Source: Chiloscyllium plagiosum
Lineage: Eukaryota
Assembly (NCBI RefSeq): GCF_004010195.1
Contig: NC_057729.1
Location: 56,814,792-56,878,791, forward strand
Direction: 5' to 3'
DNA length: 64,000 bases
This document shows positions 1 through 64,000 of the stretch, piece after piece. Each line of letters opens with the position of its first letter. Position 1 is the stretch's first letter. The notes under the pieces are model-generated. The model worked only from the letters and a program-made list of their open reading frames with translations. It had not been told where the DNA came from and searched no databases. The translations under genes and the position numbers were made by a program.

Positions 1-76
1 ATTATTTCTGTAAGATTGTATAATAGGCCTTTTTGGGCTTCAGCATGATGATTAGAATACTGGGAATGTTTAGAGT

Positions 77-1889
77 TATGATGCTAGCCCTCTTAGTATT
101 GGGATTTTGTCACATATCATTTTCATATGTATTATTAATGGTTCCTGAGTCTGATAATAGACACTGATGCATGCAGCTTAGTAAATTGTGGGGATGTAGC
201 TAATCAAAGACAGTACCGCAGCTCTGAGATACATCTTAAGTCCTATGGGGATGGCCTTGGGGTGGTACCTGGTATAATGGTCTTGTCACAGTACACTGGG
301 CCCCCTTCCGACCAGCACGCGATTGTCTCGATAAGAAGTGTAACCCAATATACCTAACAATAAGGAAAACCACGTGGCGCGATGCAATTCTGGGGCGGGG
401 GGGGGGCATATATGAGATACAATTAAATGAAACATTTGGGATTGAAATGAAAACAAATGGGAAGGAGTTCGTGGGCTGTTGTTTTCGAACTAGCGTAGGA
501 CAGGGAAAACGGGTAGAATTACTGGATAATGAGATACAATATTTCACCCCTCCCGATGATCCTAAAGTAGTAAAAATTATATAAGTAAAAGATTTGAAAC
601 AGACCATCGAGATAGAAACTGGGTACGGGGATACAAATGCCTGGGTTGAATGGGTAAAGTATACTGTAAAAAGTCTGAACAAGAGCAATTGCTATGCATG
701 TGCCTCCGGTAGGTCAGTGGCCCAGGTGGTTCCCTTTCCGCTCGGGTGGAAGCGAGACAGAAAGGGCATGAAATGTATGATAGCCCTGTACCAGGATGAG
801 ATTGCATGGAATGATATGAATTGTACCTCCCTATCTCTAATGTTCCCTCCCTTGGAGAAGAAAGATGTAAAAGTTCCCCCCACATTTTCCGCCGCAGTTG
901 GAAATCACACGTCGTGTGTGCGCAGGCAAGGCACAAGTCGGTCGAGAGATTTGGGGGAGCTGAGATTAAGAATGTTACCGAGACGGACAAGGGAGGGAAC
1001 TACTCAGCACTAAAGTTTCCCCGAGCGGATCTGTGGTGGTACTGTGGAGGCAAAATATTAAGACCCACCCTACCTCCGGATTGGAGAGGGATATGTGCAA
1101 TTGTACAATTGGCAATTTGAGAAGGAAAAGATCGTAGGGAAAACGGGAAGAGGTAAGAGATTACTGTTAGATACTTCTTTTGATGACAGGATTTATCTTA
1201 ATTCGGTAGGAGTCCCTAGGGGAGTACCTGATGAATTCAAAGCTCGTAGCCAGATTGTAGCAGGCTTTGAGTCAGCTCTCTTTTGGTGGGTAACAATTAA
1301 TAAAAATGTAGATTGGATAAAATACATTTTTTATAATCAATAGCGATTTATAAATTATACAAGAGAGGCGGTTAAAGGAATATCAGAACAGCTTGATGCG
1401 ACAAGTAGGATGGCATGGGAAAACAGAATAGCCCTTGATAGGATTTTAGCAGAAAAAAGGTTGTGTGTATGTGATGTTAGGAGGAAGCTGTTGTACCTTT
1501 ATTCCTAATAATACTGCGCCTGATGGTTCAATTACTCGAGCCTTACGGGGATTGACTACTTTAGCAGAGGAACTGGCTGAGAATTCAGGAGTAGACACAT
1601 CTCTCACGGGATGGCTTGAAGCCTGGTTTGGGAAATGGAAGGGGGTGGTGGTTTCTATCCTTACTTCCCTGATAGTAGTAGTCGGGGTATTTGTGGCCAT
1701 TGTCTGTTGTGTCATACCCTGAATACGAGGGCTCACCCAAAGACTGATTGAAACAGCCTTGATTAAACAGATGCTCCTAAGAGGGAATCAGACAGAAGAA
1801 CTTTATCGGATAAATAATGAGGAGATGAGTGAGACCAAGATGGATGAAATCTCTGAAATGATGCTTGCGAATTTTGGGAACGATGTTTA
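77..1889 (+). pseudogene. env: Endogenous retrovirus env (gamma-type, fish class-I ERV-like), disrupted by stops and frameshifts
   Basis: Stitched frames give a hydrophobic leader (MMLALLVLGFC), an SU CxxC (CYAC), a furin site RGKR, an ISD-like ENRIALDRILAEK, a degenerate CX6CC (YVMLGGSCC) and a TM helix VVVSILTSLIVVVGVFVAIVCCVIP. In-frame stops at 1341 and 1720; frameshifts near 950, 1115 and 1458. Confidence 0.9.
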
Positions 1890-1928
1890 AAAAAAGAGAC
1901 AAAAAGGCAGAAGATAACAAATGGTAAT

Positions 1929-1946
1929 GAAAAGAAAAAGGGGAAA
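1929..1946 (+). other. Polypurine tract of the ERV
   Basis: GAAAAGAAAAAGGGGAAA immediately before the TG that starts the LTR. Confidence 0.8.
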
Positions 1947-1947
1947 T

Positions 1948-2604
1948 TGTGGGATATAGGTGAAATAATGTTATTTCTGCAAATTATAAGATCTAATACA
2001 GAGTAAATGAATTCACATTAGTCTGTGATTGTTTTCTCAGCTAGGAGCTGAGTTAGCAAAAATGGGAACTATATAGAGGAAGGACTTAGCATGAGACGTG
2101 ATTACAGAACAATGGTAGAAATACAGACTCGAGATAAAATGCTGTGAAAAGAGGCCTTTATAAACAGTAGGTTTCCCACTTGTACAGAGACACAGGAACA
2201 AACGCCAATTAAAAGGGTTTACTGATAAGATGCTGTGAGGGGCAGCGCAGTTGGAGGGAGTAGATAATGGTAAGCAAAGGATGGGATGACGTCAAACAAC
2301 TTTATGGGGGTCCAGAGATAGGCATTTGTCATGGACAAGGCCGGATAAACAGAAGTTGTGGGATCAGTCTTAAGGAAATGAATGGCGTAAGCGGAGGATG
2401 GGGCCAAACAATGGAATAAGGAAAAAATATGGGGATTCAAACTGTATAAATTGCGAGAGTTTGTTGGATTTGGTATGCATTTGTCATTGCCTTACCTGGC
2501 ATTAGACATGGCACCCACTTGCAAGTGTACAAATAAACGACACTGTTTCAGATTTTTGGTCTCGGACTGAAATTATTGAAGTGAGTGAGCTTTTGTTTCT
2601 CACG
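1948..2604 (+). mobile_element. ERV 3' LTR
   Basis: Begins TGTGGGA after the PPT and ends TCTCAC(G). Contains CRE TGACGTCA 2287-2294, TATAAA 2445-2450 and AATAAA 2532-2537. Its 3' part is repeated at about 3020-3461. Confidence 0.85.
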
Positions 2605-2882
2605 AGAGAGAGAGAGAGAAATTGAGGGAGGGATAGCATGTGATGCAAAATCTGACACAGGGCGGAAAAGAGGTCTCCACAGGAAGGATAGTCAGTGAGG
2701 CCATTCAGGGGACAATCCTGAGGATCCTGAAAAGGACCAGGATCATTTAATGGGGGAGAGGGGATGATGGGCAGAAAGGACTCCATCTGTGATGCAAAAC
2801 TTCTGTAATTCTGGGACTGGGATCTTCCTGTGCATTAAAACAGCCACAGGCCAGTCAGTCAACCCAGACTCATTTACCGGTG

Positions 2883-3000
2883 TGAGAAAGTGAGGACTGC
2901 AGTTGCTGGAGAGTCAGAATCTCAAAGTGTGGAGCTGGGGAAGCACAGCAGGTCAGGAAGGAAAGTCGATGGTTCAGGCCTGACCTGCTGTGCTTTTCCA
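2883..3000. mobile_element. Short Penelope-like terminal fragment with partial inversion
   Basis: GAGAAAGTGAGGACTGCAG...GCACAGCAGGTCAGG followed by inverted CCTGACCTGCTGTGCTTTTCCA; same family as 12704-12911, 35039-35163 and 41723-41864. Confidence 0.65.
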
Positions 3001-3461
3001 TATGGGCAAACAGGAAAGCATCTGTTTCCCCCTACTCGGAGACACAGGAACAAACCCTAATCAAAGAGGTCAAAGTGGCCTCTGGATGGAAATAGATGCT
3101 GATAGAAGAAAAGATATGCCTAATCAATAATCTATAATAGACTGACGTCAAACACCCTTATGGGAGTCAGAGATAAGAGTTTGTCACGGACAAGACAGGA
3201 TAAACAGAAGTTGTGGGATAAGTCTTAAGGAAATGAGTGACATAAGCGAAGCAGGGAACAAACAATGGAATAAGGAAAACATATGGGAAAAAACTGTATA
3301 AATTTTGAGAGTTTGTTGGATTCGGTGTGCATTTCTAATTGCCGTACCTGGCAATTAGACAAGGCACCCACTTGCAAGTGTACAAATAAAACGACGCTGC
3401 TGTTTCAGATTTTTGGTCTCGGACTGAAATTATTAAAGTGAGTGAGCTTTTGTTTCTCACA
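3001..3461 (+). mobile_element. Second, 5'-truncated LTR of a related ERV subfamily
   Basis: Clear similarity to 2171-2604 (GAGACACAGGAACAAAC, TGACGTCA at 3143-3150, ACTGTATAAAT, AATAAA); ends in canonical TTTCTCACA. Confidence 0.8.
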
Positions 3462-4180
3462 GTGTGTAATGGCTTGGTACAGGAATTGCTTTGCCCAGGG
3501 CCATAAGAAACTACAGAAAGTTGTGCACACAGTCCAGACAATCACGGACATCAACCTCCCATCCATGGACTCCATTTACACTTCCCGCTGCTGCAGAAAG
3601 GCTGCCAACATCAACAAAGACCCCACCCACCCTGGTAATTCTCTCTTCCAACCTCTTCTGTTAGTCAGCAGATACAGAAGCTTGAACTTACACAGGTTCA
3701 AGAACAGGTCTTTCCCCGCTGTTATTAGACTGCTGAATAGATTGAATTGAAATGAATTGAATTGAATTTATTGTCACATAAAAGGCACAGTGAAAAGCTT
3801 TGTCTTGTGAGCAATACAGGCAGATCACAGACTTAAGTAGTATAGTTAAGTAAATAATAGGTAAATAGTGGCAAAAACAAAAAAACACAGGTACAGGCAA
3901 AGGCTAAGAGTTTGTGAGTCCATTCAGTATTCTAACAACAGTTGGGTAGAAACTGTTTTGAAACCAGCTGTGCGTGGACCACTCTAATTTCAAATCTAAT
4001 GTTGATCCTGCTTTTGCGCATCACCCGTGCAACCATAACCTTGTGTGCCTCACTCTAAGTACCCTATGATCTGTATGTCCTTGTTTGTTATGATCTACCT
4101 GTACTGCTTGCAAAACAAAACTTTTCACTGTACTTAGGGAGATATGACAGCAATACATCAAATCAAATTAAATCAAATCG
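3462..4180 (+). mobile_element. Rex1/Babar-type LINE 3' end, interrupted by an inverted 3'-end fragment (about 3745-3975)
   Basis: ORF 3442-3750 reads AWYRNC...KKLQKVV...LPSMDSIYTSRCCRKAANINKDPTHPG...RFKNRSFPAVIRLLN, typical of the Rex1/Babar C-terminus; short AATCA-type tail. Confidence 0.75.
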
Positions 4181-4189
4181 GGTGAAGGA

Positions 4190-5065
4190 ACCCCTGGGGG
4201 CAGTGATCATAATGTGAAAAAATTCATTCTGCAGTTTGAAAGGGAGAAGCTGGAATCAGATGTAACGGTGGTACAATTGAATAAAGGAAACTACAAAGAC
4301 ATGAGGGAGGGGCTGGCCAGAGTTTATTAGAAGGGGACCATAGCAGGGAAGATGGAGGAACAGCAATGGTGGGGGTCTCTGGGAGTAATTCGAGAGGCAC
4401 AGCAGAAATTCATTGCAAGGAAGGAAGAAGCATTCTTAGGGGAGAATGAAGCCAGCATGGCTGACAAGGGAAGTCAGGGATAGCATAAAAACAAAGGAGA
4501 AAACATCCAAACTGGTGACGATTAGTAGGAAGCCAGAGGATTAGGAAGTTTTTAAAAATCAGCAGAAGATAATAAAAAAAGCAATAAGGGAGGGGAGAAG
4601 ATGAAATGTAAGAGTAAGCCAGCTGGTAATATAAAAGAAGACTTTAAGAGTTTTATTTAGATATATACATCTCTATGACTCTATCAGAGAGAGGCAAGAG
4701 TTGACATTGGATCACTGGAAAATGAGGCTGGAGAAGTAGTAATGAGGAACAAAGAAGCAGCGGAGGAACTGAGTAGGTAGTTTGCATCTGTTTTCACAGA
4801 GGAAGATGCCAGCAGTATACCAGAACTTCAAGACAGTCAGGGGCAGAAGTGACTGTAGTGGTCACCACTGAGGAGAAGGTGCTGGGGAAGCTGAAAGGTC
4901 TGAAGGTGGATAAATCAACTGGAACGGATGGACCACACCCAAAAGTTCCAAAGATAGCTGTGAAGATTGTGGTGGCATTGATAGTGATCTTTCAAGAATC
5001 ATTTCAGCCAGGGAGGATCCCAGAGGACAGGAAAATGGCTAATGTGACAGCCTTGTTTAAGAGGG
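4190..5065 (+). mobile_element. CR1 LINE ORF2 fragment (tether to RT start)
   Basis: LKVDKSTGTDGPHP and RIPEDRKMANVTALFK, degenerate forms of CR1 KSPGPDG and PEDWxxANVTPLFK. Confidence 0.85.
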
Positions 5066-5719
5066 TAAGTTTAGAAAGGGATTGGAAAAATCCTCAAAGT
5101 GGAAAAAGTTACTGGGTTCAGGGTACAAATCAGGGAATAAAGACCATGTCATCATTCTATTTATTTTGAGACTGAACTGAAGTAAAAAGTTACTGTTTTG
5201 AACCGAGGCGACTGTGCAAAGAGATGGCTGATGTTATAAAAATGGTGTTTACTGGAGCACGTTGTGACTTTATGTTGCTTTTACCTGGCACAGAGACAAC
5301 AAACAGACAGAAAGGAGCCAATGGGTTCAGATGGAGGGGTCAATTACTTGACAACAACAACCTGCTCTCTATTGGTCTGTTATTCCTGTGAACTGCTTTG
5401 GAAAATTTATTTTATAGTGAAGCAACCCTAATGCAAAAGCTGGGTTGAAATAGACATTCATTTTTATTTGACCTCGACCCCTGAGCACCTGTTAAATCAC
5501 CTTGTGCAAATAACTTATATCTCAGCAGCAGGTTATAAATAAACTCCTCTCGACTCAAAGCCTGACTGATCTTGCAGGAGACACCACAGCTAGGTTCGGG
5601 GGAGGGGATGAGTGAAGGGGAAGAGCTTATTGTGGAATCTCAGAGGGTAAAGAGCAGCCTGCAAGGTCTAATTTCACTGGGAAAATATTCCTGTGCAAGT
5701 ATTCACATGCTGTTGTCAA

Positions 5720-5796
5720 TTTAAAAATCACATAACACCAGGTTATCACCCGACAGGTTTAATTGGAAGCACACTAGCTTTCAGAGCGCCGCTCCT
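5720..5796 (-). mobile_element. Partial copy of the hammerhead-bearing Penelope-like terminus (family A)
   Basis: TTAAAAATCACATAACACCAGGTTAT...GGAAGCACACTAGCTTTCAGAGC matches the left arm at 49881-49956. Confidence 0.8.
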
Positions 5797-6469
5797 CTGT
5801 TGGTATAGAGTAATTGGCAGATTTTGCTGCTGTGCATTTGAGTTATAGCATCATAGACTGTTACAGTGTGGAAGGCCATTCAACCCTCCATATCCATGCC
5901 AGCTCCCTGCCAGAGTAAATCATTTAATCCCATCACTCCAGCCTTTTCCACATAGCACCTCCATCTCCTTTCTGTTCGGATAATTATACAATTCCCTTTT
6001 GAAGGCCTGCAGTTCACTGGTGGGAAGTCCACATCCCAAACACTTGTTGCAGTAAAGAAGTTGACACAAGTTTGATAAAATATGTCATGTATGCAGCATA
6101 CAGCCACTTCTGTATGAGCGAGGATCAAAGCCCAGTCCAAAAGGAGGAAAGGACAATAACTATCCTCCTCCATGGCAGAGCTCCACCTCAGGGAGAGGGT
6201 GGTCACTGGGCCTTGAACACTGGGCCTGAGTTATCCAGCCTGCGCAGGGCCTGAAGCCTCACAGAGACGGTGAGTGGAGTTTCACAGGGGTATGAAGTAT
6301 AGGCTTTGGTTAGAAATGTGACAAAATCGCAAGAGAAGCCCAGTGAGTCCTATCTCGACGTCGGGAGAAATGAGCTGCATCTTATAACGAGATCCCAGGC
6401 GTTGAGGCAAGATTCCTGCTTGGAAGTGGACAGTTGCTGATTAAAGGGGATTGTTAATGACGTTAATAA

Positions 6470-6722
6470 ACGGGAGGGGCACAGTGACTCAGAGACCTGG
6501 GTTCAATTCTCAACCTCAAGTGTCTGTCTGTGTTGGTTCCTTCCGGGTGCTCCAGTTGTCTCCCACAGTCCAAAGATGTGCAGGTTAGGTGGATTAGCCA
6601 TGGGAAATGTGGGGCTATGGGGATGGGGTGGAGTGGGGCCATAGGATGATATTCAGTGGGTCAGTGCAGACTCAATAAGTTGAATAGCCTCTTTCCACAC
6701 AGTAGGGATTCTATGATTCTAT
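6470..6722 (+). mobile_element. Degenerate HE1/V-SINE-like SINE
   Basis: B-box-like GGTTCAATTC, V-domain TCCGGGTGCTCC...CCCACAGTCCAAAGATGTGCAGGTTAGG and CR1-like tail ATTCTATG. Confidence 0.7.
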
Positions 6723-7046
6723 AACTGCACAGCTGTCCTTAATAAGGTGCAGCATCCTGTCCTACCACCTGCTGCGAGCAAACAAGACACCAAGAAAATC
6801 TCGACAGAGCGGGTACTTGGCAATTTCAGCTTACCACTGCCTGTGAACATTCTCCATGTTTCTCAGCATCAAATAGCATCTTGGGCACCAACTGCACACT
6901 CCCCTCAGAGGCTGACATTTGCCAACCTCTCAGGATCCTCGTGACTCCTCTGCAACACACGTGCAGGATGCTTAGGGAGCACAGAGCTGCATAGTAGGGC
7001 ACATCAGCAACAGGCAAAGACACTGTGCACACAGGGTCAGGTGACC

Positions 7047-7262
7047 AGCTCACAGACTGGGCCTAGCACCCTGCTCACAGACTGGGCCCAACACCCAGCT
7101 CACAGACTGGGCACAGCACCCAGCTCACAGAATGGGCACAGCACCCAGCTCACAGACTGGGCACAGCACCCAGCTCACAGACAGGGCCCAGCACCCAGCT
7201 CACAGACTGGGTCTAGCACCCAGCTCACAGACTGGGCCCAGCACCCAGCTCACAGACTGGCA
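7047..7262. repeat. Minisatellite, 25-bp unit, about 9 copies
   Basis: Unit CAGCTCACAGACTGGGCNCAGCACC repeated head-to-tail. Confidence 0.95.
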
Positions 7263-7276
7263 TTTCCTCACAGATG

Positions 7277-7660
7277 GGATTCACCTCCCTACACCGGCCT
7301 TCAGTCTGGGACTCATCTCCCTACACTAGCCTCCAATCCAGGACTCACCTCCCTACACCAGCCTGCAATCTGGGACTCACCTCCCTACACCAGCCTCCAA
7401 TCTGGGACTCACCTCCCTGCACCAGCCTTCAATCCAGGACTCACCTCCCTACACCAGCCTCCAATCCAGGACTTACCTCCCTACACCAGCCTCTAGTCTG
7501 GGACTCACCTCCCTGCACCAGCCTCCAATCCAGGACTCACCTCCCTACACCAGCCTCCAATGCAGGACTTACCTCCCTACACCAGCCTCCAATCCAGGAC
7601 TCACCTCCCTGCACCAGCCTCTGGTCTGGGACTCACCTCCTTACACCATCCTCTGGACTG
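7277..7660. repeat. Minisatellite, 32-bp unit, about 12 copies
   Basis: Unit (G/A)GGACTCACCTCCCTACACCAGCCTCCAATC(T/C) repeated head-to-tail. Confidence 0.95.
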
Positions 7661-8014
7661 CCTCCTGTCCCCTCTGAGTAAGTTTTAAAAGTTATTTTTT
7701 TAAAAAAAACACAAGAAAAGAGAAAAAGAAAAAGAATGGGTGGAGCAGAGGAGCTCTGGCAGGAGCATCCTACTCTGCCGCCATCTTGAAACAGTCTAGG
7801 CTCATATAAATGGGTTGGATGAATGGTGGTGAGGTGGTCAAAGGCTGCCAGGTGCCCAAGTGAGTGAGTAAGGACAGCACAGAGTCCATGCTTAAGGGAG
7901 GGGCAGGGCTTAGGTTAGGGGGATGTTTTGGTGAGAGGAAATAGTGCAGCAAGTCCTGAGAGTGGGAGTTGTGTGCAGTGGCAGATTGAGTGTGAAATGG
8001 CAGAGAGAAGAGGG

Positions 8015-8240
8015 CTCTCACCTGACCAGACCAGAGATGGTTATTCACCTTCTGGTGACATTCCTGGCTATTCCTGCACACCATGAAAATGGCAGTGACC
8101 TTGGTGGCCACCTTGGACCAGACGCCAGGGTGTGTGGCATAGTCCCTCCTGCTGGTCCTCCCAGAAATGGATGGCCCTCCTGTGGACCAATCCCTGTTGG
8201 AGAATCATGGTACCACCTTCCCCTGCTCTGACACCTTCGG
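8015..8240 (-). mobile_element. PIF/Harbinger-type Myb/SANT-like protein remnant
   Basis: Minus frames read ILQQGLVHRRAIHF...W.KVATKVTAI...RNSQECHQKVNNHL, resembling the trihelix Myb pattern W.EVA..V.A...RT..QCRKK.NDL. Confidence 0.5.
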
Positions 8241-8699
8241 ACCGATTGCCAATAACTGAGGAGGGCAGCTGGGGACAAGTTGATCTTGGAACGGTGAGTG
8301 GTAAAGTGGGGCTAGAATCAGGCAAGAGGGTCACTATACAGACATGGTAATAGTTAATGAGGCAGGTTTGGTGAGATATGGCAAGAGACCTCATTAAGCC
8401 TTGTGGAGAGAAACCCTCCACGAAACACATTGAAACACACTGTCCAATACATTTAACTGTAGTTACATGATACAAGTAAACACAGACATCTGTCTTACTC
8501 TGAACTTACTATGATGTAGATGTCCATCAGCAGCCAAGGCTTGTCTTTTATTTATAAAGTGCAGATCTTTGGCAGGAAGGGTGTCTTGTAAGTAAACATG
8601 CACATGACCTGTAACTTGAAGATACATTGTCAGAGATAACATCACTGTGATGTTATCCCTTTAAATGACTACATCCTCACAACATAATCACTCAGTTAA

Positions 8700-9860
8700 A
8701 ATGAAAGAACTGCGGATGCTGTAAATCAGAAGATAAAACAGAAGTTGCTGGAAAAGCTCAGCCGGTCCGGCAGCATCTGTGGAGAGAAATCAAAGTTAAG
8801 ATTTTGGATCCAGTGATCCTTCCTCAGAACTGATGGTTGCTGGGAAAATGTTGGTTTATATATCTATATTTTTATTCAAGTTCACAAAAGATTACAACAC
8901 ATAACAATCACTGAACACCAGAGAATTAGTGATGCCAATATAGGACACATCAAATCTCATAGTAAACAATAACAAAACATCATAGAAACTGAGTGAAACA
9001 ACGACACTGAATGTTGGTTTATATACAGAAGATAGGGTGGTGGGGTTAGAGTCCAAGAGAGAGAAGGACGGTTGGACAGACAAAGGATTGGATAATGATC
9101 TGGCTGGGAGGGTGAATAGCTGTTAATGGAGACTGTTAATGGCTAACAATAGGTAGTGTGTAATGGCAGACTGTGAAATAACAAGGCCTGGTGCGTGGGG
9201 TTGGGGCTAGGATGTGGCAGAGTTCAGGCCCTAAAGTTACCGAACTCGATATTGAGTCCGGAGGGCTACAGGGTCCCGAGTGGAAAATGAGGTGCTGTTC
9301 TTCCAGGTTGTGCTGAGCTTCGCCTGAGCACAGAGCAAACCTGAAACAGAGATGTTGGCTGGGGAACAGGGTGGGGTGTTAAAGTGGCAGGTTAATGGGA
9401 AGCTCAGGGTCTCTTATGCAGGCAGAACATAGATGTTCTGCAAAGCAGTCACCCAATCTATGCTTCGTTTTCCCAATGCAACAGAGACCACATTGTGAAC
9501 AGTAAATGCAGTAGATTAGATTGTGTGAAGCGCAGGTAAAGTGCTACTTCACCTGGGAGGTACGTTTGGGCCTTTGGATACTGAGGAGGGAGGAGGGAAG
9601 TGAGCAGGTGTTACACCTTTGGCGATTGCATGGGAAGGTGCCGTTGGAATGTGGCAGGATGTTGGGAGTGAAGGAAGAATGGATCAGGTTGTCCCGAAGG
9701 GAATGTCTCCTGCGGAAGGCGGACAAGGGAGGGGAGGGGAATATGTTTCTGGTGGTGGCACCTCACTGGAGATGCCAGAAATGACAGCTGATGATCTTCT
9801 GGATGTGGATGCTGGTGGAATGGAAGGTAAGGTCAAGGGGAACCCTATCACTGTTCTGAA
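8700..9860 (-). mobile_element. Penelope-like element 3' portion (GIY-YIG endonuclease plus terminus with degenerate hammerhead)
   Basis: Minus strand encodes AFRRRHSLRDNLIHS...FPCNRQRCNTC and HFTCASHNLIYCIYCSQCGLCCIGKTKHRLGDCFAEHL; terminus CTGAGGAAGGATCACTGGATCCAAAA at about 8794-8832. Confidence 0.85.
8863..9009 (-). mobile_element. Short non-LTR 3'-end insertion inside the Penelope-like element
   Basis: Flanked by a 16-bp direct repeat AATGTTGGTTTATATA (8847-8862 and 9010-9025); AATAAA near its minus-strand end. Confidence 0.7.
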
Positions 9861-9979
9861 GAGTCAGTCACCCTTCCCCTGCTCTCACATTCATTCTGAT
9901 GTGCATACATTTTCTCTTATTGAAGTAAAGACTTCTGGGACAGGGCAGGTGTAGAGCATGTGTCAGCTGTGTGACAATT

Positions 9980-10350
9980 GTTAGATCCTAAAATTCAGTT
10001 CCCGTGACACCTGCAGGTTCTGCGCTCCAGGTGCCAGTATGGAACCATGTGCCAACTTGGAGCCAGATTCCTTCACACTCCTTGACAGTGACATGAGCCT
10101 GTCTGGCAGGCTTGCCAAGGCACTAGACGTTTCTTTGTGCTTGTCCGTCAGCATTTTCCTGCATGCCACTTAAACATGCCCACAGCAGAAGAACCTGTAT
10201 ATGACTTCACCAGCTGAGAGCTGACTGACATCTGGGCTACCCTTTACCCCTGCCCTAGCTACAGACTCCTCATGCCCAGTTGCTCACCACCTATAGATCC
10301 TGCCTCTATGTCACCGTCTAAAGTGTCCCCAGTGGCGTGGGAACTGGAGG
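9980..10350 (-). mobile_element. Possible Harbinger-associated protein C-terminal remnant
   Basis: RKMLTDKHKETSSALASLPDRLMSLSRSVKESGSKLA resembles coiled C-terminal segments of Harbinger Myb-partner proteins; recognition from memory only. Confidence 0.3.
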
Positions 10351-10759
10351 TTGACAGCATGAGATTGACTAATTAATTAATTAATTAATCAGTTAACTAA
10401 CTAATTCTCTTCTTCATTGGGTTCTTGTTACTCTTGAACGTTGGAGTCTCAGACCAGTTCATGGCCTGGTAGTAGTTCTTGATAGTCTGAAATGACAAAG
10501 TCATAATACTGTTTTCCTTGGAGAATAGATGGCTATGAGCAGTCTGGACAGGATAGACCGTGAGAAATCCTTCCCAAACATAAAAGGTTCAAGAACAAAA
10601 GGACATAGATTTAAAGTGATTTGTAAAAGAGGAAAAAGAAACCCAAAGAAATGTGGAGGCTGGAAATCAGAAACAAAAACAGAAACTGCTGGGAGAATTC
10701 AGCAGGTCTGGCAGCAGGAGGTGGAATTAGTGATTCAGGTTCAGTGCCTCTTCTCCCGA

Positions 10760-11040
10760 ACAAGGGCGAGGGCCGCAGATACATGGGAACACCACTCCCC
10801 ACAAGTTCCCCCCAAGCCATTTATCCTGACTTGGAAATAGATCACTGTTCCTTCACTGTCACTGGGTCAGGTTTCTGGAACTCCCTCCCTTAGGGCATTG
10901 TGAGTCTACCTAGAGCACATGTACTGCAGTGGTTTAAGAAGACAGCTCACCACCACCTTCTCAAAGGTAATAGGGATGTGCAATTAATGCTGGTCCAGCC
11001 AAGGATGCCCACATCCCACAAGTAAATTTAAAAAAAAAAA
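10760..11040 (+). mobile_element. LINE 3' end (CR1/L2-group family with AATGCTGGCC tail)
   Basis: CTGGAACTCCCTCCCT...TTTAAGAAGACAGCTCACCACCACCTTCTCAA...AATGCTGGTCCAGCC...CCCACATCCCA followed by an A-run; same family as 24240-25370. Confidence 0.65.
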
Positions 11041-12703
11041 TCAGGCAATGTGCTCGGGTGGTATAATTTTATCTCTTTTTGCAATAAAACAAGTCCTTGA
11101 ATATAAATAAGAGTGGTGATGCTGCAGATCTTCCTTCAACTCTAAACTGTTGAGCATCCCAAGAAGAGTTACTAGAAATGCAACATTAACTTGGTTTCTC
11201 TCTCCACAGATGCTGCCAGACCTGTTGAGTTTCTCCAATAGTTTCTGTTTCTGTTTGCTTCAATGGGACTATGCCTGTTGAATTTTAACTCCACCTCAAA
11301 GCCCCATAGTCAGCAAAAATCTGGCTTCACATTAGCAGGACGGCCAAATTGATTGAAAATTCCAGAAACGTTGGTTAGCAGCAGATGTAGAACGTGGGAA
11401 ATCAGGGACACGTCCAGTCTCCATGGTGACTATGTATGCAGGAGGTATGGTCAGCTGCAGCTCCTGATTTACCACATTGAGCATCTGGAGATACGGATGG
11501 ACTCACGATAGAGCGTCCATGAGGCTGAGAATAATGTGGAAAGCATGTTTAGTGAGCTGGTCACACCACCAGTCAAGGCCACTCAGACAGATGGGTGACC
11601 ATCAGGAAGCCTAATAGATGTAGGCAGGCAGTGCAAGACTCCCCTGCTGCCATTTCTGTCTCAAACAGACATGCTGTAGCAGCAGCAGCAGCAGCTAGCA
11701 CCACAACTCGTACTGTTGTACAGCAGGGAGGGTCGAAGCTTAGGCAAGCAGTAATGATAGGGCACCCTACAGCCGGGGGACAGATAGACGTTTCTGAGTG
11801 AGACTCCAGGAAGATGTATTGCCTTCCTGGTGCCCAGGTCAAGGATGTCTCCAAGCGAGCACAGGACATTCTGAAAAGAGAGGGTTACCAGTCAGAGGTC
11901 ATGATCCATATTGGCACCAGCGAAACAAGCAGGAAGAGAGATAAGGTCCTGCTAAATGAGTTCAGGGACTAAGATAGGAAGTTGAAAAGCAGGACCTCTG
12001 GGGTTGGAATCTTGGGATAATTCCCTGTGCCATGTGCTAGTAAGACCAGAAATAGGAAGATAATACAGTTGAATACATGGCAAAGGAGCTGGTGTAGGAG
12101 GGAGGGTTTCAGATATCTAGATCATCAGGATCTCTTCCAGGGCAGGTGTGACCTGTACAAGAAGGACAAATCACACGTAAACTGGAAGAGCACCAATAAT
12201 CTGACAGGGAGGTTGGCTACTGCCACTCGGGAAGGTTTAAACTAGCGTACAGGGGAAGCAGGAACCAGAGCAGTAAGTCAGTATGAAGAGTGATTGAGGA
12301 GAAGGTAGAGGTTAAATCAAGTAAATCTAATTGGAAGAACTGACAGGGCTTTGTTAATGAACACAGCTGGACTGGAGATCTGAAGTTCAATTATTTTAAT
12401 GCAAGGAGTATAACAGGTAAGGACAATGAGCTTAGAGCCTGCGTGGATCTACAATGTTGTAGCTATTACAGAAACTTAGCTGAGAGAAAGGCAGGACTGG
12501 CAGCTCCAAGTTCCAGGTTTTTGATGTTTCAGGTGTGATATAGAGGCATGTGAAAGGAGTGAGGGAGATCCATCACTGACTCAGGAGAATGTCACAGCTG
12601 TATTACATGAGGACATCTTGGAGGGCTGATCCAGCGTGCCATGTAGGGAGAATTTAGGAATAAGGAAGGTGCATTTGTTATGGTAGGGCTATACTACACA
12701 CCT

Positions 12704-12911
12704 AGGCGGAAGTGGGTACTGCAGATGCTGGAGTCACGATTAGAATAGTACTGGAAAAGCACAGCAGGTCAGGCAGCATCCGAGGAGCAGGAACATCGAC
12801 GTTTCGGGCAAAAGCCTCATTCCTGATGAAGGGCTTTTGCCCAAAACGTTGATTTTCCTGCTCCTCGGATGCTGCCTGACCTGCTGTGCTTTTCTAGCAC
12901 CATTCTAGTCC
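12704..12911. mobile_element. Penelope-like inverted-terminus insertion with hammerhead motif (family B)
   Basis: About 78-bp inverted arms (about 12739-12816 and 12832-12910); 13-bp TSD ATACTACACACCT (12691-12703, 12912-12924); core CTGATGAAGGGCTTTTGCCC(A)AAACGTT. Confidence 0.85.
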
Positions 12912-13311
12912 ATACTACACACCTCCCAATAGCCAGCCAGAGATAGAGGAATAGATTTATAATAGATCATGGAAAGATATAAAACAACACAGTTGTTGTA
13001 GTGGGTGATTTTAACTTCCACCAACGTTGACTTGGACTCCATTAGTGCCAGGGGATTAGATGGGGCAGAATTTGTTAGATGCATCCAGGAGGATTTCTGG
13101 AATCAATATGTAGATAGTCTAACTAGGGAAGGACCATGCTAGACATTGTATTGGGGAATGATCCTGTCCAGGTGATTGTAGTTTAGCAGAGAAGCATTTT
13201 GGGAACAGTGATCGTAATTCCATAAATTGTAAGAGAGTTATGGATAAGGATAAGATTGGTCCTTGGGTGAAACTGCTAAACGAGGGGACAGCAAATTACA
13301 ACAGTATTAGG

Positions 13312-13649
13312 GGGGCAGCACGGTGGCTCAGTGGTTAGCACTGCTGCCTCACAGCACCAGGGTCCCAGGTTCGATTCCAGCCTTGGTCGACTGTCTGTGT
13401 GGAGTTTGCACATTCTCCCCGTGTCTGCCTGGGTTCCCCTCTGGGAGCTCTGAGTTCCTCCCATAGTCCAAAGATGTGCAGATCAGGTGAATTGTCCGTG
13501 CTAAATTGCCCATAGTGTTAGGTGCATTAGCGAGAGGGAAATGGGTCTGGGTGGGTTACTCTTCGGAGGGTCGGTGTGGACTAGTTGGGCCGAAGGGCCT
13601 GTTTCCACACTGTAGGGAACCTAATCTAATGTTAAGAAAAAAAAAGAAA
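13312..13649 (+). mobile_element. HE1/V-SINE-type tRNA-derived SINE
   Basis: A box TGGCTCAGTGG, B box GGTTCGATTCC, V domain and CR1-like tail; 14-bp TSD ACAACAGTATTAGG (13298-13311, 13650-13663). Confidence 0.9.
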
Positions 13650-14112
13650 ACAACAGTATTAGGCAGGAACCGGAGAAGTTAGATTAGGGGCAGCTGCTTG
13701 AGGTTAAATCCACATCTGACATGTGAGAGTCTTTTAAAGGCTAGTTGATCAGAGTTCAGGACCAACGTGTTCCTGTGGGGGTGACAGATAAGGATGGTAA
13801 TATTTGGGAATCCCAGATGATAAGAGATATTGAAAGTTTAGGAAAAAAAAGTATTTGTAAAGTTTAAGAAACTGAAATCAAACAAGGTGCTTGAGGAGTA
13901 TAAAGGAAGCAGAGAAGAACTTAAATACGGAATGATGAGGGCATAAAGGGGGCATAAAATATTCCTGGCAATAGAATTCAGGAGATTCCCAAGGCATTTT
14001 ATATGTATTTAAGGGGGAATATAGTCGCTAGTGAAAGGGCAGGTATACTCAAGGAGAAAGGAGAGAATTTATGTGTGGGACTAGTACAATAGGTGAGGTG
14101 CTTAATGAGTAG

Positions 14113-14845
14113 TTAGAGTCATAGAAGTGTACAGCACAGAAATAGACCCTTTGGTCTAACTCGTTCATGCTGACCAGCTATCTTGGATAAATCTAGTCCT
14201 ATTTGCCAGGATTTGGCCATTTCCTTCTAAATCCCTCCTATTCATATACCTATCCAGATGCCTTTTAAATGTTGTAGTTGTACCAAACTCCACCACTTCC
14301 TCTGGCAGCTCATTCCATACGCACAGTACCCTCTGCGTGAAAAAGTTGCCTCTTAGGTCCCTTTTAAATTTTTCCCTTCTCACCTTAAACTTATGTCATC
14401 TAGTTTTGGACTCCTCCACCCCAAGGTCTATTTATCCTATCCATGCCCCTCATGATTTTATAAACCTCTATAAGGTCACCCCTCAGCCTCCAATGCTCCA
14501 GAGAAAATAGCCACAGCCTATTCAGCCTTTCCCTATACCTCAAACCCTCCAACCCTAGCAACATCCTTGTAATTCTTTTCTGAATCCTTTCAAATTTCAC
14601 AACATTCTTTCATGAGTAAGGAGACCAGAATTACATACGGTATTCTAAACGTGGCCTAACCAATGTCCTATACAGCCACAACATGACCTCCCAACTCCTG
14701 TACTCAATGCACTGACCAATAAAGACAGGCTTACCAAATGCCGCCTTCACTATCCTGTCTACTTGAGACTCCACTTTCAAGGAACTATGAACCTGCACTC
14801 CAAGGTTTCTTTATTCAGCAATAATCCCGAGGACCTTACCATTAA
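14113..14845 (-). mobile_element. CR1 LINE 3' end
   Basis: ERIQKRITRM...[25 protein letters not shown] and NFFTQRVLCVWNELPEEVVE; CTATGACT tail. Confidence 0.9.
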
Positions 14846-15304
14846 TCCAAGATCGAGGATAGGAAAAATTTGTGGCTGTTAGAGCTGCTCCTTTTTGAAG
14901 TGTTTTCAGTGCAGGAGCTGATTTCTTGAATTCTAAGAGCAGTAATTATTGTTTTCTAAGCTGTTGCATTGTTTTGGAACTTTGGGGGAAATAAACAAAA
15001 AAAAATGGCACTTTAAAAAGGAGAAAGTGAGACAAAGGGAAATAATTCAAACTTCTCATCAGTATTCACCAAGGAGAAGGACATGGGTGATGGTAAAGTT
15101 AGGAAGTAGCATGTTGATTTTTTGGGGCATGCGGATATTAAGAAGGAGGTGTAGTGTTGGGCTTAAAATTGATGTCTTCACCCAGACCATTAAGGGTTAA
15201 TTGTTAACTTTAATTGCTCATGGCAATGAACAATTGAAGCAAAGCGGAAAAATACATGAAAATAGGCCTAGTCAGAAAAAAGACATACTTGTTGTAGCTG
15301 GGAG

Positions 15305-15455
15305 GTGGAGTTGAAAAATGTGGTGCTGGAAAAACACAGCAGGCCAGGCAGCATCCGAGGAGCAGGAGAATCGACGTTTCGGGCATAAACCCTTCTTCAG
15401 GAATGAGGCTGGTGTGCCAAGCGGGCTGAGATAAAAGGTAGGGGGGGAGGGAATT
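15305..15455 (-). mobile_element. Penelope-like terminus with intact minimal hammerhead core (family B)
   Basis: Minus strand from 15400 down to 15373: CTGAAGA-A-GGGT-TTAT-GCCC-GAAA-CG-TC. Confidence 0.75.
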
Positions 15456-15619
15456 AATTGTTACTTGGATAAATGTGAGCTAATTATGGTGAGCCAACAG
15501 GTTTCTAGAGGGAAACTTATGTATGCTCAGTTTGCTCATTTTTATTTTGAGGAGATGGTTACAGTTGACTAGGGTAATGCTGATGATGTGACCTACGTGG
15601 CTTTCCAAAAGGTATTATT

Positions 15620-15791
15620 GAGTCACAGAGGTGTACAGCATGGAAACAGACCCTTCGACCCTTTAGTCCATGCCGACCAGATATCCCAACCCAATCTAGT
15701 CCCATCTGCCAGTACCCAGCCCATATCCCTCCAAACCCTTCCTATTCATATACCCATCCAAATGCCTCTTAAATGTTACAATTGTACCAGC
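15620..15791 (-). mobile_element. CR1 3' end, cut by an assembly gap
   Basis: Same 3'UTR as 14113-14280 and 29727-29900. Confidence 0.85.
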
Positions 15792-15840
15792 NNNNNNNNN
15801 NNNNNNNNNNNNNNNNNNNNNNNNNNNNNNNNNNNNNNNN
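15792..15840. other. Assembly gap (49 N)
   Basis: Run of N. Confidence 1.
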
Positions 15841-16380
15841 GTCACGGAGGGAGTGGTCTCTCCTGAATGCTGATAGGGGTGGAGAGGGAAATATATCCCT
15901 GGTGGTGGGGTCTGTCTGGAGGTGGCGGAAATGACGGAGGATGATACAATGTATCCGGGGGTTGGTGGGGTGGAAGGTGAGGACTAGTGGGGTTCTGTCC
16001 TGGTGGCGATTGGAGGGGCGGGATTCAAGGGCGGAGGTGCAGGAAATGGAGGAGATGTGGTGGAGAGCGTCATCGACCACGTCAGAGGGGAAATTGCGGT
16101 CTTTGAAGAAGGAGGCCATTTGAGTTGTCCGGTAGAGGAGAGGAAAGAGATGTGGCTGTAGTAGCGAGTTTGTCTCAGGACGTGGCTGAAGAGCTTCAGG
16201 GCAGAGGAGATGACTTGGGGGGTGTAGTGAGAGAAGGACTCACTGAAATCCTTGTAGAGGGAGGAGGAGAGCTTCTTCAAGTTCGGCATCCTTGCAATGG
16301 CTGAAGAGCTTCAGGGCAGAGGAGATGACCTGGGGAGTGCAGAGAGAGAGGGACTCACTGAGATCCTTGTAGATGGGAGG
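15841..16380 (-). mobile_element. Penelope-like element fragment with internal deletion and short duplication
   Basis: MASFFKDRNFPSDVVDDAL...RTPLVLTFHP...LSAFRRDHSLRD (RT-to-GIY linker) abuts the N-terminal-type segment LYKDFSESFSHYTPQVISSALKLF; about 80 bp duplicated (16184-16263 and 16299-16380). Confidence 0.8.
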
Positions 16381-16879
16381 TAGCTGTATAACCATGATTG
16401 TCTGTGGAAACCATGTTTTTAGTTAACATAGAGCTATCTGGAGATGTTTTCAACTTATTTTCTGCACAGTGGGATGTCTGGAAAAGTACTGCAAGCATTA
16501 TCGAATGGAGATTCAGCACATAATCTTAGATTAAGAATAGTATTAATATCGGGGAAATTTTGACATACTCTTCGGACTTTACACCATTGGGCTGAGGTTC
16601 ATGAGACCGGTGCCATGGAACCTGAGCTGGAGTTCCAAGTGCCACTATTACCAACATCCCTGATGGTCAGAAGCTAGTATGTGACTCACTTGTCAATGTA
16701 TATATGTATACTGTATAGTTTAAGCTAATAGATTCACTCATTTGTTTGCATATGTCTCTAATATTTATTAAGTAGATTAGGTGAATGAATCTGCTTCATA
16801 TCAAATGCACATGTCTTCTTGTAATTATTTGGGCAGACCTTAAAGAACCTGTTAGGTGCTTTGAGCTTAATAATACAGG

Positions 16880-18435
16880 AGGAAGTGTTGGTGTCTTGAA
16901 AAACATTGAGGTAGATAAGTCTCCAGGGCCTGATGGGATCTATTCCAGGATACTGATGGAGGCAAGGGGGGAGATTACTGGGGTCTTGACAGAATCTTTA
17001 GCCACAACCAAGGCTCCAGAACATTGCAAATAGCCAATGTTGTTCCTTTGTTTAAGTAGGTCAATGGGGATAATCCAGGAAATTATAGGTCTGCAAGCAT
17101 TACATCAGTGGTAGGGAAATTACTGGAGAAGATTTTTTAGACACAGGATTTACTTGCATTTGGAGAAGAATGGACTAATTAGGGACAGTCAGTATGACGT
17201 TATTCACAGGAGGTCTCACAAGCATGAGTTTTTTGAGGAAGTAACAAAGATGATTGATGATGGTAGGGCAGAGGGTGTTGTCTAAAGCATTTGACAAGGT
17301 TTCCTTATGGAAGGCTGGTCCAGAAGATTAAGTGACATGGGATCCATGGGAAGTTGACAAGCTGTATATAAAATTGTCTTGTTCATTGAAGCTAGAAGGT
17401 ATTTGTGGAGAGGTGTCTTTCTGACTGGAGGTCTGTAACTGGTGGTGTTTGGCAAGCATTAATGTTGGGACCTGTATTGTTTGTAATATATATAAAAATG
17501 ATATGGATGAAAGCATAGGTGATCTTGTTAGTAAATTTATAGGCAGCATAAAAATTAGCGGAGTTGTGGATAAGAGGAAGGTTATTAAAGGATGCAGCAG
17601 GATATAGATCAGCTGGAAAGTTGGGCAGAGAAATGGCAGGTGGAGATTAATCTGGACAAGTGTGAGGTGATGCATTTTGGGTGGTCAATTACGAGAGGGA
17701 AATATACAGTAAATGGTCAGACCCTTAGCAGCATTAACATACATTGGGATCTTGGGGTGCAAGTCCATATCTCCCTGAAAGTGGCAGCATAAATGATTAA
17801 GGTGGCATCCTTGCCTTCATCAGTCGGGCCATTGAGCATAAAAGTTGACAAGTCATGTTGCGGCTATATAAATCTTTGGTTAGGTCACATTTGGAGGATT
17901 GTGTGCGGTTCTGATTGCCACACTATAGGAAGGATGTGGGAGCTTTGGAGGGGATGAAAAGCAGATTTACCAAGATTTTCCCTGGCTCAGAGTGTATTAG
18001 CTATCAGGAGAGGCTGGTCAAACTTGGATCTTTTTCGCTAGAGCGTCGAAGGCTGAGGGGTGACCTGATAGAAGTATATGAAATTATGAGCCGCATGGAT
18101 AGGGTGAGTAATCGAGGCATTATTCCTAGGGTGGAAATGTCAAATACTAGAGGCCAGAGGTTTAAGGAGAGAGGGGAAAGTTTAAGGGAGATGTGAGAGA
18201 CAAGTTTTGTTTCACAGAGGGTAGTAGGTCCCTAGAACGCAGTGCAAGGAGAGGTGGTAGAAGCAGATATGCTAGCAATGTTTAAGAGGCATTTAGATAG
18301 AACCTTGCATATGCAGAATAAATGGATACAGAGCATGTGCAGGCAGATGGGATCAGTTTGGAATGGCATCATGATTGGCACAGATATGGTGGGTCAAAGA
18401 GCCTATTCCTGTCCTGTATTGTTTTATATTCTATG
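16880..18435 (+). mobile_element. CR1 LINE ORF2 RT to 3' end, degenerate
   Basis: KSPGPDGIYSRIL, QQDIDQLESWAEKWQVEINLDKCEVMHFG and FSLERRRLRGDLIEVY; TTCTATG tail. Confidence 0.9.
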
Positions 18436-19244
18436 ATAATGTTTTGTCTATATATACTAATTTGCAATGTATTTGTTAACATAATTAGAAAAAGGGAAGG
18501 GAGATATTGCTATGCTGGAACTGAGTTGTCCGATTCTAACAGTGACCACCATCATCCTCCCTGCCAGATAACAGTGGAAAGCTTTCTCCTGATCCCCATT
18601 GGTTCCAGTTGTTGCCACACTCAGTCATATGTGCTGCTTTGATGTCGAGGGCAGACCCTGTCACCTCATCTCATGTTTGGATCTTTTATCCATGTTTGGA
18701 CCAGGGCTGTAATGAGATCTGGAGTGACCTTGGCAAAACCCTAACTGAGGATGTGTGAGCAGGTTACTGCTGAGGTATGTGCTGCTTGACAGCTCTATCA
18801 AGGCCACCTTCTATCATTTTGCTGATGAATGCTAATAGGGCAGTAATTGCACTGATTGGATTTACCCTGACATTTGGACAGGATATACTACTGTGGGGGG
18901 TTGCCCAGGGCTGTTGTCTTTTTCTATGGCCTTACCAGATATTTAATCTTATGGCAGAAGGATGCAATCAGGGACCCGTGCTGTGGTGAGGGGATGGGTG
19001 ATAGGGGCAAGGACCACCTACAGTTAGTAGGGAAGACCTCTGACGGGATCAACTTGTTAAGGGAAGAGTGCCTTTAAAGATCAGGAGGAGAGGTGTGGCC
19101 CAATGTAAAGGAGATCCAAGTTTTCACTGTAAGACTTGAGGGAATACACCAGCCTTCATGAGGGGAAAGCTGTCATTATCCCCACCAGTTAGAACTCCAG
19201 CTAAAGTTGCAATGGGGCACCGATCTGTGTGTTGAAAAGGGTGT

Positions 19245-19567
19245 CTGCTGTTCCTCTTTTTTTTCTAGCCCAGTTTGATATTGGGAGATGCAAATTAGCA
19301 GCAAAATTGAGAATGGAGCAGTAATTTTCCACATTTTAGTTTCTGTAGCACTGTTGTTTCTGAGTCAGAGGTTGTACATTCAAATTCTACTCCAAAGACT
19401 CTAGCACTGCTGTTCCTCTTTTTTTCTAGCCCAGTTTGATATTGGGAGATGCAAATTAGCAGCAAAATTGGGAATGGAGCAGTAATTTTCCACATTTTAG
19501 TTTCTGTAGCACTGTTGTTTCTGAGTCAGAGGTTGTACATTCAAATTCTACTCCAAAGACTCTAGCA
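19245..19567. repeat. Near-perfect tandem duplication, 2 x about 162 bp
   Basis: Copies 19245-19406 and 19407-19567 differ by one T in a run and one A/G. Confidence 0.95.
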
Positions 19568-20139
19568 CAGAATTCGGGCTGACCCTCCCAGTGCAGGGAG
19601 GGCTATATTTCCAACAGTGTCCGTGAATGCAGCAACAAGAGGTACAATGTTAGGATGACGTGCCTGAGATAAGGAGACATTTCTTCATTCACATTGAAAT
19701 ACATTAACCATGATAGCTGTAGGTGTTCAGTCAGTTTGAACAATCAAGACTGAGATCAATAGATCTTTAGAATCACGAGATGAGGAAGGAAATGGACATG
19801 AGACTAAGGATCACTCACAATCCACATGAATGGGCAGAAAAGACTCGAGGGACAATATAATAGACAGGCAGGAGGCTGGAAGAACACAGCAAACCAGGCT
19901 GCATTAGGAGGTGGAGAAGTTGACATTTTGGATGTAACCCTTCTTCAGGACTGCAACTTCAATTTCTTATGCTCCTCTGTCTTTCAGATAGAGGTGTACT
20001 AAGATCCTTAGGTGGACACAAAGATCCTTTGAATACTATATTCCCTCTGGATAATTATGAACGGGCAATAAATGCTGGCCTTGTCAGTGACACCCACGTC
20101 CCACAAATAAATAAAAAAATAAACAAAAACAACCATCAC

Positions 20140-20286
20140 ATTGCTGCCATGGGTGATCACTGTTTGAAAGTTGGCAATGGTGTTCCCTACATTATAACTG
20201 CGACTACACTTCAAAGTTCTTCATTGGCTTAAAAGATCCCAAAGTTGTGAAAGGCACTGTGTAGATGTACAAATCCTTCTTTCTTT
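20140..20286 (+). mobile_element. SacSINE1/Deu-SINE-like 3' tail
   Basis: CCTACATTATAACTGCGACTACACTTCAAAG...TTCATTGGCT...GTGAAAGGCACT; the matching head may be the segment at about 19500-19620. Confidence 0.55.
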
Positions 20287-22734
20287 AATTGCCACCCTAC
20301 CACCACCTCCACCCACACCCCAACTCCAAACAGTGTGGGAACATGTAAAACCAGGACCAGTGTCAATCACTGCCCCTAATTTTCAAATGTCACCAAACAG
20401 AAATTCCCTAATGATATCAGTGACAGCTGTGTGAGGAAAATTAATTCATTGGTTGCGTTGCCACCATTATAACTGGACAGTTTTAAAGAAAATGCAATCG
20501 ATATTTACTGCAAAATTACACAGGCTGTGAAACTTAACCTCCCAGATAACGTCACAAGTCATGCTGTATGTACTTTCTTCATCAGAATTTATTAAAGTAA
20601 TTTACAACCTTCTATAAATAGAATAATGCTATGAGGAGCTTGGCCTGACATTGAGATGTTGGATAAGAATTATTTTAGCTTTATGACCCTCACTTGGAAA
20701 TATATGACAGTTCCTCCATCATCAAAATGTTGGAAGTCCCTTATCTTCTGAGAGCCTTACAGATCACAGAAGTTCAGAAAGTTCGCTCACTATCTCCCTG
20801 AGGGGCAACTCAGGATGAATAGGAAATGGTGGCCTGGACAGCGACAGCCACACCTTGGGAATATTATTTTCTAAACCAGCGAAAGCAACTTAACCCACTT
20901 TTTTCCCCGCCCTCAGTGGATCCTTACTCAGGGGTGGTGTTGTTTAATAACAAACAGCTAATATTAATAATTGCAGTGAGCCAGGGTGGATATGAAATGC
21001 CCAATGGCTTCTTTCTGTGGTGCATCTTTTCTAATGTGGGAGAGGGACAATACCATGGAATTCAATGGATGGTTGACAAATGGCTGACAAATTAAAAAAA
21101 AAGATTTTTAAACACTTGTTCTGACATGTTATAACACAGAGCAAGTTGACCTTGAACACAGACCTCTGGTCCACAGATAAGAAAACTTTCACTGTGTCAC
21201 AAAAGCTCTTGGCTGTCCAATCCATTACTGCCGATTTTAATTAGCCAATTAGTCCCACTCTTCTCACTACTTTTCCACAGACCTGTAACTTTTTTTCCTT
21301 TTAAGTACTCTTTCCTTTGGAAGTTTACTTTTAGAATCTACTTTTGACCACCCTTGTAGGCAGCACACTCCAAATCACAATTCACTACATGAAAACATTC
21401 CACCTCATCTCCACCTCTGGTCCTTTTAACCATTTAATTTAAATCTCTGTCCTCTCTTTCCCAACCCTCCTGCTGCAGTTTCTCCCTACTTTACAACAAA
21501 TAAAATTAATTCTGAAAACATCTATTAAATGTGTCCTTAACATTCCCTGGACTGAGCTGAACAACCAGGATTCACAGTCTCTCCTCTGAACTGGATTTTG
21601 GATAAGATTCCCTGCACTCTCTCCAATGTCTTGACATCCCTGACACGCTTCAGTTCTGATCTAAATGCCTTTTACTAGATTTAGGTGGTTGTTAAATATT
21701 CCCGATAATTGTTTGAAAAGGTGTAGATAATATATTCACATTAGTCAAAAAGAATTAGAGCTGAAGCAGGCCATGTAGTCCTCCAGCCTGCTCCACCAGT
21801 CAATACAGCAGAGCTGATCAACCGTGCCAACTCCAGCTTCCTGAATTTTCTATGTTTTCCTTAGTATCTGAAAATCTACTCACCTCTACCTTGAATGTAC
21901 TCAATGAGTCTACTGTCAGAGCTTACTGATTCTCATTGGGTGTCATACGTACTGGGTGTTCCTGTCTGGCCATGACTACACCAGAGGATCAGGGAACAAT
22001 CATATAATTTGCATGAACGTGTCATGATAGGACCATAACTGGGAAAATTAAACCCTATCCTGCCCATGCTGAGCTTGGAAAACTAGCATAAATGTCGAGA
22101 GCCAGGACACTCTGTTTCAGTGCAGAAGCGACCTCAAAGATAGTGACTCTTATAGTGACTGGTGGCCACATTTGAAAAGGACTTAATTAGTTGGAAAATA
22201 TTTTGAGTCGTCCCATGAAAAGAAATACACAAATACACATATTTCTTTTGAACCACAAATATGAAAGCACAGTAGTCGAAGAGTGTGGTTGACTCTGATC
22301 TTCAGCAGCTGCAGTCCTCACTTTCTCTTAGATGATAGCACAGTAGTTATATTACTGGGCTAGTAATCCTGAGCCTTGGACTGATGGTCTGGAAATAGGA
22401 GTTCATATCTCAGCATGGCTGCCAGGGAATTTGAACTCAGCTATTCAAAAGTGAGGTAAGACTAACTACGCTTGACATTAGAACCACATTTGACAAGTAT
22501 GGAATCTAGGGTCCTAAGTAAAATTGGAGTCAGCTCTAAAGTTTCCAACAGGAATCAGAGGGAAGTCTCTCCACTGGTTGAATTCATACCTGGTGCAAAG
22601 GAAGATGGGCAAAGGAAGATGGTTGTGATTGTTGGAAGTCAGTGTTACAATACAGTGGTGAACCCTTCTGTACATTAATCCAAACACCCAGAAAAGCTCA
22701 CGTCGCCTCATAATTTGTTAAAGTATGAGTGACG

Positions 22735-23250
22735 AGAACCCTCCGGGCTTGCTGGGATAGCAGACATTAATTATGGAGCACATTCCTTTGGACTTTTTCA
22801 CAAACATGGTGCACCACACAACAGACAATTTTTATAAGACATGACAGCCCTACTTGAGTTATTTGGATATAGATTTATCAGTTATCTTAACTAGGGCATT
22901 TGTTTAACCAGGATGATTAGATTTGTCAAGCCCTGGGCCCTGAAGGGTGTCTCCCGAGTTAATATGGGTATGTATACAATGCTCCCGTTCCTATGTTTGG
23001 GAGCCTTGCGCCGAGCATAGCTGTTCTGTATTTTGTGGGGTTTTTTGGCTTTTCTTTTTTTTTGGTGTTGCTTTGCACAGTCTTAGGGTTTGCTTTGTAT
23101 TATAGAGTAGGTTAGTAGTTAGTAGATAGTAGTTGTATTGTAATTTGTGTTTTTTTTCTTTATATTGATATTTGTGATTGATCATTTTTTTCAATAATTT
23201 TATATGTTTGAAAAGTTAAAAAAAATTGCTAATAAATATATTTACAAAAA
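22735..23250 (+). mobile_element. L1-clade 3' end
   Basis: LIMEHIPLDFFTNMVHH...FYKT*QPYLSYL, then a T-rich 3'UTR, AATAAA and an A tail. Confidence 0.6.
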
Positions 23251-23490
23251 TAAATGAGTGACAGAGAACTCCCAACTTCCGCTACTTAAAGAAAATAATA
23301 TCAATTTATTCCTTTGCTCTAAAAGTGAACATTAACCAACTATTTACAACTCTAAACCTCCTTTCTCTTAAACGCTTGTTATCTGCCTCCAACTCAGTAA
23401 CAATATACTGTTCTCATAAAAACCTGTATTAAAATTATATGAACTTAATTTCAAAATCACATAGTAGCTGTCTCCTCAGTTGTCCTCCTT

Positions 23491-23806
23491 TTAGATTAGA
23501 TTAGATTACTTACAGTGTGGAAACAGGCCCTTTGGCTCAACAAGTCCACACCGACCCTCCGAAAAGCAACCCACCCAGACCCATTCCCCTATATTTACCC
23601 CTTCACCTAACACTATGGGCAATTTAGCATGGCCAATTCACCTAACCTGCACATTTTTGGACTGTGGGAGGAAACTGGAGCACCCAGAGGAAACTCACGC
23701 AGACACTGGGAGAATGTGCAAACTCCACACAGACCATTGCCTGAGGCGGGAACTGAACCCGGGTCTCTGGCGCTGTGAGGCAGCAATGCTAACCACTGTG
23801 CCATCG
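23491..23806 (-). mobile_element. HE1/V-SINE-type SINE
   Basis: Reverse complement of the 13312 family with a (TCTAA)n tail. Confidence 0.9.
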
Positions 23807-24233
23807 TGCTCCTTCTTTCAGCTGAAGATCTCCCTGGGTCATCCTCTGTCTTTACTGCAAAGATGTTTCATATAAGAAAGGTACTTTTGATAGAGTGAAG
23901 ATTGAATGGCAGTTTTTCTTGATGGCAGTTTGCTCTCTGTCTAACTTTCAAAATGTCTGCTTCTTTATACCCAAACATCGGATCAGCCTATTGGTTCACG
24001 GTTGGCAAAAACAATAAATTCAAACTTGATTGGGTTTTAGTATCCTGGGGCATAATTTAAACTGATTAGTTAGCTTCAAATGGTTGTCAAAACAACTCAG
24101 ATATCCATTTTCACAGCCAAATGTTAGATATTTTCAATTTTACAGTACATTCTGGGACTGCTAGCTAGTCATATGACAGGTTCTTGTAAGCTTTCAGTGC
24201 AAAACAGCATTCACTCTCTCTTAAAGGTACACA

Positions 24234-25370
24234 TTCAGACCACATTTGACAAGTATGGAATCTAGGATCCTAAGCAAAACTAGAGTTGGCTCCAATGTTT
24301 CCAATAGGAATCTGAAGCAAGTCTCTCTGCTGGTTGAAGTCATACCTAGTGCAAAGGAAGATGGTTGTGATTGTTGGAGATCAGTCATCTCAGCTCCATG
24401 AGTTCCTCAGGGTAGTTTCCTAGACCAGCCATCTTCAGCTGCTTTATCAATGTCCTTGCCTCTACCGTAAGGTCAGAAATGGATATGTTCATTAATGGTT
24501 ACACAATGTTCAGCAACCATCCACAACATTTTGGATAAGGAAATACTATGGTCAATATTCAAATATGATGATATTTGACAGTATAATAAATAATAATATC
24601 CCAGCTTGGCTGACAACTGACAAGTAACATTTGTGCCACATGCCTGCCAGGAAATGACCATTGTCAACAAGAGAGAATCTAAGAATTGCCCCTTGACATT
24701 CAATGGTGTTACCCCCACTATCAACATCTTTAGGGTTACCATTGACCAGAAACTCAACCGGACTCACTATATAAATGTAGTGGCTCCAAGAACAGGTCAG
24801 GTGCTAGGAATTCTGCAGTGAGCAACTCACCTCCTGACTCCCCAAAGCCTGTCCACAATTCGCAAGGCCACCACTGACACAGCGTGTACTATCTACAAGA
24901 TACACTGCAGAAATTCACCAAAGCTCCTTAGACAGCACCTTCCTAACCCATAATATGACAATGAGACTAAAAAACTGTCAATGGTGGAAATCTGAAACAA
25001 AAATGGAGAAATTCAGCAGATTTGCCAGCATCTTTTGAGAGAAAGCAGAGTCAACATTTCAGATCCAGTGACCCTTCTTTAGAACAGACCCATGACCACT
25101 CCCATCTAGAAGGTCAAAGACAGCAGGTACATAGAAATGCTACTATCTGCAAGCTCCCCTCCACGCTACTTGCTGTTCTTACCTGAAATTATATCACTGT
25201 TCCTTCATTGACACTGGGTCAAAATCTGAAACTTTCTCACAAGCAGCACTGTGAGTGTACTGACACCAAACAGACAACAGCAATTCAAGAAGGTAGCTAA
25301 CCAACACCTTCTCAAGGCAACAAGGGATGAACAGCCATTGATACCCATTTCCCATGAATAATCTTTAAAA
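24234..25370 (+). mobile_element. CR1/L2-group LINE RT 3' portion, with a Penelope-like terminus inserted at about 24975-25085
   Basis: VPQGS...FSCFIN..., degenerate FADD, VTIDQKLN and the 3' end TTCAAGAAGGTAGCT...CCTTCTCAAGG. Confidence 0.7.
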
Positions 25371-28089
25371 ATCCAACAACTTCACAAACACACAGTGAGG
25401 CCGTTAGCAAGCAGTGCAATTTCTTCAAATTTGCAGTGATCTGTAATTCACAGGGTAACTCTCTCTAACTTCGAGATGTTGGACAATTTGTTCATTATTA
25501 ATGGCAAGTCTCATTAAACTGCTACTATCCTGGCAGCAAATTTTGGTGAAGATGTGGTCCCTTTAAGGTTGGATATGACACTGCTATATTTCTGGACATG
25601 ATTTCAACAGGTTCAAAACCGTTTACGTGGAACAAATGAAGTACATGACTCACAGGAACATCAGTGCTTGTAATCTTCTGTTGTGGATGAGTGATACATA
25701 GCACAGGAGATTGCACACATACAGCATCCACACAAAAATATCACACGGGTCACTCTGCAGTAACTTTCCTGTCTATTATGCTTCATTGCCTCATCATAGA
25801 GCTATTTCCATTGAGGATCCTGTACATGCTGTCAACACAATTTGCCATGAACACTGTCTATTCTGAAAGAACTGCTTTATCACTCTTGTAGGCACCAATT
25901 AGTTTCTCATAGCCTTCCTGCCTCCCAAAGGCATATGTTCACAGGAGGTAGGTGTCACTGGCTGGGATAGCAGTCATTGCTGATCCCTATTTGTGCCTGG
26001 GTGGCTTGGTTGGCCATTTCAGAGAACAGTAAGAGCCAATCACGTTGCTGTGAGAATCACAACAGGCTGACTAAGGATGTCAGATTTCCTTCCCAGTGAA
26101 CAATTGACAGTGTTTACGTGGTCACCATTGAACTAGCTTTTAATTCAATATTATTTCCTGATTGAGTTCATTCTTCACCATCTGCCATGATGGGATTCAA
26201 ACCCATGTTCCCAGATCATTGGGGATTACTAATCCATGGCATTACCACTATACCGAAACGTTCCCCAAGTCCAACTGCAACATGGAACTAATATGAAAAC
26301 AGAAAAGTCTTGGGGCTGAATCTTAAATTTTTTTTGCTAAGTTCAAGTTGCATTGAGATTCTTAAAGGATTTTCACCATGAGGCCTTCTTACTGAGTTTT
26401 CTTACTGCTTCTTACCAAACCTGTTTCATTAATTCCCTACCCCGCACCTACAGTACTCTCATGTCTGATTCTGGTCACATCTTACCATGTGCTTTTTCCC
26501 AGAACAACTCATTATGCCAGGTTATTTTAGAACTCACTTATGACACCATGATCCTAGTAAATACCTGGACAAACACCATCAATCTGGAGCTGCCTGATAT
26601 GGTGTCCTGACATTTGCCACAGATGTAGCAGATGGGGGAAATCAGCAACTCTTCGTGTGGGCAAGATCCTGGTTCTGCTGACAGAGTGGTGCACTGATAG
26701 AGTGTCCCTCTCACTCTATCTCTGCTTCTATACCCATCTCCCACTGAGGCTCTTGTTTTACCACTCTCACTTTTGTTGTCACCCATCTCAATTCCTGGCA
26801 CCGCTAGCCCTGCATGCCCTCTGTGCTTCCTACTCACTCAGTAGGGAATCCTCCCTACCTGCACCAACAGTACCAGGTGGAATACAGCACACAATCAGGC
26901 AAAAAGATTCAAGAAAGGTTAGTGGTCTGCCCAACGTTCAGCTCCTCACTCCTCATTTGAACAGCATTCTGACAGTAACTTTCTCAGTCACTGACTGGCT
27001 ATTTTTCACCCCTGGACTAGTACCAGAGGCTGCCCTTGACTTATTGTGCCCGGATCCCTGAGCGAGGTTTATCCCCCATGATTTGACTGAGAACTGCTAA
27101 CAACCATGATGTGGCTGAGGTAAATGGTATGGCAAGACTGAAGTTATATCAGCTTTGTATCTCTGGCTGAGGAGGCAAAATGCAAAAAGGCAGAGCAAGA
27201 CAATGCTGGCCAAGGATGCTGTAAGCATCCAGGCAGGCTCCAAGAGATTGAACACTGTGAGAGCGAGTGAAGAGACCAAAGATACTGCATGGCCCAGTCC
27301 ATGAGCTGGGTGTGTGTCCCTGAGAACATTGTTTCCTTGCTGCAGCATTACAATGGTAACAATTACAATTGCAACCTTAGCTCCTGCACTGAGGTGTAGA
27401 GGCATGCTATAAGTGGATCATGAGAGTGTGCCATGAGGGTTCTTCGAGGTTGGCATATATTGGATGCAGTGTCCATGGGCATGGAATGTGTGAGGCTGGT
27501 GCTCATAGAGTGTGCCCTGAGATGTCAGCCCCACAACAGTAAAAGGGTCCCCTTGTTCTCACCTACCATCGCAGCAGCATCCACATGATTAATCGTCACT
27601 TCCGATACCTCCAGCTGGATGCCATCACCAGTTGTTTGGAGCAAGTGGCGGGCAGAATCCGGCTACACCCCTGGTTTCCATGTCACTTTTCCTTGATATC
27701 AATAGCCTGTTTAGTGAGTTTGGAAAGATTGAAAGCTGATTTATAAGGTGCATTGGGCCACCAGCAAGGCATTTCACAAACAATAATTCCCCTTAATTGG
27801 CAATTTGCTGCCGCCTGGTGAGAAACTCTCCATGCTACAGTGTAATAAAACAGAAAAGGTGGAGCAAGACAGTGCCAATGTTAAGAACATCCTTACCAGG
27901 TTTCCTGTCTAATTCTGCCACACATCTCACCATAGCCCATGTTGCTCAAACCCCTGAGAAGATTCCAAAGTAGAAAACGTTTAACAGATCAGGCATCTCC
28001 TGTGGTGAGAGAATTGAGCCTGGATAATTTGAATTTTTTCTCTTGGATTTTATAACCTATTGACACCACTGTGGCTGACAGGGCCCTCA

Positions 28090-29065
28090 GCCATGTCCAA
28101 CCCATCTCTTGCACTTTAGGCTTCACCCCCTCAGAGGTGAAAGGGTCCCCCTTATTCCCGTTACCATCCCAACAGTATCCACATTAGCCACCTTTTCCGC
28201 CACCTTTAGCCAGATGCCACCACCAAACACATATTCCTCTCCCCTCTCGTCAGCCTTTCACAGGGACTGTTTCCTCAAGGATACCTTGATCCACTCCCAA
28301 CACCTCCCCACATCCCCAAAGCATCTTCCCATGCCATCACAGAAGGTATAACACCTGCCCATTTACTTTGTCCCCAAAGGCCCCAGACACACCTTCCAGT
28401 TGAAGTAGCGGTTTACCTGCACTTACTCAATCTAGTTTACTGCGTTCTATGCTCACATTGTGGTCTCCTCTAATTGGAGAGATGAAACACAGACAGGGTG
28501 ACCCCTTTGCAGAACACCTAGGTTCTATCCTTAAAAATGACCCCAAGCTTTCAGTTGCCTGCCACTTCAATGCACCATCGTGTTCCCTGGCCAACATCTC
28601 TGTCTCAGGCTTGCTGCAGCTCCAGCAAAACTCAGCAAAAGCTGGAAGAACAGTGTCTCATTTTCTGTTTGGGAACCATGCAGCCTTCTGGATTCAATAT
28701 TAAATTCAATAATTTTAGGATCTGACCACCTCCCCTCAGTCCTTACCCCAACCTCCACGCATCAGGTCTTGTCATCACATGGGTTTCTGCCACAAACAAC
28801 CCATTATCATCCATTAATAATCACCATTAGCTGCTATTTATTCTCCCATTCCTTGTCTGCCCAACTGTTTTTCTCTCTCAATGGCTCCATCTCTATCTAT
28901 TGTTTACTCCTCCCCCACCCTGACTCCATCTTTAGCATATATACCAAACTTTTCCTAGCTACAATTAATTTTGAAGAAGGGTCACTGGATCTGAAATGTT
29001 AACTCTTTTTCCTCTCCATAGATGCTGCCAGACCTGCTGTGTTTTTTCAGTAATTTCTGTTTTTG
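28090..29065 (+). mobile_element. Penelope-like element 3' portion (GIY-YIG plus terminus with degenerate hammerhead, family C)
   Basis: PLSSAFHRDCFLKDTLIHS, IGEMKHRQGDPFAEHL...VACHFN and EEQCLIFCLGTMQPSGFNIKFNNFR; then TTGAAGAAGGGTCACTGGATCTGAAATGTT at about 28971-29000. Confidence 0.85.
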
Positions 29066-29726
29066 TCAGAGCTCTTAAAAAAAATGTCTGACATAAACCA
29101 ATTAGCTAGAGGGTCAACAGCATCTCTCCAAATTAATGCTTCAAGGTCAATGGATCACGTCCTTCCCTGCTGTGTTTGTCAATTGAAATATAATTCTTAG
29201 GCACAGGGGAAAGTGCATTGGGAGCCAAATGGGCTTCTAGGATATTCATTCACATTGTTGATGAGAATCTTGAAGCTGTATCGTACAGAATTACACTATT
29301 TACTCATTGAGTCTGTATCACTTTCTCCCCCATACAATGGCAATTTTTCCTGCATTGTGTACTGTCCAGTTCCCTTCTGAAAGCTATAAAGCTGTAGCCA
29401 ACAACTCATCAGGCTGTGTATCCAAATCCAAGCCACTTCTACCATTGAGATATATTTTCCCTCATTTGCCTATGGTTCTTTTGTAATCATTTTAAGTTCT
29501 GATAAATTGAGTTTGCTAAATTATTTATCTTAGTGAAAACTTAACAAATTAGCACAATTGTTCATCATTACTCTGAGGCTTTATAGATGACTTTGGAGGG
29601 TAGTTACTTGTTAACCACACTCATCTGGGCTGGAGTCACATATCAACTGGGCGAGAATAGTGATCCAAACACATTCATGAACCAGATGAGCTTTTAAAAG
29701 ACAATCCAACAACCTCATAGACACTT

Positions 29727-30190
29727 AGAGTCATAGAGATGTACAGCACGGAAACAGACCCTTCGGTCCATGCCGACCAGATATCCCAACCCAATCTAGT
29801 TCCACCTGCCAGCACTTGGCCCATATCCTTCAAAACCCTTCCTATTCATATACCCATCCAAATGCCTCTTAAATGTTGCAATTGTACCAACCTCTACCAC
29901 TTCCTCTGGCAGCTCATTCTATGCACGTACCACCCTCTGTGGAAAAAGTTGCCCCTTAGGTCTCTTTTATATCTTTCCCCTCTCACCCTAAACCTATGCC
30001 CTCTAGTTCTGGACTCCCCTACCCCAGGGAAAAGACTTTGTCTACTTCCCTTTCCATGCCCCTCATAATTTTGTAAACCTTTATAAGGTCACCCCTCAGC
30101 CTCCGACGCTCCAGGGAAAACAGCCCCAGCCTGTTCAGCCTCTCCCTATAGCTCAAATCCTCCAACCCTGGCAACATCCTTGTAAATCTT
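29727..30190 (-). mobile_element. CR1 LINE 3' end (young)
   Basis: Near-identical to 56095-56610; lies about 400 bp upstream of the ABRA-like TATA box. Confidence 0.9.
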
Positions 30191-30584
30191 TATTCTCATG
30201 GCATATGAACTCATATTCTTTGGATCATTAGTTTAAGGCTCAGGATTGCTGGTCTGGTAATATAACCACAAAGTTGCCATACCATATTAACCCTGTATTC
30301 TTCCTTCCACTGTTGCAGCATTGTTTTGCCCCAGATAATATTGCTTTCGTCTTGAGAGAGACTCCGCTGGATGTGAGTTAGTTGGATCAGATAGACTGCA
30401 CTAATCCTGTCTCTGTCCACCTGTCACTTTAATATAGAATGTAGCTTGACATAATTTTGCAGAGACTGGAGCACAGCCAAGTCCTCAGAGTGAAAGCCTA
30501 TCTGTGATGGGTACATTTCCATGGCTCAGACTGAGCCAGGAGCTTGTCCTGAAACTGAAATACCGCTCATGCTTTAAATACCTT

Positions 30585-30612
30585 CCAATCAACGTTCTAT
30601 ATAAAGCAGCTG
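30585..30612 (+). promoter_or_regulatory. Core promoter of the ABRA-like gene (TATA box, E-box)
   Basis: TATATAAA at 30598-30605, about 95 bp upstream of the ATG; CAGCTG 30607-30612; CCAAT 30585-30589. Confidence 0.65.
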
Positions 30613-30694
30613 AAATCAATCTCATCCAGTGCTGAGTTAAAGCTCAACAAGGCTGAACACATACTTCCTCGCTCTGTGAGCTGCTCACGCCACA

Positions 30695-31777
30695 ATGAAT
30701 ACCGAAACCAGGTCTCCAAGACCAGCCAGTAAAGCCATCAAGAAATTCAGGTGCGTCTCCCTGGTGAACAGTTTGGCCAAAAACTGGCAGAAATGGGCAA
30801 ATGAGCATTCGCTAAGACAGAAATCAGAGCCTCAAGGCTGGCTCCCTGAAGGTTTTAAAGATGATGACCCTGTCAAGGAAAACAGAAGCTGGATCACCAA
30901 GCAGGAAAGGCCAGCAAAGGTTCTCCAAATTAAACCCGAAAGCACCCGGCCTGGCAGAAATGTGAATTCTAGCAAGGAGCTGAGTGGATCTCAAGGAACA
31001 GAACTGAGCATCAGAACTATTCCAGTCACTAAAACAGTAAATAACAGATCCAAGTCAGGGAGTAACGAGCTGGTGAGTTTCATGGCTGACCGTTTCAATC
31101 AGACAGAACCAGATGTGGCACCAAAACCATTTTTGGCCAACAGGTCACCGACAAGGAGGCGTTTGTGTCACAAGAAGGCATCGGAGATCTCACAAACTTG
31201 GGAGAAGTGGGAGAAGGAAGAGAAAGGCAGCGTGACTGGCGAAGACAGGAGCAGTGGAGGAGAGAAAAGGAAGGAGAAAGAACCTAAAAAGAAGGATGAT
31301 GCAGCTGACAGAGGGAAAAGGAAGAGATCAGTCCCAAATTCCCAAGTGCGCACGATGGAAGACCTGAAGAAGGCCTGGCTGAGATGGGCCGAGGATCACA
31401 TTGAGAGGCAAAAGACAAACCCTTTCAGTGATGAGTTTGACTACGATTATGCCAAAAACCTCCGATTGAAGAAGGGAGATCAGGGCTATGGACAGCCAAA
31501 GGAGGGAAGCAAGACGGCAGAGAGAGGCCAGCGAGCTCAGGAACACGTGTACAAGGAAATGCAGGAGATGTGCTTCATTATCAGGACCATGGGGATACTG
31601 GGAGTGGATGGGAAAACCAGGGTTACCTTTGGCAATCTGTTTGACAGATATGTTACTGTCTCAGATAAAGTCGTTGGGATTTTGATGAGGGCCAGGAAGC
31701 ATGGACTGCTAGACTTTCAGGGCGAAATGTTATGGAAGGGAGAGCACGATGATGTCGTTATTACACTTAATGAATGA
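30695..31777 (+). CDS. ABRA-like: Actin-binding Rho-activating protein-like (STARS/MS1 family), single exon, 360 aa
   Basis: Uninterrupted ORF with Kozak ACAATG. N-terminal SLAKNWQKWANEH..RQ..EP, RSPTRRR motif, QKTNPFSDEFDY, KGDQGYGQPKEGSKTAERG, and C-terminal Costars domain VTFGNLFDRYVTVSDKVVGILMRARKHGLLDFQGEMLWKGEHDDVVITL. Confidence 0.93.
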   Translation: MNTETRSPRPASKAIKKFRCVSLVNSLAKNWQKWANEHSLRQKSEPQGWLPEGFKDDDPVKENRSWITKQERPAKVLQIKPESTRPGRNVNSSKELSGSQGTELSIRTIPVTKTVNNRSKSGSNELVSFMADRFNQTEPDVAPKPFLANRSPTRRRLCHKKASEISQTWEKWEKEEKGSVTGEDRSSGGEKRKEKEPKKKDDAADRGKRKRSVPNSQVRTMEDLKKAWLRWAEDHIERQKTNPFSDEFDYDYAKNLRLKKGDQGYGQPKEGSKTAERGQRAQEHVYKEMQEMCFIIRTMGILGVDGKTRVTFGNLFDRYVTVSDKVVGILMRARKHGLLDFQGEMLWKGEHDDVVITLNE

Positions 31778-31985
31778 TGTTTCGAGTTTTAGAATCAAAT
31801 ACATTGCATCTGTCACAAAATGAAACACAAGGTTTGGTTCTTAAAAAAAATTCTTTCAAAATGAAAGCACATTATATCTCCTTGGAATAGGTGGATTGGA
31901 TTTGAGGATCCAAATGAGGAGACTGTTTTATATTTCCTTTCAGTAATCTTAATTTTTGATTTCTTATGTCAGTTGATTTGATCAA

Positions 31986-31991
31986 AATAAA
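31986..31991 (+). terminator. Candidate poly(A) signal of the ABRA-like gene
   Basis: AATAAA about 210 bp after the stop, followed by T/GT-rich sequence. Confidence 0.55.
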
Positions 31992-32319
31992 AATGAATTA
32001 TGTTGAAGATTTGAATTGATTGTCCACCAAATCTGAAAAAAATTGATTATTTGTAAAAAGCCAAGGAAGTTTTCAGATAAATATTGAAGGAAAAGTTCAG
32101 GGAGGGTCTTGCAGAGCTAGAGACCAATGCAGCTTAATGCACAGTGCTCTAGCTCAAATGGTTAATATTGAGCTGAAAAGGATAGGATTTCAGGATGTTT
32201 ATAGCACTGGGGGAGGTTGTATAGATAGAGTGGGGCAATATTCTAGAAGGATTTGCAAAAAGTACAAAATATTACCCCCCTCCTGACACAAAAGCAGAGT
32301 CATGCCTTCAGGGGTGATG

Positions 32320-32675
32320 GTGACGCAGTAATGTCACTGGAGCAATAACCCATAGACATAGATTAATGTTCTTGGAGCATTAATGAGCAAAATGACAATT
32401 AGTGGAATTTAAATTCAATTCTAGATGAGATACTCTCTTGGATGACGCTCATGAAATGATCCTTGTTGGAAAAGAAAACAATCCGGTTCACTAATATCCT
32501 GTAGGAAGGGAACTTAGTGTCTTCCATGTCTAAATGAGAGGCCTGGCCTTCATGTGATGCCAGATCCACAATGTAGTTCACTCTTAACTGCCCTCTGAAA
32601 TGATCTAGAGCCACTAAGATCATCTGCTGGCCTTTCCAGTGATGCCCAGATCCTGTGAAAGACTAAATCATTAAA
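32320..32675 (+). mobile_element. tRNA-head SINE sharing the AATGCTGGCC-type tail (other copies at about 22330-22450 and 53165-53520)
   Basis: GTAATGTCACTGG..., GGTTCACTAAT...GGAAGG, CTCTTAACTGCCCTCTGAAATG and GCTGGCCTTTCCAGTGATGCCCA. Confidence 0.55.
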
Positions 32676-34046
32676 ATGCTTTGGTACATGATTGCAAAAC
32701 TGGGGAAAACTTGCTTTTATATAGATCAAATATAGAAGTGGGCCTAAAACCAGTAAGTACATCTGCTCAGTGAGATGGATTAGTGTTTTCTCATGTTACT
32801 ATCTGCTTCTCAGCTCATAGTTTATGCATGTGGGTGTCAGGACAAGAAGGACCGTTGAATTATTTTTACTGCCCTCTCGCCTGTATGTGTTTTGGGTAAT
32901 TTATAATTCTATTTTCTCATTTTTCTCAGATGATGGTGTGTTTCACTAAATCCTGTTTGTGAAGTCCAATTTAAAATGACTCGCTGGAAATTCTCGAGGA
33001 TTAAATAAGGGTTTATTCCTGTTTCAAAACCCAGGCAATGGCTTGTGACACTCATTCAGTCACACATGCAGCCAAGAGCGAAAGAGAAGAGAAAGGAAAA
33101 ATGTTAAAAATTACAATCATTCCACAGAAATGTCAGGCAATAACCATCTCCAACAAGAGAGAACCTAACCATTGTGCCTTGATATTCAATGGTGTTACCA
33201 TCACTGAATTTCCCTATCAACATACATTGATCTGAACCAGTTATATAAATATAGTGACTATAAGAGCAGTCTTAGACTGTGAATCCCACAGACAATAATT
33301 CATCCCTAACTTCACAAAGCCTGTTCACCATCCACAAGGTACAATTTAGGAATATGATGGAATACTCCCCACATCTCAAGGGCAACTTGGGACAGGCAAT
33401 AAATGCTGGCCAGCAAGCAATACTCATGGTCCCACAAATGAATAAAAATAACATTGCCTGGATGACTGCAGATCCAATAACACTCAAGAAGCTTAATACT
33501 ATCCAGGACAAAACTCACTTGATTGGCACCACACTCACTCCCTCCATCACTGACACTGAGTAACAGTACTGTGTACTATCTATGAGATGCAATACAGAAA
33601 TTCCTTCAAAATAACATGGATTACACACAACATATATTCTCTCAAAAGGGAAAGGTAGGACAAACAACTCCAAAGCTCCCTAGATGACAATGTAGAGAGA
33701 AGGTAAGTTGAAGAAAGAGGTGTGTTTACAACATGTGGCAGGGAGAAAATAAAATTGAGAACCAAGCTGAATACGGAAGGTTCAGAGGTGATGTGAAAAG
33801 GCAAATAAGAGAAGCAAAGAAGGATTATGAAAAAAGACTAGCAAATAGGTAAATCCCTAAGTTTTTTATAAGTACATCAATCGTACAAGAATGTTAAAAG
33901 GATTTGGGACAATGAGGACCAAAAAGGTGATTCATACATGGAGACAGGAGGCATAGCTGGGTTGTTAAATGAATACTTGAATCTGTCTTTACCCAAGAGG
34001 CAGATGCTGCCCACATTGTTGTGACAGAGAAGAGCTTAAAATTGAT

Positions 34047-35421
34047 TTTTTTAGTTTCAAAAATACACTTTATTTATAAAAAAATTTTTATATACACACA
34101 TAATCACTAAAGCAGTTTGGTTTTGTACAGTCCTTGCATAGGAAGGAAGGAAGGAAGACAAACAAACAAACATTAGAAATTGGCTTTCATGACAGTTCTA
34201 AAAAAGAGCATAATGCAAGATACTATTCACATATACTTGAGGCATTGGGAAGGTCCAATAACTGAACAGTCTCCCATTGTACTTTGGCTAAAATCTCTTA
34301 GACGGTAGTCTTTCCCCACTGTACCTTGGCAGCAAGTGCCCCAAGCTTTACTGCATCCCTCAGCACATTTTCCTGGATCTTGCGATGTGCCAGTCTGCCA
34401 CATTCAAAGTCAACTCCTTGCACTGGAAGACCAACAGGTTTCAGGCAGACCAAAGAGCACCTTTCACTAAGTTGATGATCCTCCAAGTGGGCAGTCGATG
34501 TTTGTCTCAGTATGTGTCCCTAGGAACAGGCTGTACAGCACAGATTCCTGTGTCATGGAGCTGCTCGGAACGAACCTCAACAAAAACCACAGCATCTCTC
34601 TCCAGACCTATCTAGCAAAGGCATATTCTAGCAAGAGATGTGGGCATTCTCTATCACCGCCCCCACCAAAAGCAGCGTGTAGTGGCACAGGATTTCACAG
34701 GTCATGCCCTTCTCACCATCAGCCAAGTAATGTCTTGGTGCTTGTTGGCAAGTTCTGCCAGGAGGCATTCTACAAATGACCTTGATAGTCTGCTCAGGAA
34801 ACCACCTGACAGGATCCACCCTCTCCTTTTCCCACATGGTCTCAAAGTCACTACATACTGACCGCTTCCTGATGGTCTTGTGGTCAAAGATGTTTTTCTT
34901 TGCAAATTTCTCCACAAAGTACAGGTGATACAGAATAATCCAACTACTTGGAGCATTCTACAGTGCCAAGGCCACTCCCAACCTTAACACCAGGGACAGG
35001 TAGAACCTCAGTATCATTTTTGACATTTGGTACCGAGGAGAAAGTGAGGACTGCAGATGCTGGAGATCAGAGCTGAAAAATGTGTTGCTGGAAAAGCACA
35101 GCAGGTCAGGCAGCATCCAAGGAGCAGGAGAATCGACGTTTTGGGCATGAGCCCTTTTTCAGTTACCGAGGGTCTACCAAGATTGATGCAGCCACACACA
35201 AAGGTGACCACCAGGATGAGAGCAGTGTTGGCTACGCCGAGCTTTGCACATGGTGCCCTTGCAGATCCAGTCCATCCTAGACCTCCTGATGAAATGGAAG
35301 ATGGCCGGGGTGACTGGAACAGCACAGGTTCTGGGAATGGACCAGATATATGCAACATGTACAACAACACCGAGAATACCTCACATCTGATGACCAGGTT
35401 TTTACCTACAATGGAGAGGTG
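34047..35421 (-). mobile_element. Tx1-clade non-LTR retrotransposon, 5'-truncated
   Basis: Minus frames MEKFAKKNIFDHK...DPVRWFPEQT, ELANKHQDITWLMVRRA and ENVLRDAVKLGALAAKVQWGKTTV; AATAAA plus A tail; 18-bp TSD GAAGAG(C/T)TTAAAATTGAT (34029-34046, 35422-35439). Confidence 0.8.
35039..35163 (-). mobile_element. Penelope-like terminal fragment (family B) nested in the Tx1 element
   Basis: 8-bp TSD TACCGAGG (35031-35038, 35164-35171); degenerate hammerhead CTGAAAAAGGGCTCATGCCCAAAACGTC on the minus strand. Confidence 0.75.
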
Positions 35422-36544
35422 GAAGAGTTTAAAATTGATAAGAAAGAGTCAAATAAGAAGAAGTTTGTATTCACCAGAACTTGGAAGATGAAGTCTACTC
35501 TGCCAGGGACATGACTCCATATATGCTGAGTTTCTCCAGTACTTTCTGTTTTCCTTACACAAAAGATATATATGATTAGGTTTGTCAGCACACACATTTC
35601 CTGGTTTGGTCTAACAAGACTGCATGACTCTATGACACGTAAATATCATTCCAGGGGCTTGGGTGTTAATGAGTATTCATAACATACAAACAAATGCAAA
35701 AGATGTTCCTGACAGGTCAGCAAAGTTGATTTGCCTGGAATATTCTGAGAATTTAATAGAAAAATTTTAAGCTGCCATGGGGAAACTGGATTCTTCCCTC
35801 CTGACCAATTAGATTCTCCTGCCTGACCTTCTAAATGCTCCAGATATTCTGTCAGGCAAGAAGATTCCATGCTTTGATTTTTTAATGAGGATTAGTACAA
35901 GTGTAAAAACCCTCATCAATATAAACATCACAAATAGTTTTCCGCAAGACAATTTATTTCATTTTACTCCAGCTTGCTGTACTTTTTTTAAGATAAACAT
36001 CACCTTTGAAAGGTGAAATATTATGTTACGAGCACTGTAAATGTTGGATGAATGTCATGACCTGCAAGAAGCAAGAGAATCATCATTATGGGTTAAATTT
36101 TCTGAGCCCATGATGTACTTGGGAATTTTGTGCATGCAATGAGGTTTTCACATAATATTTAGATCCATGTGTGAAAGAAAGCAAACATATCCATTAAAAA
36201 ATGTCAGAATGTACTGACCATTCTGCTCTGGCATTTTTCTCCATTGCTCCTTTTAGCCATCCACACCTTCTATCCACACACATTCCTGATTCATTTTTCC
36301 TAAATTCCCATACCACTGTATCTCTTCCTGAATCCTCATATTCTCCTCTCCTGCCCAAATCTACCCCAAGTGCCAACATACAATTATCCTATACAAAAAA
36401 AGCCAAACAACTGCAGATGCTGGAAATAGAAATAAAATGGAAATTGTCGGAGGAAAAACAGCAGGTCTAGCAGCATAAGAGAAAGCATAGTTAACATTTC
36501 ACGTCCAGTGACCTTTCTTCAGAACGTTTTGTTTTTTACAATAA

Positions 36545-37710
36545 TCCTATTCCCTCTCTCTTCAGTCCTGTCCCCTTCAGCTCCCCTAATATTTCTCCTC
36601 ACTCCCTCTTTTCTCCCATTTCCATTTCATTTCCCACTTTCTCCCTTCCTCCTTTCACTCTCACTCCCTCCTCTACCATTCAGTTCCTCTTTTATCCACT
36701 CTTACTCCCTGCTTCGACCTTCCAACCATTCCAATCTCCTTCACACCTTTCACTCTTTTCTTTATCCTTCACTGCATGTTTCCTCCTTCCTTCCATCCTC
36801 TCTCTCTCCCTAACTTTACCCTTCACTCCCTCCTTCCATTCTCTTTCTCTCTCCCTAACATTATCCTTCATTCACTCCTTTCATTCTCTCTCTTTTTTTT
36901 TATTTCAAAAATATACTTTATTCATAAAATAATTTGATGGTCTGTACAGTTGGTCATGCCATATATATGTAAACATTTACGTACTGAGATCAGAATTTAT
37001 CATTTTTATATACAGGTCTGTATGTTTATCAATCATACGTCCATATATTTAGCTGAAGCGTCACCAGAGCCCAAATGACTGCATGGGTCCCCTGTTCTTC
37101 TTAGGCAAGCAGATGTTACACAGTGGTCTTTCCCCACCGTGCCTTGGCGTCCCTCAACACGTAGTCCTGGACCTTGGAATGTGCCGGTCTGCAACACTCA
37201 GTCGGGGTCAACTCCTTCAGCTGGAAGATCAACAGGTTTCGGAACGTCCAAAGAGCGTCCTTCACCGAGTTGATGATCCTCCAGCATAGTTGATGTTCGT
37301 CTCGGTGTGCATCCCGGGGAACAGACCATAGAGCACGGAGTCCCGCGTCACGGAGCTGCTTGGGACGAACCTCGACAAACACCACTGCATTCCTCTCCAG
37401 ACTTCTTCTGCGTAGGCACATTCCAGAAGGAGGTGTTTGACAGTCTCATCCCCCCCCCAGCCGCTTTCAAGGCAGCGTGCGGTGGGGCTGAGAGTCCAGG
37501 CATGCATAAAGGATCTCACAGGCAGAGCCAAGCCATGTCTTTCTCTCTCCCTCACTTTACCCTTCACTCCCTCCTTCCTTCCATCCTCTCTCTCTCCCTA
37601 ACTTTACCCTTCACTCCTTCCTTTCATCCTCTTTCTCTCTCTAACTTTACCCTTTACTCCTTCCTTCCTTTACCTTTAGTTCTGCCTTTACCTTGCCTTT
37701 TCTCCTTCCA
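36545..37710. repeat. Pyrimidine-rich low-complexity/minisatellite tract (about 45-bp unit) split by a Tx1 insertion
   Basis: CTTTACCCTTCACTCCCTCCTTCC...TCTCTCTCCCTAA units at about 36740-36892 and 37541-37680. Confidence 0.8.
36893..37540 (-). mobile_element. Tx1-clade non-LTR retrotransposon 3' end
   Basis: Zinc-knuckle CLESGWGGDETVKHLLLEC, CWRIINSVKDALW and DYVLRDAKARWGKTTV; AATAAA plus poly(A); flanked by TTCTCTCTC on both sides. Confidence 0.85.
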
Positions 37711-37800
37711 CCCAATCAGTGACGAGCCGTTGTGCATGCGCAGAACTTAAGGGGAAAAGACTACATCTCCCAGGATGCCTAGCCCGATGCGCCTGCGCAG
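37710..37800 (+). promoter_or_regulatory. TIMMDC1 promoter: CCAAT, two NRF1 sites and a ZNF143 (SBS) motif
   Basis: CCAAT 37712-37716; TGTGCATGCGCA 37731-37742; ACTACATCTCCCAGGATGC 37760-37778; TGCGCCTGCGCA 37788-37799; local CpG enrichment. Confidence 0.8.
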
Positions 37801-37879
37801 TGCCTCAGTGTAGGCCCGAGGCTTCCCCGCAGTTGCTGCCGGACTTGGTGAATTTTCGCAGTAATTTCTGTTTCTTCAG
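37800..37879 (+). other. TIMMDC1: Putative non-coding exon 1 of TIMMDC1 (start approximate)
   Basis: Strong donor CAG|GTAAGC at 37879/37880 just downstream of the promoter; the first coding exon begins with an acceptor at 45684/45685. Confidence 0.7.
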
Positions 37880-38060
37880 GTAAGCGGCCGGCCGGGGGGG
37901 GGGACACTGAGGTTTCGGACACTGCTTGCTGCGCTGACTCTCTCACCCTCGGGAGGCAGCACCTTCTCCTGGCCGGGGGGTAACCAATCTCATAGGGAGA
38001 GAAGTGCATTCTTGTAGCGCCGCAAGGCCGCTCGTTCAACGAAGGAAGAAAAATTAAAGT

Positions 38061-38300
38061 GGAGAAGCCGAGCAGTTGTGGCCGTATCTGTAAAGGAATT
38101 AAAAACGGAGTTAATGTTTCGGGTCCAGTCAGCCTTCCTCAGAACTGCCCTTCAATAAGGCTATGACTTCCAGCTCTGAGGAAGGGTCACTACACCTGAA
38201 ACATTAACTCTGATTTCTCTACACAGATGCTGCCAGACCTACTGAGCTCTTCCAGCAACCTCTGTTTATGTCTCAGGTTTACAGCATCCGCACTTCTTTG
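38061..38300. mobile_element. Older Penelope-like inverted-terminus element with two degenerate hammerheads (family C)
   Basis: Arms at about 38061-38147 and 38171-38255; plus-strand core CTGAGGA-A-GGGTC-ACTA-CACCT-GAAA-CATT at 38176-38205. Confidence 0.7.
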
Positions 38301-38516
38301 GGTTTTTAAAGGCAAAGTTAATGTTTCGAGTCCATCAGAACCGAAGGTGCTCACTGCAGGTACTGAAGCAGCAAGGTGGATGTTGAGAGGGTATTTCCCC
38401 CGGGACTGTAATAAAAAGGGCAGAATAACGGGGTGTCCAATTTAAAATGGAGTGGAGGCTTTTCTTCTATAGAGGATTGGAAGTCTGGGGCACTCCCTTC
38501 CCAGGATGTATTCAGA

Positions 38517-38519
<3 letters not shown>

Positions 38520-38546
<27 letters not shown>
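38520..38546. repeat. (GATT)n microsatellite
   Basis: Direct reading. Confidence 0.9.
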
Positions 38547-38547
<1 letters not shown>

Positions 38548-38797
38548 GAGGGTTTGGAACCAGAAGGAAAGTAGAGTTTAGGTCATGATGGGATCCACCA
38601 TAACCTTACTGAATGGCAGAGCAGGCTTGAGGGCCCCTCTTCTGCTTTTATTTTTGATTGCAGAGTGTGGTGGATTAATTTGTGACAATAAAAATGGATA
38701 CTGAGAGAATCCTTTGTTGAATTATTTGAAATAGTGAAAACGGACAAGGTATGGGATTGGCACTCGTGAATTCTTTCCTGTAGAAAGCCAGCACAGA

Positions 38798-39650
38798 CAT
38801 AGTCATAGAGCTGTACAGCATGGAAACAGACCCTTCGGTCTAACTTGTTCATGCTGACCAGATACCCTAAATTAATCTAGTCCCTTTTGCCAGCATTTGG
38901 CTCATTTCCCTTTAAACCCTTATTATTCATATACCCATCCAGATGCTTTTTAAATGTTGTACTTGTACCAGCCTCCACCACTTCCTCTGGCAGCTCATTC
39001 CATACATGCACCACCCTTTGTGTGAAAATTTTACTCCTTAGGTCCCTTTTCACTCTTTTCCCTCTCACCTTTTAACCTGTGCCCTCTAGTTTTGGACTCC
39101 CCAACTTTGGGAAAAGACTTTGGCTCTTCACCCTATCCATGCCCCTCATGATTTTATAAACTTTCATATGGTCACCACTCAGCCTCTGATGCTCTGGGAA
39201 AATAGCCCCAGCCTATTCAGCCTCTCCGTATCACTTAAACCTCCAACCCTATCAACATCCTTGGAAATCTTTTCTGAACCCTTTCAAGTTTAACAACATC
39301 TTTCCTCGCAGTATTCCAAAAGTGGCCTAACTAATGTCCTGTATAGCTGCAACATGACCTCCCAATTCCCAAACTCAAATGCGCTAACCAATAACGGCAT
39401 CATTCCAAATATCATCTTCATGTCCTGTCTACCTGCAACTCTACTTTCAAGGAACTACAAATCTGCACTCCAAGGTCTCTTTGTTCAGCAACAGGGCGTT
39501 ACCATTAAGTGTATAAGACCTGCCCCGATTTGCCTTTCCAAAATGCAGCACCTCACATTTATCTAAATTAAACTTCATCTTCCACTCCTCTGCCCATCTG
39601 ACCAAGGTCCCGTTGTAGTCTGGGGTAACCTGCGCTGACCACTACAGCAC
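38798..39650 (-). mobile_element. CR1 LINE 3' end
   Basis: KIFTQRVVHVWNELPEEVVEAGTSTTFKKHLD. Confidence 0.9.
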
Positions 39651-40209
39651 AGGTAGTGGTATGATGGACTGAACTGTCTTCTGCTATACTATAACCACTG
39701 TATGATTCTCAAAGTCTGGACCATCCTCAGGCCAGACTGATAAATGCCCTGGAACATTTGTGCCAAGCAATGATCATCCCCAAGTAGAGAAAATCTAATC
39801 ATCTCCCCTTGACAATTACTGTTGTTGAATCCCCCACAATCAACACTTTAGGTAATACTATTGAATGGTCCAGCTATGTTTCTGGTCATGTGAATACTAT
39901 AACTAAAAGACCAGGTCAGAATCTGAGCATTCAAATCTGTCTGTCCACCATCTGCAAGGCACAAAATGAGTTTTGTTTTGTTCATGGGATGTGAGTGTTC
40001 CTTGTTTAGCCAGTATTTATTGCTTATTCCTAATTATCCAGGGGAAGGTGAAGTTCAGCTGCCTTATTGAACTATTAAGTCCCTGGGAGTAGGAATATCC
40101 ACAGTGCTACAGATAGTCCTTGATTAATGTGATTTTGCCATGACAGTTTTTACTTTACTACCCATCATATATCTGACAATATGTACTTGACTCGCATCAT
40201 TCTTACCTC

Positions 40210-41132
40210 ACTCTCAATGTCAGTGTTGGGTAAGTTGTTGGACTAAATTCTGAAGGACAGGATCTACATGCAATTGGACATGTAAAGACTGATTAGGGGT
40301 AGTCAGCATGGCTTTGTATGTGGGAAATTGTCTGTCAGATTTGATTCAGCCTTTTGCAGAGGTGACCAACAAGATAGATGAAGACAGTACAGTAGACATT
40401 GACATTCATGACTTTTTACAAGGTTCGCATGGTAGACTAGATAGTAAGGGATCCAGGAAAAGCTGGCCATTTAGATACAAAATTAGCTCAATGGTAGAAG
40501 AGAGGGTTGCTGTTCAGACAGGAGGCCTGTGACTAGCAGTGTGCTGCACAAATTGGTACTGGGTCGACTTTTGTTCGTCATTTATATAAAACAATTTGGA
40601 TGGAAATATAGGAGGCATGGTTAGTACGTTTGCGGGTGACATCAAAATTGGTGGCATAGTGGACAGTGAAGAAGGTTAACTAAGGGTATTACAAGATCTT
40701 GATCAACTGGGCCAGTGGGCCAAGGAATGGCAGATGGAGTTTAATTCAGATACATGCAAGGTGTTACATTTTAGTAAGGTAAACCAGGGCAGGACTGACA
40801 CAGTTAATGGTAGGGCCTTGGGGAATGTTGTCTAACAGAGACATTAAGCGTGTAGGTGTATTGTTCCTTGAGAGTGGCATCACAGGTAGACAGGGTGGTG
40901 AAAAATGCATTTGGCACACTTGCTTTTATCATTCAGAGCACTGAGTGCAGGAATTGGAATTTCATATTACAGTTGTACAAGACATTGGTAAGGTCATATT
41001 TGGAGTACTGTACTGTGTACATTTCTGGTTGCCCTGCTTTAGGAAGGATGTTATTAAACTTGGAAAGGGTGCAGAAAGGATTTATAAGGATGTTACCGAG
41101 ACTGGAATGTTTGGGTTGTAAGGGAAGATTGA
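40210..41132 (+). mobile_element. CR1 LINE RT fragment
   Basis: Degenerate SQHGF, FAGDIKIGG and LYKTLVRSYLEYC...LERVQKGFIRMLP. Confidence 0.85.
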
Positions 41133-41722
41133 AAATAGAACATAGAACATTACAGCGCAGTAAAGGCCCTTTGACCCTCTATGTTGCACCGATCTGTGAA
41201 ACCAATCTGAAGCCCATCCAACCTACACTATTCCATTATCGTCCATATGTTTATCCAATGACTATTTAAAGTTGGCGAGTCTACTAGTGTTGCAAGCAGA
41301 GAGTTCCACGCCCTTACTACTCTGAGTAAAGAACCATGTCTATCACTTCTTAATTTAAAGCTATGTCCCCTCACGCTAGCCATCACCATCCGAGGAAAAA
41401 GGCTGTCACTGTCCACTCTATCTAATTCTTTGATAATCTTTTATGTCTCAATGAGGTCACCTCTCAACCTTCTTCTCTCTATCAAAAACAGCCTCAAGTC
41501 CCTCAGACCTTCCCTCCATACCAGGCAACATCCCAGTAAATTTCTGCACCCTTTCCAATGCTTCTACACCCTTCCTATAATGCAGTGACCAGAACTGTAT
41601 GAATGCTCCAAGTTCAACCACACAGAGTTTTGTACAGCTGCAACATGACCTCATGGCTCCGAAACTCAATCCCTCTACCAATAAAACCTAACACACTGTA
41701 TGCCTTCTTAACAACCCTATCA

Positions 41723-41864
41723 GGAGAAAGTGAGGACTGCAGATGCTGGAGATCAGAGCTGAAAGATTCTTCAGATTTCTGAAGAAGGACTTATGCCCGA
41801 AACGTCAATTCTCCTGTTCCTTGGATGCTGCCTGACCTGCGTTTTTCCAGCAACACATTTTCAG
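41723..41864. mobile_element. Penelope-like inverted-terminus insertion with hammerhead motif (family B)
   Basis: 14-bp TSD TAACAACCCTATCA (41709-41722, 41865-41878); plus-strand CTGAAGA-A-GGAC-TTAT-GCCC-GAAA-CG-TC at about 41779-41806. Confidence 0.85.
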
Positions 41865-42384
41865 TAACAACCCTATCAACCTGGGTGGCAACTTTCAGGG
41901 CTCTATGCACATGGACACTGAAATCTCTCTGCTCGTCCACACCACCAAGAATCTTACCATTAGCCCTGTACTTTGTTTTCCTGTTACTCCTTCCAAAGTG
42001 AATCACGCTTTTCTCCATTTGCCACCTCTCAAGCCAGCTTTGCAGCTTATCTATGTTCCTCTGTAACCTACAATATCTTCAGCACTGTCCACAACTCCAC
42101 CGACTTTAGTGTCATCTGCAAATTTACTAACCCATCCTTCTATGCCCTCATCCAGGTAACTTATAAAAATGACAAACAGCAGTGGTCCCCAAAATCGATC
42201 CTTGTGGTACAACACTAGTAACCGAACTCCAGGATAAACTTTTCCCATCAACCACCACCCTATGTCATCTTACAACTAGCCAATTTCTGATCCAAACCAC
42301 TACCTCAGCCTCAATCCCATCCCTCTGTGTTTTCTGCAAAAGCCTACTTAGGGGAACCTTATCAAGCGCTTTACTGAAATCCAT

Positions 42385-42681
42385 ATGGTGGCACAGTGGT
42401 TAGCACTGCTGCCTCACAGCGCCATAGACCCGGGTTCAATTCCTGCCTCAGGCAATTGACTGTGTGGAGTTTGCACATTCTCCCCATGTCTGCGTGGGAT
42501 TTGTCCGGGTGCTCCGGTTTCCTCCCACAGTCCAAAAATGTGGAGGTTAGGTGAATTGTCCATGCTAAATTGCCCATAATGTTAGGTGTAGGGGAATGGG
42601 TCTGGGTGGGTGGCGGGTCGGTGTGGACGTGTTGGGCTGAAAGGCCTGTTTCCACACTGTAAGTAATCTAATCTAATCTAA
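42385..42681 (+). mobile_element. HE1/V-SINE-type SINE
   Basis: A/B boxes, V domain and (TCTAA)n tail. Confidence 0.9.
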
Positions 42682-43874
42682 TATACACCACATTAACCTC
42701 TTTACCCTCATCCACCTTGGTCACCTTCTCAAAGAACTTAATAAAGTTTGTGAGGCACGACCTACCTTTCACAAAACCACAGTGACTATCTCTAATCAAA
42801 TTATTCCTTCCTCAATAATTATAAATTCTACTTATAATCCTTTCCAACATTTTACTCTCAACCAAAGTAAGGCTCACTGGTCTATAATTACCAGGGTTGT
42901 CTCTACTCCCCTTCTTGAACAAGAGGACAACATTTGCTATCCTCCAGTCTTCTGGTACTGTTCCTGTAGACAATTACGACATGAAGATCAAAGCTAAAGG
43001 CTCTGCAATCTCCTCCATAGCTTCCCAGAGAATCAGAGAATAAATCTCATCCGGCTCAGGGGACCTGTCTATTTTCACACTTTCCAGAATTGCTAACACC
43101 TCAGGAGCAGGTACACTTAAAACATTTCAAAGAATCCAGGCAGGTACATGGATGGGAAAGATTTAGAGGGATATGGGCTAAATTCAGGCAAATGGGACTG
43201 GTTTAGTTTAGGAAACCTGTCAGCATGAATGACTTGGGCTGAAGAGCTTGTTTCCATGATGTCTGACTCAAATGTGGAGGAATGTTCACCAAAATGCAAT
43301 GTTCCTGGACATGTCCCTGCCTGTTCAGCTCATTTTGGTTGTTGCCTCCCTCAAGTAAGGCTCGAAAAAGTTTTAAAATGCCCAAAGGTATTTACCCCCC
43401 TACCTGCAAAGCAGCAGAACAGCAATCTGATTATCTTCAATTGTCAGCTTCCAGAACTCCAGGTAAGTTAGATGTAGATTCCTAGTCTTCTACCTCTTGA
43501 TAACTAATTGTGTAAATGAGGCAAAAAAAAATTATTGCATATTTATTTGTGTATTTTGGTGTTGTATATTAACTTTGTGCTTGCATTCTGTACTTGTTTG
43601 ACATACCAGAAACGTAACCCAAATATAACTGGATTTTTGTGGGGTACGTATTTCAAATATTGTGTTTTACTTAATGGGGTGATTTTTAGGATCATAATTA
43701 CCATGTTAATAGAGGACTATCTGTGTTCAGAAGGGAATTCTGGGATTATGACCCAGTGACAATCGAGGAACATAGTTCTAAATTAGGACGGTGTGCAGCT
43801 TGGATGGGACTTGCAGTAAAATATTCTTCACTTGCCGAGGTGAGTGAAGCTCCAATAACACTCAAGAAGAACAA

Positions 43875-44520
43875 AGGGACCTAGGGATTCAGGTACAGAA
43901 TTTACTGAAGTTTGCGTCACATACAGATAGTGTGGTTAAAAAGGTGTTTAGCACGTTTGCCTTCATTGCTCAGTCCTTTGAGTATATGAGTGGGAAGTTA
44001 TGGACATGGTGAGGCCTCTTCTGGAATAATAGTTATGGGAAGAATATTATTAAGCTGGAGAGGGTTCTGAAGAGATTTACCAGGATGTTGCCAGGAATGG
44101 AAGTTTTGAGTTATGAAGAAAGGCTGGGACTATTTTCTCTGAAGCATAGGACATTGAGAGGTGACTTTAGGGAAGTTTAAAAACTTGAGAAGTATAGATA
44201 TGGTTAATGGTCTTTTCCCTAGGATGGGGATTTCAAGATTAGAGGGCACACTTTTAAGATGAGAAAAGAGAGATTTAAAAAAAGACATGAAGGGCAAATT
44301 GTTTTAGGGGTGGCTTGGGTGCAGTTAAACTTCCTGAGAAAGTGGCGGATGTGGGGATAATTACAATGTTTAAAAGACACTTGGATAAGTACATGAATAG
44401 GAAAGGTTTGGAGGGATAGGGACCAGGAGCAGGCAGGTGGGACTAGTTTAGTTTGGAGTCATGTTTGGCATGGACTGGTTTGATCGAAGCATCTGTTTCC
44501 ATGTTACATGATTCTATATG
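43875..44520 (+). mobile_element. CR1 LINE 3' end, degenerate
   Basis: [15 protein letters not shown]...RGDF; 3'UTR ending CTGTTTCCATG...ATTCTATATG. Confidence 0.8.
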
Positions 44521-45698
44521 ATCAATACCATCCAAGTCAGTGCAGTCTACAAGACTTGCACCCAATCCATCACCTTAAACATTCACACTTTCTTCCACAA
44601 GATCCATCTCAGCACTCTTCAACAGCTCCTTCAAAACCTGTAACTTTATCATCCAGCAGAGCAAGAATGTATGGGAATACCACTACTTCCAAGTACTGTT
44701 CCAAATTACATTCAAACTTGGGGCTATATTATTGTTCCTTTGTTTCAAAGAGAATGGAATACAAAAATAGAAGCTGTGCCATTAATTATGTTCAGGGCTG
44801 AGAATGGACAGATTTTTAATCAGTAAAGGAATCGGGAGTTATGCTGTTAAGATAGGAAAGTGACATCGAATTCTTGGATCAGTCATGATCTCTCTGAATG
44901 ACGGAGCAGACTCAATGGGTTGTTTAGCCTACCTGTGCTCTTATGTCCTGTGGTAAGAAGGCATCAACATAACGACATTAGCAAAAGAATGAAAGTAGCC
45001 ATGAGAATGTTTTTTTACACCAAAGTTCTAATGATCTAGAATGCACTGAATGAAATAGTGATGGTAAGTAAGGAGTTGATAAATAGCTGGGGGGGTGAAA
45101 ACATGCAGGATAGAGGGAGGAGCAGGATAGTTGTTTGAAGGAGCTGCTACAGACTTCCCTCTTGCTCGAAAGTGCTGCATTTTTGACAACATGTAACTAT
45201 CGGTGTTCTGAGTTCATTTATCATTTATGTTTGAAGGTGAAAGTATGACTGTTAATATGGAAAATATTGTTTAATTATCAGTTTTGAATTCCTATCAATA
45301 ATAAATGACATACAGTCAAGGCAGTAGGAACAACTATCGAATGAAGCTCTGAGTACTGTGTGAACAACAAACCCTTTATAGTACACTATTGTCTGATTTA
45401 GAAACTCTATATTAGTATCAGCATGCTAAAGTGTAGTGTATTATGTTTGCATTCCCTTTTACAAATGTAATTATTGTTTCTGATTTCTCCAACTTATTTT
45501 TGTAATGATTATCTCTGTTCCCTGCACTCTTCACTGATTTAGATGCTCAAATAATCTTCCAGTGTAGTCTCTTGTAAAGAAGGTAAGACTAGTGTCACCT
45601 GTGGACTAGTTGTTTGGGCTATAAATAGGCTATAAGTGGGAAGGTTGGCATGAAGACTTGGTTAATTCTACTGTTGATTTGTAGTGACATGGTGCAGA

Positions 45699-45952
45699 AT
45701 GAAAGATGAAGAAAGGGGAACAGTGGAGACTCTCTCGCTAGATTGCAGACTGACACCTACGTCATGGAATTACCAGATGACAGGAATTCTGCAGATCTGT
45801 CAGAACATCTCTTTCAGAAGATTGTTTCACTTCCCTCGAGTGTATGCAGCAGAAGATCTTGGAGGGCAGGATGGGAAGCTTCCTGAGTGTATTGGCAGTC
45901 CCCAGGTCCCTGAAACAGGGTGGGACAGAATCCGGGAGCTATTTGTTCGCAA
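45699..45952 (+). CDS. TIMMDC1: TIMMDC1 coding exon 1 (exon starts 45685; alternative start ATG at 45777)
   Basis: FPRVYAAE...PETGWDRIRELF matches TIMMDC1 FPRVFAAE...PESGWDRLRELF; acceptor TTTGTAG; phase-2 donor AA|GTATGA. Confidence 0.9.
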
Positions 45953-46619
45953 GTATGAATTCGCCCTTTTGGTTTTTGGGAAAATGTGACAAACTAATGC
46001 GTGGTTTTCTCCAATACCGTCACTTCCACATCATAAAACAAAAAGTTGCAAACTTTCCCGAGCTTTATGCAAAATGAACCCTTATTTACCATTCTCTCGT
46101 CGAGTGTACTTACGGTTTGCTGCCATTGTGTACTGTCCTTCTTCATCCTGCTTACTCTGTTCACTATTCCAGTCAGGTTGTTTTTTTTTGTGCCTTGTTT
46201 TGTGAAGTTTTCATTTTTTTTACACTTTTCACATTTGCTCTTTCATTTCAATCACCTTGCCTTCACTAGTATCTCGTATTTCGTATCCAGACATCATCCT
46301 TTTTCTTGTCCTTGTTGTATAGGCTTTGGATTCCAGCCGTGGTCACTGCACTTAGAAAGATTTTAAGATCCTTAAAAGGGTACTAAAGAGATTTACCAGA
46401 ATAGACCTGGGGGCTGAGAGAATTTAGCTGCAAGGTTAATTTGGAGAAACTGCGGTTATTCACCTTCAAGTAAAGGTGATTGAGAAAGATTTGATAAAGG
46501 TGTGCAAAATTGTGACAGGTTTGAAGACAGGGGACAAGTCAAAAGTGTTGTATAAGTGTTAGCTGGTTGTATAAAGGTAAGGCTGTCCTGTCCTACCAAA
46601 GCATATGGCTGCTCTCTCA

Positions 46620-46620
46620 C

Positions 46621-46655
<35 letters not shown>
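46620..46655. repeat. (GT)n(GA)n microsatellite
   Basis: Direct reading. Confidence 0.9.
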
Positions 46656-48292
46656 GACGCATGGTTAATGTGAGGCTCATCACACCTCAAGCAAAGAAAG
46701 GGTTTGGGAAGGAGAGTCTTTCACAGTAAGTGTGTGGGAATTGAACCCATCCTGTAATAAAAGAGCAAGTTCCTTGATGTATTGGCAAAAGATGAAGGGA
46801 GAATGTGAGAATGAACTTCTCTACATACCAAACAACCTGAACTCCAATTTGACAGAAATTTGAAGAGCTATGGAGAACAAGCTGGGAAGTGGGGCTGTGA
46901 TTGCTCCACAGGAAGCTAGCATGAATTTGATGGGCCAAGTGACCTTTTTTTTTCTCTATAAATTGCTCTATTGGTATCTATCCAGTGAAGGATGCAACAC
47001 AGAAGTATGTTATTCAGCCCAAATCGGAGAGGCCACAGCAATGGGGATTGGGAAAGTATCATAGTGTGAAGAATCTTTGCTGAAGTACATTGTCTAAATA
47101 GGGCGGAAGAAAATTTATCCTACATCCAATAACTTGGTGCGTGATGTGGAGATTGGCAACCTGAAATATAGAAGCACAGGCCATACAAATATAGATTCAC
47201 AGTATGAGTGGAAGCCCTTCAGCTTATTATGTCCATGATAACTGCAAAAGAGCTATCCAGTCTTATCCCACCTTCCAACTCCAGCTCCGTCAGATAGAGT
47301 ACTTCAATTGCATGTCCATTTATTCTTTGAAAGTGATGGCAGTGAGTTCCAGTTCCCAGTATTTTCTGAGTGAAAATGTACCTCTTTTAACTCCCCTCTA
47401 ATTCTTTGACCAATTACTTTAAATCTCATAATTTCATGGTATAAGGAACTTGAGTACTGCTGGGGGAAAAAATTGTTGAAGCATTTTATCTTGTACCCAT
47501 CAGGACATTGGTATTATTATCAATGTAAAGTGGGGTACAACATTTTATACTATTTGAAAAGAAAGTGCTGACAATTGGCAAGTGGATTCTGATTGATAGA
47601 GGCATAGCTGTAGTAAATGTTCTCGTATGATGATGACTGACAGTTAACTGCCAATGTTTGTTTAAATCTCCTTATAGCCTCCTTTATTCAAAGGAAAACA
47701 ATCCCAACCTATGTTTCCTCACAACTAATATCCTCCATTCTCATAAACATCTTCCATACTATCTAGTGTGATCACAAGCTTCTTGTAATGCAATATTCAG
47801 AACTGTACACAGTACTCAAGCTGCAGACAAACTACTGTTTTATAAGTTTATATAGTTTTATATGGCTGTTATACTCCACAGAAAGCATGACTGATCAAGA
47901 CATATTCCCAATCTTTGAGCCTGTTAAGGGCATAATGAAAAGATTATTATGTTGATTATCATCCTGTCTGGTCATGAATGCTCCTTCCTTGGCCAACAGG
48001 TTCTAGGGTGGAACTTGAACCTAATGCTTCTGTCTCAGAGCAGGGTACTATCCACTGAGGCACAAACCTTCCATTCACTTGAATTCTATCTTTTATTGTG
48101 TATTCCCTTGCTTTGTCTATCTCCACCAAATACATTGTTCACTTGACCACTGATAGCAGCCTTCAGTAATCACAAAATGCATGACACTATTTTAAAGAGT
48201 AACTATTTGACATAGCAAGATTAGGTATTTTAAAATGACGATATTTAATTAAAATGACACTCTGTAATTGAATATGCATGCTGTTTACGCAG

Positions 48293-48458
48293 TGAGTTGA
48301 AAACTTATCCAGAGGAAATAACCAACGTCTGGAAGAGTGTCATTATAGCTGCGTGTGTTGGAATGTTGTACGGTGGTATTCCTGCTGCAAGGCATGCTAA
48401 AATCCGTTACATCGAGCACAGTCAAGCTGAGTTATACAAAAATCGCTTGGAGGCTGTG
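48293..48458 (+). CDS. TIMMDC1: TIMMDC1 coding exon 2 (166 bp)
   Basis: GMLYGGIPAARHAKIRYIEHSQAELYKNRLEAV; AG/GT boundaries in frame with both neighbours. Confidence 0.95.
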
Positions 48459-48510
48459 GTGAGTTTGAAAGATTTAAGTTATGCAAGAAATCAGGAGGTT
48501 ACTCTTTCGA

Positions 48511-48800
48511 GTAGAATTGAATCCCTACATTGTGGAAACAGGCCCATCGGCCCAACAAGTCCACACTGACCCTCCGAAAGTAACCAATCCGGACCCATTC
48601 CCCTACCCTTTTTTTTTCCCCTATATTTACCCCGACTAATGCACTTAACCTACACATCGCTGAACACTATAGGGCAATTTAGCATAGCCAATTCACCTAA
48701 CCTATACATTTTTGGATTGTGGGAGGAAACTGGAGCACCCGTAGGAAACCCACACAGACACTGGGAAAATGTGCAAACTCCATACAGATAGTCGCCCAAG
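48511..48800 (-). mobile_element. HE1/V-SINE-type SINE, 5'-truncated
   Basis: V domain and tail in reverse orientation. Confidence 0.85.
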
Positions 48801-49931
48801 ACTAACTCTTTCAGAACTCTTTTTCAGAAAGAATTATCCTGCTAAGGAGAGGAGGGAAACTGATAATGACAAAGCAGGCTTAGTGAGTCTGAAAGACTTC
48901 TTTTCAGATATGATATTTGGTGAAGCTCAAGTGTGAAGTGAAATGAAGTAGGTGGCCCACAAGCCAGGATTCCTAGCAGATTTGATGTTATTGCACAGCT
49001 TTGGGAAGACAATGCACCTCTCCTTCTTCTCTCCGATGAGAAGCAGTAGTGGGAAAGATACCTTCCAGAGGCCCGTCACATCTGCAGCAGTTCTTTGTGA
49101 AAGCTGTCTGCTTACTACTTTTTCTATATTTTTTCATAAAACGTTAGTTATTTCACTTTAAGGCATTATGGATTCTATTCTCAACACTGAAATGGGACTA
49201 AGAAACCTCTGCATTTGAAGTAGAATAAATCTCCTATCCCTCTTTGAGCCATAGTCTTTCCTGCTCCACAGACCACCTAGTCTAAAAAAAACTATTTTTA
49301 ATCAACCTGTTCAGGGATGCAATGACACACTTTTGGAGCAGGTAGGACTTGAACTAAGGCCTACTTTCTCAGAGGCAAAGGCACTACCACTGCAGTGCAA
49401 TAGCCAGCCATCTCATCTTAGCTTACCATTCTCGCAACTTACACTTTAATTTCCCTTTATTCCCAACAACCCTCACCAGTGATGTACCCACAGAGCTGAG
49501 TGTCTTGACCCTCACTGTGGGTCATACTTGGGTTTCAAATTCATAAGTGGAAATAATAATCTCAAAGCCATTGAGCTTTATGGAGAAAACAACATCTCAA
49601 GACTTCCTCTACCTATCCTGATCAGCATGCAAGCAGATGGAACAATCTACTTTATTTCATAGTGAGCAAGGACAAACCTTCTCAAAGACAATAAAGCATT
49701 AGCTATAAATATTGGCCTAGCTAATGATGGCCATATCCAGAATCTAAGGTCGGATGAAAAGATGGATATTCTACCTTTTTGAGATGTATTTATATGATCC
49801 TCTACTCTAAACCTGACCATTTATGGTGCATTTATTTTCTGTGATTCGGAGATGCCGGTGTTGGACTGGGGTGTACAAAGTTAAAAATCACACAACACCA
49901 GGTTATAGTCCAACAGGTTTAATTGGAAGCA

Positions 49932-49966
49932 CACTAGCTTTCGGAGCGACGCTCCTTCATCAGGTG
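49932..49966 (-). ncRNA. Minimal type I hammerhead ribozyme motif (antisense copy)
   Basis: Minus strand CAC-CTGATGA-A-GGAGC-GTC-GCTCC-GAAA-GC-TA|GTG. Confidence 0.75.
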
Positions 49967-49971
49967 ATTGT

Positions 49972-50006
49972 CACCTGATGAAGGAGCATCGCTCCGAAAG
50001 CTAGTG
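49972..50006 (+). ncRNA. Minimal type I hammerhead ribozyme motif (sense to TIMMDC1)
   Basis: CAC-CTGATGA-A-GGAGC-ATC-GCTCC-GAAA-GC-TA|GTG: intact core, 5-bp helix II, CAC/GTG helix I, palindromic AGCT helix III; predicted cleavage after 50003. Confidence 0.75.
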
Positions 50007-51396
50007 TGCTTCCAATTAAACCTGTTGGACTATAACCTGGTGTTGTGTGATTTTTAACTTTATTTTCTGTGACTGACTAGTCACTCAACCTGCTGTTGGT
50101 TTCAAATTCCTCTACACAATTTGCCAGATGTCATTTTTTAGTATCACCAATAATTTTTGCGGACATTCCTTTTGTTTCTACACCCAAGCCATTCATATAA
50201 AATACACCCTTTCCCAATCCAAAGAAAAATTAATTCTCCCTTTTTCCTGCAAGTCCTCTCTCCATCTACATTTGCACTCTGTTTAATTACATTTGTACAG
50301 TTACTGCTGATAGAGTCCAAATCTGGCACAGAGATCTGTTTAGGAAAATCATGGAGACATTTATAGATATAATACACTACACCACTGCAAGTTACTATTT
50401 CAAGCATGTTCGGATCATGAGAATATCACAAGTTCAACACTGCTGACCTCCAGAGCAGTAACATACTGAATAATCTTCGTCTGAGAATCTGTGTTTTCAT
50501 TCAGTTCAGAAAACAGTCCAATTATTCTTCAAATCCAGAAGTTTTCCCTGTTTTTATTTATTTCCAAACGTTTGGCAGAGCCCACCACAGCTCACATCAC
50601 ACATAGACTGAGAGATTATATTGGCTGAAGGGTCATAACTTTTGCCACTTGTATTCTTCCAAGTGCTGGGCTTGGCGGAGCTGACACTGTTTGCTTTTCA
50701 ATGATCCACCCATAGTAGAGTGAGGAATCCAGCATTCTATATGAGTATAATCCTGTTCCCTGGATGCTGCCTGACCTGCTGTGCTTTTCCAGCAACACAT
50801 TTTCAGCTGTAATGGGAATATGGCTGCTTTGTAACCTTACACGAAGTAACAGGATGAAAAGGTTTTCCTTTACTTAAGATCTACTTGAAAAAAGATAACT
50901 GTTAGTTATATTTCCCATTATTCTAGTCCTGTCTGTGGCATAGGTCCCAATATGACCCTGGATTTCAGAAAGACCGTACTATAGAGGAAAAGTAAATGCT
51001 GTATATCCAAGTGATCTCATGGAGGGGCAAGGGGAGAAGGTGTAGGAAAATTAATTTGAATACAGTTTCTCTACTCACACCTGAGTTATAGTTTTCAACT
51101 GTGGAACACTGACCAGTTTGAGTAACTGTGTAGGAGTAAATTACTGCTACTCCTGTACGGAATCTGTACTGAAAACAAAAAATGCTGGAGAACACAGTGG
51201 ATCAGGCAGCATCCATTGAGAGAAACCAAGCTAACGTTTCGAGTCATCTAGATTCTAAACATTAACTTGCTTTCTCTCCATGAATGCTACCTGACCCATT
51301 GTGATCTCCAGCATTTATTTTGTTTTGAGTAACCTATGTCACTGAGCATCTCTGATTCAGCTCTGATGCATCATTGCTGGCTTTTTGCTCTATTAG

Positions 51397-51485
51397 AGGT
51401 CAGCACAAGATGCCGCAGTCCGGGGCTTTGTTCGTTACGGGTGGCGATGGAGCTGGAGAGTCGCTGTGTTTGTAGCAATATTCAA
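51397..51485 (+). CDS. TIMMDC1: TIMMDC1 coding exon 3 (89 bp)
   Basis: [29 protein letters not shown]; TAG acceptor and AA|GTAAGT donor. Confidence 0.95.
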
Positions 51486-51582
51486 GTAAGTGAAATATTA
51501 AGCCATTTTCATTGTTTTCTTAAAGATGGTTGTAGATAGCAGGTTAAAAAAAGGGCAGCCTTTTTTGTAACATATGTTACAA

Positions 51583-51887
51583 AGGGCGGCACGGTGGCCC
51601 AGTGGTTAGCACTGCTGCCTCACAGCGCCTGTAGACCCGGGTTCAATTCCCGACTCAGGCGACTGACTGTGTGGAGTTTGCACATTCTCCCCGTGTCTGC
51701 GTGGGTTTCCTCCGGGTGCTCCGGTTTCCTCCCACAGTCCAAAGATGTGCGGGTCAGGTGAATTGGCCATGCTAAATTGCCCGTAGTGTTAGGGTAAAGG
51801 TAGGGGTATGGGTGGGTTGCGCTTCGGCGGGTCGGTGTGGACTTGTTGGGCCGAAGGGCCTGTTTCCACACTGTAAGTAATCTAATC
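51583..51887 (+). mobile_element. HE1/V-SINE-type SINE, full length and CpG-rich (young)
   Basis: GGGCGGCACGGTGGCCCAGTGGTTAGC...GGTTCAATTCC, V domain and tail. Confidence 0.92.
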
Positions 51888-51949
51888 ATATGTGTTGGAA
51901 CTGCTTTTTGTATTTCTTATCTACAAACAAAATACCGGTATACTTAGTA

Positions 51950-52365
51950 ATGGAATGAATTACATTTATGCAACATTTTCACAAACGAAGAATATCCCAA
52001 AGTGTATTTCAGCCAGTGAATAACTCTAAACATGGAATGACTGCAGCAATATAGGAATCACAGCAACCAATTTGCAGGCAGCAAGATCTTGAAATTTGTG
52101 ACTAAATAATCTGTCTTGTCTTGGTATTGCTGGTTGAATGCTAAATATTGTCCAGGACGAGCTTTTCACCTTCCATTAGTACCATTTTACACCTGAATGA
52201 AGGATTTGGAATAATATCGTCCAAGAAACTGTATCTTTGGCAGAGCAGCACTCTCTCGGTACTGCAATAAATTGTAGCTTAGGTTAACTGCTCAAGTCCA
52301 TAGAATCTAATTTGAGCCCATAAGCTTAACTCAAAAGAGTGCTACTGCTCTAAGGCTGACTATGT
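51950..52365 (-). mobile_element. SacSINE1/Deu-SINE-like ancient SINE
   Basis: Minus strand shows head (TGCAGTACCGAGAGAGTGCTGC), Deu-like core (GTCCTGGACAATATTTAGCATTCAACCAGCA...CAGATTATTTAGTC...CTTGCTGCCTGCAAATTGGTTGC) and tail; partial plus-strand copy at about 56615-56745. Confidence 0.6.
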
Positions 52366-53640
52366 TACTATATGTGTACTCTGTACAGAAAAGAGGGACT
52401 ACAGTTCTTTTCTTTGGCTTGAATATTCAACATGAGAAGGTGTTTTAGAGATGATCTGCACTTGCTGTAAAGTGTAATTACCCTACATTAATTCACCATC
52501 TGGTCAGTCTGTCTGTGCTTTATTTTTCCTTTTGGGGGGAGGGGGGGTGAGAGTATTGATTATAATGTGATAGAGACCTTTAAAGTGGTCTGTGGGACAT
52601 TCAAGTCAAAACAACAGCTGATTGCAGAATATGCTACAGCAGCTAGTAGTTTGTTCCTTTAATTGGATGACAATCCCAAAGTGCTAATTCTTATCGCACT
52701 AATAGGCTATTCCTGTAACCTCTGTAATATGAGTGGAAGTAGAGTGTGAAGAGAGGAGCAATCAGAGATCTAAACTGTTGATCTGCACACAACTGAAAAT
52801 AAATTGGAAAGTCAATATGCCCTACAGGGTGGTATCTAGCTTTGCATGTGTTTTCCAAGATGTTGTTTTGAGAATCTTGGCATCCAATCTCAAGAGAACA
52901 ACTAAACAAATGAGTAATTTCTATTATCTCAGATTACCTCATAAACAGTTCATTGGCAGCTTACCATTAAGATTTGTGTTGCTATTTCGAAAGGAAACCA
53001 GTTCCCTTGGGCCCTCAGGGGTAGGCAGGAATGTGGATTTGAGAGATTACAATCAGAATGAGGAAAAGAATTGAGGGATGTCGTAGCATTTAATAAATAG
53101 TGACTTGGTCATACATAACTGTGATACAATCTCTCAGGAACATTTTAATTATATCTGTACTTCTGTGTTAGATGGTGTTAATGTTATTGGACTAGTAATT
53201 CAGAGGCTCAGGCTGATGTTCTTGGGATACAGGTTCAGATTCCAGCACAACAACTGGAGAAATTCCAATACAGTTAAGTAAATCTGGAAAATGAAGCTTT
53301 TCTAATGTTGCAACTACCACTGATTGCTGTAAAAACCCAGCTGGTTCAATAAAGCCTGAAAAGTGCAGAAATCTGCCATCCTTACCTGGTCTGGCCTACG
53401 TGTGCCTCCAGAGCCACACTAATGTAGTTGATTCTTGACTGTGCTCTAAAATGACCAGCAAACCACAGTTCAAGGGTCATTAGGAATAGAGCCAAGCAAT
53501 ACTCTCATCCTATAAAGAGCAAATTAAAATATGTAGTTATTATGGTGTATACTTGAAAAGTCTTTTTTCTTGATAGGGCATATAGATATAATTGCGCAGG
53601 CTGAACTTATTGATTAATTTACTGTTGATATTTCACACAG

Positions 53641-53708
53641 CACAGTTAGCACAGGTCTGTCTGTGTATCATGATCAGAATCTTCTGAGGCACTACTCTAC
53701 AGCTGGAG
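53641..53708 (+). CDS. TIMMDC1: TIMMDC1 coding exon 4 (68 bp)
   Basis: TVSTGLSVYHDQNLLRHYSTAG; CAG acceptor and G|GTAGGA donor. Confidence 0.93.
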
Positions 53709-54841
53709 GTAGGAGTCTACTTTAATCGTTGCTTAAATCTGGAATGATTATATATTTTCTTCCTAATAGCGCAGAAATGGGTCATTCAGTCCAAATGGTC
53801 CATTCTAACATTTATATTTCTCATAACTGTCCTATTTCTCCTCTTCTCCCCCTATTAACATAACCTTTCTCCCTGATATACCTATTAAGTTTTCACTTAA
53901 ATGCCTTAACTTTTCCATGTGGTAGTGAATTCCACATTTTAAGCGGTCTGGGTAAATAATTTTTTTCCTGTTTTTATTTTTGTTTTAAATTAGATCTATT
54001 CGTGGTTTTCTTTTATCCATGGTCCCATAACTTTGCTGTTACCCAAAGGTCTTGTCTCTGTTGCTTATCTTCCACTTTGTTCATCTGACTTTCACCACAT
54101 GGAGTATGCCCAGCTGGAAATCCTTCATATCTGAGGCTAAACAATGAAATGGAATTGAGTATTCAACCATGGAAATATCACAGCTCAAACATTATCATTT
54201 CCTTGTCTTTCTTGACACATGTCCTTTCACAGACACCTACACATCTTCATAAAATAATCAAGTACAGGGATCTAGAAAAATTGTATTTGTTTGAAATCCT
54301 CTCTTCTCATCACCATTGAAACCAATTTTTCTATTCCATAAGACCAGGCAATGAATTATAGAACCGAAGCCTAATCCCTACACACCGTTTTAAGCATTTA
54401 TTTAGGGATATGCACCTCCTAGCTCAACCATTGAAATTCCAGCCTGTTCCTAATTGTAGAAATACAAATGAATCCCCAGTTAATTCTCTTCATTGTATAA
54501 AATTAAACTCACATTTACTATAGAATTAACACCTCACTCAACACAGCTTGTAACTTGAACCTAGAATAGCCTTGTTTGTGTTGCATAGCTGTACACTGTC
54601 ATTCCAAATCAAGTCACCAGGGACTTTACTCATCGTACTCTGTTTAATACTGAGACATGGTAAACTGAGAAGTCTGGGACCAACAGGCAAAGCAGAAGAA
54701 ATATTCTTCTGAAACCAGAGTTCATTCACAATATACGAGCACTTTATTAAGGATTTCAGTTTTGTTTGATTTGTTGAAACTATCTGCATGCTTATTTATC
54801 ACTGTGAGCTAATATTTAAAAAGTTACTGCTTTTGTTTTAG

Positions 54842-54920
54842 CAATCACAGGAGGACTATTCCGGATGAATCTTGGATTGGGTGGATTCTTAGCAGGCACA
54901 GCCATTGGTGCCATAATGGG
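54842..54920 (+). CDS. TIMMDC1: TIMMDC1 coding exon 5 (79 bp)
   Basis: AITGGLFRMNLGLGGFLAGTAIGAIMG (Tim17-family glycine-rich TM); TAG acceptor and GG|GTGAGT donor. Confidence 0.95.
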
Positions 54921-55869
54921 GTGAGTTCATAACTATCAGAGATTGAAAATTAACTATGTATGTATGCATTTATTTATTTATTTATTTATTTACTGAATGT
55001 AATCCCTGAAGCCAAATGATCACATCCTCATTTGCTGAGTTTAAGATTATTCCACCATTTACTCCAGAGGGAACACGCCTTACTCTATAGAGAGACCACC
55101 ACTTGGTAACATTCAGCATGGTTTGTGTCTGTCCATATGTGCATAAGGCATTTGTACTGAGGCTGCAGCAGTAGAGTTTGGCTATGCGTGAACTCCAGTT
55201 TATCCTGAATCTTTTCAGCAAGGACCCCTGTAGCTGTGGTAATTCCAAATTTGCCATTCAACAGAATGGGTTTGTAACAGAGAACTTGTTAGTGACTTCC
55301 CGTGTTTCCCATTCTTGAACCAAAGGATCTTGCTGAGGAAGATTCTGCCATATGGCACAACAGAAGGCAGACAATAAATGTGTTGAACAAGTTGTCATGA
55401 TTGCGGTGCAGCATGAATGGTTTCAATCAGCTGTGAGTTTTCATTATTCAGTGAATAATGTAAGGAAGTGATATTTATGAGGACATGAAGTCAGGGACGG
55501 GGTGTTGAACAGAGGATTCCAGCTTTGATGCACATTGTTGACGCTCAATTGAATGCAACAATACGTGATGACCTACGCCAGGCAGATGCATAACACTCTG
55601 CTGTACAGTATGATAGGCTAAGGGCTAAGATCCGGGCAGTTGTGACAGCAGTGCCCTGGTAGATCTAACAGGTTGTTCTTGTTTTGACTGTTTTGCTACT
55701 GCTTTCTTCAGTTATTCCTGAAAAGATTATCCTATCTGAAGTAAATTAATTCTGTTGAGGTGGGGTCATGGTTTAGTGTCTGACCATGCATGTAAGTATG
55801 CAATTCTTTTTTTGTTGCTTGCATTAAGGAAATAGAATACACTGGATATAGTTTTACTGTGAGACTCCA

Positions 55870-56090
55870 TGTGCTGCAATAGTCCATCAAGTTGTAACAT
55901 CTTCGTTAAGGATCTACTCCATGGAACAGACAGTTAGGTGACACAAAAGATGTCATCAGCATTGATGAACTTACAAGATGTAGTTCTTCACCACTTATTT
56001 GTATATTTTTGAATAGCATTGAGTATGTGATAGTCTGTTGGCCTCGCTGATATTCTCCATGATGTTCTTGCACATGTTTGTCCCTGATTC
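55870..56090 (-). mobile_element. Probable Crypton (tyrosine recombinase) fossil fragment
   Basis: Minus frames SGTNMCKNIMENISEANRLS / KYTNKW*RTTS...NADDIFCVT* / HGVDP resemble G.N....M..IS..A.LS..YTNH..RAT...I..VTGH....L..Y. Confidence 0.5.
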
Positions 56091-56094
56091 AGTA

Positions 56095-56612
56095 TAGAGT
56101 CATAGAGATGTACAGCACAGAAACAGACCCTTCGGTCCACTCATCCATGCTGACCAGATATCCCAACCCAATCTAGTCCCACCTGCCAGCACCTGGCTCA
56201 TATCCCTCCAAACCCTTCCTATTCATATACCCATCCAGATGCCTCTTAAATGTTGCACTTGTACCAGCCTCCACCACTTCCTCTGGCAGTTCATTCCATA
56301 CATGTACCACCCTCTGTGTGGAAAACGTTGCCCCTTAGGTCTCTTTTATATCTTTCTCCTCTCACCCTAAACTTATGCCCTCTAGTTTTGGACTCCCCCA
56401 CTCCAGGGAAAATACTTTGTCTATTTATCCTATCCATGCCCCTCATGATTTTATAAACCTCTATAAGGTCACCCCTCAGCTTCTGACGCTCTAGGGAAAA
56501 CAGCCCTAGTCTATTCAATCTCTCCCTATAGCTCAAATCCTCCAACCCTGGCAACATCCTTGTAAATCTTTTCTGAACCCTTTCAAGTTTCACAACATCT
56601 TTCCGATAGGAA
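56095..56612 (-). mobile_element. CR1 LINE 3' end (young)
   Basis: [54 protein letters not shown]. Confidence 0.92.
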
Positions 56613-57260
56613 ATATCATTAAAATAGATTATTTAGTCATATATTTCATTGCTATTTACTGTCCTCACAGCTTGAGTATACAGATTAGCTGCCCACAGTT
56701 CTGAGATTACAACAGTGACTACACTTCCAAAAGGCTTCATTGCAACAAACTGCAGTAGGTAGCCAACAAGTTGGTATTAGCTGCTGTTTTGCTTACTTGT
56801 CTTATTCTGGAAGCTGGGATGATCGGAATTGGTTCACTACTGGTTTTCTGTAGTAACATAAAAACATCTAGAGTATTCCAAACTAGACTTTATTAATAAA
56901 GCAACGTTTGCAACTAGTTAGTATGTAGTTGAAAGGCATTTGTCTATTTTGACCATAACCTCACTCTCACACTCCTATCTGAAATGACAGTAACTGTACT
57001 GTGAAGCACAGAGAAGTTGGAGGCTGCTGAGGGTACACAATTTTGCTTTTGCTAAATTTGTACTTTATCCACTATTAAATATTTTTAAATCTTGAAAATT
57101 AGCCACTCAGTGAAGAGAGAAAAACCATCAATCTAGTACACATTTAAAGAGTACTCACAGGAAATTTTCAGTCCAAATCTAAGTTAATTATTGAATTTTG
57201 GGTTGTGAATAATTTGTATTGACATCTAGATAAGAATCTCACTGTTGTTTTATCTTTCAG

Positions 57261-57371
57261 AGTTCCTGCAGGGTCATTGATCCTGGCAATGCAGAAAGTT
57301 GGTGGAGAGACTGTCAGGGAACGTAAACGTAGAGAGCGACGAGAGATTTACGAACTTAAGTTGGAAGAATG
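57261..57371 (+). CDS. TIMMDC1: TIMMDC1 coding exon 6 (111 bp)
   Basis: VPAGSLILAMQKVGGETVRERKRRERREIYELKLEEW; CAG acceptor and TG|GTATGA donor. Confidence 0.95.
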
Positions 57372-57528
57372 GTATGAAGTGATAATTCTGTGATCATGAA
57401 TAAACTGCTGTAATTAGGGTAGCATAGAGGAGAAATGTTTGTAAAATGTCTTATGAGAGTAATGTATTTTTTAAAATGTACTCTTCCTATAAATGTTAAT
57501 ATTTTGATCTTTTGAACAGTACAGTTCT

Positions 57529-57842
57529 AAGATTAGATTCCCTACAGTGCGGAAACCGGCCCTTTGACCCAACAAGTCCACACTTGCCCTCCGAAGAGCA
57601 ACCTACTCAGACCCATTCCCTTCTGACAAATGCACCTAACACTACGGGCAATTTTAGCATGGCCAATTCACCTAACCTGCACATCTTTGGACTGTGGGAG
57701 GAAACCGGAGCACCCGGAGGAAACCCACGCAGACACTGGGAGAACATGCAAACTCCACACAGACAGTTGCCCGAGGCAGGAATTGAACCCGGGTCCCTGG
57801 TGCTGTGAGGCAGCAGTGCTAACCACTGAGCTACGTGCCGCC
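57529..57842 (-). mobile_element. HE1/V-SINE-type SINE
   Basis: Full-length reverse copy. Confidence 0.9.
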
Positions 57843-58104
57843 TTAAACATATTCTCTTTTTCTGTTCAAGCACTGAGGAGACTGGCATCCATTTCCTGTA
57901 ATTTCAGTATTGATCATCCACTGAAATCACTGTTAATGTGCAGATTTCATGGGAAAAACTAGGAGATTGGCAACTAGTTAAAATGCTTGGGAACCAGAGC
58001 AGATAGGTTAAGTGGCTCCTTTTGCTCTATAACAATTTTATTTATCAGCAGTTTCTTAATGCCATTGTGTTTGTTTTTATTACATTCATGTATCATCTCT
58101 CTAG

Positions 58105-58243
58105 GAGAGCCAGATTACATCTAACAGAAGGTTTAATTGATGAAATTGCTGGAAAAGATTCAGCAGAAAATGATTTGGAGAAATTAGAAGAGCTATTAAA
58201 TAAGCCCAGAAATCCAGAGTCTTCGGTTAAAGAGAAAATCTGA
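58105..58243 (+). CDS. TIMMDC1: TIMMDC1 coding exon 7 (terminal)
   Basis: RARLHLTE...ENDLEKLEELLNKPRNP...TGA. The spliced CDS is 906 nt (301 aa) from 45699 or 828 nt (275 aa) from 45777. Confidence 0.95.
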
Positions 58244-59080
58244 CTGGATTGGGGAATTGAGAAGACGTTTGTGTGAATGACACCAACTGCAGTAGATGTC
58301 TTAAAAAAAAAATTGTCTGAGTCAGTTAACGAAAAATGCGTTCTTGATTTAACTAAAGAACAGTACAGTCAAAGTAAATTCCTAAGCTGAATTGATCAGC
58401 ACTAGGACACCTGGAATTTGTCTTGTATAATTATTATATTATGGTAATCTTATAATTGTGAACATATGTGACTACGAGCATATTGAAGATGTCCATTGGG
58501 ATTTGTTCGTAATGTTCCCTCCGAATGCAACATTTTGAAGAGTTAGAAAAGCACTGTCTTTGAAAATGGTAAATCAGTTGACCATTGTTACACCCTCATT
58601 ACTATAATTGTTCTAACATGTCTAATGTGCTCTTGCTGCATTGGAGAGTTGAGTAAATTTACTCCAAACCTTGTTCAGTAATCATTCATAATGATTTATA
58701 GGAAATCAACTTGTCTGTGTGTGGCTGGGAGTTCTCTATCCAAAGAAATGAACTAACCATTTCTCATGGCCACATGAATGACCAGGATTCGAATTGCATC
58801 TCCTGGTTCTCCCTGGACACGTTCACTGAATGCCCAGTGCCACCCAGCACTTGTCTTGTATAACAATGATTGGAGTTTAGTTTGCAGTTTTGTGGTATTT
58901 TTAATAGCAGGTTAAAAATTTGACATTAATTCCTGTTAATGATTATGATTGAATATAGCAAAAAAGAAGTTTGTATCACATATTAAAACAATCACTGAAA
59001 AAGTGGGCAGTATGAATGAAACCCATGTGATTTGAGAACTTGAATTTAAAACTTGTGTTGAAAACACATTCTGATCTTAT

Positions 59081-59205
59081 AATAAAATGTTATCATTGTG
59101 CTGGTAAAGAGTGTAACTGAACTAATATGATAAAATCTAAATTATAACCAGTCAATGAAAGGTAAATTCTGTTCACTGCGGAATGTGATTTGTGGTCACA
59201 ATAAA
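59081..59205 (+). terminator. Candidate TIMMDC1 poly(A) signals
   Basis: AATAAA at 59081-59086 and 59200-59205 (also ATTAAA 58982-58987) ending a largely repeat-free 3'UTR. Confidence 0.55.
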
Positions 59206-59464
59206 GTCTTTCAAATTTGTGCTATATTACAGCAGAGTTCTGCAAAGTAGCAGATTTTAAAATGATTGATTATTAAACCATGAGAGTTGGAATGGTTATT
59301 TCTACTGAATGACTAAAATCTTTCGCAAGATACAACTTGGCAAAAAATAGGACTGAAGTTTTTATTCAATTTAGAAAAGAGCTAATTATATTTGAAAGGG
59401 TTCAGAAAAGGATGTTACCAGGGTTAGAAGATTTGAGCTATTGGGAGGGGATGCAAAGGACAAG

Positions 59465-61448
59465 AATGAGAACAAAGAAAATTTACAGCCCAGGAACAGG
59501 CCCTTCGGCTCTCCAAGCCTGGGTCAATCTAAATCCACTTTCTAAACTTATCGCCCAATTCTTAAGCGTCTGTATCCCTCTACTCCCAACCAACTCATGC
59601 ATCTGTCCAGATACAACTTAAATGAATCTACCATGCCTGCCTCTAATACCTCTGCTGGCAACACGTTCTAGGCACCTACCACCCTCAGTGTAAAGTACTT
59701 TCCATGTGTATCCTCCTTAAACTTTTTCACCTCTTACCTTGAACACGTGACCTCTCGTTATTTACCACTCTGGGAAACAGCTTATCTCTATCCACCCTGT
59801 ATATACCCTTCATGATTTTGTAGACCTCAATCAGTTCCCCCCCTCAATCTCCTTTTTTTCTAATGAAAACAATCCTAACCTACTCAACCTCTCTTCATAC
59901 CTGGCACCTTCTATACCAGGCAACATCCTCGTAAACCTTCTCTGCACCCTCTCCAAAGTGTCCACATCCTTTTCTAAATGCGGCCGAACCAAAGTCTTCT
60001 ACAATTTTAACATGACCTGCCAGCTCTTGTACTCAATAGCCCGTCCGATGAAGGAAACCATAACGTATGCCTTCTTGACCACTCTATCCACCTGTGTAGC
60101 TACCTTCAGAGTACAATGGACCTGAACTCCCAGATCTCTCTGCTCATCAACTTTTCCCAAGGCTCTTCTGTTTACAGTATTGTTTGTTCTAGAATTAGAC
60201 TCCCTAAATGCATCACCTCACATTTGCCTGGATTGAACTCCATCTGCCACTTTCCCATCTAATCTATCTATATTCTCCTGTATTGACAATCCCCTAAACA
60301 TTCTGCTACTCCACCAATCTTCATGTCATCTGCAAATTTACTGATCAGACCAACAATGCCCTCTTCCAGATCATTTATGTATGTTACAAACAACAGCGGC
60401 CCTAGTTACTGATCCCTATAGAACACCACTGGTCATCTTTCTCCATTTTGAGAAACTCCCTTCAACTACTACTCTGTCTCTTGTTGCTCAACCAGTTCTT
60501 TATCCACCTAGATAGAACACCCTGCACACCATGTGACTTCACTTTTTCCATTAGTTTATCATGGGGAACCTTCTCAAATGCCTTACTAAAGTCCATGTAT
60601 ATGACATCTACACCCCTTACTTCATCTATCAACTTGGTTATTTCCTCAAAGAACTCTATTAAGTTGGTAAGGCACAATCTATCTACACAAAACCATGTTG
60701 CCTATTACTAATCAGCCCATTCTTTTCCAAATAAAAACATTTTATCCCTCAGTATCTTCTCCAGCAACTTTCCCACCACTGACATCAGGCTCACTGGTCT
60801 GTTGTTACTTGGAATATCCCTGCTGCCTTTCTTGTACAGGAGGACAACATGAGCAACCCTCCAGTCATCCAGCACCTCGCCTGTGTTTAAGGATGCTACA
60901 AAGATATCTGTTAGGGCCCCAGCTATTTCCCCTCTCGCCTCCCTCAGCAACATGGTGTAGGTCCCATCCGGTCCTGGGGATTTGTCAGCCTTAATATCCT
61001 TTAGTCTACCCAACACATCCTCCCTCCTTCCTTATGTCAATGTGATCCAGAGTTAACAAACTTCTATCTCTAATTTCAGTATTTATCACCTGTTCCTCAG
61101 TGAACACTGATACAAAGTAATCATTGAGAATCTCATCCATTTTCTCAGGTTCGACATAACCTTCCTTCCTTATCCTTTAGTGGACCAACCTTTTCTCTGG
61201 TTACCCTCTTGCTTCTTATATAAGAATATAAGGCCTTGGGATTCCCCCTATTTCTGTTCACTAAAGCTATTTCATGACCCCTTTTAGCACACTTGATTCC
61301 TCGTTTAAGAATGGTCCTTCTCACCTGATATTCCTTGGGAGGCCTGTTCTGTTTTTATTGCCTGGACTTTATGTACGCTTCCCTTTTCCTCTTGGCTAGT
61401 TGCACAATTTCTCCTGTCATCCACGGTTCACGAATCTTGCCTTTCCTT
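59465..61448 (-). mobile_element. CR1 LINE ORF2 to 3' end
   Basis: KSPGPDG...DDWRVAHVVLLYKKG...RPVSLMSVVGKLLE and CLTNLIEFFEE...VDVIYMDFSKAFEKVPH. Confidence 0.92.
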
Positions 61449-61449
61449 T

Positions 61450-61812
61450 ACCTGGAGGCTGAGGGGTGTCCTTACAGAGGTTTGTAAAATCATAGGATAA
61501 ATAGACAAAGTATTTTCCCTGGGGTGGGGGAGTCCAGAACTAGAGGGTATAGGTTTAGGGTGAGAGGGGAAAGATATAAAAGAGATCCAAGGGGCAACTT
61601 TTTCACACAGAGGGAGGCACATGTTTGGAATGAGCTGCCAGAGGAAGTGGTGGAGGCTGGTACAAATACAGCATTTAAAAGGCATTTGGATGGGCATATG
61701 AATAGGAAAGGTTTAGAGGGATATAGGCCAAGGACTAGATTAAGTTAGGAGAACTAGTCAGCATAGATGAGATGGATCAACGGGTCCATTTCCATGCTGT
61801 ACATCTCTATGA
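61450..61812 (+). mobile_element. CR1 LINE 3' end
   Basis: NFFTQREAHVWNELPEEVVEAG...FKRHLD. Confidence 0.9.
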
Positions 61813-62169
61813 TGTTCCCAAAATATCATGGTGAAACCAATGAAAACAACATGTATGCATACTTGAGCAAGGTTCAGGATAGAAATAATGACTTACATTT
61901 GAACTGTTAACACTTGAGTATGGGTTGTTGAATTTGAGAAGCATTGTCTTTAGCTGGGGAGATGGAACAGACACGTATAGCATGAATGAACTGAAGGGAA
62001 TGGGAGGGTTGGAATAAAAGATGATGGAAGGAAGAAAAGGAGCTGGATTATGTCGTCAGGAAATAGGCGCTCAGAATGGGAGTTTGAAACTCACCAGTAT
62101 TCGAATTGGCTAATTCTTGTTAGGAGTCAGTAGAGATCATTCAGAAACAGATGAGATTTATTAAAGAAT

Positions 62170-62598
62170 ATAAGACAATAAGATATAGGAGCAGAATTAG
62201 GTCATTTGGCCCATCAAGTGTGCTCGATCGTGGCTGATATGTTTGTCAACCCCATTCTCCTGCCTTCTTCCCATTATGTTTGATCCCCTTACTAATCAAG
62301 AATCTCTTGCTGTCTTAAATATACTCAATGACTTGGCTTCCACAGCCCTTTGTGGCAATGAGTTCCACAGATTCGCCACCCTCTGGCTGAAGGAATTTCT
62401 CATTTGAGTGATGAAGTGTTGTCATTTCACTGTGTCCTCAGATCCTAATCTGTCCTACTAATGAAAACATTACCTTCCCATACACTTATCCAGGCCTGTC
62501 AGGAGCCTCTAAGTTTCAATGAGATCTCCCCTCATTCTTCTAAACTCCATAGAGTACAGGCTGAGAGTCCTCCAACACTCCTCATATGACAAGCTCAG
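62170..62598 (-). mobile_element. CR1-group LINE 3' end (third family)
   Basis: Minus strand LYSMEFRRMRGDLIET and FLQPEGGESVELIATK-type terminal region; TCTTAT-type tail. Confidence 0.75.
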
Positions 62599-63458
62599 GT
62601 TTAGAGTTCTACAATTTACAATTCTTCCAAGTTTTGTGACTCTGCAAACTTTGAAACTGTACCCTGTACATCAGGATCTAGGTGATTAACACACAAGTAA
62701 ACTTTTAATTATCTGACACCTATGGGACTAAGTGTATGCCGATTGATCAAATATTCCAGATAATCAAGAGATCCATGTAAACACTGTAAAAACACACTAA
62801 ATAATAGAAATGTGATGTAGGGAATACACATCACTATTATACTTTATTTACAACATAAATCACTTAATGTAACTTTGCCTTTAATAAAGCACATTGACAG
62901 ACAGCCTTCTCATTCACACCCTCAACTGTCTACTGATAGATTGCAGTATTTGAGAAGAAATTGAATCAACTGTTGATATTTCATGTGGCCATTTGAATAA
63001 AAGTATATTAACATTGAAGTAAATAAATTAACCAACTATAATAAATGGATAGAATAATGCAGTAAACTTTTGTGGTATTATTTGAGATTTTATTTGCCTG
63101 TTTAGCAAGCATGCCGCATTATAAGGATGCTGATCGGGAGAAACAAGGGTCCCACAACAACCTCTGGGGAATTCCACAGCAAACCTTCCTCCAGCCCCCA
63201 AAAATTCCATTGACCATTACATCCTGACTGTTCACTCAGCCAATTTATACCCATATTGTAACTGTGTTATTCTGAAACGTTTCTCTCTCTATGGATGCTG
63301 CTGTGTTTCTCCAGCTATTCCTGAGTTTGTTTTTAATTATAAAACAGGTGTTTTCGAACCTATTGTGTTTTAAAAGTGACAAAATGAAGGGGGTTTCTCT
63401 GTGCAGCATCAGCTGTGCCCAAGTATCAGGCTGTAGTCAGTGAGTAGGCCTCAGCGCG

Positions 63459-63528
63459 GTCTCCATGGTAACGAGCAGGCCCGGCAGAGCTGCGCAGGCG
63501 CAGTAGGCCATGGCGCGAAGATGGCGGC
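63459..63528 (+). promoter_or_regulatory. CpG-island promoter with RFX X-box, NRF1 and YY1 motifs
   Basis: GTCTCCATGGTAAC 63459-63472; TGCGCAGGCGCA 63491-63502; AAGATGGCGGC 63518-63528. Confidence 0.75.
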
Positions 63529-63588
63529 CGTTGTCGTTGATGTTGGCGGCGGCGCTGGCTGTGGCCGGCGGCAGCGACTCCCGAGCAG
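63510..63588 (+). CDS. First coding exon of a secretory-pathway protein (signal peptide); POGLUT1 is the syntenic candidate
   Basis: GCCATGG Kozak; MARRWRPLSLMLAAALAVAGGSDSRA has a basic n-region and hydrophobic h-region; phase-1 donor CAG|GTAAAA. Identity rests only on proximity to TIMMDC1 and exon phase. Confidence 0.6.
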
Positions 63589-64000
63589 GTAAAAGAAGGA
63601 AAGCTCTCGGAACCGCTCCGACCAATCACTCCGGGGCCCTCGCGGTCACCGTGATCGGAGATTCAAACTGCTGCTGGTTCCTCAGACCCGGCCCCGCTTG
63701 GGACAAAGAAAATTGGGGGTAGGGTGAGGTCAAGTGTGGGGCTCAGGGAGTTGTTAGAATGTGTCAAGGGGATGTAGGGGAGTGGGTGGGATAGTAAGGT
63801 GTAAGAGAGTAGGGGAGTGTGAAAGGGGGGGGGGGTGGTTCTGGAAATTAGGGGTCGACATGGGGGAGAGTACAAAGTTGGCGGTGGGGGTGGGTGAGTG
63901 AAGAGTTGCTTCCATATTAGCAGTAATAAGCATGTTGGTAACAAGTCTAATTGCCTGATGGTGGCACCACGAGATTGCAGAGTATGCTGTTGCAAATAGT

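Follow-up and report, generated by a model that had tools for sequence, protein, structure and literature searches.

A palindromic insert in a shark TIMMDC1 intron as two head-to-head ends of a hammerhead-bearing Penelope-like element, probably laid down by dual priming

The window analysed here is a stretch of 64,000 nucleotides from Chiloscyllium plagiosum (assembly GCF_004010195.1, contig NC_057729.1, positions 56,814,792 to 56,878,791), and coordinates count from its first letter. It carries a short palindromic insert in an intron of TIMMDC1, where a sequence-only reading had placed it: the 48303-48458 exon matches a TIMMDC1-like protein of C. plagiosum with 100% identity, as well as five other TIMMDC1 proteins from cartilaginous fishes, and the flanking exons lie on the + strand on either side of the insert, with about 1.4 kb between the insert and each splice site. 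A Tim17 family search gave no match to the TIMMDC1 gene of the window, and the exon peptides found no useful match in Pfam or PDB. The insert has no ORF, as that reading had described. Elsewhere in the window, a 365-aa open frame at 30680-31777 contains a Costars domain (E 1.7e-28) and is presumably ABRA/STARS-like, and a 142-aa open frame at 585-1013 may be a fragment of a retroviral envelope gene. An older inverted repeat (51172-51324, 81% complementary) shares the TIMMDC1 intron with the insert, about 70 nt ahead of the next exon; by eye it is like other Penelope-type families, and it is without clear hammerhead cores.

The insert consists of two inverted arms of 91 nt each (49877-49967 and 49971-50061), 99% complementary and separated by a 3-nt gap, so that the palindrome with one mismatch and a 3-nt loop is present as first claimed. 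The single mismatch, at 49988, falls in loop II on a position that is a CpG in the element family. Folding of the segment 49820-50085 gives -189.8 kcal/mol for the hairpin (z -25), and none of 200 shuffles folds equally well. The 14-bp direct repeat at its borders is exact, as had been reported, but overlaps the element by 3 nt at both ends; we regard it as a probable target-site duplication, given the repeat itself and the like pattern in other copies. The element is longer than first described: the 35 nt past the left arm, which continue the minus-strand arm, are element sequence as well and had been missed. The features are collected in Table 1.

Table 1. Features of the insert and its intron (window coordinates; family positions are numbered from +1, the presumed RNA start)
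Feature	Position	Strand	Remark
Left copy of the 14-bp putative target-site duplication	49831..49844	.	last 3 nt also match the end of the element's tail
35-nt "tail"	49842..49876	-	family positions +96 to +130; stops just before the parent ORF start codon; long arm only
Long arm proper	49877..49972	-	family positions -1(G)/+1 to +95
Long-arm minimal type I hammerhead	49932..49966	-	predicted cut 49935/49934
Head-to-head junction	49968..49972	.	49971-49972 is a 2-nt arm overlap when the -1 G is included
Short arm	49971..50061	+	family positions +5 to +95
Short-arm minimal type I hammerhead	49972..50006	+	predicted cut 50003/50004
Right copy of the putative target-site duplication	50059..50072	.	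first 3 nt shared with the element
TIMMDC1 intron with the insert	48459..51396	+	separates the exons for about aa 83-140 and aa 141-170; approximate limits

Each arm carries an intact hammerhead core, in agreement with the sequence-only reading (strings at 49975-49999 on the + strand and 49963-49939 on the - strand), and the two cores are 11 nt apart. The motifs have a 3-bp helix I, the core, an extra A, a 5-bp helix II and a loopless, palindromic helix III; the core, the extra nucleotide, G10.1-C11.1, the palindromic 15.2-16.2 pair, U16.1-H17 and the short helix I together identify them as minimal type I hammerheads of the kind found in Penelope-like elements (PLEs), as had been proposed. According to the accessible part of PMC4209133, metazoan PLE hammerheads have the same core, an extra nucleotide listed after A9, G10.1-C11.1, a palindromic 15.2-16.2 pair and no loop III, and occur as opposite-strand pairs separated by 100-700 bp; single motifs are inactive and dimers of low activity. 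The motifs described here differ in belonging to a shark family and in the closeness of their cores.

A covariance-model search, the check suggested with the first reading, found no hammerhead: Rfam gave no match to the palindrome at the gathering score and no hammerhead among 13 matches up to E 10, which were microRNA hairpin models far under their cut-offs. The loopless form probably lies outside the Rfam models, and the miss has no bearing on a class defined by descriptor. A descriptor limited to the core and helix II, run on 543 kb (the window plus family loci), found 90 distinct motifs versus 0-2 in each of 10 shuffles. Features outside the descriptor covary between shark families: the 15.2-16.2 pair is GC in the window's family and CG in others (a comparison in which 12 of the 42 rows labelled "other" are diverged members of the window's family), and helix I reads CG/UA/AU or AU/UA/CG, with changes on both sides. 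The family also conserves the core as expected, the 35-nt hammerhead pattern having 8,048 exact matches in the genome and its control none. The window itself holds two older inverted repeats centred on other Penelope-type hammerhead motifs (12729-12919 and 38102-38216, 88 and 83% complementary) and further hammerhead-type motifs of other families at 15377-15400, 36497-36522 and 41779-41802.

In a + strand transcript the computed probability of the pair closing helix II is about 1e-14, and the antisense arm is predicted to out-compete the ribozyme fold, so that the ribozyme would not form; a co-fold of the two arms gave no interpretable dimer. The first reading had seen in this a self-silencing arrangement with the same architecture from either direction of transcription. 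The competition between arm and ribozyme is borne out by the computation, but a designed silencing role is not, and the two directions of transcription are not exactly equivalent, since the tail is on one arm only; cleavage at 50003 and ADAR or Dicer action on the stem, which that reading had raised, are predictions. The 91-bp, near-perfect stem expected in the pre-mRNA might also have been recruited for TIMMDC1 regulation, as an editing substrate, a small-RNA source or a switchable ribozyme, long double-stranded RNA being a general ADAR substrate. We consider such recruitment highly improbable: the insert is one of many alike and is far from the splice sites, editing, if present, would be no proof of selection, and a transcript in either direction holds a single sense copy of a ribozyme whose kind is reported to be slow and to need dimers or protein (PMC4209133 and PMC11167929, in the parts available). 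Because of the 1.4 kb to the splice sites and the many like inserts, the TIMMDC1 insert is most likely a neutral passenger.

The window insert is a pair of truncated terminal-repeat ends of a Penelope-like element, set head to head. In longer copies (L061 and L074) the module of hammerhead, leader and 35-nt extension runs directly into the start codon of an ORF that is decayed in both and has DKG and RT motifs, and in L061, L074 and L075 the module recurs as a direct repeat 2.5-3.8 kb away. RVT_1 was matched under the Pfam cut-off in the broken ORF pieces (E 0.004 and 2e-4) and over it in three shark homologues. The endonuclease part, present in L075 and the homologues, contains a GIY-YIG-type motif with two internal cysteines that was read by eye; a local Pfam search did not recognise a GIY-YIG endonuclease in the element pieces, and PDB searches with the PLE proteins returned nothing significant. 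DKG, YIDD, VYLI..C..C..WYIG and two histidines could be aligned with the homologues, which have a C-x4-C-xx-C linker whose first Cys is changed in L075. In the part of PMC8557442 available, a CX2-5CxxC zinc finger within the linker that joins RT to endonuclease is a trait of Neptune and Nematis, and from this linker and the motifs read by eye the parent appears to be of the Neptune/Nematis type. No intact full-length parent was seen, the copies with the RT part (L061, L074) and with the endonuclease part (L075) being decayed or gapped. Pieces of the element ORF are also contained in the shark proteins P0019, P0027, P0035 and P0038-P0041, under names such as NOXP20-like, cytochrome P450, septin 5a, PPP1R12A-like and GPCR-domain; these are gene-model artefacts or exonised copies.

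With RT and endonuclease parts, direct pseudo-LTRs flanking the ORF, a tail at one end and a short, variable duplication, the shark element belongs to the endonuclease-bearing Penelope-like elements. As far as the accessible text of PMC3846280 and PMC8557442 goes, insertion units of this group can have a head-to-head inverted, 5'-truncated copy, a 30-40-bp tail at one end, a short target duplication and a TATA-like box in the terminal repeat; the shark arms, in contrast, are just 90-130 nt long and reach no further than the hammerhead's front edge.

To describe the family, we took 90 of the first 100 listed hammerhead matches, which all lie within 43 Mb of the start of a single contig and by selection have an intact hammerhead; six matches forming three adjacent pairs, one match inside L075 and the last three were left out. 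An adjacent inverted partner was found at 48 of the 90 loci, and after one duplicate was dropped 47 pairs were analysed. Forty of these combine a short arm (ending at about +92) with a tailed arm (about +130), three have two short arms, four are irregular and none has two tailed arms; duplications of at least 11 nt, with one mismatch allowed, border 38 of the 47. Both hammerhead cores are kept in 17 of the 47 head-to-head pairs, so a special status of the locus is not supported. Within the 40 short-and-tailed pairs, the stretch covered by one arm is nested in that of the other in 11, the two arms are within 2 nt in nine, and in 20 they are non-nested, each arm having sequence absent from the other. 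In addition, four inverted pairs (L033/L034, L050/L051, L054/L055 and L057/L058) are 1.1-1.8 kb apart and have longer arms; in L033 the arms are separated by about 650 bp of unrelated sequence, and in L055 one arm extends to the end of the ORF.

The exact central junction of the window copy recurs at 156 loci in the genome, and at least 40 copies of the whole unit have 97-100% identity (the best 40 of 948 candidates, selected for likeness). Both counts could point to the 214-bp palindrome as a mobile, non-autonomous unit, MITE-like or retrozyme-like, copied from a master hairpin. We consider this very unlikely and discarded the master-palindrome model: of 40 loci sampled from the 156 with this junction, 20 carry the tail on the G-ended arm, 19 carry it on the opposite arm and one has no tail. 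The junctions, moreover, vary widely in the unselected sample, rare variants are common to both arms within single copies, and copies do not share arm-specific variants. Tandem arrays of the retrozyme kind are lacking. Non-LTR retrozymes (bioRxiv 10.64898/2026.07.22.740005, as far as its available part shows) are likewise non-coding, hammerhead-bearing and PLE-derived, but they are head-to-tail tandems able to form ribozyme dimers, whereas here the pair is inverted and shows no sign of self-propagation; with no array at the locus and no head-to-tail tandem units, this identity was rejected. Since the tail can sit on either arm beside an identical junction, and given the architectures of the pairs, we conclude that the hairpin was rebuilt at each insertion and not copied from a master. 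Fifteen of the 40 same-junction loci have exact duplications of 12-17 bp under strict rules, and these 15 are 72% AT. The mean divergence between arms is 3.5% in 36 of the 40 same-junction copies (four were dropped for poor alignment), and the window copy, with one mismatch, at a CpG position, is among the younger ones; the insertion is thus young, as first supposed, in this relative sense.

A palindrome could also be built at each site by snap-back, in which the 3' end of a cDNA folds back and copies itself, or an antisense RNA primes itself; such self-priming was proposed for rotifer Penelope elements in the accessible part of PMC3846280. The window copy and the 11 nested pairs are of the form that snap-back would leave, and several junctions have short palindromic or repeated pieces. 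Simple snap-back does not suffice for half of the cases, however, because 20 of the 40 short-and-tailed pairs are non-nested. Moreover, in 19 of the 40 same-junction loci the arm that reaches furthest 5' is not the tailed one, which would need a return to RNA. Snap-back is therefore disfavoured as the sole route, and we consider it quite unlikely as the explanation of the family; on these counts two separately primed cDNAs are favoured over the self-priming of PMC3846280.

The 5' ends of the arms bear on the RNA that was copied. They fall at -6 to +8 in 52 of the 90 sampled loci, a range from whose far side (beyond +8) ends are removed by the motif selection, and upstream of -5 in 39 of the 90 by a separate count; those close to +1 scatter across about 14 nt. 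The parent copy has TATAAA about 30 nt upstream and a C at -1. Arms starting at +1 are preceded by G in 493 matches and by A or T in 222 (T at -2 left out). Among 100 listed matches of each kind, the parent's C at -2 is missing in 84 (G) and 34 (A or T), and 19 of the latter have A at -1; extrapolation gives about 10 G for each A, whereas the control position +37 has 26 G and 43 A of 69. In the 90-locus sample, G precedes seven of the eight +1 starts. Thirty G-preceded loci were inspected: 29 are truncations, eight are explicable by plain microhomology, one is unclear, and one (L089) is a parent-type copy with G. Starts at +4 in the 90-locus sample also often follow a G (4 of 7), and there may be several start sites. 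An extra G derived from the cap has been described at complete L1 insertions (PMC11702581, in the part available), and we infer a capped RNA start at about +1. The accessible text of PMC3846280 places TATA/Inr elements in the Penelope-like terminal repeat, along with an inverted pLTR, one tail and a TSD; that of PMC2377424 describes the Drosophila Penelope promoter as internal and TATA-less, which, like the spread of the 5' ends, counts against such a start.

The G need not come from a cap. A source copy with G at -1, of which L089 is an example, an untemplated base added by the RT, or a halt of the RT at the folded ribozyme, in keeping with 5' ends at the 5' edge of helix I, might each account for it. 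We judge these sources unlikely, though less so than the other alternatives: C is at -1 in all other inspected copies with upstream sequence, two sequence variants of the +1 region both have G-preceded starts, and since an RT travels 3' to 5', a structure should halt it on the 3' side and not past it. Insertion of self-cleaved RNA was rejected as well. Starts at the cut site (+38) number 118 matches versus 61 at the control position +34, and in an inspection that covered the +38 set alone, about seven of 15 among the 118 are small indels or internal deletions; none of the 48 partner arms starts at +36 to +40. There is thus no clear peak at +38, although a small excess is possible, and this is consistent with uncleaved RNA as the template.

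We therefore favour, with a probability of roughly three in four, the view that a Neptune/Nematis-type Penelope-like retrotransposon was inserted here dead on arrival, dual priming having left two terminal modules head to head. The insert holds the terminal module (hammerhead, 5' leader, tail) twice, with ends at +130 and about +92, between target duplications, and such head-to-head pairs arise independently at many sites. The element's endonuclease would make a staggered cut at the target, and each target 3' end would prime its own cDNA on element RNA, one at each of two RT start sites; the 3-nt overlap of target and element at both ends of the window insert may reflect primer-template pairing. 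Priming on the 5' copy of the module would bring both cDNAs to the RNA 5' end within 90-130 nt, so that with a capped start at +1 short run-off cDNAs would result. One cDNA would often copy the cap, leaving the extra G, and the cDNA ends would be joined by microhomology and then filled in. The template RNA would not have self-cleaved, because the whole hammerhead is still present. In the TIMMDC1 pre-mRNA the arms would pair, the ribozyme would remain unfolded and the hairpin would be spliced out; no selected function of the hairpin is necessary. The window locus alone is indecisive for the mechanism, because its arms are nested and the G at -1 may also be taken for part of the partner arm.

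Dual priming accords with the biochemistry of PMC11167929, in which the PLE protein cuts and extends both strands, two RT start sites bound the tail, a dimer is predicted and uncleaved RNA is the main substrate. The element of that study, the Anolis Poseidon PAc, likewise has two preferred 3' ends bounding the tail, an uncleaved RNA template and AT-rich targets, but it belongs to another clade: the shark element has the linker zinc finger, and its tail ends at the start codon, whereas that of PAc lies more than 100 nt inside the ORF. The start sites showed no strand preference in vitro, which leaves the use of one start site of each kind per insertion unexplained. Twin priming of LINE-1 (PMC11702581, in the part available) also involves a second cDNA from the other target strand, joining by microhomology and an extra G at complete 5' ends; the L1 cDNAs cover different parts of the RNA, whereas here they would cover the same part, which gives a palindrome.

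Inverted ends, a single tail, duplications and minimal hammerheads are already published for Penelope-like elements. A limited literature search, outside which most subscription journals lay, found no paper on twin priming or a cap-derived G in Penelope elements, nor the non-nesting test or the cap-G signal. The main value of the locus is as a record of how Penelope-like elements copy themselves, and the family statistics bear on how these elements make inverted ends with a one-sided tail and on the purpose of the hammerhead, and they make predictions that apply directly to CAGE and to the in vitro system already in use. A broader proposal, which we hold to be about evenly balanced, is that the short shark hairpins, in their thousands, preserve a fossil read-out of Penelope transposition in which every insertion comprises two cDNAs, one per cut strand and RT start site, from a capped, uncleaved polymerase II transcript with the hammerhead as its first 40 nt. 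If so, the origin of head-to-head Penelope insertions and of the one-sided tail would be settled, contrary to the published self-priming, and the ribozyme would sit at the mRNA's extreme 5' end, its cleavage there taking off the cap. Hairpins of this kind may, in addition, contribute a large amount of intronic double-stranded RNA in sharks.
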